64,000 nucleotides of DNA, from positions 1,984,001-2,048,000 of the forward strand of contig BQFW01000004.1 in assembly GCA_020891255.1 (NCBI GenBank), in the 5' to 3' direction. Origin of the DNA: Entomortierella parvispora E1425 (lineage: Eukaryota; Fungi; Mortierellomycota). This document shows, one piece after another, positions 1 to 64,000 of the stretch; positions within the stretch are counted from its first letter, which is position 1, and each line of letters opens with the position of its first letter. The notes beneath the pieces were generated by a model, which worked only from the letters and a program-made list of their open reading frames with translations, made no database searches and was not told the origin of the DNA. Made by a program: the position numbers and the translations under genes.

Positions 1-3000
1 CATGGAAAGTCTGATGGCAACCAGATGTCAGCAAGGATCGTTACATTTGATTCTGGCATGAGTGCAAAGGACTATATCGAAGAGTTTTATATTCTGCGAC
101 CCTCGACTCCCAGCAACTCGGATGAAACTACTGCTAAAGAATATGCCGGAATCAAAGGACAGTCTCTTACACACGAGGCCCTGGGATTCATTCAGAAATT
201 CATCTGCAATGTGCTCGACTTGTGCATGAAAGACGAGGACGGGGTACACACCAAGACTTTGAGACCTATGATTCTCAAGGCATGTAAAACTCTCACTATT
301 CTTTCCCGGTACCAGTCTCCGCCTACTGTTTCCGAAGATTATTTCTCAGGCTTGTGGCTTGATAAGATGAGAACCGCCTGCTGCAAGGTAACAGAAGTCA
401 TATTTTGATCAGCCTTGTTTGTTCTTCATATCACTATACGATTATTTATCATTTTTCCTTCTTTTTGGTAACAGGTCAATGACTTTTCAATTGTGGATGC
501 TGTGGTGACTACGCTGGTGGATCTGACGGTAGACATGAAAGTCATTTCCCCTTCATTTTTGGACAACCGAGAGCATCTACGACCAATTGTAGACAGGATT
601 TGGATGTTCCTCGCCGAAGAACACATGCATTTGCATTTGCGTGCCTCTCAGTTGCTTTGGATGCTTCAGGATATGACCGCCGTTAGCCATGAGGTCGAGA
701 CGGCCATTGCCTCTTATCTGGTATCCGACAACACAAAGATCCGAATTGATGCCTTCCAAAAGTTTGGCGTGTTCTGGAGACTATCAGGTAAGAAGGCAAA
801 GAGAATGCCTTGCTGCAAAAAACACTTTCCCGAGATCAAAAACATTGACATTAGTTATATTTGTAGATGATATTCAGCACAACCCTGCCGCGTTTGTGCG
901 CCCAATGATGCTCATGCTGGACTCTCTCAGCAGTACCAATCCGTCTAATAGGAGGGCAGGTGAAACTTGGATTCGCAGCAACCTCAAATCATACCCACGA
1001 CTCTTGGACCCACTGCTTCTTGTCCTTTATGACCAGTCTATTGTGAGGGTCCAGTCAGAGGAGACTTTCCACAACGAGTACTTTCCTGTGCACTACTATA
1101 TCCGAAACTTCAATCAAGCCCAAGTCCAATATGTGTTTAACACGTTGTTGACTGTATTCCGATTTGGTGGTTTGGGCTTCTTGCGTTCCATCAGGCAGTC
1201 TACAGTGCCTCCAGAGGTGGCGACAGCTGTGTCCGAGATAGTCGGTAATTCTGGTAAGATCCAGACTGCGACTCTTCGAATGCATCGATGTAATGATCAT
1301 TACTGATATCCTCCCTTTTCATTTAGATCCTAAAACTACGCCCACTTACTTGGACTGCTTCGTTCGATCGGCCTTGAGGTATGGGAATCATTTTCTGAAA
1401 TGGCATTGATGTCTGGCTGCGGGGATTGCCTAGAAGCTGACTCAGCTTGATTGCCTTTTAGATTTATCGAAAGTGAGCCGACGAGCGACTTCAAGTTGAT
1501 GCTGAACTTGAATGAGGAGATCCACATGGTGGCAGCGGATTTTTTGCATTTCATCATTTCCAAGATCGACCATGTTGAAACATCATTGCTGGCAATGATC
1601 CACAAGACTGTTATCAACAAGATGCTCTACTGCATCAATCATAGCCGATTGGACCTCCAAAGTCGACTCCTCCATCTCCTTCACGCCACTATTTTGATGG
1701 GAACAACACCAGTTAAGAAGGCAATAGCAGGAGCTGGCCCAAGCGCAGGCACAAGCTCTTCACAGAGTGGGGCCATGGTGAGAGATAGCTCCATGTCGAC
1801 ATTCGAAGGCTCCACTGGCTCGAGTCAAGCAGTGGCGGATTCGAACGAAAGTCTATTCCGCATTGTGGGTTCGTCCCCGCTGTTTGTCAAGACAGTCTTT
1901 GATGCATTATCTGTACCTTCCAATCGCCCGATTCTTCAGCATTGGATGGACTTTTTGATGTTGGCACTCCCATTCCTGACGAATTATTTCCGCAAAGTAC
2001 TGTTGCCTGTCATCCAATGTCTTTGCGATCAGATCCTCAGGAGTCGCGCATGCCTTATCGAGGCCTATGCAGACCATGACAGACAGTCAAATACGACCCC
2101 TAACTTGACGGATCAGGACCTAATGATCTTTTTGACTGGAGTCGAGCGGTTGCTGACCTTCAGTTTGGCAGAGGCGCGACTTGGAGAGGAAGTCGACTCG
2201 GTTCACAAGCAAGAGTGGATGGATGGATTGCGCGGTACACAGGGGTTGGTGGCAAACGTCCTCAGTATTGAGGTCCACTCTAGCGATGCCTTCCAAGAGA
2301 ACAAGGTACTGATCAAAGATGACTTCATAGACGTTTATGATCTTTATTACTAATCTTGTCCTTGCTGCGTTGTAGGCGAGAGATACCGTTCTCTTCAACA
2401 TTGTGGGCATCATTCAGATCTTTGTTGAACTCTGGTCAGTCTTTGATCAGAAGAATGTAGCTGTAGCCTCGGAGGCCGAAAACGTGTCTCTCCAATTTAT
2501 TGGTGAGCGCGTGCGAGCTCGAGTAAAGCGAATTCTGGCAGGCCTCTACAAGTCTTACCCCTCGGAAGTGACAGAGGCGTTTGTGGAACTCTTCTTGGCA
2601 GAAAACCCGTCATCGTTGGATCTGGAGAATGTGAAGACGGATTTGGATTTCAGGACGCTGGATATTTTAAGTGCAGTTCCCGGAGCCTCTCCTCTGGCCA
2701 TCTTCCTGACACTTATCGAGAGCATTCGGGCAAGAACTCAGGGCATGACCACGACTCGGTCAAAGCGGCCCAATCTCCGAATCAGCAAAGCGTATGGACA
2801 TGGCCTTTCATCTATATTTTTTTACTTTGATGGCAGTATGCGCGTTTGCTTTTGCTAACATGGTTCAATTCCTTTTGAATAGAACGGATATCGTGTTGTT
2901 GCGATTTGTCGAAATTTACTGCTCGTATCTCCCCAACGTGGAATCATTGGTGGATCTCTGGCCTCTGTGTTTGAATTTTGTCCGCGAATACTTCCCACAG

Positions 3001-5235
3001 GCAACCACCTTCAAGTACGCCTTCCCGTCTCTCCTGCGGATCATGACTGTCTTGTGTGATCGCCTCTCCCATACCAACTACTTTGAGGACAAAAAGATTC
3101 GTCGTGATGCAGCAGATCTTTACGCTCGCGTTCTGGACTATTGCGTGTTGATTGCTGGTCGATCGTTTGACCAAGGCATCTGGTTAAGGAACAGAAACCC
3201 CCAAGATTTCGAGATCCTGGAAGAAAGTGGTAAGGGCAAGGCATAAAAAATTGGCGCTGATTTATGGGTTGTAATCCATGCGACAACTGACTAATGCTTT
3301 CGAATTGTTTTGCTATATTGCTATAGATGACTCCAGAGAGTCGACTCGGCCTCCTTCTAGCATTTCAGACGTTGATCAAACCAAGCGCGCTGGCAAGACC
3401 AAAGAAGACGTGCTCATCCAACAGATTCTGGTCAGCCTTTGCCAGCTCATTATTCCAAACATGCGGAGGATCTTGTTGGAGCAGGACCGTATCACCACCG
3501 CCATTACAAACTTGATGTATTATGTAATTGCTCCTGCTCTCAAGACACGCGTGGGCCTGCATGATACAACGGTGGATCTCCTCTGTGAGATTTCCAAGAT
3601 TCCCTTCGCCTACAGGATGTGGCGAAAGGAGGTATGGGAGGTGTTTTTGGACAACCGGTTCTTCGCAATGGGACCTGCCGCCGCCAGGAAGTGGCGTATC
3701 TTGATTCAAACAGCCATGGTCTCAGAGAAAGATAGGCTGGTCGAGCTGCTTGGTAAGTGACTTGTCGCGTTTCGTTTGCATAAGAATTTAAATCCCTCGT
3801 ATTCCTGTCTAACATGCCCATTCGTCTCGTCTAGGCCGTATTTCGACATCGCCGACGACAGCCTTGTTCAGTAGCAGGGACCAAGAATCTTTGAACAGGG
3901 CCTTGATGTTGCGTCGACTGACGTTTATTATTTGGTGTGGAACTGTTGATCAGTACCTCCCGCAATTGCCAAACATCCAAGAAAAGCTTGTGGAGCTGTT
4001 AAAGTTGAGTTCCACGGAACAGGTCCACCCTGAGGTAATGTGACTATAAAAAGAAGAGACAAGGTTTTACGAGCACACGAGACCTGACTCGACTTGACTC
4101 TGACCTCCTTGACGTTGAATGTATCTTTTAGATTTACCTGTGTCTTCGCGTCTTGCTGTGCCGAATCTCCAATCAGCATCTCAACAACTTTTGGCCAGTA
4201 TTGCTGACGGAGCTGGTACGTGAATCAACAAGACTCGATGAGTTTATGAGCAGGGTGCGGCGCTATTACTGATTTTCTTTTTCTTTACTGTGACTCTTTG
4301 TCTTTTATTCAGATTCAATTGTTCAATCTTTTCCTCACCGACGAGAACGATCGACCTGAACAGGTGCAGCTCTTTTTGTCTGCCTGTAAATTCTTGGATT
4401 TGCTATTCGTCCTCGAGAACGGACTCTACTTCATGTAAGCCAAGAGAGAGGGAGAGCGAGAAGGAAAGCGACAGAGAGATGGCTAGTGCGGCATAGATCA
4501 AAACTGCAATCGTGATGACAAGTCTTATTATACTTTGGACTCACATAATCCTCCCCCCTTTTTTTTCTCACGCATGATAGTCACCAATGGATCTTCATTT
4601 CGGATGCTATCCGCAAGACGGTGATGCACTCCCCGATGGGCGAAGCCATGCCCCACGCCCTTATGGATCGACTGGGCCGGAAGTTGTTTGAGGAAGCTCC
4701 TTTGGATGGATACGCTAGTGGTTCTACGAATGTCATTGCCGGGAGTGCAGGTTCGGTGCAGGATCCGTCCTCACAGCACGTTGGACAACAGTCGGCCGGG
4801 TCTGACGATCAATGGCTGACGGAGAATGATATCCTTGAGCAAATGTCGTTTGGCGCGGGTAGCCGACAGAACAATTCGTTTGCAACAACAGGATCAACGT
4901 TGTCACTCCCTCTCTCCACATCTTCGACGGTGATTGGAGCTGGATCCATGACGGCTGGACCAAGGGCTGGAGCCAGCAGCGAACAACCACCGCATCAGCA
5001 ACCACAACAACAGCAACTGAGCAAAGACGGAAGTGTGTCTACGAGAGCTTCATTGAAGCGTCCGATGCTGACGATGCGGTCCATTCAGCATGTGCGCGAG
5101 CTCGAGTTCTTCCTGACTCATGTTGCCCAGTATGTGTACCACACAACATATACACTTGCCAAGCCGGACACGCGGTTCATTGAGGCTCTTATTGAGCGCG
5201 ATATGCTCGGCAACAATGGTAGTATGGAAGATTAG
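1..5235 (+). CDS. DOP1: Dopey/DOP1 family Golgi-endosome trafficking protein, multi-exon, 5' end outside the window
   Basis: Chained ORFs joined by GT-AG introns. Dopey-like segments include RPMMLMLDSL...WIRSNLKSYPRLLDPLL and LLLRRLTFIIWCGTVDQYLPQLPNIQEKLVELLK. Intron 4435-4580 joins ...LYF-I to HQWIFISDA, which makes ORF 4621..5235 the last exon. Confidence 0.88.
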
Positions 5236-5595
5236 AGAGGAGGTGGGGTGATGCAAAGAATTGTAGAAATAGACCTTGTCGCGTGAGTTTTCTGTGTGTT
5301 TCTTTGTGTGTCTGTGTGTATCTGTGTTCCTGTGTGGGAACGAAATGAAACGAAAAACCAAAACGGTCGTTGTGCTGGGCGCAAAGTGCAAATAGCGGGC
5401 TCTGGCAGTCCAGGGTTGCAGACACAAATGGAACATGAATGCGTGAATGCATGAATGCAATAAGCGGCCGTCGAAACTGCCGATTCCCATTCTTGTCTGC
5501 TGTCCGGCAACGGCAAGCACGCAGAGGGCCAGCCGGTCTGCCGACAGAGACTCGCAGGAAGACTAAGAGACCCGGCCCAGAAAGAAAGGGCTGCA

Positions 5596-5630
5596 GCAGT
5601 GCAGTGCAGTGCAGTGTCGGTGCAGTGCAG
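5596..5630 (+). repeat. (GTGCA)n pentanucleotide microsatellite
   Basis: gcagtgcagtgcagtgcagtgtcggtgcagtgcag read directly. Confidence 0.9.
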
Positions 5631-5662
5631 GGTAACATTCTGAAGACAGACAGGCAGAGGAA

Positions 5663-5714
5663 GACAGACAGGACAGACAGGACAGACAGGACAGACACGG
5701 ACAGACACGGACAG
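5663..5714 (+). repeat. 9-10 bp tandem repeat (GACAGACAG / GACAGACACG), about 5 units
   Basis: gacagacag x3 followed by gacagacacg x2, read directly. Confidence 0.9.
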
Positions 5715-7148
5715 GCAGAGAGTGCAGCCAAGTAGTCAAGTCAGCCATGCCCCCAGCCAGCCAGCCAACCGCATTCACCCATCCACTGAAAAATGTTCAG
5801 ACCGGTGACCCCACGAAGGTCTTTTTTTTCCCTCTCTCTTTCTCTTCCCTGTCCTCTCTCTGTGCTCTCTCCCCTCCCTTTGCCCTTCCTTTTTCCGTTT
5901 GCATTGCATTGCATGTGCTCGCTGCATTCCTTTGCTCTCACTCTCCTTCTGTTTCTTCTCTCTCTCTTCTCTCTCTCTTCTCTCTCTCTCATTCTCTCAT
6001 TCTCTTCTCTCTCATTCTCTCTCATTCTCTTTCCATCCCACCCAGTCATCCTTCATTCCTTCATTCCTTCATTCCTTTACCCGTTTGTTTGTTACCTCCC
6101 TTTCTCCCCACACTGACTTTCCGCTGTTTCGGACAGAAACTCTCTTCCCTCGCCGCCAGAACCAATCCCCACAAAGTCGCCGTCGTCGTTGATCACTCCT
6201 CGCTGTGCTTCTCTCTTGCACGCATACTTGCGCCTGTTTCCTTCCTCTCCTCTTCTCCCACTTTCGCTCTTCAAAGAAAGAACCCCCTTGACGCTTCCTT
6301 CGTCGCCTTCCCTCCCCTCTGCTCTTTTTCTTTCCATCGCTCACCCCCCACCCACCAAAATCCAAGTCCGCCACAATTCCTGTCCCCTGTCTTTGCGCTT
6401 CTCGTCAAGATCGAACGCTTCCTCTTCGGTCCTGGTCCCTGCCCCCGCCCGTGCCTCTTTTCGATCCTGTAGTGCCGGCCTTACTCTGGAGGACACCCCA
6501 GCCGCCTTGACGGGGTGATTGAACTCAAAGAAACTCCAAAAGAGGCCTCACAGTCGCTGGCAAAAGCTCCCCTCTGCCTTTTGCTGCCGATTGTGCTGTG
6601 TTTTCCTTACGTTTCTTTGACTTAGCATTTCAAGGATAAAAAAAACCCCCTCCCCCTTCTCTTCTTTCCTCTCCTTTCTAGCTCTCTCTTCCTCCCTCAA
6701 GATCGAGTATCGATCTCAATCCTTTTCACTTTTTGTTTTTTAATCTTTTTTTCACCATTCTTTCCTGAGAGAGACGACAAAGTGCAAGGACCTCGTCTGG
6801 GTCAAAGCTGGTTCTTTCTGCTCTGCCCACTTCCGTTCCTGCGAACGGGATTCGAGTTTCGTCTTGCTCCCGGTGACAGCTTGATCTTCCAACGACCAAA
6901 GCTACCCCACACAAACATTCTGTGTTCCCGCTCTCTGAGCCGTCCTTCCTTTCCATCCAGGCAAGGCAACCTTTTTTTTTTTTATTATTTTGGCCACCCC
7001 CCGTCCTCCTCTTGCTAGATTTGTTCGCAAGACGCACGCACCCTTTCTTCCCTCTGCAAGAAGCGTTTAGCGTGAGCCCAAGAGTATCATCATACTCTAT
7101 TGTGGCCTGCCCGCAAGTTCCTTCTTTTTCGTCACACGTCTCCTCGAA

Positions 7149-10100
7149 ATGGGCTCATCTTCAACCGTCATTGGAGGTGAATACCTGGTCCTTGGCAAGA
7201 TTGGCGAGGGTTCGTTTGGTGAGGTCTTTCGAGGTAAGACTTGCAACAATTAGGATCAGAAAAAAAAAAAAAAAAAAAAAAAAAAGAGGGGACAAATGTG
7301 TCAATCCTTCACGTAAACTGGTGCCTTTGCTTCAGTTCTCTTGGAACTCGCGATGGACAGGTCGACAGCGAAACATGGCAGGGCAGCAGACACAAATGCA
7401 GTTTTACCTTGTTCCTGATCGATATCGATGGGATGAGGATCTCTCAATTGCTCGTCAGTTGATCCGACTGTGATATGAACAACTATGCTGATGCTCTCTC
7501 CTTTTCTCACACACCATCCTCTCTTTTTTTTTTTTTTTTTTTTTTATTCACGCCATTCACAGCCACCCACCAGGCTACCGGCGTTGACTATGCAATCAAG
7601 CGCGAGCCGATTAATGTTGAACATCCTCAGTTGGGGCACGAGGCCAAGATGTACGAGCGACTTGCTGGAGGAGGTACAGTGACCCTTTCATTCAGCATTT
7701 ATTTCTGTCTTTTTTTCTGTTGTCAGTGCACCCATGCACCCAGGCATCTCGAGCCCTCACGTTTCCTTCCCCCTCGCCAAAGAAAAAAAGGGTGATCGGT
7801 CATGAAAACAAAAGGTTACCAGCCAACCAACGCGTGGGTTCGCCTGTGGTGTGAGACTACTACTGTCAACAATGGTGAGAGGACTTGTCCCTTGATGCGA
7901 TGTGTGCGCACAGTCCCTCTGTCTCAGTGTCCCTCTGTCTCAGTGCGGTGTGGGTCACCTCAAGGGCTGGAAGAAATTGTTCAAAACGACACTACTGGAA
8001 CGGATCAACTACATCACACTAACAAGCCTCCCACGCCAACTCTGCATGCCTCTATAGCTGGTATTCCTCGTATGCATTGGTATGGTAGAGAAGGCTCCTA
8101 CAATGCTCTGGTCATTGACCTCCTTGGGCCAAACCTGAAGCAGGTGCGCCGTGAGAACGAGAAGTTTCCACTTAGTTTCGTTATTGAGCTTGGAGTACAG
8201 ATCGTAAGGATTGTGTTCACTCTTTTGTTGTTGTTATTGTTGTTGTTGTTGCTGTTGCTGTCCTCCTTCGTTCATCTGACCTTGCGGACCAAATTCGTTG
8301 TACGCATAGATTACTCAACTAGAGTTTATTCACAAGCAAGGGATCGTCTATCGCGATGTAAAGCCCGAGAACTTCTTGTTGGACGACAGCATCGTGTTCC
8401 CAGAGGCTCCGGCAGGCAAGACGCTCACGCCACCAATCTTCCCAGATCATATCATGAGCTTCTTTAACGATACTCGCCGGCGCCAGCACAGTATCGAGTC
8501 TACTCACTCGACCCTCTCCAACCTTTCCTCGTCGCCAACTTCCCCCATTCTGCTGGGCTATGGCAAGCCAAAGTTGTTCATTGTTGATTTTGGATTGGCA
8601 ACGTTTTACCGCGATCCTTCTGGAAAACATATGCATGGCAGGGGTACCGTGAGGCACAAGGTTGGCACTGCTCGATATGCCAGTCTCAACATTCATAACG
8701 GACGAGGTACTTTATTAATTGAGATGAACACTCCTGTCGTCATCTCGAATTGAATGCTAACTAAAGATGTCCCAACTTGTCTTTCATAGAGCACTCTCGT
8801 CGTGATGACATCGAGTCAGTAGGATACATGCTTTTGGAATTCCTTATTGGAACACTGCCTTGGTCTGGGATCGCTGCCAGGAACTCCAAGCAAGGATGGG
8901 CAAAAATGAAGGAAATTAAGGAAGAGATTGAGTTGGATGAGCTCTGCGAAGGTCTCCCTCGGGGGTTTATGACGTTTATCGGATATGCTCGTGGACTGGT
9001 GTTCGATGAGGAACCCGACTATGACTACCTTCGAAAGATACTGACTTCTTCAGCTGGACGTGGAGCTGAGGCACAAACAGTCCGATTTTACAGAGAGCCT
9101 GCTGGTGGAGTGTCGCGGTCGCTCGAGAATTGCTTCAGCGGTCTCCATATCCAGCAACAGCATCCCGCAGCCCCTGCCCAGGAAATTCCTATCAAGAAGA
9201 GCGATCCTTTCAAAACAAAGGAACGTGTGAAGGATAATCCTCTGGAGAACTGGCGCAAACGTCCTCAATACGTGCCAGCTGAGAAAGCCGAGTTCCAAGA
9301 CTACAACCCAGAGTCGCTGTGGACGACCACACCGCCAGACGTGCAAACCTCTGGTGAATTCTCGATTGTAGCTTGCAATGGTGATATCCAAGAGGACCTC
9401 AAGGACCAAATCGATTGGGAGATTGTGCCGGAAAACGGTGGTGAAGTCGACCCGTCTCATAACTGGGGTGAGGTGGACAAGCAGGACATTACCGAATGGG
9501 GCCATGATGATGGCGCTGACGCAGGAACTGTACAGTCGGGCTTTGGTAGTTACCCTCCGTTCAACGTTGGATCATTCCCTGGCGATTCTGCTGCTGAGCT
9601 GATTCCGCACAAGGATGCTCGACCTGGCCCTGATGGCCTGGGGCTTCAGTTTGCTCGGCAATCGCAGCATGCACCTCAAGATGCTAGACTTTACTCGAAC
9701 GAGCCACCGTTTGGCCTTTTGCCACCATCGGCTCGCGTCGCCGCTTTTACCGCACAGGAGCCTTCTGCAGCATCCACTGTCAACGTCGCTGCATCACAAC
9801 CGTCATACACGAGAAACCGTCAATATTCACGCGAATATTCTGGTCGACTGGGTATCGACACATCCCTTGCGGCACCAGTTCATCCTTTAGCTCGCGACTC
9901 TGCCGCGACAAAAACCGACTATCCTGGACATCACTCGCTTTCCCCAAAGTCTCTGTCCTCCTCATTCTCGTCCATAAATGTGCGTTCTGGCCAGGAGGTG
10001 GAGCCTGGAATTGAGCATTCGCAACGCGGATACCCAGTCGAGGCTAGTAGTCCCGTCAAAGTGGGTGGCGCTCAACAACATCATCCATCCTATCATGGCT

Positions 10101-10777
10101 CTCAAGATCGTGCTCATGGACGGTCCCATCGTCCCGACAATGGTTGGGAAGGAGACAGATTGAACCGGGATGGATCTCAAGACGAACACCCTTCTCATTA
10201 CGGTGGTGGACACCGAAGTGGCAGCGAAAACTGGCAGTATCATCGCCAGCATCCTCAGCCACAACATCCGTTTGACAACCGACGCGATCGGTGGCGACCT
10301 GCAGGAGGAGGCAGACCTGGCCCCGCCCATGGCTCTATTGACGGATCAGTGGATAGTCATGAATGGAATCATGGTCGTCGATCGAGACAAGTCTCTGCTC
10401 CAGGAAGTCGATTCCAAGGTGCACCATCCCACCCGAGCCCCAATCCCAACTCCAATAACGCCCCACCGCTGCCTTTGTCTGGCTCCCAGCGACCCCAGTG
10501 GGGGATCCCACCATTTGGCAGTGGAGGCGGGCACCATCCACCATCGCAGCAGCAGCAATCATACCCACCAAAATATCATCGTGCGGCCGAATATGATCAA
10601 AGCCACTCTCAGGGCGGAGGAGGGTATGGCTACAATAGCTACAATGGTGGATACCGCGACCAACGACGTCGATCTTCTCGATCTCGTAAATGTTCCAACA
10701 CGAGTCTTCAAGAGACTTTCAAGAGCAACAACATGAACCTGGTGAAAAACGGCGGCAGTCGTGTGCGGCCCAAGTGA
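7149..10777 (+). CDS. Casein kinase I family Ser/Thr kinase with a kinase-domain insert and a long disordered C-terminal tail
   Basis: Five exons: 7149-7233, 7563-7673, from 8058, from ~8310, and from ~8791 to 10777. Motifs: IGEGSFGEVF, YAIKRE, HPQLGHE, GIPRMHWYG, VIDLLGPNL, YRDVKPENFLL, DFGLA, GTARYASLN and SRRDDIESVGY. Confidence 0.93.
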
Positions 10778-10789
10778 ATAAGCGACAGT

Positions 10790-11244
10790 TTCTATTTCTT
10801 TTCTTTTTTTTTTCTCGCCTTGAAATGGAGCAAGTGCAGTTGTGCTCAAGTAGTAATAAAAACAGCTTCGGTGCCACCTGAAGGGATGATTTGTTGAAAC
10901 AGTTACTCTCACTTTCGTTGGCAAGTCCTACCTGGGGCTGCCGCTCAAAGTCGTCCGTAAGCGACTCCAGCAGTTGAAGGGTGAGTTTTCGAATAAGGTC
11001 GGCGTGTTTGCTGAGGTGAAGCCAAGGCGGAGCAGTGCATGTCTGATCACTACTGTTCATTGTATCCTCGCCTGTGCTCCTCTGTACCTCTTTCCATATC
11101 TCGCAAATCAAGATCTGGCGCCATTGACGACACGATGAGCGAGTGCCGATCCAAGAATTGGCTGGTCAGCTCCAGTATTTCTGGTAGACTAAGTGGGCTT
11201 TGCGAAGGACCATGACTTTGCTGAAGACCCTCTGGGTGCAGCAT
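10790..11244 (-). pseudogene. Frameshifted, truncated F-box gene relic
   Basis: ATG 11244 gives SPLSLPEILELTSQFLDRHSLIVS. The rest of the F-box (RQWRQILICEIWKEV...LSKHADLIRKL) continues in a different frame. There is no room for an LRR region before the convergent CK1 3' end. Confidence 0.62.
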
Positions 11245-11369
11245 GCAGGAATGTCGCTTGTCGAATCGATCTCTGTTTCTCTCTCCCAGTTCAGTCAGGG
11301 CGCCGTACGGCGCGCTGCGACAGGTGGAGGGAATGCGCCACCAAAATTATTAAAGTGTCTTTATTTCGT

Positions 11370-14300
11370 TCATGGCCGACCTACTCCCGCACCAAGAGTC
11401 TCTACCCGTTCCAGCAACAACACTTCATCTCCGTCTTCACCTTCATTCTCACCCTCATCCAACATGTCATCCTCCTCTTGGCCATTAATATCATCGCCAC
11501 CATCCTTGTGATCTTGTTCAAGTCGAACCTTGAGTGGGCGCATCGAAGGCAACCCTTCTTCGCCGGCCGTCCTCAATGGTCGAGGAGGGTGTTGATCCTG
11601 ACGCAAGTCCTGAAGGGCCTGAGTTCGCGCTTGGTTCATCTTGTGTTTTTGTCGTCGACGCTCGTGGATCCTTCCTTGTTCCTGAGCCCATTTCGCCACG
11701 GACTCTTCTCGCGTTTTTCGCTCGTCCTGCTCTCCTTCCCGCGCGCCCAATGTCCCTTCTTGGAGATTCAGACCAAGAGTTATCCCTCCCGCCGAAAGAA
11801 TCTCCCCTCGGACCAAGCTCAGGGTCGAGGCTTTGTCGTCCTGATCCTCAGGCTCGGGAGAAGGGACTCTTACTTTGTCACCGCCAGCGCCATGGTCGTT
11901 ATTTTGATCTCGTTTTACCATGACGGAGGGCAGCATCGTTGTCCTCACCGCAGTATGTCCTGCGACTGCCACGGGAGATGGCGGCAAATTGAATAAATCG
12001 TGCGAGGACTTGTAAGCCGAGATAACAGGGTACTGATGATAGTGATGTTCCTCCTCAAAGGCAGCATCAACATCCATAACATCTTCCACCGCCCTGGCTG
12101 GCTCGATTGCCGCATGATATTCTTTGGTCGACGGGGGTAGATTGAAAAGGTCGTGCGAGGACTGATAGGCAGAAATGACGGGATTATGGTGATGATGTTC
12201 CGCTTCATAGGCTTCGTCGACATCCATGATATCCTGGACTGCCTCGGTTGCAGCAGCAACTGCTTCCGACGCATGCGATTCGTGAGAAAGTAGCCTGGCA
12301 GAAGAAGGCATCGGATAGTAGGCTGGTCCACGCGCTAGATGTTGGACGGGTCGCGTTGGTTGAGCCACTTTTGTTTTGGTGGCGTCATGGTCCGGGTCGA
12401 CTTCTCGGATCCTGGTGGCGCGGACTGCATCCTCCGAGTCAGAACTACGATCTGAAAGGAAAGCGGTTTTTGTACTTGGGGTCAACAAAGGTGACAGCGG
12501 TGGAATGGATGAGGAAGTGTCACGCCCAGGATCGGTTTCACTAGGGGGATAGGGCGTTGGAGGTCTTTTTCTTGGGGGTGTATCGTTGGAGCGTTGATCC
12601 GAAAAGAGAGGGTGAGCCTGTTGTCCAATCGTGATCTTCTGCTGCGATCTTGTTCCATTCGAGAGAGTGGGTGTCACCATCCCAGTCATGGTTGACTTGA
12701 TTTGCTGTTGTATGCCTGTCACATCTCGAAAAATACTCTCTGTGGCATTTGGAGGTCGCTGAGAAATGACTGTGTGCAATATGGCTGGAGTGGCAGGAAA
12801 CTGGCGCAAAAGCAACTCTGTCTGAACCGAAGCCTCCATCTGAGCAACAGAATGTGGTAAAGATGACGAGGAGGACGTTGCTATGAGCTGTGGCAAAGAG
12901 TCGGTTTCTCCAGAGGAAGTGACTGTGGCAACACTGAACGTAGTGGCAGTGGTTGTAGCTCGCGATAGTCGGCTATCTCGGCTACTGATTGTCGTTGGCG
13001 GTGCAATTGAGATTTCAGGCACCGTTGCAGGAGCGATTACAAGGTGGCTTTGATATCCTTCGGCTTCGTCGTCTGAAGTCCTTGGATCATCTATTTCCAC
13101 GAGATGGGGGTCCTCGGGTCGAGGGTCTGATGGCTCGTCTGCGGTCTGGGGTATATGTGGAGTCTCTGGAGGAGATCTTGGTCGAGATTCTCGCGAGGCG
13201 CCGTTTGGAGACCGGAGAAGTCGAGGCAGACGCTCCGGAGAATCGCAAAGCGGCGCTTCCAAAATAGACGGTGGCTGGCTCTGGTGGAGAGAATATTCTG
13301 AGTTCCTGGACGGTTGGGATCCCAGACGTCCAACGAGACTTGCTGCACCAGGTTGTCCAGTAACGTCAGCTCGGCTATGATTCTCCGCTGTAAGTGCTGC
13401 TGCTGCTAGGGCCTCACTGGATGCTCCTCCTTGCTGGCTGCTCCCGGATCTGCCTTGAAGTTGGGTAGAGCGTATACGTTGAGTGCGACCTGATTGTCTA
13501 GAGTGCGACGAGCTCTGAGTTAAACGTGGTCCAAGCTCAGTTGCTATCTGGGAGCCACTCCCAAGGAAACTGTGCGGTGGTTTCGTCGAACGTGGAGAGT
13601 GAGAGTAAGAATGATGTTGCGCGTCCTGGTTATTGTAATCAAGATGGTTTTTGCCGCTTCCGTGACCATACTGATAGTAAGGGGGACCTTGTGGCTGTGG
13701 GTGAATGCGGCTGTCGCGGAAGGGGTATGGCGGTCTATGAGCTGCCCGACTGCCCTCTTTGGCCTTCCCATTAAAGTCATATTTGGCCTTGCACCAGCAC
13801 ATCGAGCTCATGAGGAAGATCCCTGCGATCGCAGCAGGCGTGTAGTTGAAATTGGACCGAGTCAATGGCAATGTCGAAGGAAGCATCAAGATCCCTGAGA
13901 GGAATAAGAGCCAAAGGACGGCAATGATGTTCAGCAGTCTAGAGAATGAGCCGAGTGAGAATGGTCCTGGAACATAACGGAGCTGGCCCTCCTTTGTTAA
14001 TCGCAGCCAGAGTGGTATTACTATATCACAAGAAATCCGCAGGAGTCAGCGTCTTTTGTTCACAAAAACGTAGCTGAAGAACATGAAAGCTTTCAACTTT
14101 TTTTTTTTTTTTTTACCGAAACTCAAGTTTGTGCTGACACAAGCGAGGCTTGCAATCCAGTTGAAAGCGTTGTTGTCGCCCCAGTAGAATGGAAATATGG
14201 CGGACATGCATGCGGCTGTGACCAGCCAGGAAATACGCTGGGCTGTCCTTCTTCGAGGATGGAGATGAGTCCAGTACGAGGATTTTGGAATTCCACCGTC

Positions 14301-15937
14301 GCGTGCGAATGAGAAGGCAACTCTAGTCGCTATTCCAAGGCGAATCAATCCTGTAAAAAAAACAGCCGTAAGGACCAACGATATAAAGACACTTCCGAGT
14401 GCCTTTCCCAAAGAGACCTGTTCAGTAGAAGCAGGCGGTCAGCAACGAACAGCAACGAATTAAAAAAAAAGAGATTGAAAATCACTTTTACGCACCAATA
14501 TGACCCGGACGGCCGGAACAGGTTCGTCCAGAAGTCCTTTCATAGGCAGAAGAATACCATAGTTTAGAGCTATGACTAACGGTAAACCAAGGATAAGGCT
14601 GAGGAAGCTCGTCCCTGCTGTAATGCGTGGAATCGTTCGTTCTGGTCGACGACACTCTTCAGACTACAGACAGACAGAAAAATTGCAAAAGGAGGTTAGC
14701 ACAATCTACTGTCTTTGTCGGCACTCTCGGTAATGGAGTACCAGCCTCTGCTTACCATCCGCACGACAGTGTCTTGAGGACAAAACACAAAAGAGGCCAT
14801 CAATGTACTGCTGAGTCCTGCATATAATGCGCTGGAGCTTCCCGAGTAATTCAAATAGGTCGAGAACGGGATGTTGATGAAAGAGGCGTCGATCGGTGAA
14901 GACATTATGATCAGGTTCGCTAGCGCCACTACGGTTCCCATAATGAAGAGGCCTGTATTCGCTCAATTGTGGTTATTAGAAAGTCATCAGTAAACAACTC
15001 TATCTCTGTGACCAGAGCTGGCACGATTTACTGTCCTTGTTGTGGCTTAACTAACCTCCCATCGTAGAAATATAACCAAGGCCGCGGATAGGGAGCAGGT
15101 TAAAGGCCTGCCAGAACAGCACAGCACCTAGGTGGAACATGACCAGCATCCCCGGAGTAGACGAGACCTTGTGCATCGACAGCAAGATTTGGCCCAGGAT
15201 CGATGAGAAATAGAATGCTACTGAGGATGCTGACGCAACCTAGTGGTTCGCCGCACAATGAGGAACGTTAATATATCTATTCCATTCCCAATAGCATCGT
15301 TTTGTCTTTTGCGTTTTGCGCCGATTTACCGAACTGGCAATGGTGAGCCATCCAGTCAGCCAGGTCAAGAAGGCCCTTTGATGTGCAGACCCCAATTGGA
15401 AAACCCAGTGGTGGATCCCTGCAGTGGTTGGGTAGGCAGAAGCAAGCTCTGCAATACATAGGCTGACAAGTATGGACATGGAACCGACGGCGATATAGCT
15501 CCAAGTTGCCCATGCTGGCCCACCATTGGTAAGAGGAAGACCATACAGGGCAACGATCCCACAGAGAACGTTGCTGGCTGTCACCATTATCCCCATCAGA
15601 GTGATCCATGAAAGCCTCCTGGACAAGACCTAACAAAACCAAGCCGTCAAGCCAATCGGTTAGAGGCTACTAAAGATCAACTGGATGAAAAACAACATTG
15701 ATTGTAGGAGGAACTTGCAGGTTTGTAGCCTAGAGAGATGAGGTTGTAGTCGTCAAGGGTCATAAGAGAAGGCGCTGAGCGGACAACCCTGGTGGACATG
15801 GATGGACGTCCTATGGAGGAATTGTTGTCGCTCGAGTCCGGTTCTTTTTGATATTGAGTCATCATAATTGAAGAACTTGAATACGTTGATGCATCGGGTC
15901 TAAGATATGCTGGCTCGAGAGAATGTAGGGGGTGCAT
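11370..15937 (-). CDS. APC-superfamily amino-acid/GABA/polyamine permease (UGA4/TPO5/HNM1-like) with a ~800-aa C-terminal cytosolic extension
   Basis: Motifs: LGYKP|VLSRRLSW, NGGPAWATW, AELASAYPTTAGIHHW, RVAFSFARDGGIP, GPFSLG and NFNYTPAAIAGIFLMSSMCW. The last exon is open from the acceptor near 14020 to the stop at 11370. Confidence 0.88.
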
Positions 15938-17204
15938 TTTATGTTAGCGTTGCTTTCTATCGGGAGCGACGATGATGTGAAGGTGGTCAATGAAGTGGAA
16001 AGCTAAGGGCCGAAAGAAGGCGAAAACAACGGGAGTAGAGGTGCCACGGATTAGATATTGGACATTGTCCAAAGTCAAGCTGGCGGGAAGCAAGAAGAGA
16101 AGAAGGACGGTTGGAAGGCACATGAGGGCTATCCATCAAAAGCGACGGGATCAACAGGAAAACAAAAGCATTCGCCCGTTGAGGGATCAACTGGTGGCCT
16201 TCAGCAAAGTACAGCAGCAGTAGCACCTTTGCGCTTGCCGTTTCGTAGGAGGAGAACAGAAGATGAAGAGAAGGATGGACTCTCTCCCTCTCTCTTTCTC
16301 TTCTCGTTCTCTTCACTCTCTTCTGTCCCTCCTTGTCCTCTCTGCTTTCCTGACGAAGGGAGAAAAGTACTGAAGGAAGAGCGAAAATAGGAACGACACG
16401 CGACGAGCTTGCGCACAGGCCCTTGTGTTTTTTGTTTTTTCTCGTCCTCATTCATTCACATTCTCTCTCATTCCGTAAGCTACATTGAATGCCGGTACGC
16501 GAGAATGTCGGAACTATCCAATTGCCATCACCAAAAGTAATCATTCAAATGAATACGCGACCTCCAAGCGCATGCAGCAAAATGCCAGAATGCCAGAACT
16601 CTGCACGTGCCAATTTCGGAGGGCAGCAAGAGGGCAGAAAGAGGATCAGTCACTTTCTGGAAAGTGTATACTTTTGAAATATGTCACAAGGTCCCCAACT
16701 GTCTGCTTGGGAAGGTAAAGGTTGAAACAGCCAATGATTTATCAAGAGCTTCAAGAAGGAAGCTGGTCGCGAGGACGTGCCTTTGAGAGACAAACTATGT
16801 ATTCAACGCATGCCAGCGCTTCTCGTTCCAAGAAACATTAAAACATTGGAGTACGGGAACTCTTTGAAAAATGTGCTTTTATTTGATGGCATGTGCATGA
16901 AAATGAATGGGTGGGTGGGGGTATTGTGTGTAAAGATACGAAGACTCCGTCTCTTTGTGTCGTTGTGGTCTATTCTAGGTGTCAAGGTGATATTTTGAAG
17001 ATGTTGATTGATGCTCATCGGATCCAGCCGCGTTTTTTTTTGGTTTTTTTTTGGTTTTTTTTCTGTGTCATCTTTGAATCTGTCGTCATGTCGCGGTCAA
17101 GAACTCTTCTGGCAGTTTGACCCGGCGCTTTGAAAAACGAAGTGAAGAAGAGCAGATGTGCGAACGAAAGACTGTGTCCTCTTTTCTTTCGCGCTCTAAA
17201 GATC

Positions 17205-20200
17205 TTACTCGTCATCAAAGCACCAGAGCTCTATCCTGTCCAATGTGCCCATAGTCTCCAAATGAACCTGTTGTGCCATCAACCAATCCTCGTCATCAAT
17301 CATCGAGAGCATGTGCTGGTCCTCATCCTTGTACTTCAGCTTGAGAGGTCGATCTGACTGGAACTTGTCCTGAACCTTTTGAAGCAACTCCTGCAGGGGT
17401 GTATCTGCTCGGATCAAAACCGCCCGTGTATCCGTGTAATGACATTTGACCCGCAGCTAAAATGACATCAAATGAATGGAACGAGATACCTCGTTAATAA
17501 AACAAAAGCTAGGGGTCAACAGCAAGAAACAGAACAAGTAAATTTGATTTTTTACCTTATCACGAAGTCCAGCATAGACAGGCTCGTCCAAATATCCCGA
17601 TGGCTGATAATGCTGAACATTTGGTTGCTGATGAGCATGGTAGTTGCCACCTGATCCAGAAGCCGCGCTCCGAATGCTATCATCGCGACGAAGTTTGTTG
17701 GGTCCACTGCTGGTACTGCTGACAGTGCTGGTGTTGCTTCCCATGCGGCGGAGATCATTGAGTGGTGTCATGGATCGACTGGGAGGACTGCTCTGGCCAT
17801 TCGAGATTGACGAAGGAGGGGAAGGTCCAGCGGTTGGCAGACGGTGGTTCAACAGGGGGCGACTTGTGCCACTATTGCCTCCGTAGGCTCTTTGGGTGGA
17901 ACGTGTATCCGAAACTGTAAACTCCTGGGTGTCAATCGTCAAAGCATAGACGTGTTGATCAATGTCATCCAATTCATCCTCATATTGAGATGCCTGCTGT
18001 TGTTGTTTTTTCTCCGACTTGTTGCTATCGCTCCGTTCTAGATTCGAGTTTCCAGACAAATTCAAGGGCGCCGGTCTTTGAGCATCCGTGTTGCGTCTGG
18101 ACAAAAGTGAAACCCTCGGCTCAGAACCAGCTGAGGTGAGGGAAGATACAGAATTTTGACCGAGAGGTGAAGCACCGGACCCTGTTGCCAACATCTGAGC
18201 TCGTCTTGCGGAGATATCCAAGCCACTGAAAGACGCCGCATGCTCCAGTTGAGGTCTTTCCGGATCTGTGCCACGTCTAGCTCGTCCACTCGCGCCCATC
18301 CCGACAACACGCTCCGTGGCTCTGCGTTGAAGAGCTATTCCAGTTCACGGGAACAGATTAAGAGAGTGAGACAGAGCAAACAAAAATCAGTCAGTACAAA
18401 GCAGGAAATATGGGGGAGGATGAGGGGATGTCCCATCCCAGAAATAGAAGCCCATCCCGTTTGGACCTCTGGTTTTGAACGTGAAGGGTAAAAACAAGTT
18501 CTAAGAATAAACCTCAAAAAAGAAGAAAAAAAGTCCACGCCACATCTAGAGGGAAAACACCTGTTGTTTTGTTGTTGAAAGATGAAGGGCGCCCTCGCAC
18601 ACACCCCCAGTCTCCTGGACACCCTCAATACGGAGCATTTCTGCAATGCCCACCAGCTGAGAGCACAAAACAACATCCACCCACAATCCTTGCATGTTTC
18701 TGCTCCCAGCTCAGCTTCAACTCTTTTGTCGCTCCAAATTAAATTTCAAACAGAGAGCACCAGACAAACGCTGGGCAAACGGAGTGGGTGTCCCAGGAAA
18801 TGGCTCCAAAACAAAACACAGGTGAGAAAACGAGAGCGCCATCGAGATGGTTTACAAATCATGCCTATCCACCCAGAATGGAAGTACATCCATAGAAATA
18901 GAGAGAATGATCATGATCCAGATCACCCAATCCGCCAGAAGAAATAGACAAAAAGTAGTAATAAAAATAACAGAAAAGCCCCAGAAGGCACTTACCATTA
19001 GGTGGTGTCATGGGCCTAGGGTCCTCAACCGCGGCAACGTTTGTAGGTCCACTCATCTGAACCTGCCATGCAGACTTGCCCTGGAATCCTGCAAATGAGT
19101 CCGAGGCGTCGATAGCCGCAATCACTTTTGAATTACCCAAGTAATCCTTCTTTTTTGAGTTTTTGACTTTGGACTCTGGTGGTCGATAAAGGACTCCCTG
19201 AGGAACTGTGAAGACTGTGCAGTCCTGTCCACGGTCCCTCAACGCCTGGTCCAGCACATCGTGGGCTTTGGTCTGCTTCTCCCGGGTAGCGCGCCAGAGA
19301 TCGGTCATTCCCAGATCCATCTCGCCACATTCGATATAGCACAGTCCGCGGTTGAAGAGAACCTGGCACGAATACAATTTAAAGTCCAGCCCAAGTTGTG
19401 TGTAGTCGATCACCATGTTGCCTCGCAAATACTATGGTCAGGATATGCAAGGAGGGAGGATGTTTGTCAGTTTTCATGTTTGCCACATAGCCATCAGTAG
19501 GATGGACGTGAGGCTCTCGCCTTTGGAGTTTGTTTCCTGCTTTTGGTTCTTCCAATCTTCCATAGAGGATTGCCAAAGAATAAGAACAAAAAAAAGGCAA
19601 AGAATAACATTGCCTCCCTACTCCCCAGTAAAAAAAAAAAATAAATAAAAAAAAAGGCAATGGAGGGAGACGCAACAGACAAAGAGGAAAAAAAAGGAGG
19701 GTCCTTTGGGATTGAAAGGAGATGTTGTGTGTGTGTGAGTCTGAACCTACCAAAAAGGCATCGTGGAAACAGCTGAGTGCCTTGGCATAGTCCTCCAGGG
19801 CCACGTTGGCGACTCCGTTTTGAAAGTAGGCGATGGCGAGATACTGATCCAGCTTGGTTGCTTCCGTGTAGGCATCACTCTGCAGTATACAAAAAAACAC
19901 AAAGCAGAAAACGGGATGAGTTTGACGTAAGAATCGTTCGTGTCTCTCGAGGAGGCCCGCCTCCTTTTCGACGACTGTTGGCCCGTTTGCCTCTGTCGCG
20001 ACCCTCCCTTTCTCGCAACCGGGCTGTTCTCCCTTTGAAACAGTCGGGCAGTAAGAAAAGTGAGGCAAGGGAAAGAAAGGGCCTGTTTCGCTCCCCCTCT
20101 CCTCCCCTCTGCCGCACAGCGTCTGGCTCCAATGGGGGGAGCAAGCAGCCCACAGGGCAGCAGACAGCAGCAGCGGTATGCAGTAAGCAAAGTCAGCCAA

Positions 20201-20612
20201 GGCCAAGGCAAAAAAAAAAAACAAACGTCGCATTAACTTACCGCTCCCACAAAGTCGCCCAAAGTGGCCAGGACCACGCCGATGTTGAAATGGATCTTGG
20301 CGGAGTCTGCGATGGGCTAAAGATAAAAGGGCAAAGGCGAGACATTGATTAAGGGACCGAGGCACAGACACAGTACCGACAGACAAAAATAAACCCAGGG
20401 CCAGGGGCACTTGCCCAGGGCACTTGCCCAGGGCACCCGTGGGCGCACAGCACTCCGCTGTCCATAGTCAGTCTGTCAGTCCAAAGACTGACAAACAGCC
20501 CATGACAATGAGGACATGAATGGGATGCCATGCAGCCTCATCCCACCTCCATGGCTGTGCATAGACCACATGCCTCCCCTTTGCGGACCCGCCAAAGCGT
20601 GGTGTAACGACC

Positions 20613-20643
<31 letters not shown>

Positions 20644-21024
20644 AAAGCGCCGTTGGTCTCCTGCTGTCGACTTGGCCTCTCTCTCTTTCTCTCTCCCCTT
20701 TGTGTGTGTTGTGTGCATGGGTTGCATGCGTGTGTGAGTTGTACGTGCGTTGTGTCCTGCACTGTCTGACCAGGCCCTGCTGTTCCTTTCTGCAAGTGGT
20801 TCTCTGAATCAGAAGCAATGAGCGTCGTCCTTACCTCAAAGATCTCGAGCGCGTCCTCGTACAGACCCTGGTCGAATGCAATGACGCCTTCATTCCACTG
20901 GTCGAGTTCGTACTACGAATGGAGGGATTGACACAGGGGAATCAGAATGGGTGAGTGCATGGGCGACGGAAAGGGTGTGGAACAAAGAACGGTGCTGCGA
21001 AAGCACTACCTTTAGACCAGCCAT
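17205..21024 (-). CDS. noxR: NoxR / p67phox-like NADPH oxidase regulator (TPR repeats plus C-terminal PB1)
   Basis: Spliced MAGLK|YELDQWNEGVIAFD...|PIADSAKIHFNIG...|KLDQYLAIAYFQNG...|LRGNMVIDYTQLGLDFKLYSCQVLFNRGL...YRPPESKVKN. The PB1 domain reads RVKCHY...KLKYKDED...MIDDED. Confidence 0.92.
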
Positions 21025-21174
21025 TTAGAGTTGTCGATAAAGTGAAAGCAAGAGGGGAAGAGGGAGGGAGAGAAAGAGAGTCAAGAAGCGAGGAAGGGAG
21101 AGATGTAAGGACGGGGAGGGATGACAACGAGCAGAGGAAGTGAGGGAAGGAGTGAGTGAGAGAGTGAGCAAGAG

Positions 21175-21176
<2 letters not shown>

Positions 21177-21228
<52 letters not shown>
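21177..21228 (+). repeat. (AG)n microsatellite upstream of noxR
   Basis: Long agagag run read directly. Confidence 0.9.
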
Positions 21229-21230
<2 letters not shown>

Positions 21231-21845
21231 GGAATGAATGATCGACAAAGGACAAAGAAAAAAAGAGGGTCAGAAAGAAGCTGGAAAGCAAGGAATCTAA
21301 AGAAAGAAAGGGAAGAAAAAGATGGCGGTTCCTGGCTGCCGTCCCTCGGATCGTTCCCTGCCTGTGTAATGAAAACCTGATGGGCTGTTGGCCGTATGCA
21401 TCTGCACCCATCTCTGCATCGCCTTCCTCTCCTTCTGTCGCTCTCTCGCTCTCTCTCCCCCCTCTCTCCTCTCCATAAGAACCACCTCCGCCCTCGCAAC
21501 CACTTTTCCGCTCACAAAAAAGAACAAATGAACCCATCGACCCACACAATCACAACCACAGTCAGTGCATCAAAGTAACATATAATACTCACACTCATTC
21601 TTCTCCCATCACTTTTGTCTACATATATGTCTATCCTCTCTCTGCTCCATGCTACTTCATTCATCAAGACAAGACAAGGCTAAGGCGGGGCTCTCGTGGC
21701 TGTCTCAAACACGTCTGTATGTTCCTCTTCCTCGCAATGCCCCTCGTTTGTGTGAGACCCGGGTTTGAAGATGTGGACAAATTGAACAAAGACACAAAAT
21801 GAACAGACTGAAATGAGAGAGCACCCATCGTTGCTCTCGTTGTAT

Positions 21846-21870
21846 TGCACTGCACTGCACTGCACTGCAT
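21846..21870 (-). repeat. (GTGCA)5 microsatellite on the minus strand
   Basis: Plus strand tgcactgcactgcactgcactgcat. Confidence 0.9.
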
Positions 21871-22142
21871 CCGCGTCTGCTTGACCCTGGCAAAGAACAG
21901 AAGGGGGAAGGGATAATTCGATTTGATCGAACCATTTGTTGCGAAGTTCGCATGCCTAGAAAGGGGGAGAGGATTGATTCCTCTGTTAACTTTAGCCTCT
22001 GTCGCAAAATAGCCCCCCAGGAGGAAACAAACGTTTTGTCTTTGTTTTTTTTTTTGTTCCACACAGCGAACAAGACGTCCTAGATGATTCCTTTTAGATG
22101 TTTCTTTACAACTTATTTATTTTACAAGTACATGTACATGCG

Positions 22143-24747
<2,605 letters not shown>

Positions 24748-25287
24748 GATGCTTGTTTGAGGGCCAGGGAGCAATGAAGACTGTCCGAGGCGAAGGAAAT
24801 GCACAGGTCTGTCTAGTCCGAACGGGAGAATCGAACAACGCTGGGAGACAAGACGGGTAAACGAGAATAGGAGGAGGGGGAACGGAAGGGCGAAGGGTGA
24901 AGGGAATGAGAGAGAGGGAGAGAGAGAAAGGATGGGTGGATGAATGGAATGAATGGAATGAGAAAGGGGGGCAAAGAGAGATTTCTGCGTTGAAGAAAAA
25001 AGGGTGGACAAAATAAAGACAAAGGCTGCCGCGCAAAAGTGAGAGCGCCTCCTTGTCCCAGGGGCTGAGACGTCAATCGAAAAGGCCCGCCTCTCTCAGT
25101 TGACATTTTCGTCGTTGGCTCATTTGCCAAACGACACTTTTGCCACCACAACAGAAGCACTGCGCCCATGGATGTTAGCAATGGTATTTTTACTCACTAC
25201 GGATGATGGAGAACTGACTATGTACATGGAGAGGCCCTCTCCGTGGGGCAGACTAGCTCGCTAATATTTTTTGTGTCTTGGCCGTTA

Positions 25288-26153
25288 TTACTCAAAGTGA
25301 GCGTAGTGACCCTTCTCCTTCCGCTGACACCGCTCACAGTTGGGTCGATACCCTATCACGATATTGAGTCGGCCAGACCCGCCTGGCTTTGACTCTGTTT
25401 TTGAGCTCTTAATCGTGGGCACATTGTTGACACTACTGATGCCGTTGCTTTCCATGGTATGGAAACTAGGTCCACAGGAAGAGGACCTCGCGTGGGCAAC
25501 ACTCATTAAAGGATATCCGTTTTTTGAGCTGCATGAACTGTCCTTGTCTCCGATATCCATGCCCATTTCCTGTGTCAACCTACTGTGCCCATGGCCATGG
25601 AATGGTGGTGCATGATCCCATGAGTGACTAGAGGGCGAATTTGGTATTGATCTAGACATCCCAGACATGCTTGGGCCACTATGACCACCTTTAGAGTCGG
25701 CGCCTGATATTGCATTTACCCCATAATATGTCTGTCCTTCAAATCCGGACATGACCCTTGGATGTGGTGTCGGATATGGAGATCCCGCTGGGGAAGCAAG
25801 GGATCCACTCCAGCCCAGGATTCCCTGTGTGATTGATTCCATGTCAGCATGATGTCTCTGGCGAATAAAAAGACAGGGTGATTAACTTCTACTCGCCCGT
25901 GGTATTTGCTCCCACTTTTGGAAACACTCAGAAAAAAAGCCTGGGACTATTGGCTCACCTTGACGCCATGCAATCCATCCTCGTCATCCTCGATTGAGGG
26001 TCCGCGCTTTCGTGACAACAACTGGAGGCCTTCTGATGCAGACTTTGGATCCTGATGCTGTTGAGACATAGGAAAGACGTTCCAGGAAGGAAAAGGACCG
26101 AGGTTATGCTGCTGTTGGTAACTCTGATCCTGAGCGAGGCATCCGTGCTGCAT
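25288..26153 (-). CDS. Hypothetical low-complexity protein ending in a GYRxxCxxC-x6-HxxH motif
   Basis: Two exons. The phase-0 intron 25958-25858 (GTGAGC...CAG) joins ...LHGVK to RHHADMESIT. The C-terminus is GYRPNCERCQRKEKGHYAHFE. ATG 26153 is the first true ATG in frame. Confidence 0.72.
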
Positions 26154-26509
26154 TTCTGGGAGTCCTTGGTCCAGTCCTTGGAGGTGCAAGAAGATAGGGA
26201 CCAGAGAAGAAAAGATCGGCAACAAGAATGGAAAAGGGAACGAGTAATGTGTTCGGAGAGTTTAGAAATGGAGAAATCCTCTGAGTGCCTGATTCAGAGA
26301 ATTACCTGGCACAAAAGATGGTGAGGCGATGCAAAGAGACGATGAAGAAGCAAGAACAAGAGATGGAAGAGGCACGAAGAGGGTGAGTGGATGAGCAAGG
26401 AATCAAATGGAAACAGAACAGAAACAAAAAAAAAAAAAAAAAAAGAGGACTGTGCTTCGAATTTATGTTGTGCTTAAATGCCTTTCCTTGGGATGCTTGC
26501 GCGATTCCC

Positions 26510-27367
26510 CTATGATTCTATGACCTGGGTGAACTTTAGGTGGCTCTCATAAAACATGATCAGCTTGAGAGGGCAATACTGGTGAGCAGCCGTGATAGGA
26601 TGCGTCGTTTCGTGGCCATTCTTCCACAAGAGATGCACCTTCATCTGCTTGTTGCTTCTCTCAACGTTTTGAATCTCCTCCACTTTGTCTTCCCAGGAAG
26701 TCCATTCTTTTGGAGGAGTCCACTCGAATGGTGTCGCTTCATCAACCTCAAGTTCATCAATGTCCACCTCGCGCTTGATTTTGTCCGCGAGCTTTTGTTT
26801 CTTGGCAGGGGCGGACGCCATCTCGTAGTCACCGTCCCTGTCCTTGTTCTTGTGTGAAGAAGCAGCCGTGATTTCGCCTCTTTCTTCCTCGTCCTGCTCG
26901 TCCTCTAGTGGGGTCAGCTGTGGCAGCAAAGGTGCGGGTTCTGTATGCTTACTGCTGCTTGTTGATGAAGCCTTGGTGGGTATCTTTTTCGATACGGTTT
27001 TCTTTGCGATGTTGGCGCCGCGCTTAGCCGAGGCTTCGCTTGGATCCTTGCCTTGCTTGTCTGTCTTTTTACCGCCAGCTCCCAAGTATCTCTCCCAGTA
27101 GGAAGCGATCAGGGCATGACAGGAGCATGAATTTTCCTCTTCCCATGTGTTTTCTTCATCGCCATACCCTTGCCACTTCAGGAAATACTTTAGCGTGGTG
27201 ACCTTGGGATCGTCCTGCGAGGGACCGTATTTGTGACCGACAACACGCTCGACTTCATATACCTCCTCATCGCCTTCCAAGTCGTCTTCATCATCAAAGA
27301 GCTCATCCACTTCGTCCATAGGCTCCTTGCGGTTCTTTGATTTTTCAGGCGATGCTTCTTTGACCAT
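26510..27367 (-). CDS. swi6: HP1/Swi6-like chromodomain plus chromo-shadow protein, intronless
   Basis: Chromodomain VYEVERVV...YFLKWQGYGDEENTWE, a basic hinge, and a shadow domain WEDKVEEI...HLLWKNG...AHQYCPLKLIMFYESHL. Confidence 0.9.
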   Translation of the reverse strand: MVKEASPEKSKNRKEPMDEVDELFDDEDDLEGDEEVYEVERVVGHKYGPSQDDPKVTTLKYFLKWQGYGDEENTWEEENSCSCHALIASYWERYLGAGGKKTDKQGKDPSEASAKRGANIAKKTVSKKIPTKASSTSSSKHTEPAPLLPQLTPLEDEQDEEERGEITAASSHKNKDRDGDYEMASAPAKKQKLADKIKREVDIDELEVDEATPFEWTPPKEWTSWEDKVEEIQNVERSNKQMKVHLLWKNGHETTHPITAAHQYCPLKLIMFYESHLKFTQVIES

Positions 27368-27796
27368 TGAATTATCTATAGGATTATCAGCAATTAAAAA
27401 ATTCTCCGTGTCAGAACACTCGTTTACATCAGTGAAAGTGTGCTCACTCTATGTATCCACATTTGCCAATGTCTCGGACTCCAAGCCGAGACAGATAAAT
27501 CTTCTCCATCCTAAATCTTTGTTGATGGAATTCAGCCGCTGTTCGAGGAAGTGAAAGCCCATTCATTGTTGTTGCTGATTAGACAAATAATACTCCATGG
27601 CTGGAATGCTGCGATCAATATGATAAACATCGACGTGGCTCGCTCCTGCTTTGCTCGGAAACTGCGCTGTTGAAGGGCAAACAGTGATGTTCGCAGGGTG
27701 CAAGTGTGGTCAGAGCTACCTACAGGTGTGGTGTAAATTAGGGACAGAGAGGATGAGCGGTGGATTGATGTCAAACAAAAGACGCGACCAGGCTTT

Positions 27797-27819
27797 TTTG
27801 TCGAGTCGAACTCGACAAA
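27797..27819. repeat. Perfect inverted repeat (10-bp arms, 3-nt spacer) in the HP1/METTL26 divergent intergenic region
   Basis: TTTGTCGAGT-CGA-ACTCGACAAA. Confidence 0.85.
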
Positions 27820-28385
27820 CACGCGCCACTCATATTTGCACGTGATGTGTTGCATACCCTTAAGTTTCTGTTCCAAACGAACGCGCGCGTGGCCAGGCTC
27901 CTTTTCAGAATGGCATCCATGTCAGACCTAGCCGCGAGAGCCCTGTCTGCACGGTTGGCATCGGTCAATAGTTGCCCCCACCCCCTGGCCCTCTTTTATC
28001 TCAATAATGACAGAAATGAGGACAAAAAACGAGGAGAAAGGGCCTGAACTCGCAAGCACTACCGCCAATTAATACTTTGTTGACCACTATCCGCGGATCG
28101 TCTTCTTGGCTCTATTCCGCCTTCGCCAACCTTTCAATTGCCTCTCATCCCTTCTGTTCACCCCTACCCCTTGTTTGAGCTGTTCAACGGTCTGAGCTCG
28201 TTGGTTCAATTAAGAGGCGCACGATGATATATAAATACCGGCTGGTCGCCAGCACCCTCGTTTTCACAACTCCTCCTCCTCCCCCAACAAGACCACTTCT
28301 GCCACCCAAAGCTCCAAGAACCACAAAGTTACTCCCTTCCTTTCCAGCCAACTTTTCACCGTCTACAATCACATTATTTGCAGCA

Positions 28386-29407
28386 ATGGCCACCGTTTCT
28401 ACTCCTCATCGTGCCTCGGTTGTCGAGGGGGGTGTCGTCTACAAGCAAAACCTAAGCGAGTTTGTCCAGGAGGACCAAAAAGTCTTTTTTGGTGCAACCG
28501 ATAGGAACAAGGAAGCCATATTGGAAAAACTACGACCCTTCTTGAATGAAGCTCGCCTTGGTATGTGATAGCAAAAGATCCCTAATTGTAATCTGCATAT
28601 TGTTCTCTGTGCGTCCATCGGGGAGGACCTCATGCGTCGTGCATGCACCCTATTTCATGAAATGGCCAACATGCGTCTTTCTCACATCTTCAAACATCCC
28701 TGCACCCCGTTTCTAGTTCTTGAGGTTGGCTCAGGATCCGGCCAACACTTGTACCATTTCTCGAAGGACTACCCCGAGGTGACCTTTCAGCCCTCCGAGT
28801 ACGATACCTCCTTGTTCCATAGCATCAATGCCTATGCGATGGAGCTCCCTGGTCATCTCATCAAGCGTCCATTGGAATTGGACGCCACCAACCGCGACCA
28901 CTGGTCCACTGTTCTCCATGCCGGGCATGAAGAAGAGAGCTATGGTCCAGCCTCTGGTAACGGGGTCTATGATTTGGTCTTGACAACGAACGTCTTCCAT
29001 ATTTCAGCCTGGGTTGTTGGCCAATCCATTGTTCGTGGTGCAGGCCAAGTTTTAAAACCAGGTGGTCATTTCATCCTCTATGGAGCTTTCAAGCGTAATG
29101 GCAAGTTCAGCACTCCGAGTAATGAGCAGGTAAGAAGCTTCGCTATATATCATTTCGCACTAGAATTAGTCGCTGGTCGTGGATAACAAGCATTAACACC
29201 CTGTCACGCTTGTTGCTCTTGTTGCTCTTGTTTGATTGACAGTTTGACCAAACACTGCGGGGTCGCGATGCCTCTTGGGGCGTCCGTGACATTGAAGCCA
29301 TTGAAGAAGTGGCAAGAAAAGAAGCTCAAATGGAGCTCAAGAACGTGATTGACATGCCTTCGAACAACTACATGTTGATCTTCCAAAAGGTGGAACTTGA
29401 GGAGTGA
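28386..29407 (+). CDS. METTL26: DUF938 / methyltransferase-like 26 family SAM-dependent methyltransferase
   Basis: Three exons. Motifs: ATDRNKEAIL, VLEVGSGSGQH, FQPSE, NVFHIS, LYGAFKRNG, SNEQ|FDQTLRGRDASWGVRD and DMPSNNYML. Confidence 0.88.
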
Positions 29408-32400
29408 TGTGATTTAAGCAAAAGAACATGAAAAAGGGCACAAAGCCTCTCTTTTTTCTTTGTCTTTGACTCAGCAGTGGGAGAGAGCCAAGTTTCAAAG
29501 TAGGACAGGGCAGAAATGAAAAAAGCAAACAACCTTTAATCCTCTACGATCTGCCTGACGTTTTTGCAATCGCAACCTGCGCTCACGCGACCGCCACACT
29601 ACAAGACAATATGTGAGATGCGCCTATAACCAAGTGGGTCAACATGCCTTGAACTAAGTCAACAGTTCACAGCGTACAAGTCCAATCGGAGCACAAAACG
29701 TCGGTCCAGAACTTGTTCCCAATTGCAATGCAATATTGTGTTCGGATGGTCTTTGTGCTCCTCGTCTTCGCCTGATGTTTCCCAGGTGCTCAAAGATTGT
29801 TGGGGGTGGAGAAAGAGAGGTGAGGACGGGCAAGTCGGCACAGAGTACAATATGCAATTTCCAATTTCCTGTCCCCTATGTTTGTGGAGAAAGAAAGAAA
29901 ATGGATATTGGCTCTTTGAAATGACCTCAGTTGTTCGCATTCTCGTCCATCGATGGACACACTGATGTGTGGGAGAAAAAAATCAATCGGCGAAGCATTT
30001 GTGGGGGGAAGGGGGGGAAATGGGACACGGCTCTGCGGCAAGGGACGTCGTCTGCAAAGGGAAAAAAAGTAGGGGGAAGGTCAAGGCGTGCTGGCAGGGG
30101 CGTATAGAGCAAACAAAAAAAAGGAAGAGCCAGTGCATGATAACCCCATCCAAAATAGCAATAACGACTTTTTTGTCGATCTGGACAAGGGATGTCGAAC
30201 AGTTAGTGAGAACCCTCTGGCGTGAACCGTCCTCTGTGAGAATCAGAAATGTGGAGCGCTCAGGCGTGCATGCGTGTTTGGCAGCAGGACAGTGGATGTG
30301 AGCGTTTCTTTTCATTTCCACTCACTGTTGTTGTGGGATTTCTCTTTCTTGACGTTGTCCTACCTTGAGAAGATGGCAGATTCAATTGCAGTCAATTGAA
30401 TGAGAACAAGACGCGACGCGTGAAGGCCCAACTTTGGGCTTGGCTGCGATTGCTCACATTTTCCTATTCTTGATTCATGTCCAAACAAGATTACGGGTGA
30501 AAGGGTGCGGGATGTTGGGTGCGGGAGGTTTCTAAAGGCACCCAAAGAAACTCTCCGGAATGGCTCTCACACTCTCACATCGCCGTTCTCGCTTGTCTTT
30601 CTATTGTTCTATCAATCTTGTCGCATTTGCCATCTTTGCCGCCACGGGATGAATAGGTACAGCCCACGAAAGAAGCTCTCTTTCGATAGATCTTTGACTT
30701 CCTTCTCCCCCACACAATTCCCCCGCGATTTCCTTTACTCGACAAGAATCGGAACAAAAGAACTGAGCACAAGGGGTAGGGGAAAGAAAGAGGTGATCGA
30801 GACCCTCATTTCAGGCCCTCATGATTGAGGTTGCCCTGTTGGCTCCCTCATTTCTTCTCCCCGCTTCATGTCTCGTCCTTTTCCGGACGAGAATTGAAAC
30901 GAGATAAGATGCGAATGCATGATGGACTTCCTCGCAGCAAGTCAGGTGGTGGATCGACGGGTGTTTTGCTGAATGAGGCAGGCACACACGTTTGTGCAAA
31001 CAGGTGGAAAGTGGTTTTCTTGAGCTCGAGACTGCCGCCCTTCCCCTCAGTGCGAGCCACGCTTCGAGAGGCAACCCTGCAGCGAAACAAGGGACCCCTG
31101 TTTGCTGACGCTGAGACTGCACCAACATCCAATAAATAAAAAAACAGAGATCGAAGCTCCAAACAGCTGATCTATCCACGCGCAGACGCCCACGCACGCT
31201 GCTGCTTGGATCTCATTTTCGAGAGTCAATGAACCACCTCCACATTCTGCTGACTGAGCGAAACCCAAAAAAGAATGGGATGAAAGGGAGAAGGGGCGGG
31301 GCGGCGGGGAGACTGAAATATGAACGTGGGCAAGTTGTCCATCGAATGGTGCGAGAATTGTCTTTGATTTCCTGTTGTCTGCCTTTTGTTTCTCCTTGTC
31401 TTGCTTTTTTCCTCCACAATTCGCCATTTGTTCGAATGATGGTTGGTATCTCCTTTTTTTTGGATTCCTCAAGACTGAAAAACGAAACTACTGCCGAGGC
31501 ACTCGCAACTTAGATGCGCCTTGTCCCCTCTTGGACGTGGCTCTGTGGCCCCATCAACCATTGGTTCTTTTTGTCAAGAAGACAAATAACAATGAAATGG
31601 GCCCAAAAAAAAGTCGGCCATGGCCTGTGCAGCCAAGCTCATCCTAATAGAGTTTGGTGCTCTCGGAGCCTCGTCCAGGTTTCTCTTTTTCTTTTATTTC
31701 TCTTTGAACCGCTAATCCTCAAGAGGACCGTTGGCCCGTTCCTTTCTGGTCGGATTGGGATACCCCGCTTGTTGGATGCGGACCCGAGTGGAGGCCCAAG
31801 TCAAACATTCAACTCACGGCACCAAAAAGAAGGAAAAAGATTACCAAGAGAAATCTTGAAGAACAAATTGCGCCCTCCACATCCCCAACTCTCATAATTG
31901 TTATGGATAATGGCGGAGTTGGAGCCCCCTTGGGAGATTTGGGCACTTGAGTTCATGGTGTGAGAGTTTGTCAGTGGGCGGCTCTTTTTGTTCAGAGATG
32001 ACAAACCCCTTCTGTTCTTGAGAAAAGTGGGGGAGACGACGAAGAAGTAGACCCTCTGTCACCCCTATCTCTGGTGATGGTTGCCGTAATTCTCTTTTCT
32101 CAAGAAATGAGAGCCGGAATCCGTCCGTGAAGAGATCCCACGCGCCGATCGCGCCTCATTTTATTATCCCGCAAAGAAAAAGAAAAAGATTCAAAGCCTG
32201 GCGGCAGTGACGACAGACACACATTTCTACTAGAATGGACACATCCCGCTTCTCCTCTCTCCCCACAATAATCTCTGAAATGGACCATTTTCATCCTCCT
32301 TCCTCTCCACTCACGCTAGACTTCAAAGAGCTACCTTTTCTACTGCAGGGCAGATAGCTTCTTTCACCGATTTGCAGGAAATGTTCCACCGTATTGGAAT

Positions 32401-33606
32401 TGGTCAATGGACTAATGAAACTTGGCCGGGCGTGCCCAAGGGTTCGAACGTTCATGTGAGCACAGGGGAAAGTGATCAGTACCAAAAGATAAGCTGCAAT
32501 AAATAAAAGAGAAAAGGCGAAGAACACCTTCTCGACTGACTCGCACGCATGTTAGCTTTTAGTCAATACAACTGAGTAGAAGAAAATGGAAGACAAAGTG
32601 GATGGGTGATAATTGAACCAGTTGTCAAAAAACTGTAGATAGATGAGTGGACGAATCGCGTCCATTGAATCAGCATTGTGGCGTGTCCACTCGACTCAGA
32701 CTCCTCGAGAACGGTCCTTAGTCAAAAAAGACAAAAAAAAAAAAAAAGAGAGATAGAAGCCCTTCTCTTTCTCCTTGCATTCGTCCATCCTTGTGTCCTT
32801 GCATGGCCCCTTTGTGTCTTGTCTCTCCACATCCACACGCGGCCTAGTTTTTTTTTTTTTTTTTTTTTGTGCCGTGGCAGCAAAACAAGAAGATATGACG
32901 GCGGTAGTGGCTGCAATTGTTATTCTACTTTACTTTGTGGGACAGACAGCCTTGCCAAAGTGCTTGGGGGATGAGTCGGGATGGATTATTGATCTGCCAT
33001 AAAAAAGAAGGGACAGGCGCAAAGGGTCGACCCCTACCCATCTGCGGTCCTCTTCGTCCCAAACTTTTCTCAAAGGGCGATTTTATTTTGACAGCGGCAA
33101 GGCATGGACCACCCTTCGTTCCCTGGATGTGGTTTGTATCCGGTATAATGGGGACTTTTTTTTTGTTGTTGACCGAGAGATATCCAGCGGTAGCCTGCAG
33201 TTTACTCTTCGCTGCATGTCCCTTTGACAAAGCAAGCAGTAAGACGATATGCAGATAACAAAAATTGGTATCAGAAATGTGTGGGGTGAAAAAAGTTGAA
33301 AAGGGTGGGCAACTGTAGCCTGAAATCCCTTCACCACCGCAGCTCATCATCGTCGCCAAGGATGCTGTCCCCTCTTTCTCTTTGCGCTTCTGTTGCTGGA
33401 TCGCAAAAAAAAGGGCAAGCGAGGACTTGTCCAAGAACAATGTGGAAAACGAACATCAACAAACTGTAAAGCGAGTTTTGCGCACAGATAATGACTGTCG
33501 ATTCAATTGAATCCGCGCGTCGGCTCCTATTGTAACAACTATTGCACAAAGACGCAGAGATAAGGAAACAGTTGTTGCGCTCCTTCCCCACAACTGCTAT
33601 CTCTGC

Positions 33607-33614
33607 TATAAAAG
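33607..33614 (+). promoter_or_regulatory. Candidate TATA box (TATAAAAG) ahead of a CT-rich tract, possibly a distal promoter of the CBM21 gene
   Basis: Canonical TATAAAAG followed by pyrimidine-rich sequence and a candidate donor at 33918. Assignment to the gene is inference. Confidence 0.35.
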
Positions 33615-36495
33615 CAAAGGGCTTTTCCTGTGGTCGTTCGCTCCTGCTGTTGCCTGTTGCTACCTCTGCTCTTTGCTCTCTGCTCTTTCTCTATCCCTCA
33701 CCTCGCTGTTTTCTATTACTCTCTTTTAGTTATCTCTATCCCTCACTTCTCAGCTCTCTATCCCTATCTCTGGAACCCGTCGCCCCCATTCTCCCTCATA
33801 AAGGCCACCCTGCTATCTGCACGCTGTCTCTTTTTTTCCATCTCTGGATCTTGTTCTTCCTGTGTCCGCTTCTCTTTCACCTGCCTCTATCTCAAAAGCT
33901 GCAAGCAACAATACTAGGTAAAAAAAAAGAAAGAAAGAAAGGAAAGCCGCCTTCAAAAACAAACGAAAAAGAAAAAAATCCACAGCGTCATACCCGCACC
34001 GGGAAAGAACGCGCCTCTTCCTTCCTCAATCACACCATTCGGCTTGTGTGTCCGCCGCAGAAACACGTCGCGCCCCACTGAGCCCCAGTATACACACACA
34101 ACGGCACCAGCAGCCAACTCAGGTCCTAGTCCGGACTCTGGCTGTGCCTGAGTTCTTTTGGCGCGAGCGTGGAGAGAGTGTCGTTCTTCTCCGTCACCCC
34201 CCCTTGCGCCCCTCCCTTTCACCCCGGCGCAGAAGAAAAGGAGAAAAAAGAGTCTCCCTGCGTAGGATGGTGGATCAACGAGCAGCTCTTTTTCTCTCTC
34301 TCTCTCTCTGTCTTGTCTCCTTTTTCTCTCTTCCTTCCTTCCTTCATCCGTTCATCCAACAACACGCCTTCCCTCAACCACACCCTGTACGGTGCTTTCT
34401 GTCTCTGCTCCAGACTTCTATTTCATCATCCTCCGTCCTACAGTCTCCATCTTCACCCCCACCGAAGCTGCGTCCCACCCCTCTTCATCGTCACCATCGA
34501 CATCATAAGCAAGATCGGGTTTCTACCTACCTTCCCCTTGTAAGGACTGTTTGCACTGTTAGAAGTCGACGGTTTCCTTCCCCTCCCTTCCTCCCTCTCC
34601 TCCTACGCCTTTGATCTCTTGCACTGGTCGATATCTTCATGATTTCTTGTTTTGGCTGTCTTGAGCTTCTCTCCCTTCCTTCAGTCGCTCTCAGCATCTC
34701 AACCTTTTTGTTCTCTGGGTCATCTGGAAAGGGTCAGACATCTTGTCATCCATGACGGCTTTGTCTTCAGTCTGTTCCGTCTTGCCACCTTCTTGCCCCC
34801 TTCTTACCACAGGAGCTGATTGAGTGCCTCCAGTCATCAGTTGCAAATGGGCACTGATGGTTTGGGGTGTATGGTGTGCCAGCTTGGTGTGTGTGCAAGC
34901 AAGTGGGACCTGATGTGCATACCAGGCCCTCCTTTGGGGCGAGTGTGTCCTCTTCGTTTTTTGTTCTTCCACTGACATCATGTTGATGGCATCCACGGAT
35001 GGATCACCCTCCAATCCCGTCTCCTTTTGTTTTGAGCAAGAGCAAACATCCAAAGGACAACTGCAGGCACACTCAAAGGACAATATGTCATCCAGCCTGG
35101 CAAACACCACAGAAGCACGATTACATGAGGGGGGCATACCCACGGGAGGCTGGGAAACAGGGTGGATAGATACGATGTCTGTCCAGCCAGTAATGAGAGC
35201 CCTTTTTTGATTTTCTTTGGTTGCAGTTGCAGCCACGCTGTCCAAGGAAAGAGCTTTAATCGCGCACGATCCAACTAGGAGGCCTAGTTGTTGTCATGCA
35301 GCGCGTTGGGTTTGTTGTTGTTGTTGCGGTTGTTGTCTTGTTGTCGCCATCCATTTGGTGGTGGAGGGTGTCCAGACCAGAGTGTTGCCACTACCTTTGA
35401 CTCTTTTTTTTAATCTCCTGAATGAACGCCCTTTGTGACTAAACCTTCTCTCTTTCTTCTTCTTCATTCTCACTCTTTTGACTCTCTATTCGATCCTAAC
35501 GCTACAACCATCCTTGCCCATGTCAACAATCACGACAACTAAAACAACAGTTTAGTAGCATCCCTTCGACTTGTACACTTTATCGACAAGACCATCAGGC
35601 AACACGAGAAATACCCCGAACGTCCTACACGAAACCACCAGAGTCGCACACAACGCCTGATATCATTGACCGTTTCTCCACATCGACATCCACCCACCAA
35701 AGGTAAGTTTCCTTTTCTATCTCTGCAGTAACCGGCTCCGCCCTATGCAGCTGCAGACCCTCCCTGCCGCCCGGGTTTCACAGCGCACAGCCAAATTATC
35801 CTATCAGTCAACCCGCAATTGCTCCTTCCCCTCTCTATTTCTCTATCACTGCAGAAGAGGTTAAAAGCGTGAGGACGATGTAAACGATTGGAGGATTGTG
35901 AGAGTAAGCAATGAAGAAAAAAGAAACAAAAAAAATGGGCGTGAGAGAGATTGAGGGATCAAGGAGGGACTGCGCGTCGCCTGCAGCGGGCCAGGATCGC
36001 TGCTGGGAAGAAGAGCTTCCCGGAAGAAGGTGCCACCCCCACACTTCTGGCAGGAGAGGAAGGGAGAGGAAAGATTGCTTTGTTGATGCTTTGTTTCGAC
36101 TGTTTGAGTGTGTTCGTGGTCGGACCCTCCCCTGTGTGGTCATCAGACCGAGCCCAAAAAAACAAAGAAAAAACACGCACACAAAGAAGGGATGCACACA
36201 AACAACACAACGCAGGAACACAACATGCCCTCCAAGAGCTGGCAGAGACTTGGATGCTTCTGTGTCCAACAGATCCTGCAGCCTTGTATACTATCCTCGC
36301 TCTTCCCCTCCTCTCCTGCCTCTGGCTGGCTTCACTCTCGGTCACAACAAAGGGTTCATGATGGACAGTGCGCTCTGAATGAACCTGCAGGGTTGCAAGA
36401 CGCACAAACAACACAAGCTGGCAATCCTCGATTCTCTGCTCTCTCCCACTGACGTCTGTCGGCATCCTACTTCCTACTTTGACCTCTCCATTTAG

Positions 36496-36589
36496 ACCTG
36501 TCGACGGTTCTCGCTTCAAATTCATCCTGAAAACATCAGACTGTCCCTGTCCCTGTCCGACATTCTGTTCCGGCCGCCTCAACTCCAAG
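36496..36589 (+). other. Candidate non-coding 5'UTR exon of the CBM21 gene
   Basis: Upstream donor GTAAGT at 35703, acceptor TTTAG at 36495, donor GTAAGG at 36590 and acceptor CTACAG at 37238. The exon contains no ATG. Confidence 0.55.
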
Positions 36590-37413
36590 GTAAGGAAAGA
36601 AGAGCCAAACACGAGGTTGGTGATCTACTCAGGGACCGATCACCGCGAAAGGAACGGAAAGAAGAAAGAGGGAGGCCCGATGGAAGAACGTACTTGACAG
36701 ACGTGATTTTTGGCTGCAAGGGTGGAAGAGACCCTTGCCATGCATGATGCACATCTCTTCCGCGAGCCTTTGTGCACTGCACTGTCTGCCTTGGTGAATA
36801 CCCCCAGGATCTTTTTGAAATCAACAGAATCGTCCCCAGGATCTACCATTTGTCCGCCCAAACCCCCCATCGATTCCTCCCAACCCACCCCACGGCTCAT
36901 CCCAGCCATCCTCAACAGCCCCGTCTCCGTCTCCCCTTCCTTCCCATGTCTTCGACCTCTCCCCTATTTCCACCAGTTTTCCCCCCTCTCTCTCTCCCTC
37001 CCATTGCATGCGAATTTCAGTTCTTATTGGTGTTCTCTGCTACATGGCAATGTTTTTTTTTGTTGTTTCTGTCTTCTACGTTCACTACCTCCTTATTTTT
37101 TTTCCTGTCTTTTCTTTTTCTTCTCTTTTTCTTGTTCCTGTTCGTGATTGCTCACTCGCTCTGTCGTCCCGTCGTCCCCTTCTGTCTTCCCTTCACTCTC
37201 ATTTCATCCTCTGATCGATCCTGTCTTCTCTCCTACAGCTTCTCTCTTCATCTCGCAAGCAAGAACCACCCCGCTCTTGGATCCTCAGTGGTTCTTGAAC
37301 CATCGTCTCCTTGATTCTACTTGACCACCTTTTGTCACACGTCCCTTTGCCCCGTCTCTTGCACCAACTCTTGAATCTTGATCCACGACTACTTTCAAGG
37401 CACCGCAGAAGCA

Positions 37414-39207
37414 ATGTCATTTTCAGCATCCCCAGATTTGTCGCCTCAGCCGTTCCTGGTTTCCAGTCCAGATCGTGTACTTGTCCGTGCCATCCCACAC
37501 TCTCTCGCGCCCACACACAAGAAGGTTACACTCTCACTCAGAAAGGCCCCTGTAGGTCCCGCCCAGCCATACTCTCCAACTTCGCCACAACACAACCCCT
37601 CCTCCTTCGTGCTGCACTCGGAGCCCGCAACCGCGCCTCTAAACACCCAGAGCCCAAACAACAGAACGAACCGTGTGGATCAGGAGCAAATGAACCGGTC
37701 GCGCGAGGCAGCTGTGTCTATGGCCGCAGTCCAAAAACCCACCGTGAGCAGTATCGCCACTGCCCAGTCCGCTCCAGTCCAAATCAAGAAGCTTCAGTTC
37801 CACAAGAATGGACTTCCCATCAAATCGGCCTTGAAGAGTCCAGTGGCTAGCCCAGTTGCTTTGAACCGACCACTTGCGATCCGATCCCACTCTTCCCCGA
37901 CACCCTTCTCTAGCCCCAGATTTGTGCACTTCAACACTCAGCTGGAACATGTCCGCCTTTTCCTCCAAGGGGAGACACCTTCGTGCGTTGCAGAGAGGGA
38001 AACAATCATCGACTCGCGTCAGGATGAACGGTCCAATTGCGATATCAAATTATCTTTGCCCAACTGGAGCCCCGCCTCAGTTGAGTCGTTCAAGCCAGTC
38101 AATATTGACTCTGGCAACGCGCCACTGCGCGTTGAGAATGTTGTTCTTTCAGAGGATCAGCAAGCACTTGAGGGCCATATCCTAGTGCAGAACATCGCGT
38201 TCCACAAACACGTCGCAGTACGATACACGGTCGATTTCTGGCAAACACAGAGCGAAGTGAGAGCAGAATACGAAGAATCGATCGCAGGCACGACGCTGGA
38301 TCGATTCTCATTTGAGATCCCATTGGATATGGAACGTGCCGCCGTGGAGAAGAGCTTTTGCCTCGCCGTCCGATACCAGGTTATCGGGCGGGAGTTTTGG
38401 GACAGCAACAACGGCATGAACTACCAGGTCGAGTGCAAGCGTGTCGTTGTGGTCGCTCCACCATCTGCATCGGAACTCTCCAAGAAAATGACGAATCTGT
38501 TGATCGGATCGCCTGTTCCAGAGTACACCAAGCCTCTCCTCAAAAAGAAGCTAGCCAACCGGTACGATCTGTCGACCTCGTTGTCGGCCGCTTACTCTCA
38601 GCCCGTCGCCATCTCCTCTAAGATGGACAATAACTTCTTCTCGATGGGCGGATCCTTCAAGCCTGCGAGCCAGTCTGCTTACAGAGCCAGCGAGTATATT
38701 ACTCCTGCGCCGGCACCTGCGCAAAGCTACCACCATACCCTCTACGCCTCCTCACCTAAGTTCCTCAATTCGTACTTGGCAGCCACCTCACCACCTGACC
38801 ATTTCCACCTTGGATACGATACCGTGACGATGGATACTCACCCAAGTCTCAACAGCAAACGCGGCCCACGAAACAGCTGGAACGTCGAGCTGGAACCGTC
38901 GCCTGTGATCCCATCGCGCTCCCAATCATACCCCAATGGATTCTACGGAAGCACGTTTTCGACGTCTCCAAAGTCCTCGTCTCCAATTTCGATCCCTGTC
39001 CAAAAGTCTCGACCCACACCTGCCGTGCCCTCTCCTTCGCCCAATTCGCGCATCCAACAGTCTCATCGACCTGCAGTAGGTTCGTCGAGTTATTTTGATC
39101 TTGTTGATCGTTATTGCTTTTATGAGTCGAGTCCTCATGGCAGCCCATACACGAGCCCTTACTCGAGCTATCCAAACTCTCCTCCAGCGCCTTGTATCAA
39201 AGGTTAA
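37414..39207 (+). CDS. Protein phosphatase 1 regulatory (glycogen-targeting, Gac1/Pig1-like) subunit with CBM21 domain
   Basis: KSALK and RFVHF (RVxF) PP1-docking motifs. The CBM21 domain reads VENVVL...GHILVQNIAFHKHVAVRYTVDFW...DRFSF...FWDSNNGMNY. An in-frame TGA at 37372 supports ATG 37414 as the start. Confidence 0.9.
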   Translation: MSFSASPDLSPQPFLVSSPDRVLVRAIPHSLAPTHKKVTLSLRKAPVGPAQPYSPTSPQHNPSSFVLHSEPATAPLNTQSPNNRTNRVDQEQMNRSREAAVSMAAVQKPTVSSIATAQSAPVQIKKLQFHKNGLPIKSALKSPVASPVALNRPLAIRSHSSPTPFSSPRFVHFNTQLEHVRLFLQGETPSCVAERETIIDSRQDERSNCDIKLSLPNWSPASVESFKPVNIDSGNAPLRVENVVLSEDQQALEGHILVQNIAFHKHVAVRYTVDFWQTQSEVRAEYEESIAGTTLDRFSFEIPLDMERAAVEKSFCLAVRYQVIGREFWDSNNGMNYQVECKRVVVVAPPSASELSKKMTNLLIGSPVPEYTKPLLKKKLANRYDLSTSLSAAYSQPVAISSKMDNNFFSMGGSFKPASQSAYRASEYITPAPAPAQSYHHTLYASSPKFLNSYLAATSPPDHFHLGYDTVTMDTHPSLNSKRGPRNSWNVELEPSPVIPSRSQSYPNGFYGSTFSTSPKSSSPISIPVQKSRPTPAVPSPSPNSRIQQSHRPAVGSSSYFDLVDRYCFYESSPHGSPYTSPYSSYPNSPPAPCIKG

Positions 39208-39598
39208 ATCCTTTCCTTAAAGCCTCTGAGTCGTACCTCCTCCTCTTCCTCCCCTTCCTCCTCTCTCGAATTCTTCCCACCGAGGAACCGATCCCAGCCC
39301 TACCATCAAAGAAGAAGTCTCTCCGGAAGGAGTCAAGCATTGCTTGACTCAGTTTTTTCTTGTATATAGTACCAATACCCTGTTGCGGATTTGCATCCTC
39401 TTTTTTCTTTTTCCTCTTCGTCGTTCTCATTTGTATCATAGCAACCCTCAAACCATAATTAAACGCCTTTGCAATCACCATAAAAAAAGTGAGAAACAGA
39501 AAAGAACGCGTGCTTCAGCGGACCTTGCCACTTTTTCTGGCGCCTAGAGCCCCACGCCAACTAGGTTCTATACCAAACCAAAAAGAAAAACAGAAAAG

Positions 39599-39923
39599 TA
39601 TTGGAGAACCTGGGCATCGATCCCAGTGCCTCTCGCATGCTAAGCGAGCGCTCTACCATTTGAGCTAGATCCCCATGCGCTGAATCTCGAAATTCGAGTT
39701 TCAGATGAAAATAATTTTTTCAAGTTGTATATATACCAGAATATTTTGAGAGCCCGGAGGGCTCCTCAAAAAAGCTATCTGGGGCCCCAAAAATGGCATC
39801 CTTCATGATCCCTGGCGATACTATATCCTTTTGATGAAAAAATGGAACGATTTGGGTGAGTTTTGATGGAGAAATGACAAGAACTGTCTTGATAAAATTT
39901 GCGCACAAAACACATGCAACGTG
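39599..39923. repeat. Direct repeat copy 1 (tRNA-Ala plus ~250 bp upstream flank)
   Basis: Aligns without indels to 50592-50916 (offset 10,993). The first 190 bp are identical, and I counted 11 substitutions by eye in the remainder. Confidence 0.95.
39602..39674 (-). tRNA. tRNA-Ala, anticodon AGC (copy 1)
   Basis: Reverse complement GGGGATCTAGCTCAAATGGTAGAGCGCTCGCTTAGCATGCGAGAGGCACTGGGATCGATGCCCAGGTTCTCCA. It folds as a cloverleaf with a G3:U70 pair and is followed by T-runs (Pol III terminator). Confidence 0.96.
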
Positions 39924-40193
39924 TGTGGCTGGCAGGCGTCTGCTTGAGCGTTCACTCAGCTCTTGCTACCGGGCAAGTAGAGGCTAGAGACGTCAAAGTT
40001 GGCAAGCTCACACCACCCAGGGGTTGGCGGGGCTTGCTGTTTACGGATACGGAGGTCATTTTATGGTTTTTTAAAAAAAGCATTGCACTGGACGGCGACA
40101 TCGTCGCGTCCTTGATATGTGGTGTATACAAGGTTCTTCAAAAGAATGCGGTATTAAAGTACATTGTGCCAGTTCAAACAACAACAAAACAAT

Positions 40194-41218
40194 TTATTTC
40201 AATTGGGGGTCAGTTTCCAGTTTGAGATCCTTAAAAGGCTGATCAAAGGTAGCGTAGAGCTTCGCCGCACTAGGTTCTGACTTTGCAAATGCCATTAAAT
40301 CATCAAGACCAGCCTTGAGGATATATAAAGCTGTGCGCCAGAAGGAAAGAAAGAAAAGGACATAAAAAAAGAAAGTGATTAAGAGTGGTCATTGTTAATG
40401 AACATGGGAAAAAAGAGATCATACGCGTGACATGCAGTTCCACACACACACATACACACACACACACAAGGTGTACCCTTACCTTCGTAGTAGAGTCGGC
40501 CATTAGCACGATCTCTTTCCATGAATGAATTCCTCGTGCCCGTCGCCATAGCTGTGATGCCTATTGAGGATGACGCTGTTTTGTTTGTCATGGGGTGGGC
40601 TGAAGATCCAATCCAGCTGCTCTCCTCTGACAGGATGGAACTCATTCCAGCGGCATAGAGACAGTGATAGCTGGCGGAAAAGAGGGACTGACAACATGTC
40701 TTCAGTCTCGCCAAATCCTGAGATGAAAGGGACGATAATGTTCCCGGAGAGACGTTGCTGCTGTTGGTGTTGCCTTCGCTGCTAGTTTCGTTCTCGATAT
40801 CATCCAGGTTCTTTTCAAGTCCTGTGATGAGAAAGTGAATCGCATCTTGAACGAGCAGGATCTGCTTGGGAGCCTGTGATTTCGTACTCGCCGCTAAAGG
40901 TTTCTCGAAATTGTCTTCCTTCTTTGCATCCTTTCCAGAATCCAGAGTTAACAAGATCGAAGCGATAGAGGCCGATGAACGCGCTCTTGGTACTGACTGC
41001 TGCATTCTAGCTACTAGTGCTGCCACTATCAATCATGAGAAAGTAAGAGTAAAAGAGTATTGATTATGAGTTACACCTCTGACTCGGGAAAGAACAAGAG
41101 GGGTAAATGGAAGAGAGAGGGTATAGCCGAGAATGCTCTGTCAGGTACCTCTTTTCTGGTGTTTTCTGGCAACATGAAGCAACTCTGTGTGTGGTAAGGG
41201 TTTCTTTTCCACCGCCAT
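40194..41218 (-). CDS. Hypothetical protein, three exons, no recognised family
   Basis: MAVEKKPLPHTELLHVARKHQKR|VAALVARMQQ...RLYYE|ALYILKAGLDDL...ETDPQLK*. Both introns are GT-AG and phase-consistent. The start codon is uncertain. Confidence 0.65.
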
Positions 41219-41743
41219 ATTTTTGATTGTTTGGAGCGTAGTGCCCGATCGAGTTCGAGCAGGGATAGATGACCCAAAGACTGGGCAATTATAATAGAAG
41301 AAGAAAGAAGAGGGAGGCGGGGATCGGCAGTGGAGGCGTCCGAAGGAATGGAGGGATAAAGAAAAAAGAAGAAGGAAGGAAAGAAGCAAGAGGAACCATA
41401 TTCGACTGAGACGGGAATGTCACACAACGATTGTTGGTCAGTCAAGCGTCCATGTGGCCGCAGGTCATGACATTGCATTAAATGCATGCTTCCATGGCAC
41501 ATCACAACCACCTGGTTATGATCGTACGTGCTTATTGATCGATGCTTTTCTAGTATGAAGGTGCTCTTGACGGCCCTCTTCAAGGTCGAATGTATCCTCC
41601 CCAAGTCTTTTTTCCGCGTAATTCTTACACGAGTCTCACATGGAAGGAATGACAAGCAGTCGTCACATGCGAAGAAAAAAAAAAAACTCTTTGATTCCAT
41701 TCTTTATTTCTTGCCTGGATCACCATTACATCCGCTTCTATTC

Positions 41744-43847
41744 ATGACTGCACGCGTGCCAATCCAGCAGGACAGGACTCTGTTCAATGCCAAGTTCGAG
41801 GGCTACAAACTCTCATTCCTGGACGAATCGGCACAGCACTTTACACCTGTGGGAGCACCTGGACCAGGCGTAATCGTACCAAAACTCTCGTCCTCGGCAA
41901 AGGTCTCTTACCGTGAGGTTCAGGCGCGTATTAGACACAATCATCTCTACCCAGGATGGAACTCACTCAAGCCTGTCATCGGCGATAGTGGGAGTACTCA
42001 TGAAGGCGTTCTTTTCGTCATTGACGATGATTTCACCCTGATTGCACTTCAATTTGACAAGGTAGCGCAATGATCGAAAGCTATCCTTGCTTGCTGTCAG
42101 TATCCTTAAATGGTCGACTAATACGCTTTTCCTGTCCTCAATCAAGTCTGCACGGCGCCTCCGGAGTACAAAGTTACTTCAAGTGCCCAAGCCAATCGTC
42201 CCTGCAGATTGTCATCTGGAGCTACCTTCAATCAAGCCCATCTCTCCTGATTATATCCTTCTCTCAGACGGAGCCGCCACCTTTTATGTCATCCGCCTGG
42301 TTTTCACGGGTGCAGACCATGAAGCTGTCATTGAGGCAAGCACTACGTTTCAACCAGAGGCGTCTATGGAGTACGAAGGAGTACACCTTGCATGCGGACT
42401 CTTGGAAGCAAAAGCTTTTCCAACAACACTGGATGAGAACGAGCCAGCAACTGAGATCAAGTTTATTCTCCATTACACGCTCAAGGAGAAGCTTTATTCA
42501 GCAGAGCCATCACCACACCGCAAATCAGACACGAAAACTGTGTTCATTGTCAGCCTTTGCAGCATGATCTTGAAACATCATCAATTTACAGACATGGACA
42601 TGGATATCGACGCCGAGGTTCAGCAGTTGCCAGTTAGAACTATCCACTCAATCCGAGGAACGGAAATCCCTTTTTACTGCGCACTCGACCCATCAGGCGA
42701 AGGATATGTTCTCGGGAGCAACACGACCTTCAAGCCAGCACAGCAGCTCATCGCTGATCAGCCCACACAATTCTTGGAGCCTGGATCAGAGGCAGTAGGA
42801 CTGGATGGTACCGACATCAGCACTGTCCCCAACTCGGAGCCTCCTTACTTCTGGACTCAAACCGATTCAGATGTCACAATCTGTTTTGGTTTGCCAAGAG
42901 GTACAACCAAGCACGCGATTCAATGCAAGTTTTCCCGGCAGGGACTCCACCTTCGGGTTTTATTGACCGGTGACGCGGATCAAAGTGTACGGACGCCATA
43001 TATCGACGACATGCCTCTCTTTGCGACGATCCAAGCGGATGAATCATTTTGGACCCTGGACCCTTCATCAGGACTCTTGACGTTGAGTCTGGAAAAGCAG
43101 CACAGTAAAACTCGATGGACTCAGGTCTTTGAGGAAGGGGTGGACCCAGAGCCAGTCGAAGAAACTCTGGACCCATCTGTTTTTGCAGAGTACAAAGCCT
43201 CACTGGAAAAGTACACAACTGACCAGGCTCATGCTGGACCCAAAGGATCGTCGCTTTTGCCCTCGTTGGCTCAGGATGCTCAGGAGGACATTGATGAAGA
43301 AGGAGAGGAAATCAAGTTTTCATGGATCCAGTCGGAAAGCGGGAGCGATATTGTCCGCGCGAGCACAATAGGCACAGGGCACGATTGGATCGGACAGGCA
43401 TTCCCGAGTTTTGAACGTCATGGCGATAATGCTTTTGAGATGCCTACAGTTTGTCTGAAGCACGATGTGGATGGGCTGGTCTATGCAATCCATCATGTTC
43501 CTGGATCAAAACCATCTCTCTCAACGGTCCAACCAGCCAGTGAAGTCATGCGATTTATTCACACGGATACCTTGGATGCACTAGCCTTTGTGCAGGCTTC
43601 CAAGCGGGAGAAGCGATTTGTCTTTCATGACCCTCATGGGCGGTTCTGTGTGATTGTCGAGTCGAGTCGAAATGTGTATATTTACTGGCACCGTCCGGGC
43701 GAGAAACAGAAGCAGGAGAGGCAGACAGTGGTGGATGTGTCCAAGGGTCAACAGGTTGATATCATTGGTTGTCAGCTTATCAGCGAGGGTGTGCTTGTCG
43801 TTCTAATGGAGGGAGAACGAGGTGCGTTGGTTCTTGAGCTGTCCTAG
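41744..43847 (+). CDS. NUDCD1: NudC domain-containing protein 1 (NUDCD1/CML66-like, CS/p23 domain)
   Basis: LFNAKFEGYKL at the N-terminus, CS domain PYFWTQTDSDVTICF, and C-terminal CLKHDVDGLVY and ALAFVQASKREKRF. One intron, 42062-42146. Confidence 0.85.
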
Positions 43848-44018
43848 GCAAGGATCTAGGAAACAGTCCTATTTTCGTTCTCGTATCACATGGAAGAATC
43901 TGTACTCCCGTTTCGCGGATGGGCAAAAAAAAATAAAAATAAAACTGGGCTGGTGTTTTTTCGTTAGCCCATCTCTCTCTTCCTCCCGCTTCTTTTTTTC
44001 GTCCCCCCAAACGGAGTC

Positions 44019-46085
44019 ATGCCGAGTGGCCGACCAAAGTCGCAGGCGACTCCAATACCAAGGACATCTCCTGCTCTCTCCAATGCCCTTTACATCGACG
44101 AGATTCTTGAGCGAATCTTTTCATTCCTGGATCAACCCACACTCAAGTTTGTGGCGGCTCGTGTCAGTTCCCGTTGGTTTTGGATTGCAAGAGATCTGTT
44201 TGAACATCACCTTATCCTGAACCACACTGATGATCTCAAGGTCTTGCGCACTGTTCTAAGCCAAAAGCTCCCTCTCGCCAGCAAACTTACAGTCGGTCGA
44301 GCAATTGGACCTTGGACCGATCTCCTTTTTCAGGCCGAGGTTGCCAGATGGGATCAGATGATGAGGCTACTGGTTCAGACTCTTTCAACCCACAGCGAAG
44401 CAGGAGATCAGGAGCGGTTTACCCGGATTAAAGCCCTGACTCTGAACGTTGAGCATTGGTGGATCCGTCCGGATCAAGTCTTGAACTGGTTCAATTCTCG
44501 GAGCCTCAAGGAACTAACGATAGACGTACCGTTTGAGACAGGCGCACTGCCTATGAGAGAGATGTTGAACCTGTGTCCAAGTCTCTTGCATCTTTCGCTG
44601 AGCACGCGGAAATATAGCCGCACCTGTAGGATCTCTGATGAAAGCACCTGGATCCCAGAGGACACAGAACTTCAGGAAGAGAGCCACATAGAGACTTGGC
44701 CGCTACGGTCCTTACGTCTCCGCGATCTCAGCGTCTCCCCGACAGCACTCAAATCCTACTTTTCACGCCTCCAGAATCTAGCAGAAATTTATCTACTGGA
44801 GGTCAAAGATCGAGTGGAGGGCCATACATTCCACGATACATTCCACGACCAGGAGGCGACGTCAGCATTTTGGCTTGCTCTTGCTCATCATTGTCAAAAG
44901 CTGAAGGCGATTCACCTTGGCTGTCAAGTCTGTACAAAGGAAACCACTGCGATCCCTATCAGTCTTTTCCCAAACGTCCAGAACTTTGGAATACAAGGGA
45001 CGGCCCATCTCTCGCCTACGATATGGAAAGCTTTGGCGGTCCATCGAGTCGAAAATCGACTCACGACCTTGGAGCTTCTTGGGGACGGACCGTATCAGCG
45101 CTATGAACCACGGGATCCGGGATATCTCCGTGACATGCTGTTGCATCGGTTTCTGTGCCATTCGCCGTCATTGCTACACCTCAAGACGGGACAGCTACGA
45201 CTATCGGTTCGAGTTTTGTGGGGCGACGAAAATGGCCACAATAAGATGCGAGCAATGGAGCCGTCCAATATTTGGGCTTGCCGCCGTCTTGTGACGTTGT
45301 GCCTTCAATTCGAGTCTTCGCAGTCTTCCGAGGGTAGCAGTCCTTGTGGAGCCAGTGTATTTGGGTATTTGACTCGTGTCTGTCCGAATGTAGAAGAGTT
45401 GTCCTTGAGCGTGGGTCTTCAGGGATGGGGACTACAGAGCGGTCTATGTATTTTGACTCGTCTGAGGCTCTTGAGAAGTCTGCAGATTTGCACAGAGGGC
45501 TCACTTCAACCCAACTCGACCCCGCTCCAGTGGAGGGACTTCGCGTGGATTCAAGGGAGTGCCGTCACTGCTGGATCGCAGGCATCCTCTTTGACGTCTC
45601 TGAAGGTGGCTAAAAAGTTGGTCCCTTCGATCCTCCGCCCATATCTGTTCCGTGCCAATGGTGATTTGAAGGGCCTGCTGGACGACTACCGCCATTGTAT
45701 CGCAGCAGTGTTGACAGACAGGGGTAACCTGAACTTGCCAAATTTCAAACAGGATCGCGAAAGGATGCATCGGCAACAAAAGGAAAACCGCTTCGTTTCA
45801 GACTATGAACGACCTGTGCCCATGGTGGATGGACTAGAAGATTTCGAATTCTCGGGATCCAATCTAGATATCGAGGCCTATCTGCAGGCACGACTCTTTT
45901 GTCTCCAGGAACAACAGGCGGACGCGGTGTGGCTGCCCTGGCCTCACATGCAGCAAATTACTTTTACTATTGGCTACAGAAGCAACAAGACGCTAGGGAA
46001 GCATGTGGCACGAGGCTGCAAGTTCTTGAAGGCTTGCCGACCTGACATCGAGGTTTTGTGTCGCTTTGGTGGTCTGGGCACATAA
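44019..46085 (+). CDS. F-box protein with degenerate LRR-like repeats, intronless
   Basis: N-terminal ALYIDEILERIFSFLD...ARVSSRWFWIA. Repeated CPSLLHLSL, CQKLKAIHL, SPSLLHLKT, WACRRLVTLCL and CPNVEELSL. Confidence 0.85.
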   Translation: MPSGRPKSQATPIPRTSPALSNALYIDEILERIFSFLDQPTLKFVAARVSSRWFWIARDLFEHHLILNHTDDLKVLRTVLSQKLPLASKLTVGRAIGPWTDLLFQAEVARWDQMMRLLVQTLSTHSEAGDQERFTRIKALTLNVEHWWIRPDQVLNWFNSRSLKELTIDVPFETGALPMREMLNLCPSLLHLSLSTRKYSRTCRISDESTWIPEDTELQEESHIETWPLRSLRLRDLSVSPTALKSYFSRLQNLAEIYLLEVKDRVEGHTFHDTFHDQEATSAFWLALAHHCQKLKAIHLGCQVCTKETTAIPISLFPNVQNFGIQGTAHLSPTIWKALAVHRVENRLTTLELLGDGPYQRYEPRDPGYLRDMLLHRFLCHSPSLLHLKTGQLRLSVRVLWGDENGHNKMRAMEPSNIWACRRLVTLCLQFESSQSSEGSSPCGASVFGYLTRVCPNVEELSLSVGLQGWGLQSGLCILTRLRLLRSLQICTEGSLQPNSTPLQWRDFAWIQGSAVTAGSQASSLTSLKVAKKLVPSILRPYLFRANGDLKGLLDDYRHCIAAVLTDRGNLNLPNFKQDRERMHRQQKENRFVSDYERPVPMVDGLEDFEFSGSNLDIEAYLQARLFCLQEQQADAVWLPWPHMQQITFTIGYRSNKTLGKHVARGCKFLKACRPDIEVLCRFGGLGT

Positions 46086-46248
46086 AGTTTTTAACCAGCT
46101 AGGAGGACACAAAAGAAGCCCGCTCGTAGTCATGGCTTGTTGTGGAGGGGACCTATAAAGTCTTTTTTTTATTGTGATGAATGAGCGTTCATTCATTGTG
46201 CTATGGGATTATGAGTGGAGAGGTTGATTATCAAGGCAGGATCTATTT

Positions 46249-49200
46249 TCAGTTACTCGAATTGTCCGAACCCTGGTTCATAAAATGCAATTCAACACCG
46301 CTGGGTGCTGTGGGGGATCCTACCACCATCAGTGGTGCCTCATCTTGGACCACCAAGGCGTCTTCTTCACCTTCGTTGGCAACGACAAGCTTGTGGCCCA
46401 ACATGCGACTCTCGCGAATGCGACGGTTCACGCTCTTGTATTTGGGGTTTCCGACCTGAGCCTTGTAGTAGCGGAGAGCCGAGTCCAAGGGAAGATGGTC
46501 CGTCAAGTTGCGGCGAGGCATCACAGACAAGCAATGCTTCGAGTCCATCTGAAGATCCAGAATGTTGGGGTTTCCAGCTCCAGGAGAGAATCCAATCCGG
46601 AGAGAGTATTCAGGTGAGTGAGGTGATTGTGGGCCATTACTGGAGGGGAGATTTCCGGCCACAGGAGATCCAAGAGGGGTGCCTGGTCCGCTTCTCTCGT
46701 ACAACTCGAAAGTAATCTGAGTCAAGTCTATGATTGATTAGAAAAAAAAAAAATTAGTGACCTAGGATCCATGATTGTCACATATCCCGAGAAAGCTTGC
46801 TCTTACAGTCAAGCTCTGGGATCTCGCCCTTGCTGAGACGAGTGGGGATTCCAGAGAGATACACAATGTTGAGCAGGGTGTGTACATGGGATTCTAAAAA
46901 GACCAGGGTTCAAACGTTAGCAGTCGTTCAGATCGAAAAAAGCAGTGAATATCGGGGTAATTGCTTACCTTTGGTAAAGTAAAGGCGGGTGCAAGGGTTC
47001 GCGGAGCGCTTGCAGGCTTCAAGGTCTTCAACGATTTGCTTGATGAGTGGCAGACTGGTCAACAATCCAATTTCCAAACGATCAGCCTCGCTGATACCAT
47101 ACTCGAGTGGCGCCACAAAATCAAACAGGATCTTGGCTTTGGTGTAGAGATCTTTGATAGGTCCCATGCCTGTGCCTGCCTCCTTGTCTACAAAGATGCT
47201 CTCCAAGAATGGGCGGTTGTGAAGGGCATCGTACTTGAGAGAGTCGTAAAGTTCCGAAACCTTGGAGGGGTCGAATTCAGTGCGATCTCCATCCGCAAAC
47301 TCGCCAAAGATCTTCTCCCAGCGCTCATAGAACAGTGAGGGGCTTTCGTAGCAGCACCATGTCTTCTGGATCGTGGCTGCATCCAAGCGTTGAAAGTTCT
47401 TACGCATGGTCTCCCGCAACGAGCGCATAGCCACAATGGCGTCCTGGACAAGCGTTCCGGGATCTGCCTGATTCTTGGGCCAGTACTTCTCAATGTCTTC
47501 CGCATGCTCTGGCTGCAACAGGTTGTACAGTTCCTTTTTCACGAGATCAGTCTTCTCCTTGGCTGCATTGCTGTCATCCAGCATTTCCTTGCGAATCAAC
47601 AACATATCCTTGGGGACCTCACGAATGTCCAAGAAGCGCTGAGTGAACAGCTCGGCGGTAGCTCTGACACGACGCTCAGAGGAGGTGAAGATTTTAACGT
47701 CGTCCAAAACATTCTTGTTCATGATTAGCAAGTCCTTCCTGAGATTTTCGCCAAGATCCCGAGATTGGTACTTGGCAGCATGAGTAAACTGTAGAGGGAT
47801 CGATAAGAGTACAGTGTTAAGCGATGCCGAATCCATTCCTTTTCCTGTTTCAGAGAATCGAAAGCTTACCTCTCCGCCCCATTTGACGATGATCTTTAGC
47901 TTGACAGACTTGAAGTTGCCAGCCTCATCCTTGGAAATCGAGGGCTTCACTTGAACCTTGGTACCAGGCAAGTTGGACTTCTTGTCCAGAATGTTCTTGA
48001 GAAGCATCAGCTTCTTGGTGTCCTCTAGTCCCTCCTCCATGGCCTGCTCGGCTGCGGCAGAAACGAGTTTCAGATCCCTGGCCTGACGAATAATGACTTC
48101 CTCACCTCCGCCGTTCAAGAGCTCTCTAAAAGGAGCAGAGCTGAAAGAAAACTTCATCTTTTGCTTAGGAGTCCTGTCTGCATGGCGAAAGACAGAGACA
48201 AAGGCCTTGAGACGCCACGAGTTCTCTGCACTAAGCTCCCTAGGCAAAACGACCTCGGAGAGTTTCCGCTGATGGGCATTGCGCAGGAAGACGTCCTGGA
48301 GAATGCTGGCACAGTTGTTGTAGTAATAGTTGTTTCCTTTGACAAAAGACCAGCCGTTGACATCGATAACATAAGATTTGCCGCCTACTCGGAGAAGATC
48401 AAATCCGCAGACACGCTGACCAAAAACCTTGCAGATACCAGCTGCCATCTTCTTTTCATCTGGAGTCAACTGAGTCACGTAGCGAATCTCCTTCCCATCT
48501 GTGTTCCGGCGCACGAGACCATCTACAACTGGGGACCTAAGAGAGGTGCGAAAAAAAAGAGAACAAGCATTAGAGCCTGCATTCTTCTAATATCATATGA
48601 CTGGTCGGCTTCTCTTACTTTCTGGTCTCGGCGTGAAAGAATTGATCGCCAATGGTGTAGACCTTGACATCCTCTGCGTTATCAACGTCCATAAACTCTT
48701 CATAAATATAAGATCCGTCTGTTCTAGGTGTCGACAGATCAGGGTCATATTCACTTGACTTGTTTGCGATCTATAGATACAAACATGATATGTCAGTTGA
48801 GGAGTCTCCAACAAATCAAAACAAATAAGATGCCAAGGGGTAAACAAACCTTTCGGAAGAGACGTCTGGCTCCACCGCCAGCAGAGGAGTGATAGTATAT
48901 ATGAATGTTGTGATCCTCTCCAGACACGGGCTTCTCCACAAATGGTTTGGTGATGATCTGATCGCCGATCTGGATTCTATCCTGATCCAGGATCTTGAAC
49001 TCGGGTGCCTTCCTGTTCTCGACCAGAGTGACACCGCGCAACTTGAGCTTTTGCTGCACTCGTTCGTCAAGAGTAGGGCCACCATCCCGATCCATGGTCA
49101 ATCGGCGTGGGGTGGGCACTCCGATCTGTTCCAGAATCTCCAAGACAAGTCGGCGGTCCCAAAGCACGGTCTGGAGATCGACCTCGTTCACGCAAAAGGG

Positions 49201-49836
49201 TGTCCTCAACTTGACGTACTCGATGGCCTTGCGCAAGGGGAATCCGGTGGAGAAGAACGAAATGAAAAAGTCGCACGCAGGCCAGGCACGTACATCTATA
49301 GGTGAAAATGATAGGCAGACGGACACAGAAAAGATATTAATATCTTTTTTTCTTCCTTGGTCTTGTTCGGTGATGTTTCACCATCAAGAGTCTTATTGGA
49401 GAAAAGGTGGAGGCGGGGAGGAAGGGGGGAGCTGTACCTTCATCAAGGATGCACTTGTCTCCAAAGATAATGGCCTCAAAAGGACCGTTGTTCAAAAGCC
49501 TATCCAGGATGTTGCGCATGGGCTTGGAGCGAGCTTTGTCGTCCATGGCGCACACACCGATAATGTCTAATTCACACGCACAAAATAGAGCTTTGAGTGA
49601 GAAACCCCGAGGCGCTTGGTGAAAACAGCGCATGTGTCACTAGTCAGGGTCATTGAACCATGGCACGTACATTTCTTGCGAGGATGCGTGGGCGTCGATG
49701 GAGAGAGTGAGCCATTTACGGAATCCGAGGGACCGTTGGCCAAGGGGCGAGATGAGTCGAGATGTGAGGGGTGAGAGCCGGTGGAGAGGGGTTTTGGGAA
49801 TTTGAACCCATTCGAGACGGATTGGTTCTTGTCCAT
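46249..49836 (-). CDS. VIP1: Inositol hexakisphosphate / PP-IP5 kinase Vip1 (PPIP5K): ATP-grasp kinase plus histidine-phosphatase domain
   Basis: Motifs: [55 protein letters not shown]...[35 protein letters not shown] and [14 protein letters not shown]. Confidence 0.95.
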
Positions 49837-50591
49837 GGTGCACAGGGATCAGATCAGGTCGGATCAGATCAGCTATAGGGGGAGAAGAGTTGAATCTGTG
49901 CGAGGGAAACAGGCAATGGGGAGAATCGATGAAAAGACGAGAAGGAATGAATGTCCAAGGAATGGTAGTAATAAAAGAAGAAGGAAAAAAAAAAAAAAAG
50001 AAAGAGGACTCTAAAGTCTAAAGAAACAAATGAAAAAAAAAAAATCTGTTCAGACCACGTTCATTTGTCTCATTGCCACCGAGGTTGTCGTGAGAGTAAG
50101 AAGGGGAGAAGACCTCTTCCCGAGATGGCCTGAGAGTAGCCGAGCCAAAGAAGCAGAAAAAGACAACGGACAAACAGACCTCCTGCGAACGATGTTGTCA
50201 TTGTCCTTCAACGGGTGATTGAAGATGCCTCTTCCTTCCCCCGACGCGATAATTTGTGCGACATGCAGAAAAGTGTGTGCATGCTGTTTTTTTGCCGCAA
50301 ATGAACGCCCTGCGTCGTCGGAGATCAGCCTTTGCGCCTTTGATATCCTGGTCATGTTTGGCGCCTTGCCGCAGTTCGTTTTAGATGTCTATGTAAGTAG
50401 GAGCATCTATCTCTGAAAAATGAAGCAAAGCAGTTCGTAAAGTGTGTTGGGAACGAACATGTTAACTTTGCCATCAGAGTAAGGGACACGGACCATATAT
50501 GCACGTCCGTGGCAAAAAAAGACGATCAACAGACGAGCCCTCTGCGGAGCATGGCATGGGCGCGCGAGAATGCGAAGTAGAAAAGTAAAAA

Positions 50592-50916
50592 TATTGGAGA
50601 ACCTGGGCATCGATCCCAGTGCCTCTCGCATGCTAAGCGAGCGCTCTACCATTTGAGCTAGATCCCCATGCGCTGAATCTCGAAATTCGAGTTTCAGATG
50701 AAAATAATTTTTTCAAGTTGTATATATACCAGAATATTTTGAGAGCCCGGAGGGCTCCTCAAAAAAGCTATCTGGGGCCCCCAAAATGGCATCCTTCATG
50801 ATCCCTGGTGACACTATACCCTTTTGATAAAAAAATGGAGCGATTTGGGTGAGTTTTGATGGAGAAATGACAAGAACTGTCTTGACGAAAATTGCGCACA
50901 AAATACATGTAACGTG
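50592..50916. repeat. Direct repeat copy 2 (tRNA-Ala plus ~250 bp upstream flank)
   Basis: See 39599-39923. Confidence 0.95.
50595..50667 (-). tRNA. tRNA-Ala, anticodon AGC (copy 2, identical to copy 1)
   Basis: Same 73-nt sequence as 39602-39674, with a T5 terminator at 50587-50591 on the minus strand. Confidence 0.96.
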
Positions 50917-51638
50917 CTAATTGGACTGTCCTGAATAGATGACCATTCTGTGGGAAGTTGATAGTTGTACAGTAGATGTTTCCCACGAGACAGTGCGTGT
51001 AGCTCAAAGACAAATCTCTGATGTAGGTAGGCGCTCTGGGCCAGGGCAGGTCGTGCGGTTCACAGCGCTTTAGTTCGCTCCGTTTCTCCTGGGCATCAGA
51101 TTTTTTTTTAAGAGTGAATGCTTTCAGTAATAATAAAAAGTGAGCGTAATAGCCTCATCAGAGCATATGTCATATACCTACGTTCCTTCAAACAATCGCC
51201 GCCATCAATACCGCAGTTCCTGGAGCAACTCGGAGACAGACCAACGACCAACAACCACAGGCATTTTGCACGCGATTTTTGAAAAATGTAGGTGCTCGTT
51301 ACATATGCGATCTTATAAATACTGTGACAATTACACAATTTTTTTGTGTATGGTCAAAGCATTAACCGCTTCTTACCTTTGTCCACACCCACCCCACCAT
51401 CACATCCTCCCCTTCGCCACGAATTGTTTCCCTCGCATCCTTTCGTTGACGCGTCGAATCATATTCACTCCAAAGCCCATTCACAGCGGACCAGTTCTTC
51501 TTGTTGTCTGGACATTCGCATCTACAACACTTGCATTCCGCAGCAGATATCTCGCAACTCTGGAGCAACGACTGATTGTCTGAGGAAGAAGACAACGAAG
51601 ACGAAGACGAAGACGCCAGCTTCGACGATCTCACAATC

Positions 51639-54600
51639 ATGTCTCACGACACGGGAAGTCAGCAATATTCAATGAACGGCCAGCAGCCAGCTGACCGTTT
51701 GAATGGGTAAATGCGGCATTTGACGCGTTCGTCACAGGATAACGGCCTCTGTATAATTTTTTTTTGCGAACGTTCGTTATTTTTGACGTTAATCAAACCC
51801 ATGGCTAATGGCTTGATTAGGGTCCCGCCGTCAAACATGCCTGGAATGCATGGACTGTATCAGGGAGAGGGCCAGAGCAAGAGATTCGGAGACGATGGAG
51901 GTCTCGATGTTACCGCCGGCGGATCCTCAGGCGCTTTTCTTTCGCTTTCGCCTTCACTGGACAGCTCATACCCTGTTGTGCCAGGGTCGTCCCATAGTAG
52001 CTCAACCACGCCTGTACACAACAGTTTCTCGGCAGCTGTGCCTTCAGCCAACGGATTCTCTGCTTGGGGCACTGTGGCACAGCCTATGAATGTAAGACAA
52101 CGTTTGTATACGCCTTGACCACAGCAACAGCACACAGTGGGACTCACAGAATTCTTGTTGCCATGTTTCATAGGAGTCTGCTCGTCCAGCAGTGCGCAAG
52201 CCTTCGATGACCCGTGAGCAGCGCAAGTACTGTGGCGCCATTATGAAGCAGCTGAAAAAGCATCGCGACGCCATTGCTTTCCTCCATCCTGTGAATCCAG
52301 TGCTCCTCAACGTTCCTGACTATCCAGATGTCATCAAGAACCCCATGGATCTGTCTACCGTTGAAAAAAAACTGAATGACGTCAAATACGAGACAGTTGA
52401 CGACTTTGTTGCGGATATGAACCTCATCTTTAATAATTGTTACCTCTACAATGGTCGAGACGCTTTGGTCTCTGTCCACGCCTCGAACCTGGAACAGGCA
52501 TTCAATAGCTCGATGCGACATATGCCTAAAGAGGTGAGCCTTATTTACCAGCTATCGGAGTCATGGTGGTTAGATGAAATACTAATTGTCCGTGATGCGT
52601 TAGAACGAAAAGGCTCTGACGGAGTCCGTCTATGTGAAGGAAAGCCCCAAAAAGCCATCTACCTCAACCAAAGCAAAGAAAGAGGCTCCCAAGAAGGAGA
52701 CAAAGCTGACTCCGGTGACTTTAGTCGCCCCAGAGGCGATTGGCGCGTCAAGCACAGCCCTCAACATCACTGACTCAGAGTACTCGGCTTCAGAGGAGAA
52801 ACGACCAAAGCGGGATACCCATGCACCTTCAAAAGAAATCCCTGCAGGCGGTAAACGCAAAGGATCTGCAAAGTGGAAGAGCGACCCCCGACTTCGATTC
52901 TGCCAGACAATTGTCAAGGATTTTTTCAAGAAATCCAACGCTGAGTTCATGTTTCCATTCTTGGAGCCTGTGGATTGGGTAAAGCTCAAGATTCCCGACT
53001 ACCCAAAGATCATCAGGAATCCCATGGACGTAGGAACCATCAAAAAGAAGCTTGAGGAGGACGTGTACGAGAATGCCTCTCAGTTCGAATCTGATGTCCG
53101 TCAGGTCCTTTGGAACTGCTTCACGTTCAACCCGCCTGGGACTCCGGTTTATCTGATGGGGCGAAGAATGGAGCAATTGTTTGAGAGCAAATGGTCTGAA
53201 CGCCCAGCACCACCGACGCCACTTCCAGCGCCCGAAGTACAGGTCGGTTCTGAAAGTGAGGCTGAAGCTGAAGCCGAGGGTGAGGGTGAGGGTGAGGGTG
53301 AAGAAGTTGATTCATCTGGTAAGTGGCACTAGGACACCCATGTTCTATACTTGCCGAGAATTCAGTCTGACTTCCATATCTTGTGATCACTTTTAGATGA
53401 CAAAATTGCAGAGATGGAACGCCATTTGAAAACACTCTCAGAGCAGTTGGAAACTATGAAGGCCACAAAAAAGAAGGACAAGGGTGACAAAAAGACTGTA
53501 TCTAAAACTGCAGAAAAGAAGCCAATGCCTCAGGAGAAGTCAAAAGCGAAGCCTACTGCCAAAACTCATACGAAATCCTCAGCGAAAACAGCCGAGAAAA
53601 AGCCCGCATCAAAGAAGCCCCGGATTTTATACAGCAGTGACGAAGAGGAGGTCCTTACATACGACCAACAGCTGGAGCTCAGCAACTACATCAGTGGTTT
53701 GCAAGGGGAGGAGCTGTCCAATATCGTACAAATCATCCGCGAAACTATGCCAAATTTTGGGGTAAGAGTTACTTTCATGATCTACAGGGAATATTGATAT
53801 GAGTACAGCTTCTAATACTACTGTCTGAATTTGATAGAATGGAGAGCAGGATGAAGTTGAACTTGACATGGATCTGTTGGACCCAAAGACAGTGTACAGG
53901 CTGTATGAATTTGCAATCAGAGGCCGTCCTGAGAAGCGCAAAAGGACCCTGACGAAGAAGGCTAGAATGATTTATTCGGATGATGAAGAAATTCCGAGCT
54001 CCTCGAAGAAATCGAGATCAAACAAGAGTGGTGTTAAAGGTAGATAGTGTAGATGCAGTAAGGTGTAATGGTGTAATGGTGTAATGATCCGAGCCTGATA
54101 TTAACCTGTTCTTATGGTATAGGATCATTTGATAATGATCAGGATGCCTCCATGAGCTCAGGCAGCAGCTCCAGCTCATCCGACTCTGATAGTGATGCCT
54201 CTGGTAATATGTTGTAGCTGGGCTTTCTCAACGAAATGCTTTGATAAGAGCACTGACTCAGCATTCCACTTTTATGTTCTTGACTCTGTAGATTCAGATG
54301 CTGTTCAGGTACATTGATCTCTGAGTTTATTATTTTATCAATTCCAGGGAAACAAGTTTTCTGACCACCTATTTTTTTTTAATGTTTTAATAGGTTCATT
54401 CTTCTCCTCATCGTTCGAACTCACCAGCCGTAAAGTATGCGCGTGGACGATCGCCTCCTGCGAAAAAATCCCCACCCACCCCTACAGCTCCGCCCACGAA
54501 ACATGTTTCAAAAAAACAAAAGCAGGAGCCAGCAACATCGACCAACAGGAAGCCTAAAGCTGATAACACCTGGCTTAATCACTCTCTGACATCTAATGGC

Positions 54601-55946
54601 ACTATGTCGTTTGATGTTGCGCCACTGGATATCGATGTTGCGGAGTTGACCTCCAAGAAGAAAAGTTCCCCTGAGCCACAGGAAACACTACCCAAGGCAG
54701 AGGTATGTTTGTATACATTCCTGGCGTTTCCAAGAATCGACTCGTCCTTGATTGCTTTTCTTAATACGTCTGCATGGTCATAGGAGCACATTCAACTTGA
54801 AAATATGGAGCATTGGGCCGCATTCACTACTGAGGTCCAGCCTTCAAAGTCCTCTACTTCAACGCCTGCAAGTGAAAGTTCAAAGGCTGATCCTGCATGG
54901 GAGCAATTCCAAAGAGAAATGAAGGCAAAAAAGGAAAAGGTAATCAGAAGATCTTGCTGTGCTTAAGACATCCCGATATCCTTTGAACTAGGTTACTCAT
55001 CAGTTTTGTTCGTTGTATCGTCAATCGTACCGTGACCCTGCAGGAGCAACAATTGCAGAATGAGCAGCTCCGGAGGGAGCGTGAGGCTCGCGAGGAAAAT
55101 GAGAAACGCAGACAGGAGGAACGCAAGCGCATTGAGCAAGAGAAGGAGCGCAAGAAGTAAGTTTTGTTTATCTTTTGGTTTGATGGGCTTGACCAATTGC
55201 TTATTCTGTTTTACTTTTTTGCCTGTAACAGAGAGATTGCACGCGAAGCATACATGCGGGAGCAAAAACGAGCAGAAGAGATTCGCCAAAGGCGGGAGAG
55301 ATCTCGAGAGAGAAAGCGCGAGTTGCGCGACAGTGCAAATCCGTACTGGGAGCAGGCAATGGCGATGCAAAAGTTTGAAGTTTTACTTCTGGAGCAGCAA
55401 AGGGACGAGCACCGAAAACATGAGGAAAACGTTCGACGTCGACGTCTCACTGCCGGCGATCCCTTCTTTCACACGCAGTTGCCTCAGTACACGGCCCTCT
55501 CGGAGTCCTCTCCTCTTGGTCCTCCTGGAGTTAGACCGGGTATGGCCATATCTCCTCCTCAAATGTGGTCGCCGTCGCCAATGATGCATGCTCCTCACCA
55601 CCACTCTCCACCCGTGAGTGCGTTCACTCCGCCTCCGCCTCCGATCCATCCTCCCTTTTATTCACCCCAGCCCCCGCCACCACCCACTTCGCCGCCACGA
55701 GCCTCGACTCCACCACCACCACCTCCTTCCAGTACCCCCCCTCGGGCGTCGACGCCTCCTCCTCCTCCTCCATCGACACCCCCACCCACGAATCATCAGC
55801 AACCACCTCCACCTGCATTTGATGCCTGTCGACCCAATGGAGGTGCCGCAGCCTTTGCGAGTCCTCTGACAGCGCCTGTGGCCATGAACGGAGTCGGAGC
55901 GGAGGAGGCTTTAGACGAAGACGACATGAACTGCGAAGAAGACTAG
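51639..55946 (+). CDS. BDF1: BET-family double bromodomain protein (Bdf1-like): BD1, BD2, ET, Ser/Asp-rich segment and extended coiled-coil/Pro-rich C-terminus
   Basis: BD1 has PDYPDVIKNPMDLSTV...NCYLYN and BD2 has PDYPKIIRNPMDVGTI...NCFTFNP. The ET domain reads LTYDQQLELSNYISGL...EVELDMDLL. About 11 phase-consistent exons run through to the stop at 55946. The start is inferred from exon 51639-51706. Confidence 0.9.
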
Positions 55947-56048
55947 GAGGGTTCCTGTATATATATATGTGATTGTACACCACTAGCATTAGACCCCCGG
56001 GGGCCGGCCCCTTTCCACCCATGTAACATACCAGAAAATAACAAAAAA

Positions 56049-56215
56049 AACGCGGCCCCGCCGAGAGCGGTCTTGACAAAAACAGAGTATTTTTTTTTTG
56101 GCGGGAATCTTTTTTTTTCCTTCATGCAAAATGAAGTCCAGTCACGTTCAGCGAGAAAGAGCGCGAAAAATGAAAAAAAAAAGGAACGGACAAAAGAACG
56201 ACAAAAAAAACGCGT
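56049..56215. promoter_or_regulatory. Cluster of E2F/SBF/MBF-like G1/S elements upstream of Spc7
   Basis: TTTGGCGGGAA at 56097-56107, GCGCGAAAAA at 56161-56170, ACGCGT at 56210-56215 and ACGCGG near 56050. Confidence 0.5.
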
Positions 56216-56338
56216 TGCGGACTGGCTCGCATGGGCTGATCATTCCTTTGTTCTTTGCTTCCTCGTTCTCTTTTCATCTCATTCCAGATCAGTGCCGCCC
56301 TTTCCTCATCCTTCTCTCTGCTCACTCAGGATCACCCC

Positions 56339-59300
56339 ATGGACGAGGACCCAGTGCCCATGCAGGAACACGCACCAGTCCATGCCGACGGGCCAGTGCT
56401 GGACAATGTCCCTTCCGAGCAGACAGGCGAATCCACCACAGTGACCGAACCTGCAATCCAGGAGGATAATCAGCACAATCAGAGCAATCCAGACAATCAA
56501 TCAGGACAGCTTTTGCTCAAGCGGCCATTGGATCAGGAAGACGCGACCTCACCTTCAGAAGAGCCGGCCCATGACCAATCACCACCACCTTCTGCAGGCC
56601 ATAATCACGAGAACAATGACATCAACAATGACACCAACAATGACAACAACAACAGCAGCAATGAGCATGCCGAATCTAATGATTCCTCCAACAAACGGAG
56701 AAGAATCTCGGTACGCCAATGTTGTTGGAGGGAAAAGAAGCGTCTACTTTTCTGTTGATCTTGCTTTGTATCTTGCTGACATGGATTATCTCGGTTGTTT
56801 AGTTCCCAGGAAAGTCGATTTTGAAATCCTCGACCCAGGATGGAGATGGGGACCTTTCGATGGAGCCCGGAGTCACGGATGAGCTGAATCAACAAGCAGA
56901 ATCCGCTGTATCGGCGCTTGACGTGACAGAGACATTCTCGGGAACAACGTAAGTGCAAGCCTTTTTTTTAAGAAAAAATGTTATTACGGTGAATTTGCTG
57001 ACAGAAAGCAACGACAACCGACAATGCGTTCTTTTTCCATAGCGAATTTACAAAGAGGAATCGACGATCGATTGGAAGGCGTGTCAGTTTCGCTACAACA
57101 GCTAGAATCAGGTAACGCGACGAAAAAGGATCAAGCAAGGACTTCATGCCAAAGGAGAAAAAATGTCTGGACATTAATTCAAAACAACCTTTTCTTTGCG
57201 GATATAGAATGTTTGAGCGTGATGAAAAAGAGGACGAGCATGCCAAGACTACTAGCTTTGTGGAGGGGTTGAATCCTCGAATCAGTCCTGACCATGCTTT
57301 CTCGTTTGAGAACAGTCAAAAGGATGCTGGCAATAGCAGCGATACAGGCCATGATAGTGGCGCTGCTGGAACTAACGACGATACAATGGACTCAGCATCG
57401 AGCATCAATAACGAAGGAGATGATCAAGAGCCGCGCTCAGAGACGACCACAGGAAGTAGCGACTCGGAGAAGGAGTAAGTTTTTATTAACCGCTATTGGT
57501 TGAATCGTTTTCATGAGCCTACTGTCGTCAAACTAACCATCTCGTTTTTGCGACCAGGCGAAGCTTTGAAGTCAACATTGGCCATTCTGATAACACGGGA
57601 AGCTCAGGTGGGGCTTACAGCGTAGGCGATTTGTTGTCGTCCTCGCTTGGTGATTTCGGTTCGAATCCATTTGATGAGTCCGACGCCGGACAAGCCAGTA
57701 GCAGTGATGACGACACAAAGGAGATTTTCCCACCACAAAAGTTTATGAAACGATCCTCAGGAGTTAGCATCGGTTTCTTGAATCGGGACGACAATGAACT
57801 TGGACCGGCTGCTGATGTCGATGGAGGCACACAGGATTTTGATGGAGATTCCAGAGATTTTTCGACGACGAGCCAGGATAACTATCAAGAAGACAGTATG
57901 GATTATCGCTTCCAGAACCACAGATCATCTCTGACAGGACAACCCGTCACGGCCGAGGAGCGCGAGGACACTTTTGAATTCCTTTCCATGGACCAGATAG
58001 CTGGACCATCGGGACACCTGGACGCGCCGATGAGTCAGATGAGCGATGGCGATACCCTTGACATGGACATTACTGCCCCCATCGGTGGAATTCTGGAACA
58101 AGAGCAACCTCCTACCTCTTTTCATGCTACTGAAGTTGAGGAAGATACTGTAATGTCTCAACATGATTTGACTGACATGAGCATTGGACAAGAGCGCGAG
58201 CCCTTGCCACCAGTTTCTTCTTCTGATGCGACCACACCCGCACCGGCACCGGCACCGGCACCGGCAAACGCAACCACGATCGCACCCCCAGCTCCAACCG
58301 CGCCAGTCACTCAAAACCCGCCATCCTCGAGATCAAGTATACCATCGGCAAACCCAAGATCGAATCCATTACTGGTTCGTATTTTTAATAGAAGCGCCAG
58401 CAGCGACGATCTCAAGAAGCACAAGGATACTGCCGCCAAAGAAGCTGCCAAAGAGCGTTTGTCTCTTGATGGTAGTAGCAACAGCGAAAATAGGCCAAAG
58501 TTCCCTTCAACGCCACCACGTAGAACTTCTTTTCTTCGGAATTTCTCCTCGCCGGCAGTGGATGCGGGTCGAGAGCTGGGAACGCCTCAGAAGTACACTC
58601 CCAATGTCCGAGCTAGTTTCAACATCTTTCCAGAGGTCATGGAGAAACAGCTGCAGCACTTGGAGACCTCCAAGCCTGCAGTCCCTGGTAATGACTCGAC
58701 AGAACTATTTTGAGTGTTTTTTTAGGAATGGGAGACTAACCGTTAGCCTTTGTGAAAAAATTCTGGACGATCAGTGTTCCAAGCGCCACATGTCAGCCCA
58801 GAAACGAGCAATCTGGCAAGGAGGATTGCTCGCTATTCATCAGGTTCCTTTGGAATGGCCGACCCGTTCTTGGACGGCGGTAGAGAGGATCAGCCCGAGC
58901 CCTTGAATCGAGTCGAATATCCCCGTCCAGGGATGGATAGCTCAGTCATGGAGGGAATCGAGACAGAGGATATCCCCACAGAGGACCTGCAGGCGAGCCT
59001 AATGATGGATGACCAGGATAACGACGAGCAGGACCAGTCCTCTGAGATGCAGAGCGAAGGAATGACAGACGAAGATTCATTCTCTGAGGTACATAATTCG
59101 CCAAAGAATCACAAAACACCATCTGACTGTCGAGAGGGCGCTGTCGGGGCAATGTTTTTGACAATGCTGTTTTCTTCCATGTACTAGCTTCCTCCAATCA
59201 CCCTCAACAAGTTCTTGAGTCTGGCAGGAATCCACTTTATGGACCATTTGGTGGCGAGTACACGGCGGCGTACAATAACCCATAGACCGACCATGCCGGA

Positions 59301-61355
59301 ATCGCCCTCAAAGACTTCCTATCGATTCGTGGATTTTGCAAGGGCCACAGCGGCCCCCGCTGCACAATTGCATGCTCATAGAGAGGGATGCAAGCTGCTA
59401 AAAGAATTCGAGGATGCGAGTCGTAAACAGGTCCCTGAACTAGAAAAACGGATTAACACGCGGAACCCAGAGTGTTTCCGCGATCTTCGCGAGGGCGATG
59501 CGGCGGCCAAAGACTTTATCAAAAAGCAATTCCAGCTCATCAAGAAGTACTGTACTTTGGATTCTGCAGAGACCCTGAACGAGCTCATGCAAAACCTTCT
59601 TGAGGATCAGCGGGACTCGCTAGAATACCATCTCTCGAAGCTTGCAGTGGTAAGAGTCTTCTCTCAAAAGATGGAGGGTTATTTTACGCCTTTATTTTCA
59701 GTCTTCATTTCAAATGGGATGTGTGTAGTGTTGGTTCTTAACATGGGTTTTCTTTATGCAAATAACATAGGATCGCGAAACGATCAAGAATACCTGGACG
59801 AAGATTGCAGCAGACAAACCCAAGGTCACCTCAAGATACCACGATTTGAAGCGTCAATTGGAGTTGGCTAGGGGCAGACGAAATGCGTTTGTGGAGTGCG
59901 ATAAGGCACAGCTGGAGTACCTGGCCGAGTCTATTGATGAGCTTGGGTAAGAGAACGGCGTACAGTCCTCCTCTATGCTTATATTCGATTGGAATTTGCC
60001 CATGACTAACAAGAACAATTGATCCCTTTGATTTTGGTAGCACACAATTGAAGCATTTCAAGGTCGAGCTTGTTAACAAGCGAAAGGAAGAGTCTGAGAT
60101 TCAGAGTCGAGTGAATCAATTGAAAATGGCGGAGCAGGCCATCAAAGCACGAGTGGCCGTGGCAGAAAAGACGATCGAGGACTATCAATATGTGGGCCCC
60201 GAGGATCTTTATCGGGCCAAGGAAATGCTGGGAATTGTCCAGGATATTCACCTTTGGCGACCATTGGGACCCGTCCCAACCTTGGAGTCGTTTCAACAAA
60301 ACCAGAAACTGCAGTTCGTATACGATCACACGTTGAAGGTTTCCATTGACATGACCAAGATGGGTAAAGCCCCGGATGCGGTCCAGGTGTCTATCATCGA
60401 GGAGGATCCCGAAGTGGCCTTCAACTTGACCTTGACAGAGAAGCAGCCAGTTGCCATTTCTGCACTCAAACCCAAGAAACGAAAGTCATTTGCTGAGGTA
60501 TGTCTTTTCCTTTTCCTTTTCCTTTACCTTTTTTTTTTTTTTTTTTTTTTTTTCATTTCAGTCAACATCAAGGGGTATTTTCACTAACAGACCCTTTTCT
60601 TTCTCTTGTTTGTTTTTATTAGTATGCTGGACTATTGAAGGACTATATGACTTTGATCACATCGGCCTATAAGGCCGGGACAGCTATTAGCAAGATCCTA
60701 TCGGATATCAGCACATTCTGGACAAAGATCAGCCTTATCCGACGGGATATTGAGCTGGTACGGACACACAATGTGGTGGATATTGTGGCAGGATCGGAAG
60801 AGAATATCAAGGAGCTGGAAAGAAACAAGGTCCAGGTTGGCCGCCCGTCTCCTCCGAGGCAGGTGCCAGGATCACCCGTCACAACGCCCATTGTGCTCCT
60901 GGATATCCGGGTTCGGTTTACGGGACCGATCTTGGGAGCTCGTCGGAGCGAACGCAACCGGACAACATCTGGAGGGTCACAGGAGAATGGAGCAGATGGG
61001 CATCGGAGAGGCCATGGCCATGGTCGTCCTGCCCATGAAGAGCCAGTCAAGTTTTATTTGTGGTTCACATTCACGCTGAATGATTTGCTGAACTTTCCGG
61101 GACCCAGCTCGTTCACATGGAGACTGGAGGTTGTCTATGGATCCATGAGGTAAAGAAGGGGTGTGGATCGATTGCGAATCTTGTGTACACCCAAAAAAAA
61201 AAAAAAAAAAAAAAAAGACCCGACTGACTTTTCTTTTCTTTCCTTTCTTCAGTCATGAACAAATCGCAGATGTGATCGGACCAAGTATCAAGAAAGGAGG
61301 TTACGAAAGTCTGCGGGATGTCTGCGTCAAAGTTAACCAAATTCTAAGAACTTAG
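56339..61355 (+). CDS. SPC105: Outer-kinetochore scaffold Spc7/Spc105/KNL1
   Basis: GKSILK at 56815, RRVSFA at 57080 and MDITAPIGGI (MELT-like) at 58063. The C-terminal Spc7 region has ITLNKFLSLAGIHFMD, followed by coiled coil and an RWD-like end. Multi-exon. Confidence 0.9.
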
Positions 61356-61507
61356 TCCTTGGAAAGTATTTGTAGCCCGAGAAAAAACCTATCATTCCCA
61401 GCACCTGCCCTCATCATTACCCATAATATATCAATTGCACTTCAGATGGCCTGGGGCGTGAGGAGAGGAAAATCAGGGATATGTTTATTGTCTTGTTGCG
61501 AGTAATG

Positions 61508-64000
61508 TTACAATCGTGAACCTTTGCTCAGTTCGTCAATACTTGGCTGCCGAGCTGATGTCCTCGTTCCGCTCTCCAGCAAAGTCAGCGCTTGCAGCGA
61601 TTCCTGGCGTAGACTATTTCCTTGACTCCCGCGTCTCGAAGAGCCCGAGACAAAAGAAGAGGCGGTGGAGGAATTGGGCGATGTGGCCGAACTCGAGTCA
61701 CTGCGTCTATAGCGTCCATTACCATGGTAACTTGAACTACGGTTCCTGCCCTGGAGAGGGCTCACTATATTCTCGTTCAAGAAGCTGCCTGTGGGATCCG
61801 CCATGGCCATCGAAAGTGCATCGACCTCGGACCATCCCGCCGCCACGGCCGTTGCAGCCGTGCTCAGCACCGCTGCTGAGGGGATCTCGGTCGAGGACTG
61901 GGACGTCGATGGTCTCGAGGAGGAAGTAGAGTCGCCTGAATAGCCGCGTCGTGGGATCGCTGCGGCCGCAGAGCGTTGAAGATTAGAAGAGGGAGCCAAG
62001 GAAGGTCGGTGGTAACGTCTTCGGCCGCCAGAGCCACCTCCGAACCCAAATTCGGGGTCATAGAGGTCTTCGTCATCATCTTCATCAGGTGCGGCATCGT
62101 TCATCGGGGCTGCACCAGATATCGGGGCTTGGGTGATGGAGAACTCTTGAGCGACAGTCTCTGGAGTGAACTGACTAGAAGAGCATGGGGTTATCGATGG
62201 TGTTGTCACTGTTGACGCGGTCGAGAACTGTTGTGGAGCCACTGTCCGCAATGGTGGCTGCTGCTGCGGGCTGGTGGGTACGTATGTTGGTGTTGTTGTG
62301 GTTTGTTGTTCGTTCCTAGTATCAAAGAGAGGATGGACTCGTTGTTCTTGCAGCTCAGGTGTTGATTGTACGGACATCGTATCGGGTGTTGATCGTGTGT
62401 GCATCGTCTCGAGTGTCGATTGTCTTGACATTGTCAATGCTGAACTGACAGCGCGCTTTGGCTGGCACTCTGGCGGCCGGGGTCGTTGTCGTTGTCGTCG
62501 TCGTTGTTGGCCTCGAACGCTGTCGGCTTCAGGAGTCACGGCCCTCGGTTCTTGGCCCATCTCTGCTTTCAACACCTCTGTAGTGATGGGGAGGTGGGTA
62601 TCGATCTTGTCTGGCCTACAGGCATGCCAGATCCGGTGTTGAACCGACCTGTTGAATAAGGATCCATTTTCATAGGAGGACGTCCACGAAGGTTCTGAGG
62701 GGTTAAGGGCCGTTGGAAATCCTCCACCAAGAAGACTGTTGTTACTCACTCCAGGGTGAATACCGCTGTTGTTGACGTTCTGAAGGAAAGAGGACGGATA
62801 GTGGACCACGGGCGGATTGGTCGCAAATGAACCAGGCGATTCATTGGCGTAGGATGAGTAAGAGGCTGGGTCGCCGTGTTCCCCGACGGAAAACAGAGCC
62901 CTCCACCCGTCCAGATTCTCTTGGGTGGAAAAACGGATCAGCAGGGTTCCAGAGTCAACTGTCGTTATACGAAGAGTGGGGTCTTTGGCATCATGGATTT
63001 GATCCATAGTCAGCATCAGATAGCTTCTGGATCGACCGTTTGCGCTCTGCAATTGGGTTTCATTCAATGTATAAAAGTGAAAGTTCTGATTAGATGCAGG
63101 ACTTTCGCTTTTTGCTACCCCCCCCCCCCCGAAAAAAAAAACCATGTCTTTGTCACTTACATCCACAGCCAAGAAAGAATGAACTTCTGGGGTGACGATC
63201 AACGTCGCCATTGACCAATGAGAGAAGAATCCAGTCATCCAGGTTCCTTCGCATCGAATCGGAAGTAGAAACTACATATGAAAATGCTAGAGTGAGCACG
63301 CCAGGATCTAGAAGGATCACTGAAAATCAAGCAATGAGGCAAACAGTCAGAGGAGGCACTTACGCAATATGATTCCAACTATCAATATGAAAACATATAT
63401 GAATATGTTAGTGTCTCTTTTTTCTATAGAAACGGACGACATTGTCCAAGAATCATTCCAAATGCTTGTTTACCACTTTGGACGCCCCGGCTCGAGGGGG
63501 TTTTGAAGGCAAGGAGCCATGCGGTGCTTCTGTATGCTGCTCGAGAGAACCATTCATCTGAATAGTCGAAAACCCCTTTCCTCTTTCACGGATGGTCTCC
63601 TCTTGTTCCCTTCGAGGCGAAATATGTGATGGTGGATTCTCCAAAATTGCTCCGCTTCCACCGATAGTACCATCGATCGAGTTCTTATGGAATGCACTCC
63701 ACATCGGAGAAAGAATGGGTTTTTGCAGATCACCCTTTTGTGGCAGTCGAGCATTCATCCATGTCCGCAACGGGTTCGTGCCATCAGAAAGGTCAGGTTC
63801 TGTTTGGGATGGTGGGCTGGCGACACGATGAAAGTGTGGTCTTGTGGGCGGGGAGGGGGTTGCGGTCACGCTATCTGGATTTGTGCGTACCTTCTCCAAG
63901 TCTAACGTTGAAAAAGTCGACGTCATATTGGAGCCAAGGTGGTTGGCTCCAGGAAGTGGAACTCGCGGCGGTGGGGACAGTGGGTGCTCAGGAGCTGGGA
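61508..64000 (-). CDS. Hypothetical protein with a PH-like module and a long Ser/Thr/Gln-rich disordered tail, probably 5'-partial
   Basis: The frame is open to the window edge. The PH-like segment is GFFSHWSMATLIV...NFHFYTL...LLIRFSTQENLDGWRALF. The upstream exon phases are not resolved. Confidence 0.55.

What the first reader, a model, noticed from the sequence alone, without database searches (positions are those of the whole stretch)
11370..13790. Amino-acid permease fused in frame to a ~800-aa cytosolic tail: candidate transceptor
The last permease TM (NFNYTPAAIAGIFLMSSMCWCKAK) continues without a stop or intron into ~805 aa of disordered S/P/T/E/H-rich sequence. UGA4/TPO5-type permeases normally end within tens of residues of that helix. 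Known nutrient sensors derived from transporters carry such extensions (yeast Snf3/Rgt2 C-tails, Ssy1 N-tail). I know of no APC/UGA4-type sensor with a giant C-tail. That it senses rather than transports is inference.
Basis: partly seen in the sequence, partly recalled or inferred. Interest (0 to 1): 0.8.

Follow-up and report, generated by a model that had tools for sequence, protein, structure and literature searches.

The report
Permease with giant disordered tail
A soil fungus (Entomortierella parvispora) and its whole family carry amino-acid/choline-type membrane transporters fused to a roughly 800-residue floppy cytosolic tail studded with about a dozen conserved short motifs; the fusion is real and under selection, looks like the tails of yeast glucose sensors, and nobody has tested what it does.

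Summary
The window comes from Entomortierella parvispora. A seven-exon minus-strand gene (15937-11370) encodes 1339 aa: a divergent ACT-family (TC 2.A.3.4) permease core of 536 aa, then 803 aa in the same last exon with no stop.

This is not chance, and it is not two genes:
- P(no stop) is about 8e-15.
- A relative at 74% nt identity, and M. alpina, keep the same single ORF.
- All 7 indels are multiples of 3.
- Sequence similarity collapses right after the shared stop.
- Tail dN/dS is 0.22: 0.08 in conserved islands, equal to the core, and 0.28 in spacers.

The fusion was found only in Mortierellaceae (at least 9 genera, three paralogous clades, tails about 500-900 aa). Untailed relatives end a median of 22 aa after TM12.

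AlphaFold predicts disorder except for one 55-aa helix. No Pfam, PDB or Atlas match explains the tail. A 35-aa box occurs twice here and once elsewhere, as the signalling box does in Snf3 and Rgt2.

Sensing versus self-regulation cannot be decided. The core keeps the family's universal motifs and is strongly constrained. No RNA run was listed, so there is no transcript evidence. The scan noted the repeated box before, on this same window.

Verdict: a real, undescribed, lineage-specific variant, and a candidate transceptor or regulated permease.

The parts
15719..15937 (-). Exon 1: start codon and the cytosolic N-terminus, ending ...DDYNLISLGYKP
   Evidence: Built. The N-terminus is conserved in L001. 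The junction GYKP^V(L/M)SR is identical in annotated orthologues P0013, P0029, P0035 and P0108. The NCBI model EMPS_03206 omits this exon.
15630..15718 (-). Intron 1, with a GC-AG boundary (donor GCAAGT)
   Evidence: Only this junction keeps the permease frame. The same GCAAGT donor and ttgttag acceptor are present in relative L001.
15330..15629 (-). Exon 2 (TM1-TM3 region)
   Evidence: Pfam AA_permease_2 match. Boundaries fitted to P0001 with the GT-AG rule.
15056..15239 (-). Exon 3
14756..14952 (-). Exon 4
14496..14663 (-). Exon 5
14117..14417 (-). Exon 6 (contains the RDGG.P motif)
11370..14020 (-). Exon 7: TM11-TM12 plus the whole 803-aa tail and the stop codon, as one ORF
   Evidence: The same single ORF is found in L001 (881 codons) and in M. 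alpina L002 (869 codons).
13782..13853 (-). Last transmembrane helix (TM12)
   Evidence: Translation checked. It matches the end of the Pfam AA_permease_2 model.
13734..13772 (-). Juxtamembrane island NGKAKEGSRAAHR (family consensus TGGAKD.SRASHR)
   Evidence: Mean identity 0.90 over 23 tails.
13224..13292 (-). Island ..PPSILEAPLCDSPERLP (consensus QSHPSSILGIPFSESPEMM)
12984..13022 (-). Island VPEISIAPPTTIS; it fits the degenerate P-x-I-x-I-x (PxIxIT-like) pattern
   Evidence: 21 of 23 tails match at this aligned site, against 0.2-0.7 matches expected per shuffled tail.
12720..12752 (-). Island PNATESIF
12540..12566 (-). Island RPPTPYPPS (proline-directed Thr, Tyr)
12279..12320 (-). Island YYPMPSS.. 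(aligned with FPTLDGYPL.KSP in the other clades)
12126..12233 (-). Box copy 1 (DIMDVDEAYEAEHHHHNPVISAYQSSHDLFNLPPS)
11973..12083 (-). Box copy 2 (DVMDVDAAFEEEHHYHQYPVISAYKSSHDLFNLPPS), the copy shared with all clades
11802..11843 (-). Island ..KASTLSLVRG
11592..11756 (-). The only confidently predicted structure: a 55-residue amphipathic basic helix with invariant W, A, Q and I (..VAKWAQEQGRIHERR..ARTQALQDLR..)
   Evidence: AF2 pLDDT 89-96. Invariant columns.
11373..11408 (-). Conserved extreme C-terminus RVETLGAGVGRP
   Evidence: It is lost in the Linnemannia clade-II copies.

Best explanation
The gene encodes one 1339-aa membrane protein. The N-terminal 536 aa form a deeply divergent but intact-looking ACT-family (APC superfamily) permease core. 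From TM12 onward it continues as an 803-aa tail. The tail is intrinsically disordered apart from one long amphipathic helix and carries about 12 short conserved islands in a fixed order. It is inferred to be cytosolic from APC topology. The most likely mechanism is that the tail is a docking platform. Its islands would be short linear motifs that recruit cytosolic enzymes and adaptors to the permease; candidates by pattern only are a PxIxIT-like phosphatase dock, proline-directed phosphosites and a tyrosine-rich acidic box. Substrate-dependent states of the core would then be read out. The readout would be control of the permease's own activity or trafficking, a downstream nutrient signal (transceptor), or both. 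Shown here: gene structure, conservation of the fusion across Mortierellaceae, purifying selection on the whole tail and core-like selection on the islands, and predicted disorder. Inferred: cytosolic location, docking function, identity of partners, and any signalling. My confidence in the anatomy alone (one real fused protein) is about 0.93. The confidence figure given with this explanation is for the docking-platform mechanism.
For: - One ORF, not chance.
- The same uninterrupted last exon occurs in a relative at 74% nt identity and in M. alpina.
- All 7 indels are multiples of 3, and identity drops to 39% straight after the shared stop.
- dN/dS: core 0.078, tail 0.22, every 60-codon window 0.10-0.40; islands 0.080, spacers 0.28 with bootstrap range 0.22-0.35.
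- A profile search of 1.84 billion representatives finds only 31 relatives. The 10 looked up by name were 9 Mortierellaceae and one unnamed Logan sequence; the long ones tested carry AA_permease_2, and P0011 and P0027, which start at or after TM11-12, do not.
- Every protein of 683 aa or more with this core is from Mortierellaceae, in 9 or more genera and up to 1482 aa.
- The tailed clade is monophyletic with three subclades, and some species hold two paralogues, so the tail predates the duplications.
- The islands are ordered, conserved, and make up about 20% of the tail.
- AF2: the first 504 aa of the tail have mean pLDDT 48 and no secondary structure; the last 330 aa have mean pLDDT 57 with one helix at pLDDT 89-96.
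- The core keeps the motifs shared by all ACT-type relatives.
Against: - There is no transcript or protein evidence for this genome, because no RNA run was listed.
- No island matches a curated domain or family, so all partner assignments rest on pattern matching with short degenerate motifs.
- A disordered tail under purifying selection could also serve as a spacer or tether rather than a dock.
- Some annotated orthologues have shorter tails or lack the C-terminal motif. Those may be model errors or real losses.
Confidence: 0.55

Rival explanations
1. True receptor or transceptor. The core binds an amino acid or amine, and the tail transmits a signal to a transcriptional or kinase pathway. 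This would be convergent with Snf3/Rgt2, with the 35-aa box acting as a signalling box.
For: - The tail is about 35 times longer than in untailed relatives.
- The tails diverge except for short boxes. [quoted passage not shown]
- The core sits on a long stem branch and is at most 30% identical to any untailed permease.
- Many subfamily-conserved residues in TM1, TM3, TM6 and TM8 are replaced.
Against: - The core is as constrained as a working transporter (dN/dS 0.078).
- The universal motifs are retained.
- Replacement of subfamily residues is equally high in HNM1-like transporters, so it is not diagnostic.
- There are 2-3 paralogues per genome.
- There is no homology to Snf3/Rgt2 or Ssy1 tails and no identified partner.
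- The adjacent CK1-like kinase is not syntenic in other species.
Confidence: 0.3
2. Structural tether or spacer. The long disordered tail with its terminal helix and C-terminal motif anchors the permease to a cytoskeletal or organellar partner, or to a membrane domain such as the hyphal tip or a contact site, with no role in sensing.
For: - Spacer length is roughly kept at about 700-900 aa in most full-length members.
- The spacers are still under purifying selection.
- The best-conserved structured elements, the helix and the extreme C-terminus, sit at the far end.
Against: About a dozen conserved islands are spread along the whole tail rather than only at the end. Some clade-II members have lost the C-terminal motif but keep the islands.
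Confidence: 0.12
3. Artefact. Either these are two genes or an unseen intron or polyadenylation site ends the permease after TM12, or the tail is a non-coding read-through ORF.
For: There is no RNA evidence. Three of four M. alpina strain annotations split the gene, with models that start inside TM12.
Against: - Those split models still begin within TM12, so the ORF is continuous.
- Coding signatures run through the whole tail and stop at the shared stop codon.
- The fusion is kept through at least 9 genera and three paralogous clades, and in both NCBI-submitted and JGI gene models.
Confidence: 0.04

Closest known systems
Yeast glucose sensors Snf3 and Rgt2 (MFS transporter-like receptors)
   Same: A 12-TM transporter-like core is followed by an unusually long cytosolic C-tail. 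The tails differ from each other except for a short conserved box whose copy number varies: two in Snf3 and one in Rgt2, against two in Entomortierella and one in other genera here (for the yeast facts).
   Different: The superfamily differs (MFS versus APC/ACT), so any likeness is convergent. The tail here is 2.4-3.8 times longer (803 aa against 337 and 213). It has about 12 islands rather than one box type. There is no sequence similarity, and no signalling partners or loss of transport are known.
Ssy1 of the SPS amino-acid sensor, and the transceptor Gap1 (YAT family, APC superfamily)
   Same: These are APC-fold permease homologues used for amino-acid sensing. Their cytosolic extensions or tails mediate partner binding and regulation (established knowledge; reviews PMC4238866 and PMC6423903 were listed).
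   Different: Ssy1's extension is N-terminal and much shorter. Gap1's tails are short. Both belong to the YAT family rather than the ACT family. Here the extension is C-terminal and about 800 aa long.
Uga4, Hnm1 and other ACT-family permeases (TC 2.A.3.4, TIGR00907)
   Same: This is the best family match. The N-terminal DDYNL.SLGYK signature, the AE..S.YP, EE and RDG..P motifs, and full-length coverage of AA_permease_2 are all present.
   Different: Identity to any untailed member found is at most 30%. The score is far below the TIGR00907 cut-off. About half of the positions conserved in the nearest untailed subfamily are replaced. Those proteins end a median of 22 aa after TM12.
SLC12 cation-chloride cotransporters (APC fold with a large C-terminal domain)
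   Same: They have an APC-fold core with several hundred cytosolic residues after TM12. UniRef labels the window protein 'Amino acid permease/SLC12A', which is an InterPro domain name.
   Different: The SLC12 C-terminal domain is folded (established knowledge). The tail here is predicted disordered and gives no Pfam hit.

Membership tests
APC superfamily / AA_permease_2 (PF13520) | Significant full-length match to the family profile | tested here: met
   The window exons hit PF13520 at 8.8e-08 and 5.7e-06. Full-length orthologue P0013 scores 1e-36 over model positions 3-426 of 427.
ACT family, TC 2.A.3.4 (TIGR00907) | Score at or above the curated cut-off of the subfamily model | tested here: not met
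   TIGR00907 is the best NCBIfam hit, at 243 bits (P0013) and 220 bits (window protein), but the cut-off is 598 bits. The protein is related to the ACT family yet is a separate deep branch.
ACT family, TC 2.A.3.4 | Sequence motifs shared by all ACT-type relatives (N-terminal LGYK, AE..S.YP, EE after TM6, RDG..P, W/P in TM11-12) | tested here: met
   These columns are retained in all six tailed sequences examined.
ACT family, TC 2.A.3.4 | Transport of an amino acid, choline, GABA or polyamine | not testable with these tools
   An uptake assay is needed.
Transporter-like nutrient receptors (Snf3/Rgt2 type) | A long cytosolic tail absent from transporting relatives, with a short conserved signalling box | tested here: met
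   803 aa against a median of 22 aa. Conserved boxes lie within otherwise unalignable sequence.
Transporter-like nutrient receptors (Snf3/Rgt2 type) | Homology to Snf3/Rgt2 (MFS sugar-porter core) | tested here: not met
   The core is APC/AA_permease_2, not MFS. Any likeness is analogy only.
Transporter-like nutrient receptors (Snf3/Rgt2 type) | Ligand-dependent signalling through the tail; little or no transport | not testable with these tools
   The substitution test on the core was not diagnostic.
SLC12-type APC proteins | A folded C-terminal cytosolic domain | tested here: not met
   AF2 mean pLDDT is 48 and 57, with a single helix only. There is no Pfam hit on the tails.
Calcineurin substrates with a PxIxIT dock | A P-x-I-x-I-T-like motif in a disordered region, conserved among orthologues | tested here: inconclusive
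   PEISIA and its variants sit at the same island in 21 of 23 tails, with 0.2-0.7 matches expected by shuffling. Degenerate functional instances such as PQVLVS exist (PMC5328617). Binding has not been tested, and the island's conservation extends beyond the motif.

The most novel reading that the evidence does not exclude
Mortierellomycota possess their own family of APC-derived nutrient receptors. These would have evolved independently of the yeast SPS sensor and be convergent in design with the MFS-derived Snf3/Rgt2. A ligand-binding permease core would control an 800-aa disordered tail whose repeated 35-aa box and PxIxI-type islands recruit signalling enzymes. That would amount to a previously unknown amino-acid or amine sensing pathway in an early-diverging fungal phylum.
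Probability: 0.25. Interest if true: 0.8.

Novelty: new variant of a known kind. Interest (0 to 1): 0.55.

Why it matters
Nutrient sensing by transporter-like receptors is understood almost only from budding yeast, and how early-diverging fungi sense amino acids or amines is unknown. Mortierellaceae are abundant soil and plant-associated fungi and include industrial lipid producers.

This family is phylum-restricted, present in several copies per genome, and strongly conserved. It gives a concrete, testable candidate for such a sensor or for a new mode of permease regulation. It is also a clean natural example of about 12 short linear motifs kept in order within about 800 residues of disorder over the diversification of a whole fungal family.

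On the practical side, many public gene models cut this gene in two or drop its first exon.

Tried and rejected
- **cDNA-like contigs.** I looked for them among Logan and metagenome hits. L001 and L003 are genomic: introns are present and the ORF starts at the last exon. That gives no transcript proof.
- **PDB sequence search of the core.** Nothing was found at E <= 0.01, either with a single sequence or with profile A3.
- **Pfam on four tails and on the window tail.** Nothing credible came up.
- **ESM Atlas on the C-terminal module.** Best score 0.66, uninformative.
- **Lost-transport test.** The tailed clade keeps only about 51-55 of 102 columns conserved in 45 untailed relatives. I rejected this as evidence for lost transport, because HNM1-like transporters in the same set keep only 37-44%.
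- **CK1-like neighbour as a functional partner.** Rejected as conserved synteny. M. alpina and L. elongata have GDE1 there, and D. globulifera has a methyltransferase.
- **Motif readings considered and not adopted.** I weighed bZIP, P-loop (GAGVGK), MIM, PPxY, YPxL and clathrin-box readings of the islands from memory. None fits consistently across the clades, so none is claimed.
- **Box regex.** The first regex was faulty and was corrected.
- **Fold search.** Not run on the AF2 models, because confidence was too low to be meaningful.

Full report
**What is there**

The window is from Entomortierella parvispora; the tail's 100% hit is NCBI EMPS_03206. On the minus strand I built a seven-exon gene:
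- exon 1: 15937-15719
- exon 2: 15629-15330
- exon 3: 15239-15056
- exon 4: 14952-14756
- exon 5: 14663-14496
- exon 6: 14417-14117
- exon 7: 14020-11370

It encodes 1339 aa. Introns 2-6 are ordinary GT-AG introns of about 80-100 nt. Intron 1 needs a GC-AG boundary (donor GCAAGT). That donor is conserved in a relative, and the resulting junction GYKP^VLSR is the one found in annotated orthologues. The public model (1216 aa) starts at an internal Met and lacks the first 123 residues.

Exons 2 and 6 match Pfam AA_permease_2. TM12 is at 13782-13853 and is followed in the same exon and frame by 803 codons.

**Is it more than chance?**

Yes.
- With the local base composition, a stop-free run of 803 codons has probability 7.7e-15, and the other two frames hold 21 and 36 stops.
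- A soil-metagenome contig from a close relative (L001; 74% nt and 66% aa identity in the tail) has the same last exon as one 881-codon ORF ending with the same twelve residues.
- M. alpina has one 869-codon ORF.
- All seven indels between the window and L001 in this exon are multiples of three. Straight after the shared stop, identity falls to 39% and the gaps are not multiples of three.
- Nei-Gojobori dN/dS against L001 is 0.078 for the core and 0.22 for the tail, and 0.10-0.40 in every 60-codon window of the tail, with dS about 0.5-1.4.
- Splitting the tail by conservation gives 0.080 for the islands, the same as the core, and 0.28 for the spacers (bootstrap 0.22-0.35).

The entire tail is therefore translated and under selection.

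**Distribution**

A profile of six tails searched against 1.84 billion cluster representatives gave only 31 hits. Of the 10 looked up by name, nine are from Mortierellaceae and one (a Logan sequence) has no name. Eight of the ten longer hits scanned carry AA_permease_2 at their N-terminus; the two that do not, P0011 and P0027, are tail-only models that start at or after TM11-12.

A search with the permease part, restricted to long proteins (683 aa or more), returned only Mortierellaceae. The genera are Podila, Mortierella, Haplosporangium, Linnemannia, Benniella, Lunasporangiospora, Gamsiella, Entomortierella and Dissophora, with lengths up to 1482 aa.

A search for normal-length relatives shows a gap. 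Mortierellaceae fragments are 41-77% identical, and after that nothing exceeds 30% (basidiomycete, plant and Ktedonobacteria APC proteins, 'related to HNM1').

In a maximum-likelihood tree the tailed proteins form one clade (SH-aLRT 100) on a long stem. The clade has three subclades. M. alpina, M. antarctica and L. hyalina each have members in two of them. The tail therefore predates these duplications. The window gene groups with M. alpina P0004 (71% identity in the core).

Both word-index searches scored only the 8000 candidates sharing most words. Long-tailed ACT proteins with unrelated tails in other phyla cannot be excluded.

**The core**

The best NCBIfam model is TIGR00907 (TC 2.A.3.4, amino acid/choline transporter family), but at 243 bits against a cut-off of 598. 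No PDB chain is reachable by sequence, even with a profile.

Of 102 columns that are at least 80% conserved in 45 untailed relatives, the tailed clade keeps 50-55. The fixed replacements lie in the TM1, TM3, TM6 and TM8-10 regions. Leave-one-out controls show that genuine HNM1-like members keep only 37-44%. The replacements therefore mark a separate subfamily, not loss of function. The motifs common to all relatives are retained: AE..S.YP, the EE pair, RDG..P, and conserved P, W and G residues in TM10-12.

**The tail**

It has no hydrophobic segment and a disorder-type composition. AlphaFold2 with 24-sequence alignments gives these results:
- First 504 residues: mean pLDDT 48 and no secondary structure.
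- Last 330 residues: mean pLDDT 57, with one helix of 55 residues at pLDDT 89-96 (window 11592-11756) and a weaker helix before box 1.

An E-INS-i alignment of 23 full-length tails shows about a dozen islands, in the same order in all clades, covering about 20% of the residues:
- a juxtamembrane TGGAKD.SRASHR
- SILGIP.S.SPE
- PEISIAPPTT
- P.NA..SIF
- R.PTPYP
- a ..YP.. island
- the acidic, tyrosine-rich box D.D..Y.EEY.H.YPVIS ... LF.LP
- a short island before the helix
- the helix, with invariant W-A-x-x-Q-x-x-I
- the extreme C-terminus E(S/T)LGAGVG(R/K)

The box is present twice in the Entomortierella lineage (the window, L001 and P0008) and once in most others. The two window copies share 28 of 35 residues but only 12 of those 28 codons (72% nt identity).

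The island PEISIA fits the degenerate calcineurin-docking pattern P-x-I-x-I-x at the same aligned site in 21 of 23 tails. In some clades two other islands fit it as well (PVISIS, PS(I/V)EVE). Shuffles predict 0.2-0.7 matches per tail. Functional docks as degenerate as PQVLVS are documented (PMC5328617). This is a lead, not a finding.

No Pfam family or ESM-Atlas cluster explains any part of the tail.

**Interpretation**

Shown: one conserved protein made of a constrained permease core and a long disordered tail, whose short islands are as constrained as the core.

Inferred: the tail is cytosolic (standard APC topology) and acts as a docking platform.

The design is closest to Snf3/Rgt2. Their tails (337 and 213 aa) differ from each other except for a 25-aa box present twice in Snf3 and once in Rgt2 (PMC10876965). 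That is analogy across superfamilies, not membership.

I cannot separate a signalling role (transceptor, about 0.3) from self-regulation of activity or trafficking, or from tethering. An artefact is very unlikely (about 0.04).

No paper in the searched library mentions such a protein. Database entries are 'hypothetical protein' or generic permease names. I class it as a new variant of a known kind.

**Limits**

No RNA run was listed for this genome, so transcript continuity is inferred from evolution only. Partner assignments are pattern-based. Substrate, localisation and signalling are untested.

Noticed in passing
window 7475-10777 (+), NCBI gene at L006 14703-18331: Convergent with the permease gene, and about 590 nt from its stop, lies a protein kinase gene (Pfam Pkinase, 908 aa model). 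Its exon fragments read like casein kinase 1 (..HPQLGHEAKMY.., ..IVDFGLATFYRD..GTARYASLN.., ..SRRDDIESVGYMLLEF..). It has its own low-complexity tail of about 590 aa rich in Q, P, G and H. CK1 works with Snf3/Rgt2 and Ssy1 in yeast, but this adjacency is not kept in M. alpina, L. elongata or D. globulifera.
   Followed up: partly
In E. parvispora a GDE1 gene is reported some kilobases before the window. This could be inherited synteny, or a hint that the substrate relates to choline or glycerophosphodiester metabolism.
   Followed up: partly
window 15630-15718 (-): The first intron of the permease gene uses a GC-AG boundary (GCAAGT donor). The donor is conserved in relative L001.
   Followed up: yes
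window 15330-15937 (-): The public model EMPS_03206 starts at an internal Met (MSILVSL...) and omits exon 1 and most of exon 2, which is 123 residues including TM1. Three of four M. alpina strain annotations instead cut the gene so that the 'tail protein' begins inside TM12.
   Followed up: yes
P0108, P0011, P0017, P0113 (Linnemannia clade-II copies): These copies end at PLKVLLEKDDDD... and lack the otherwise conserved terminal ..LGAGVG(R/K) motif. JGI models from Gamsiella (891 aa) and Mortierella sp. GBAus27b (1049 aa) have shorter tails. These may be real losses or model truncations.
   Followed up: no
window 14100-14116 (-), inside intron 6: A run of 17 A sits directly after the intron 6 donor (GGTAAAAAAAAAAAAAAAAAAG). 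L001 has a shorter A-run at the same place.
   Followed up: no
A similar MLKL-like gene was noted by the scan a few kilobases before this window, which suggests regional synteny.
   Followed up: no

What the first reader, a model, noticed from the sequence alone, without database searches (positions are those of the whole stretch)
11976..12233. Twice-repeated tail motif conserved at protein level but saturated at silent sites
Copy A (12233-12129) is DIMDVDEAYEAEHHHHNPVISAYQSSHDLFNLPPS and copy B (12083-11976) is DVMDVDAAFEEEHHYHQYPVISAYKSSHDLFNLPPS. Across the 18-codon core PVISAY(Q/K)SSHDLFNLPPS I count 12 synonymous codon differences, 1 non-synonymous difference and 5 identical codons. This is direct evidence that the tail is translated and that the motif is under purifying selection. 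It parallels the duplicated ~25-aa signalling repeat in the Snf3 tail. The acidic/His cluster could also bind metal.
Basis: partly seen in the sequence, partly recalled or inferred. Interest (0 to 1): 0.7.

Follow-up and report, generated by a model that had tools for sequence, protein, structure and literature searches.

The report
Duplicated docking box in permease tail
A soil fungus (Entomortierella parvispora) carries two anciently duplicated, strongly conserved copies of a ~35-residue peptide box in the long disordered tail of an amino-acid-permease-like membrane protein; the box occurs only in this protein family in Mortierellaceae fungi and is most likely a docking site for an unknown cytosolic partner.

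Summary
Copy A (12233-12129, minus strand) and copy B (12083-11976) share 28 of 35 residues. Silent sites are fully randomised: 10 identical codons against 10.0 ± 2.4 expected by chance, pS 0.96, pN 0.10.

The gene is EMPS_03206 of Entomortierella parvispora. It encodes a divergent ACT-family (APC superfamily) permease with a ~785-residue tail.

A 35-position profile of the box, run against 1.84 billion proteins, found 16 real hits. All are tails of this family. Every hit with a named source is from Mortierellaceae; four metagenome-derived hits have no taxon label.

Most genera carry one box. E. parvispora, a metagenomic relative and Gryganskiella carry two.

A paralogous long-tailed clade keeps the same two half-motifs, separated by 15-30 residues, so the box is bipartite and older than the paralog split. 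In a comparison with the closest relative it is the most constrained stretch of the tail (pN/pS 0.08-0.18 against 0.35 overall).

AlphaFold2 predicts no autonomous fold. The His run is not conserved, which argues against metal binding as the selected function.

The Snf3/Rgt2 parallel is an analogy of architecture only. The binding partner and function remain untested. The scan had already noted the tail (s1-173357).

The parts
11370..15937 (-). Gene for a long-tailed ACT-family (APC superfamily) permease, EMPS_03206 of Entomortierella parvispora. It has about 12 TM helices and a ~785-residue cytosolic tail.
   Evidence: 100% match to P0001. PF13520 and TIGR00907; exon mapping. The upstream part (15937-15480) is inferred from tblastn to the orthologues P0012 and P0025 and is not in the NCBI model. 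Exon ends are +/- 2 nt.
11370..14021 (-). Last exon. One uninterrupted reading frame runs from TM11-TM12 through the whole tail to the stop codon (11372-11370).
   Evidence: The tail is fused in frame to the permease at ORF level. The same holds in the related contig L001.
12129..12233 (-). Box copy A (DIMDVDEAYEAEHHHHNPVISAYQSSHDLFNLPPS).
   Evidence: profile domain score 75.9 bits. pN/pS against the orthologue is 0.08.
12171..12233 (-). Copy A, module 1: acidic-aromatic stretch ending in NPVIS.
   Evidence: alignment. This module is shared with the clade-2 paralogues. AF2 gives a weak helix here (pLDDT 60-74).
12135..12170 (-). Copy A, module 2: AYQSSHDLFNLP.
   Evidence: In clade 2 the SSxxLFxLP part lies 15-30 residues downstream of module 1.
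12084..12128 (-). Linker between the copies (TKEYHAAIEPARAVE); not conserved.
   Evidence: pN/pS is about 0.5 here. The repeat period is 150 nt.
11976..12083 (-). Box copy B (DVMDVDAAFEEEHHYHQYPVISAYKSSHDLFNLPPS).
   Evidence: 72.9 bits. pN/pS against the orthologue is 0.16-0.18. MAFFT aligns the single box of other genera to this copy.
12981..13022 (-). Conserved tail island VPEISIAPPTTISS.
   Evidence: Invariant columns. Present in both paralogue clades.
12729..12758 (-). Conserved tail island RPPNATESIF.
   Evidence: clade 1 only.
12546..12563 (-). Conserved tail island PPTPYP.
   Evidence: It does not fit the canonical PPxY pattern (read by eye).
11592..11741 (-). Long basic helix (…VAKWAQEQGRIHERRRQK…). 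It is the only tail element that AlphaFold2 predicts with confidence.
   Evidence: pLDDT 91-97; the equivalent helix in P0025 scores 73-88; pN/pS about 0.15.
11373..11402 (-). Conserved extreme C-terminus ERVETLGAGVGRP.
   Evidence: The GAGVG[KR] ending is shared by both paralogue clades.

Best explanation
The two copies are a bipartite short linear motif (a 'box') in the intrinsically disordered cytosolic tail of a Mortierellaceae-specific, long-tailed ACT/APC permease.

Module 1 is an acidic-aromatic stretch ending in (Y)PV(I/V)S. Module 2 is SSxDLFxLP. Together they most likely form a fold-upon-binding docking site that tethers a cytosolic partner to the permease. The tandem duplication in the Entomortierella/Gryganskiella lineage doubles the valency.

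Shown here:
- the stretch is coding;
- purifying selection is very strong;
- the duplication is old;
- the box occurs only in this family;
- the box has two modules;
- no autonomous fold is predicted.

Inferred: that the box works by binding a partner, and what kind of partner that is. My split is about 30% sorting or ubiquitin-adaptor machinery (as for the acidic boxes in yeast amino-acid transporter tails), about 25-30% a signalling scaffold in the manner of Snf3/Rgt2, about 10% intramolecular autoregulation, and the rest other.
For: - Codon pattern and saturation.
- Orthologous pairs (A with A, B with B) are closer than A is to B. The linker between the boxes is homologous between the L001 relative and Gryganskiella (shared TAP residues, read by eye). 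The duplication therefore predates those species splits.
- The box has the lowest pN/pS in the tail: 0.08 and 0.16-0.18, against pN 0.18 / pS 0.53 for the whole tail.
- Eleven columns are invariant across 11 boxes from five named genera.
- An exhaustive profile search of 1.84 billion representative proteins gave 17 hits. Sixteen are real, all tails of this permease family, and every one with a named source is from Mortierellaceae.
- The permease-domain tree splits into two clades, each with SH-aLRT 100, and both carry the two modules. The modules are contiguous in clade 1 and 15-30 residues apart in clade 2. Variable spacing of this kind is typical of linear motifs rather than of a folded domain.
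- AF2 of the distal tail gives pLDDT of about 50-74 over the boxes and above 90 only for the downstream helix.
- No Pfam, NCBIfam or PDB match for the tail or the box.
Against: - No partner was identified, and no experiment or RNA data were available (no run was listed).
- The AF2 results come from shallow alignments (22 and 40 sequences), so the absence of a fold or of docking onto the TM domain is weak evidence.
- In Gryganskiella the first box is degenerate, so two copies are not universally required.
- The box matches no known motif class that I could test here.
- Many of the gene models used are fragmentary.
Confidence: 0.7

Rival explanations
1. Signalling box of a nutrient sensor or transceptor. 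The permease-like domain senses a substrate, and the box recruits a signalling protein, as box 1 of Rgt2/Snf3 recruits Mth1/Std1.
For: - The tail is very long (about 700-880 residues) and carries several conserved islands, a conserved helix and a conserved C-terminus in both paralogue clades. That looks more like a scaffold than a simple degron.
- Copy number varies between lineages (two or one), as in Snf3 and Rgt2 (PMC10876965).
- The permease domain scores far below the ACT-family cut-off (248 against 598 bits), so it is divergent.
- There are Ser residues next to the box, and Yck-type priming of the Rgt2 box is known (PMC5170868).
Against: - The carrier belongs to a different superfamily (APC, not MFS).
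- There is no evidence that transport is lost or that any signal is generated.
- SAYQSS does not contain a clean S/T-x-x-S/T spacing.
- The neighbouring CK1-family gene is not a conserved neighbour.
Confidence: 0.25
2. Sorting or degron box. The acidic module, with nearby Ser residues, is recognised by an alpha-arrestin-Rsp5 complex, a clathrin adaptor or Sec24. It would control endocytosis or ER exit of the permease, like the portable C-terminal acidic signal of yeast Mup1, Can1 and Lyp1.
For: - In yeast amino-acid transporters, acidic patches plus nearby phospho-sites in the tails are the established Art1/Art2 recognition signals (PMC7449699).
- The box begins with an invariant D-V-D and an acidic run, followed by conserved Ser residues.
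- A Y-x-x-hydrophobic pattern (YPVI or YNPV) is present in most boxes (read by eye).
Against: - The yeast degron needs proximal lysines. Here the only nearby Lys (DLFK) is Asn in both E. parvispora copies.
- Copy A lacks the Tyr.
- The box lies about 500 residues from the membrane.
- The acidic patches in yeast are loosely conserved, whereas this box is conserved almost residue by residue, including non-acidic positions.
Confidence: 0.3
3. Metal-binding acidic/His cluster.
For: E. parvispora, the L001 relative and Gryganskiella have EAEHHHH or EEEHHYH runs next to Asp and Glu residues.
Against: The His run is lineage-specific. Mortierella has EYNHQY or EYHHQY (one or two His), and Linnemannia has EQYN (none). 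The invariant positions are D-V-D, P, S, Y, SS and DLF, not His.
Confidence: 0.03
4. Calcineurin docking site. PV(I/V)S would act as a PxIxIT-like strand and LFxLP as an LxVP-like element.
For: Thirteen of 22 clade-2 cores (PVISIS, PVISVS) fit the pattern P[^P]I[^P][IV][^P], which I recall from memory. The bipartite layout with variable spacing resembles known calcineurin substrates (my own knowledge, not tested).
Against: None of 19 clade-1 cores, including both window copies (PVISAY), fit the pattern. The best-conserved positions (V2, S4) are the ones that vary in PxIxIT motifs. The two modules are only about 5 residues apart in clade 1. LFxLP is not LxVP.
Confidence: 0.05
5. Intramolecular autoregulatory plug that docks on the cytosolic face of the permease domain.
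For: Tail 'plugs' are known in yeast APC permeases (the C-plug of Mup1, cited in PMC7449699).
Against: The full-length AF2 model of the orthologue P0025 shows no confident contact. The box region has pLDDT 35-45. The model is poor overall (mean pLDDT 50), so this is inconclusive. The box also lies about 350-500 residues beyond TM12.
Confidence: 0.1

Closest known systems
Signalling box of the yeast glucose sensors Snf3 and Rgt2 (25 residues; two copies in Snf3, one in Rgt2)
   Same: A short, conserved box in an otherwise divergent, long, cytosolic C-terminal tail of a transporter-like protein. Copy number is two or one depending on paralogue or lineage. Ser residues lie close by (PMC10876965, PMC5170868).
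   Different: The carrier here is an APC/ACT permease, not an MFS sugar porter. The box is about 35 residues and bipartite. No sequence relationship was shown, and it was not testable here. Partners equivalent to Mth1/Std1 are unknown. No signalling evidence exists.
C-terminal acidic sorting signals of yeast amino-acid transporters (Mup1, Can1, Lyp1; Art2-Rsp5)
   Same: An acidic patch with adjacent Ser/Thr residues in the cytosolic tail of an APC-superfamily amino-acid permease (PMC7449699).
   Different: The yeast signals sit in short tails next to target lysines and are loosely conserved. This box is conserved residue by residue, lies far from the membrane, has no conserved lysine and carries a second hydrophobic module (LFxLP).
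ACT family of APC transporters (TC 2.A.3.4; TIGR00907)
   Same: The transmembrane domain aligns end to end with the family model (positions 2-481 of 482, E 1.4e-73).
   Different: The score is well below the family cut-off (248 against 598 bits). The 700-880-residue tail has no counterpart in the model or in Pfam.

Membership tests
APC superfamily / ACT family permease (PF13520, TIGR00907) | Transmembrane domain matches the family profile over its full length | tested here: met
   P0012 residues 83-540 match profile positions 2-481 of 482, E 1.4e-73; window exons hit PF13520 (E 5.8e-6 and 3.5e-8).
APC superfamily / ACT family permease (PF13520, TIGR00907) | Score reaches the curated family cut-off (equivalence of function) | tested here: not met
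   248 bits against a cut-off of 598. This is a divergent subfamily, so no substrate can be inferred.
Snf3/Rgt2-type sensor tail box | Carrier is an MFS sugar-porter-like protein | tested here: not met
   the carrier is an APC/ACT permease.
Snf3/Rgt2-type sensor tail box | Conserved box in one or two copies in a long, otherwise divergent C-terminal tail | tested here: met
   one copy in most genera, two in E. parvispora, the L001 relative and Gryganskiella.
Snf3/Rgt2-type sensor tail box | Sequence similarity to the 25-residue signalling box | not tested
Snf3/Rgt2-type sensor tail box | Box binds signalling partners (Mth1/Std1-like), and the tail is needed for signalling | not testable with these tools
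   This needs pull-downs and genetics.
Art2-type acidic sorting signal | Acidic patch with adjacent phosphorylatable Ser/Thr | tested here: met
   DxMDVDxxFDEE… followed by S-x-Y-x-S-S. Phosphorylation itself was not tested.
Art2-type acidic sorting signal | Proximal target lysines | tested here: not met
   the only recurrent Lys (DLFK) is Asn in both window copies. Copy B has one Lys (AYK), copy A has none.
Calcineurin PxIxIT docking motif | Matches P[^P]I[^P][IV][^P] (pattern recalled from memory) | tested here: not met
   0 of 19 clade-1 cores match, including both window copies. 13 of 22 clade-2 cores match.
Short linear motif in a disordered region (generic) | A conserved island in a fast-evolving, low-confidence region, with no autonomous fold and variable spacing between sub-modules | tested here: met

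The most novel reading that the evidence does not exclude
Mortierellaceae may have evolved their own nutrient sensors from an APC/ACT permease. The ~800-residue tail would act as a signalling scaffold, and the duplicated bipartite box as the recruitment site for a pathway component. That would be a convergent counterpart of the MFS-based Snf3/Rgt2 system, with two paralogous sensors per genome.
Probability: 0.2. Interest if true: 0.75.

Novelty: new variant of a known kind. Interest (0 to 1): 0.45.

Why it matters
Conserved boxes in transporter tails are where cells attach sorting and signalling machinery. This box is unusually well defined: it is under strong selection, it is confined to one lineage, and two paralogous families carry it with different spacing between its two halves. 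It therefore gives a precise handle (about 35 residues, 11 invariant positions) for finding the partner of an uncharacterised family of long-tailed permeases. These fungi are industrially and ecologically important (arachidonic-acid producers, plant-associated, hosts of endobacteria). If the partner turns out to be a signalling protein, this would be an independent invention of a transporter-derived nutrient sensor.

Tried and rejected
- Pfam and NCBIfam on the tail gave only a sub-threshold DUF3134 hit (E 0.005, 17.6 bits against a cut-off of 25). I dismissed it.
- PDB sequence searches with the permease domain and with the box profile found nothing.
- The ESM Atlas feature search of the distal tail scored 0.81 at best, which is uninformative.
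- AF2 of the distal tail and of a full-length orthologue showed no fold for the box and no docking. The second model is too poor to count as a negative result.
- The PxIxIT/calcineurin idea fails for clade 1.
- Metal binding is rejected because the His run is not conserved.
- An alternative-frame ORF (11945-12331, minus strand) covers the repeats, but its two copies are only 12/34 identical, so it does not explain the conservation.
- No RNA run was listed.
Window exons were searched one at a time by reference, and full-length analyses used orthologous database proteins (P0012, P0025).

Full report
**Observation**

The 18-codon core has 5 identical codons, 12 synonymous differences and 1 non-synonymous difference, exactly as stated.

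Over the whole 35-codon unit:
- Differences fall 5/3/21 on codon positions 1/2/3.
- Nucleotide identity is 72% and amino-acid identity is 28/35.
- The other two frames are poorly conserved, at 12/34 and 13/34.
- Nei-Gojobori gives pS 0.96 and pN 0.10.
- Of 27 same-residue degenerate codon pairs, 10 are identical. Independent draws from the gene's codon usage would give 10.0 ± 2.4.

Silent sites are therefore fully randomised while the peptide is kept. The repeat period is 150 nt. A profile scan of all six frames of the window finds only these two copies.

**The gene**

The repeats lie in one uninterrupted reading frame (14045-11373). It starts in the last transmembrane helices of an amino-acid permease and continues for about 785 residues. 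Upstream exons hit PF13520.

The protein is EMPS_03206 of Entomortierella parvispora (P0001, 100% identity). That genome is described in PMC8759367.

The NCBI model starts inside TM2. The window holds more coding sequence upstream (15629-15480, and an exon at about 15937-15710) that aligns with the N-termini of the Linnemannia elongata and Mortierella sp. orthologues.

Window exons were searched one at a time by reference, and full-length work used database orthologues.

The transmembrane domain matches the ACT-family model TIGR00907 end to end, but far below its cut-off (248 against 598 bits). It has no close relative in the PDB by sequence.

**Conservation of the box**

Orthologous tails from these taxa all carry the box:
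- Mortierella alpina
- M. polycephala
- Linnemannia (zychae, elongata, hyalina, gamsii)
- Dissophora
- Lunasporangiospora
- Gryganskiella
- several unnamed Mortierella strains

In an alignment of 11 boxes, the invariant positions are D-V-D, P, S, Y, S-S and D-L-F.

A 35-position profile was run exhaustively against 1.84 billion representative proteins and gave 17 hits at E ≤ 0.001. Sixteen are tails of this same family. One is a low-complexity false positive. Every hit with a named source is from Mortierellaceae; P0002, P0010, P0011 and P0022 come from metagenome or run assemblies and carry no taxon label.

**Age of the duplication**

Two boxes occur in E. parvispora, in a 76%-identical metagenomic relative (L001) and in Gryganskiella cystojenkinii.
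- A-A and B-B pairs between the window and L001 (pS 0.53 and 0.69) are much closer than A-B pairs (pS 0.96 or more).
- The inter-box linker of L001 and Gryganskiella is recognisably homologous (read by eye).

The duplication is therefore old and shared. In Gryganskiella the first box has decayed (PAISA--SSHDLL), so two intact copies are not obligatory. The E. beljakovae orthologue has one box.

**Constraint along the tail**

Against L001, the tail as a whole has pS 0.53 and pN 0.18. The lowest pN/pS values are at box A (0.08), at box B (0.16-0.18), around the SLVRG island just downstream of box B (0.14) and at a downstream helix (0.15-0.17). The linker between the boxes sits at about 0.5.

**A wider family and a bipartite box**

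A search with the permease domain, restricted to long proteins, returned 41 long-tailed relatives at E ≤ 1e-10. Every hit with a named source is from Mortierellaceae; two hits from run assemblies (P0010, P0011) carry no taxon label.

A tree of the permease domains splits them into two clades, each with SH-aLRT 100. Several genomes have one member of each clade. The window gene is in clade 1.

Clade-2 tails keep module 1 (D-[DE]-S-Y-E-x-E-Y-x-H-x-Y-P-V-I-S). They also keep module 2 (S-S-x-x-L-F-[QR]-L-P), placed 15-30 residues further on.

Both clades also share the PEISIAPPTT island and the GAGVG[KR] C-terminus. The consensus of the alignment of both clades also keeps a VAxWAQEQ helix. The box is thus two modules with flexible spacing, and it predates the paralogue split.

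**Structure**

AlphaFold2 on the distal tail (22-sequence alignment) gives confident structure only for the basic helix (P0001 about 1094-1143, pLDDT above 90). Box A is a weak helix (pLDDT 60-74), and box B is coil (pLDDT 50-59).

A full-length orthologue model is poor (mean pLDDT 50) and shows no docking of the box on the membrane domain. This is inconclusive.

The tail has no Pfam, NCBIfam, PDB or Atlas match.

**Interpretation**

The data fit a fold-upon-binding docking motif in a disordered hub-like tail. What it binds is not known.

Two established precedents exist for such boxes in fungal nutrient permeases:
- Acidic sorting signals read by alpha-arrestin-Rsp5 (PMC7449699).
- The signalling box of Snf3/Rgt2, which recruits Mth1/Std1 after casein-kinase priming (PMC10876965, PMC5170868).

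The box shares features with each (see the membership table) but meets the full definition of neither. I give them roughly equal weight.

Metal binding is unlikely to be the selected function, because the His run is absent from most genera. A calcineurin PxIxIT reading fits many clade-2 cores but none in clade 1.

**Verdict**

The inference of translation and purifying selection is sound. The Snf3 comparison is a reasonable analogy but is not evidence of a sensor.

I found no paper describing this family or box in the library searched. I rate it a new variant of a known kind, namely a conserved docking box in a transporter tail, and of moderate interest.

Noticed in passing
window 7475-10777 (+): A multi-exon casein-kinase-I-family gene with a long low-complexity tail. 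It is convergent with the permease gene, with the 3' ends about 600 bp apart. Exon 8376-8750 matches CK1 alpha/delta structures (E 5e-6). Pfam scans of single exons found nothing. In M. alpina the downstream neighbour is instead an SPX-Ank-GDPD gene, so the adjacency is not conserved.
   Followed up: partly
window 15480-15937 (-): The NCBI model EMPS_03206 appears N-terminally truncated. It starts inside TM2. The same ORF continues upstream to 15629, and a further exon (about 15937-15710) aligns with the N-termini of the orthologues P0012 and P0025.
   Followed up: partly
P0014 (Gryganskiella cystojenkinii), residues 155-187: The first of its two boxes is degenerate (EDIVDVDEVIEAEHHHKNPAISA--SSHDLLKVPP), while the second matches the consensus. 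This suggests relaxed constraint on one copy in that lineage.
   Followed up: partly
clade-2 paralogues, e.g. P0027 1010-1016, P0035 975-981: The module-1 core reads PVISIS or PIISIS, which fits a PxIxIT-like pattern in 13 of 22 sequences. None of the clade-1 cores fit.
   Followed up: partly
P0045 (Haplosporangium sp. Z 11, 2204 aa): This gene model fuses a GTPBP3-like tRNA modification GTPase to a clade-2 long-tailed permease. It is probably an annotation merge of neighbouring genes.
   Followed up: no
window 11945-12331 (-), alternative frame: A 128-codon ORF overlaps both boxes in another frame. Its two repeat images are poorly conserved (12/34), so it is most likely not coding.
   Followed up: yes

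Follow-up and report, generated by a model that had tools for sequence, protein, structure and literature searches.

Does a fungal BET gene carry, behind its conserved domains, a counterpart of the C-terminal region through which animal BRD4-long contacts P-TEFb? This question was raised by a sequence-only reading of a 64,000-nucleotide stretch of Entomortierella parvispora DNA (referred to here, at its full length, as the window), in which the exons following the ET and Ser/Asp-rich regions of a predicted BET gene seemed to spell out three blocks in the order in which these occur in human BRD4. When exons were placed by eye, on the basis of GT-AG borders and an unbroken reading frame, the region 51639-55946 on the + strand proved to be a single intron-rich BET gene of 12 exons and about 1123 codons, with the following layout:

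51639-51706, + strand, exon 1, read by eye.
51821-52091, + strand, exon 2, read by eye.
52174-52533, + strand, exon 3, with bromodomain 1 (PF00439, E=9.5e-26).
52604-53318, + strand, exon 4, with bromodomain 2 (PF00439, E=1.4e-20).
53397-53761 and 53838-54039, + strand, exons 5 and 6, with a motif-B-like coil and the ET domain, separated by an intron at 53762-53837.
54123-54203 and 54292-54308, + strand, exons 7 and 8, a Ser/Asp-rich, SEED-like run read from the sequence.
54394-54702, + strand, exon 9, read by eye.
54784-54939, + strand, exon 10 (exon A), holding blocks 1 and 2 by its translation; the program-listed open reading frame here is 54805-54966.
55044-55156, + strand, exon 11 (exon B), an E/R/K coiled-coil spacer by its translation, matching no Pfam family.
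55232-55946, + strand, exon 12 (exon C), holding RERSRERKRELRDSANPYWEQAMAMQKFE by its translation.

Its two tandem bromodomains and C-terminal ET domain place the encoded protein in the BET family. The searches, here and below, used single window exons or database proteins as queries; the first half of the ET domain (exon 5) on its own exceeded the cut-off of the BET family PF17035 with E=6.5e-7, and the complete domain in the orthologue P0004 reached E=2.9e-22. Directly behind the Ser/Asp run, read-through past the donor of intron 7 (54204-54218) adds four codons before a stop. Were this intron retained, the resulting protein would finish at the Ser/Asp run, comparable to BRD4-short and to most fungal BETs.

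The three tail exons (A, B and C) translate exactly to the strings on which the sequence-only reading was founded, and the three tail-exon junctions are all canonical GT-AG and in frame. It could be argued that exons 10 to 12 make up a separate gene, which gene predictors have fused to the BET gene, and an ORF caller indeed returned a stand-alone fragment starting from a Met inside block 1 (P0003). However, the gap between exons 9 and 10 measures 81 bases, has canonical GT-AG ends and retains the frame. BET domains and the same tail are moreover found within one annotated protein in P0004 (Haplosporangium, 979 aa), P0009, P0017-P0021, Linnemannia and others, this joined architecture being annotated in more than 10 Mortierellaceae species as well as in Basidiobolus, Entomophthora, Mycoemilia and Spiromyces. 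In the annotated orthologues P0004 and P0009 the junctions KAKKEK/EQQLQ and EKERKK/EIAREAY run on uninterrupted, and P0009 (Gryganskiella, 1134 aa) is colinear with 51837-55943, with HSP ends that coincide with the exon borders placed by eye. Because annotated Mortierellaceae orthologues map colinearly over the whole locus, the 3′ exons are part of the BET gene, and a separate gene at this position seems extremely improbable. Both the identification of the gene as a fungal BET (PF00439 twice and PF17035 in the upstream exons) and the assignment of the tail to it had been put forward by the sequence-only reading, and both held.

The gene encodes a ‘long-form’ BET, in which the bromodomains, the ET domain and the Ser/Asp run are followed by a module of about 140 residues. 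This module opens with a Trp block and a D-P-x-W-E-Q-F block; next come an E/R/K coiled coil and then a basic helix, which a short break separates from an amphipathic helix bearing Q-x3-M-x2-F-E-x2-L. The following features could be delineated in the module and in the sequence behind it:

54790-54825, + strand, block 1, IQLENMEHWAAF, which reads N-[ML]-E-x-W-A in Mortierellaceae and NVDRWA in Basidiobolus.
54877-54939, + strand, block 2, SSKADPAWEQFQREMKAKKEK, with D-P-x-W-E-Q-F conserved.
55236-55331, + strand, basic helix 1, with the clusters RQRRERSRERKR and an R-E-L (AF2 prediction, exon-C residues 2-33).
55332-55340, + strand, helix break S-A-N, before a Pro (AF2 prediction, residues 34-36 non-helical).
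55341-55451, + strand, helix 2, containing the core motif (AF2 prediction, residues 37-73).
55353-55388, + strand, core motif QAMAMQKFEVLL, or Q-x3-M-x2-F-E-x2-L, from its conservation in 12 sequences.
55470-55904, + strand, Pro-rich low-complexity tail from the translation, conserved in P0001 and P0002.
55905-55943, + strand, acidic end EALDEDDMNCEED, identical or nearly so in P0001, P0002, P0004, P0009 and P0019.

In the numbering of exon C, the residues of the core motif are Q41, M45, F48, E49 and L52, and the basic cluster RQRRERSRERKRELR stops 11-13 residues ahead of M43/M45. AF2 modelling on an alignment of 15 sequences (mean pLDDT 88) predicted a helix at residues 2-33, a break at 34-36 and a second helix at 37-73. 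Such a helix pair with a 3-residue break is compatible with the tandem helices of BRD4, but its shape is a generic one. When the model of the helix pair (79 residues) was used for a fold search of the ESM Atlas, unrelated helical proteins alone came back, a result that is uninformative for such a shape. The stretch 55335-55469 was also weakly similar to the start of the human DDI2 helical domain (PDB 5k57_A, E=0.076), including a common ‘..KF..L.EQQ.D’ and a terminal ‘DPF’, a resemblance that is probably due to chance.

Behind the F-E of the core motif, the protein continues for about 188 mostly Pro-rich residues, which corresponds to the extra Pro-rich tail of about 190 residues noted earlier. 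At their extreme C-terminus the long BETs carry a second conserved motif. Its Mortierellaceae form is ‘[LF]DEDDMNC[ED]ED’, whereas the long BETs of Entomophthorales and Kickxellomycotina (P0064, P0083, P0096 and P0097) have ‘LEEGEL[IL]E’, duplicated once. This end is a short motif of acidic-hydrophobic character, which BRD4 is not known to possess.

How far this module extends among fungi was assessed in a comparison set of 124 fetched proteins, which were scanned for the tail blocks. A word search with P0004 returned 120 fungal BETs and no animal protein. A word search with exon C yielded only two fragments from close relatives (Mortierellaceae), and an exhaustive phmmer search with exon A against 1.84 billion representatives yielded only Mortierellaceae, plus one repeat protein (P0006). 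This 622-residue protein matched block 2 with E=8.5e-7 and has the helix start W-[DE]-x-F-[RQ]-R in common with it, but was rejected as likely unrelated. It is built with at least 5 repeats of about 50 residues bearing ‘ESEWD.FRR.VK...EEQS.LYEDYKA’.

Outside of the Mortierellaceae, the entire module was found in Basidiobolus ranarum (P0031, hypothetical protein K7432_001872), where it is colinear with that of the window. An HMM of the module derived from Mortierellaceae only matched P0031 over HMM positions 1-157 and residues 563-714 with E=1.7e-15. The coil and the third block also occur in Entomophthora muscae (P0096), in a Logan protein (P0097) and in two Kickxellomycotina, Mycoemilia (P0064) and Spiromyces (P0083), and a profile-profile comparison between Mortierellaceae and Zoopagomycota aligned in the expected register with P=3.3e-4.

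Given that E, R and K abound in exon B and in large parts of exon C, these matches might merely reflect generic charged coiled coil and low-complexity sequence devoid of any specific motif function. The module HMM match to P0031 indeed carried a high bias from the coil (29.7 of its 50 bits), and the unrelated helical proteins returned by the fold searches would fit such an explanation as well. However, an HMM restricted to the non-coil blocks 1 and 2, again from Mortierellaceae only, matched Basidiobolus with E=2.5e-7 and little compositional bias. Furthermore, in the core motif, written more broadly as Q-x3-[MLI]-x2-[FY]-E-x2-[LM], 12 sequences from three subphyla (Mortierellaceae, Basidiobolus, Entomophthora, P0097, Mycoemilia and Spiromyces) all have the Q and the E, and conserve F/Y and M/L/I, although neighbouring positions vary. 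With an HMM of block 3 alone, P0031 was the top match from outside the Mortierellaceae and aligned at the correct place, yet with only E=0.014. Because the blocks are kept across Mortierellaceae genera and because blocks 1 and 2 match Basidiobolus with low bias, their conservation exceeds that expected by chance, and an explanation by generic coil is disfavoured to the point of being quite improbable. Downstream of the motif, the fungal relatives have roughly 60 to 220 further residues.

Most other fungal BETs sampled finish at the Ser/Asp run, and no tail was present in the sampled BETs of Mucorales, Umbelopsis, Gigaspora rosea, the chytrid Spizellomyces, Paraphysoderma, Mitosporidium and Dikarya. 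Judging from this sample, the module has a patchy distribution: two phyla, with three subphyla between them, possess it, and it went undetected in the other groups. The Mortierellaceae themselves also have shorter BET paralogues of about 560-830 residues without the tail (P0014, P0016, P0024 and P0026-P0029), which align over the bromodomains and the ET domain only. Mortierellaceae thus possess a long and a short BET gene, in parallel to BRD4-long versus BRD2/3 in animals. The Glomeromycotina Rhizophagus (P0090 / P0101) has a long BET of about 1005 residues, in which a charged coil is followed by a W-containing stretch. The tail of P0090 does not fit the Q..M..FE pattern and was not retained as a member of the module; it may be a decayed relic of it.

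In human BRD4-long, the P-TEFb-interacting domain (PF17105) spans residues 1209-1362, with a core at 1329-1362. Residues 1308-1362 of the human protein are printed in PMC10472254, where counting back from F1362 reproduces the published residue numbers, and a tryptic peptide specific to BRD4-long is printed in PMC10496930. The C-terminal stretch (the last 53 residues) and the block 2 peptide, which the sequence-only reading had given for BRD4, could both be confirmed from these papers. The BRD4 C-terminus has been described as two helices with a linker between them, in which F1357, E1358 and L1361 were modelled in the cyclin groove and in which mutants of Q1350, L1354 and F1357 were reported to lose CDK9-cyclin T binding (bioRxiv 10.64898/2026.04.09.717428). 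Against the printed human sequence, the Q, M, F, E and L of the window motif correspond to Q1350, L1354, F1357, E1358 and L1361 of BRD4 at identical offsets (0, +4, +7, +8 and +11). Among the 124 proteins, the pattern Q-x3-[LM]-x2-F-E-x2-[LM] was encountered solely at this C-terminal block, and by chance 6e-4 occurrences would be expected in each full-length protein, or 1.8e-4 in exon C.

BRD4 moreover needs the basic clusters RKR and RRRR together with a hydrophobic motif about 10 residues downstream (Itzen et al., PMC4081074), and in the window the basic cluster RQRRERSRERKR is located about 11 residues upstream of the hydrophobic motif, in line with the spacing in BRD4. The D-P-x-W-E-Q-F of block 2 resembles the BRD4-long-specific peptide (PMC10496930). 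Both BRD4-long and the window protein have two bromodomains, and both carry the module on the C-terminal side of their ET domain and Ser/Asp run. An [FW]-E-Q-F block and a charged coil are present in each; the basic helix, break and amphipathic helix that follow in BRD4 are also predicted for the window protein. Of the three-block order originally proposed, the order itself is present and the third block has the hot-spot residues and spacing of BRD4; the BRD4 string given there for block 1 could be traced to no paper and was counted as a lead only.

The two modules also differ in several respects. The window module is about 140 residues long versus 154 in BRD4, and its helix break takes up about 3 residues versus about 7. 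The motif sits at the extreme C-terminus in BRD4, whereas it is internal in the window protein, which continues for about 188 residues after the F-E. Ahead of its PID, BRD4 has a long region rich in Gln and Pro, in place of which the window protein has a linker exon of about 100 residues.

The sequence-only reading had called for a significant match to a BRD4 profile, and by this measure the window protein itself falls short. Neither the window exons nor P0004, P0009 and P0019 of the Mortierellaceae matched the Pfam family BRD4_CDT (PF17105, gathering score 27 bits) at E<=10, and its precomputed annotation was present in 0 of the 120 fungal BETs. On the helix pair of Basidiobolus (P0031, residues 659-704), BRD4_CDT was the sole one of 24,736 families to match, covering positions 4-44 of its 44 with 18.7 bits and E=0.0012. 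On P0031 the model ends 12 residues past the invariant Q, which is the register from Q1350 to F1362 in BRD4. It was also the best match from the 13 motif pieces scanned. It is nevertheless below the 27-bit cut-off, and weakened from E=0.0012 to 0.06, or was lost, depending on the trimming of the piece. Because it is sub-threshold and sensitive to trimming, the Pfam link through P0031 is suggestive only. P0031 is the only fungal sequence to reach BRD4_CDT, and it is closer to BRD4 than the window protein is, having I-D before the Q and a motif ending in L-F.

No match to BRD4_CDT was obtained with the tail pieces of Entomophthora, P0097, Mycoemilia, Spiromyces or Rhizophagus. Likewise, no BRD4 chain was retrieved from the PDB by sequence searches, for which exons A and C, two motif profiles (A1 and A2) and the Basidiobolus piece served as queries; weak matches to ScpA, DDI2 and a ribosomal protein were taken as chance. 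Feature searches of the ESM Atlas with exon A and the P0004 tail returned nothing usable, and a word search with the P0097 tail retrieved only itself; all three word searches and the exhaustive one brought back fungi alone. The P0097 tail has a stretch that is presumably common to BRD4.

We consider it likely, with a probability of roughly 60%, that the module is homologous, if divergent, to the domain through which BRD4-long, BRDT and Fs(1)h-long of animals interact with P-TEFb. As the main alternative, the module might be a fungus-specific extension with short motifs of its own and another partner, resembling BRD4 through convergence or chance. Such an origin would be consistent with the lack of PF17105 matches on the window and the Mortierellaceae, with a sole Pfam link that is sub-threshold and trimming-sensitive, with an internal motif behind which come a Pro-rich tail and a further conserved motif of acidic character, and with the patchy distribution in fungi. 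In addition, the origin of cyclin T proper has been placed only close to animals (PMC11482795), and short amphipathic motifs can evolve convergently. HIV Tat and HEXIM1 are unrelated to BETs, yet are ligands of the cyclin T surface: the Tat site and the modelled HEXIM1 site overlap the modelled BRD4 site on cyclin T (bioRxiv 10.64898/2026.04.09.717428), and Tat-like RxL, basic-cluster and Leu motifs have been noted in the BRD4 PID (Itzen et al., PMC4081074). Because Tat and HEXIM1 show that such motifs can arise independently, they lend support to convergence.

However, convergence would have to account for several independent BRD4 features that coincide in one tail, namely the position after the ET domain and Ser/Asp run, the [FW]-E-Q-F block, the coil and the basic helix. 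It would further have to produce all five of the hot-spot residues with their spacing exactly kept (P about 2e-4 to 6e-4), as well as a Pfam model that aligns end to end on P0031 in the predicted register. On balance, an independent fungal origin of the module appears rather unlikely, and we infer homology to the BRD4 domain instead.

If the module is indeed homologous to that of BRD4-long, the bromodomains would place the BET protein on acetylated chromatin, after which the basic helix would contact a fungal CDK9-type kinase and the amphipathic helix would dock on the partner cyclin through the side chains of Q, M, F, E and L. That partner would be an ancestral cyclin T/K-type cyclin, of a type predating cyclin T and hence unlike the partner of BRD4. 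Any such binding to a CDK9-cyclin pair could then serve to recruit or stimulate a CTD kinase at active genes. We know of no HEXIM/7SK system in fungi that the module would counteract.

In the literature, the C-terminal P-TEFb-binding motif is treated as a trait of BRD4-long, BRDT and Fs(1)h-long (PMC13373324, PMC5133849). The motif was stated to be particular to BRD4's long isoform and to have no equivalent in yeast (PMC13373324), in agreement with the earlier remark that yeast Bdf1/2 lack the BRD4-long domain, and BRDT and Drosophila Fs(1)h-long are the other BETs with a C-terminal domain of about 40 residues (PMC5133849). Bdf1 and Bdf2 of Saccharomyces cerevisiae and most fungal BETs, composed of two bromodomains, an ET domain and a Ser/Asp run, are orthologous to the window protein over its first half, but unlike that protein they finish at the Ser/Asp run. 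Yeast Bdf1 has been reported to contact the CDK9 homologue Bur1 via its ET domain (PMC13373324 / PMC5133849). A study on the evolution of promoter-proximal pausing did not consider BRD4 (PMC11482795), and our literature search found no paper on a BRD4-like C-terminal motif in fungi.

An origin of the module before the animal-fungal split, with loss in Dikarya, would fit its patchy distribution. More tentatively, and at somewhat less than even odds, a BET-CDK9 link via a C-terminal helix pair could be ancestral to animals and fungi, and would then predate cyclin T proper as well as HEXIM and full NELF. Long-form BETs would preserve it in Mortierellomycotina, Entomophthoromycotina and Kickxellomycotina, whereas it would have been lost repeatedly (in Mucorales, chytrids and Dikarya), with yeast rewired through the ET-Bur1 contact. 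If this were true, an acetyl-lysine reader would have been directly coupled to the CTD kinase before animals, cyclin T and the HEXIM/7SK brake arose, and the ‘short’ architecture of yeast Bdf1/2 would represent a secondary loss. Culturable Mortierellaceae would in turn offer a simple system, free of HEXIM/7SK, for the effect of the motif on CDK9 alone. The minimal motif would be sharpened as well, as the Q, the hydrophobic residue at +4, the F-E and the hydrophobic residue at +11 would alone have survived about a billion years.

Beyond the BET stop codon, the intergenic or 3′-UTR region 56000-56200 contains several long A and T homopolymer runs and the GC-rich, palindrome-like CCCCCGGGGGCCGGCCCC. 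The next gene on the + strand begins near 56340, and its product is acidic and Asn-rich.
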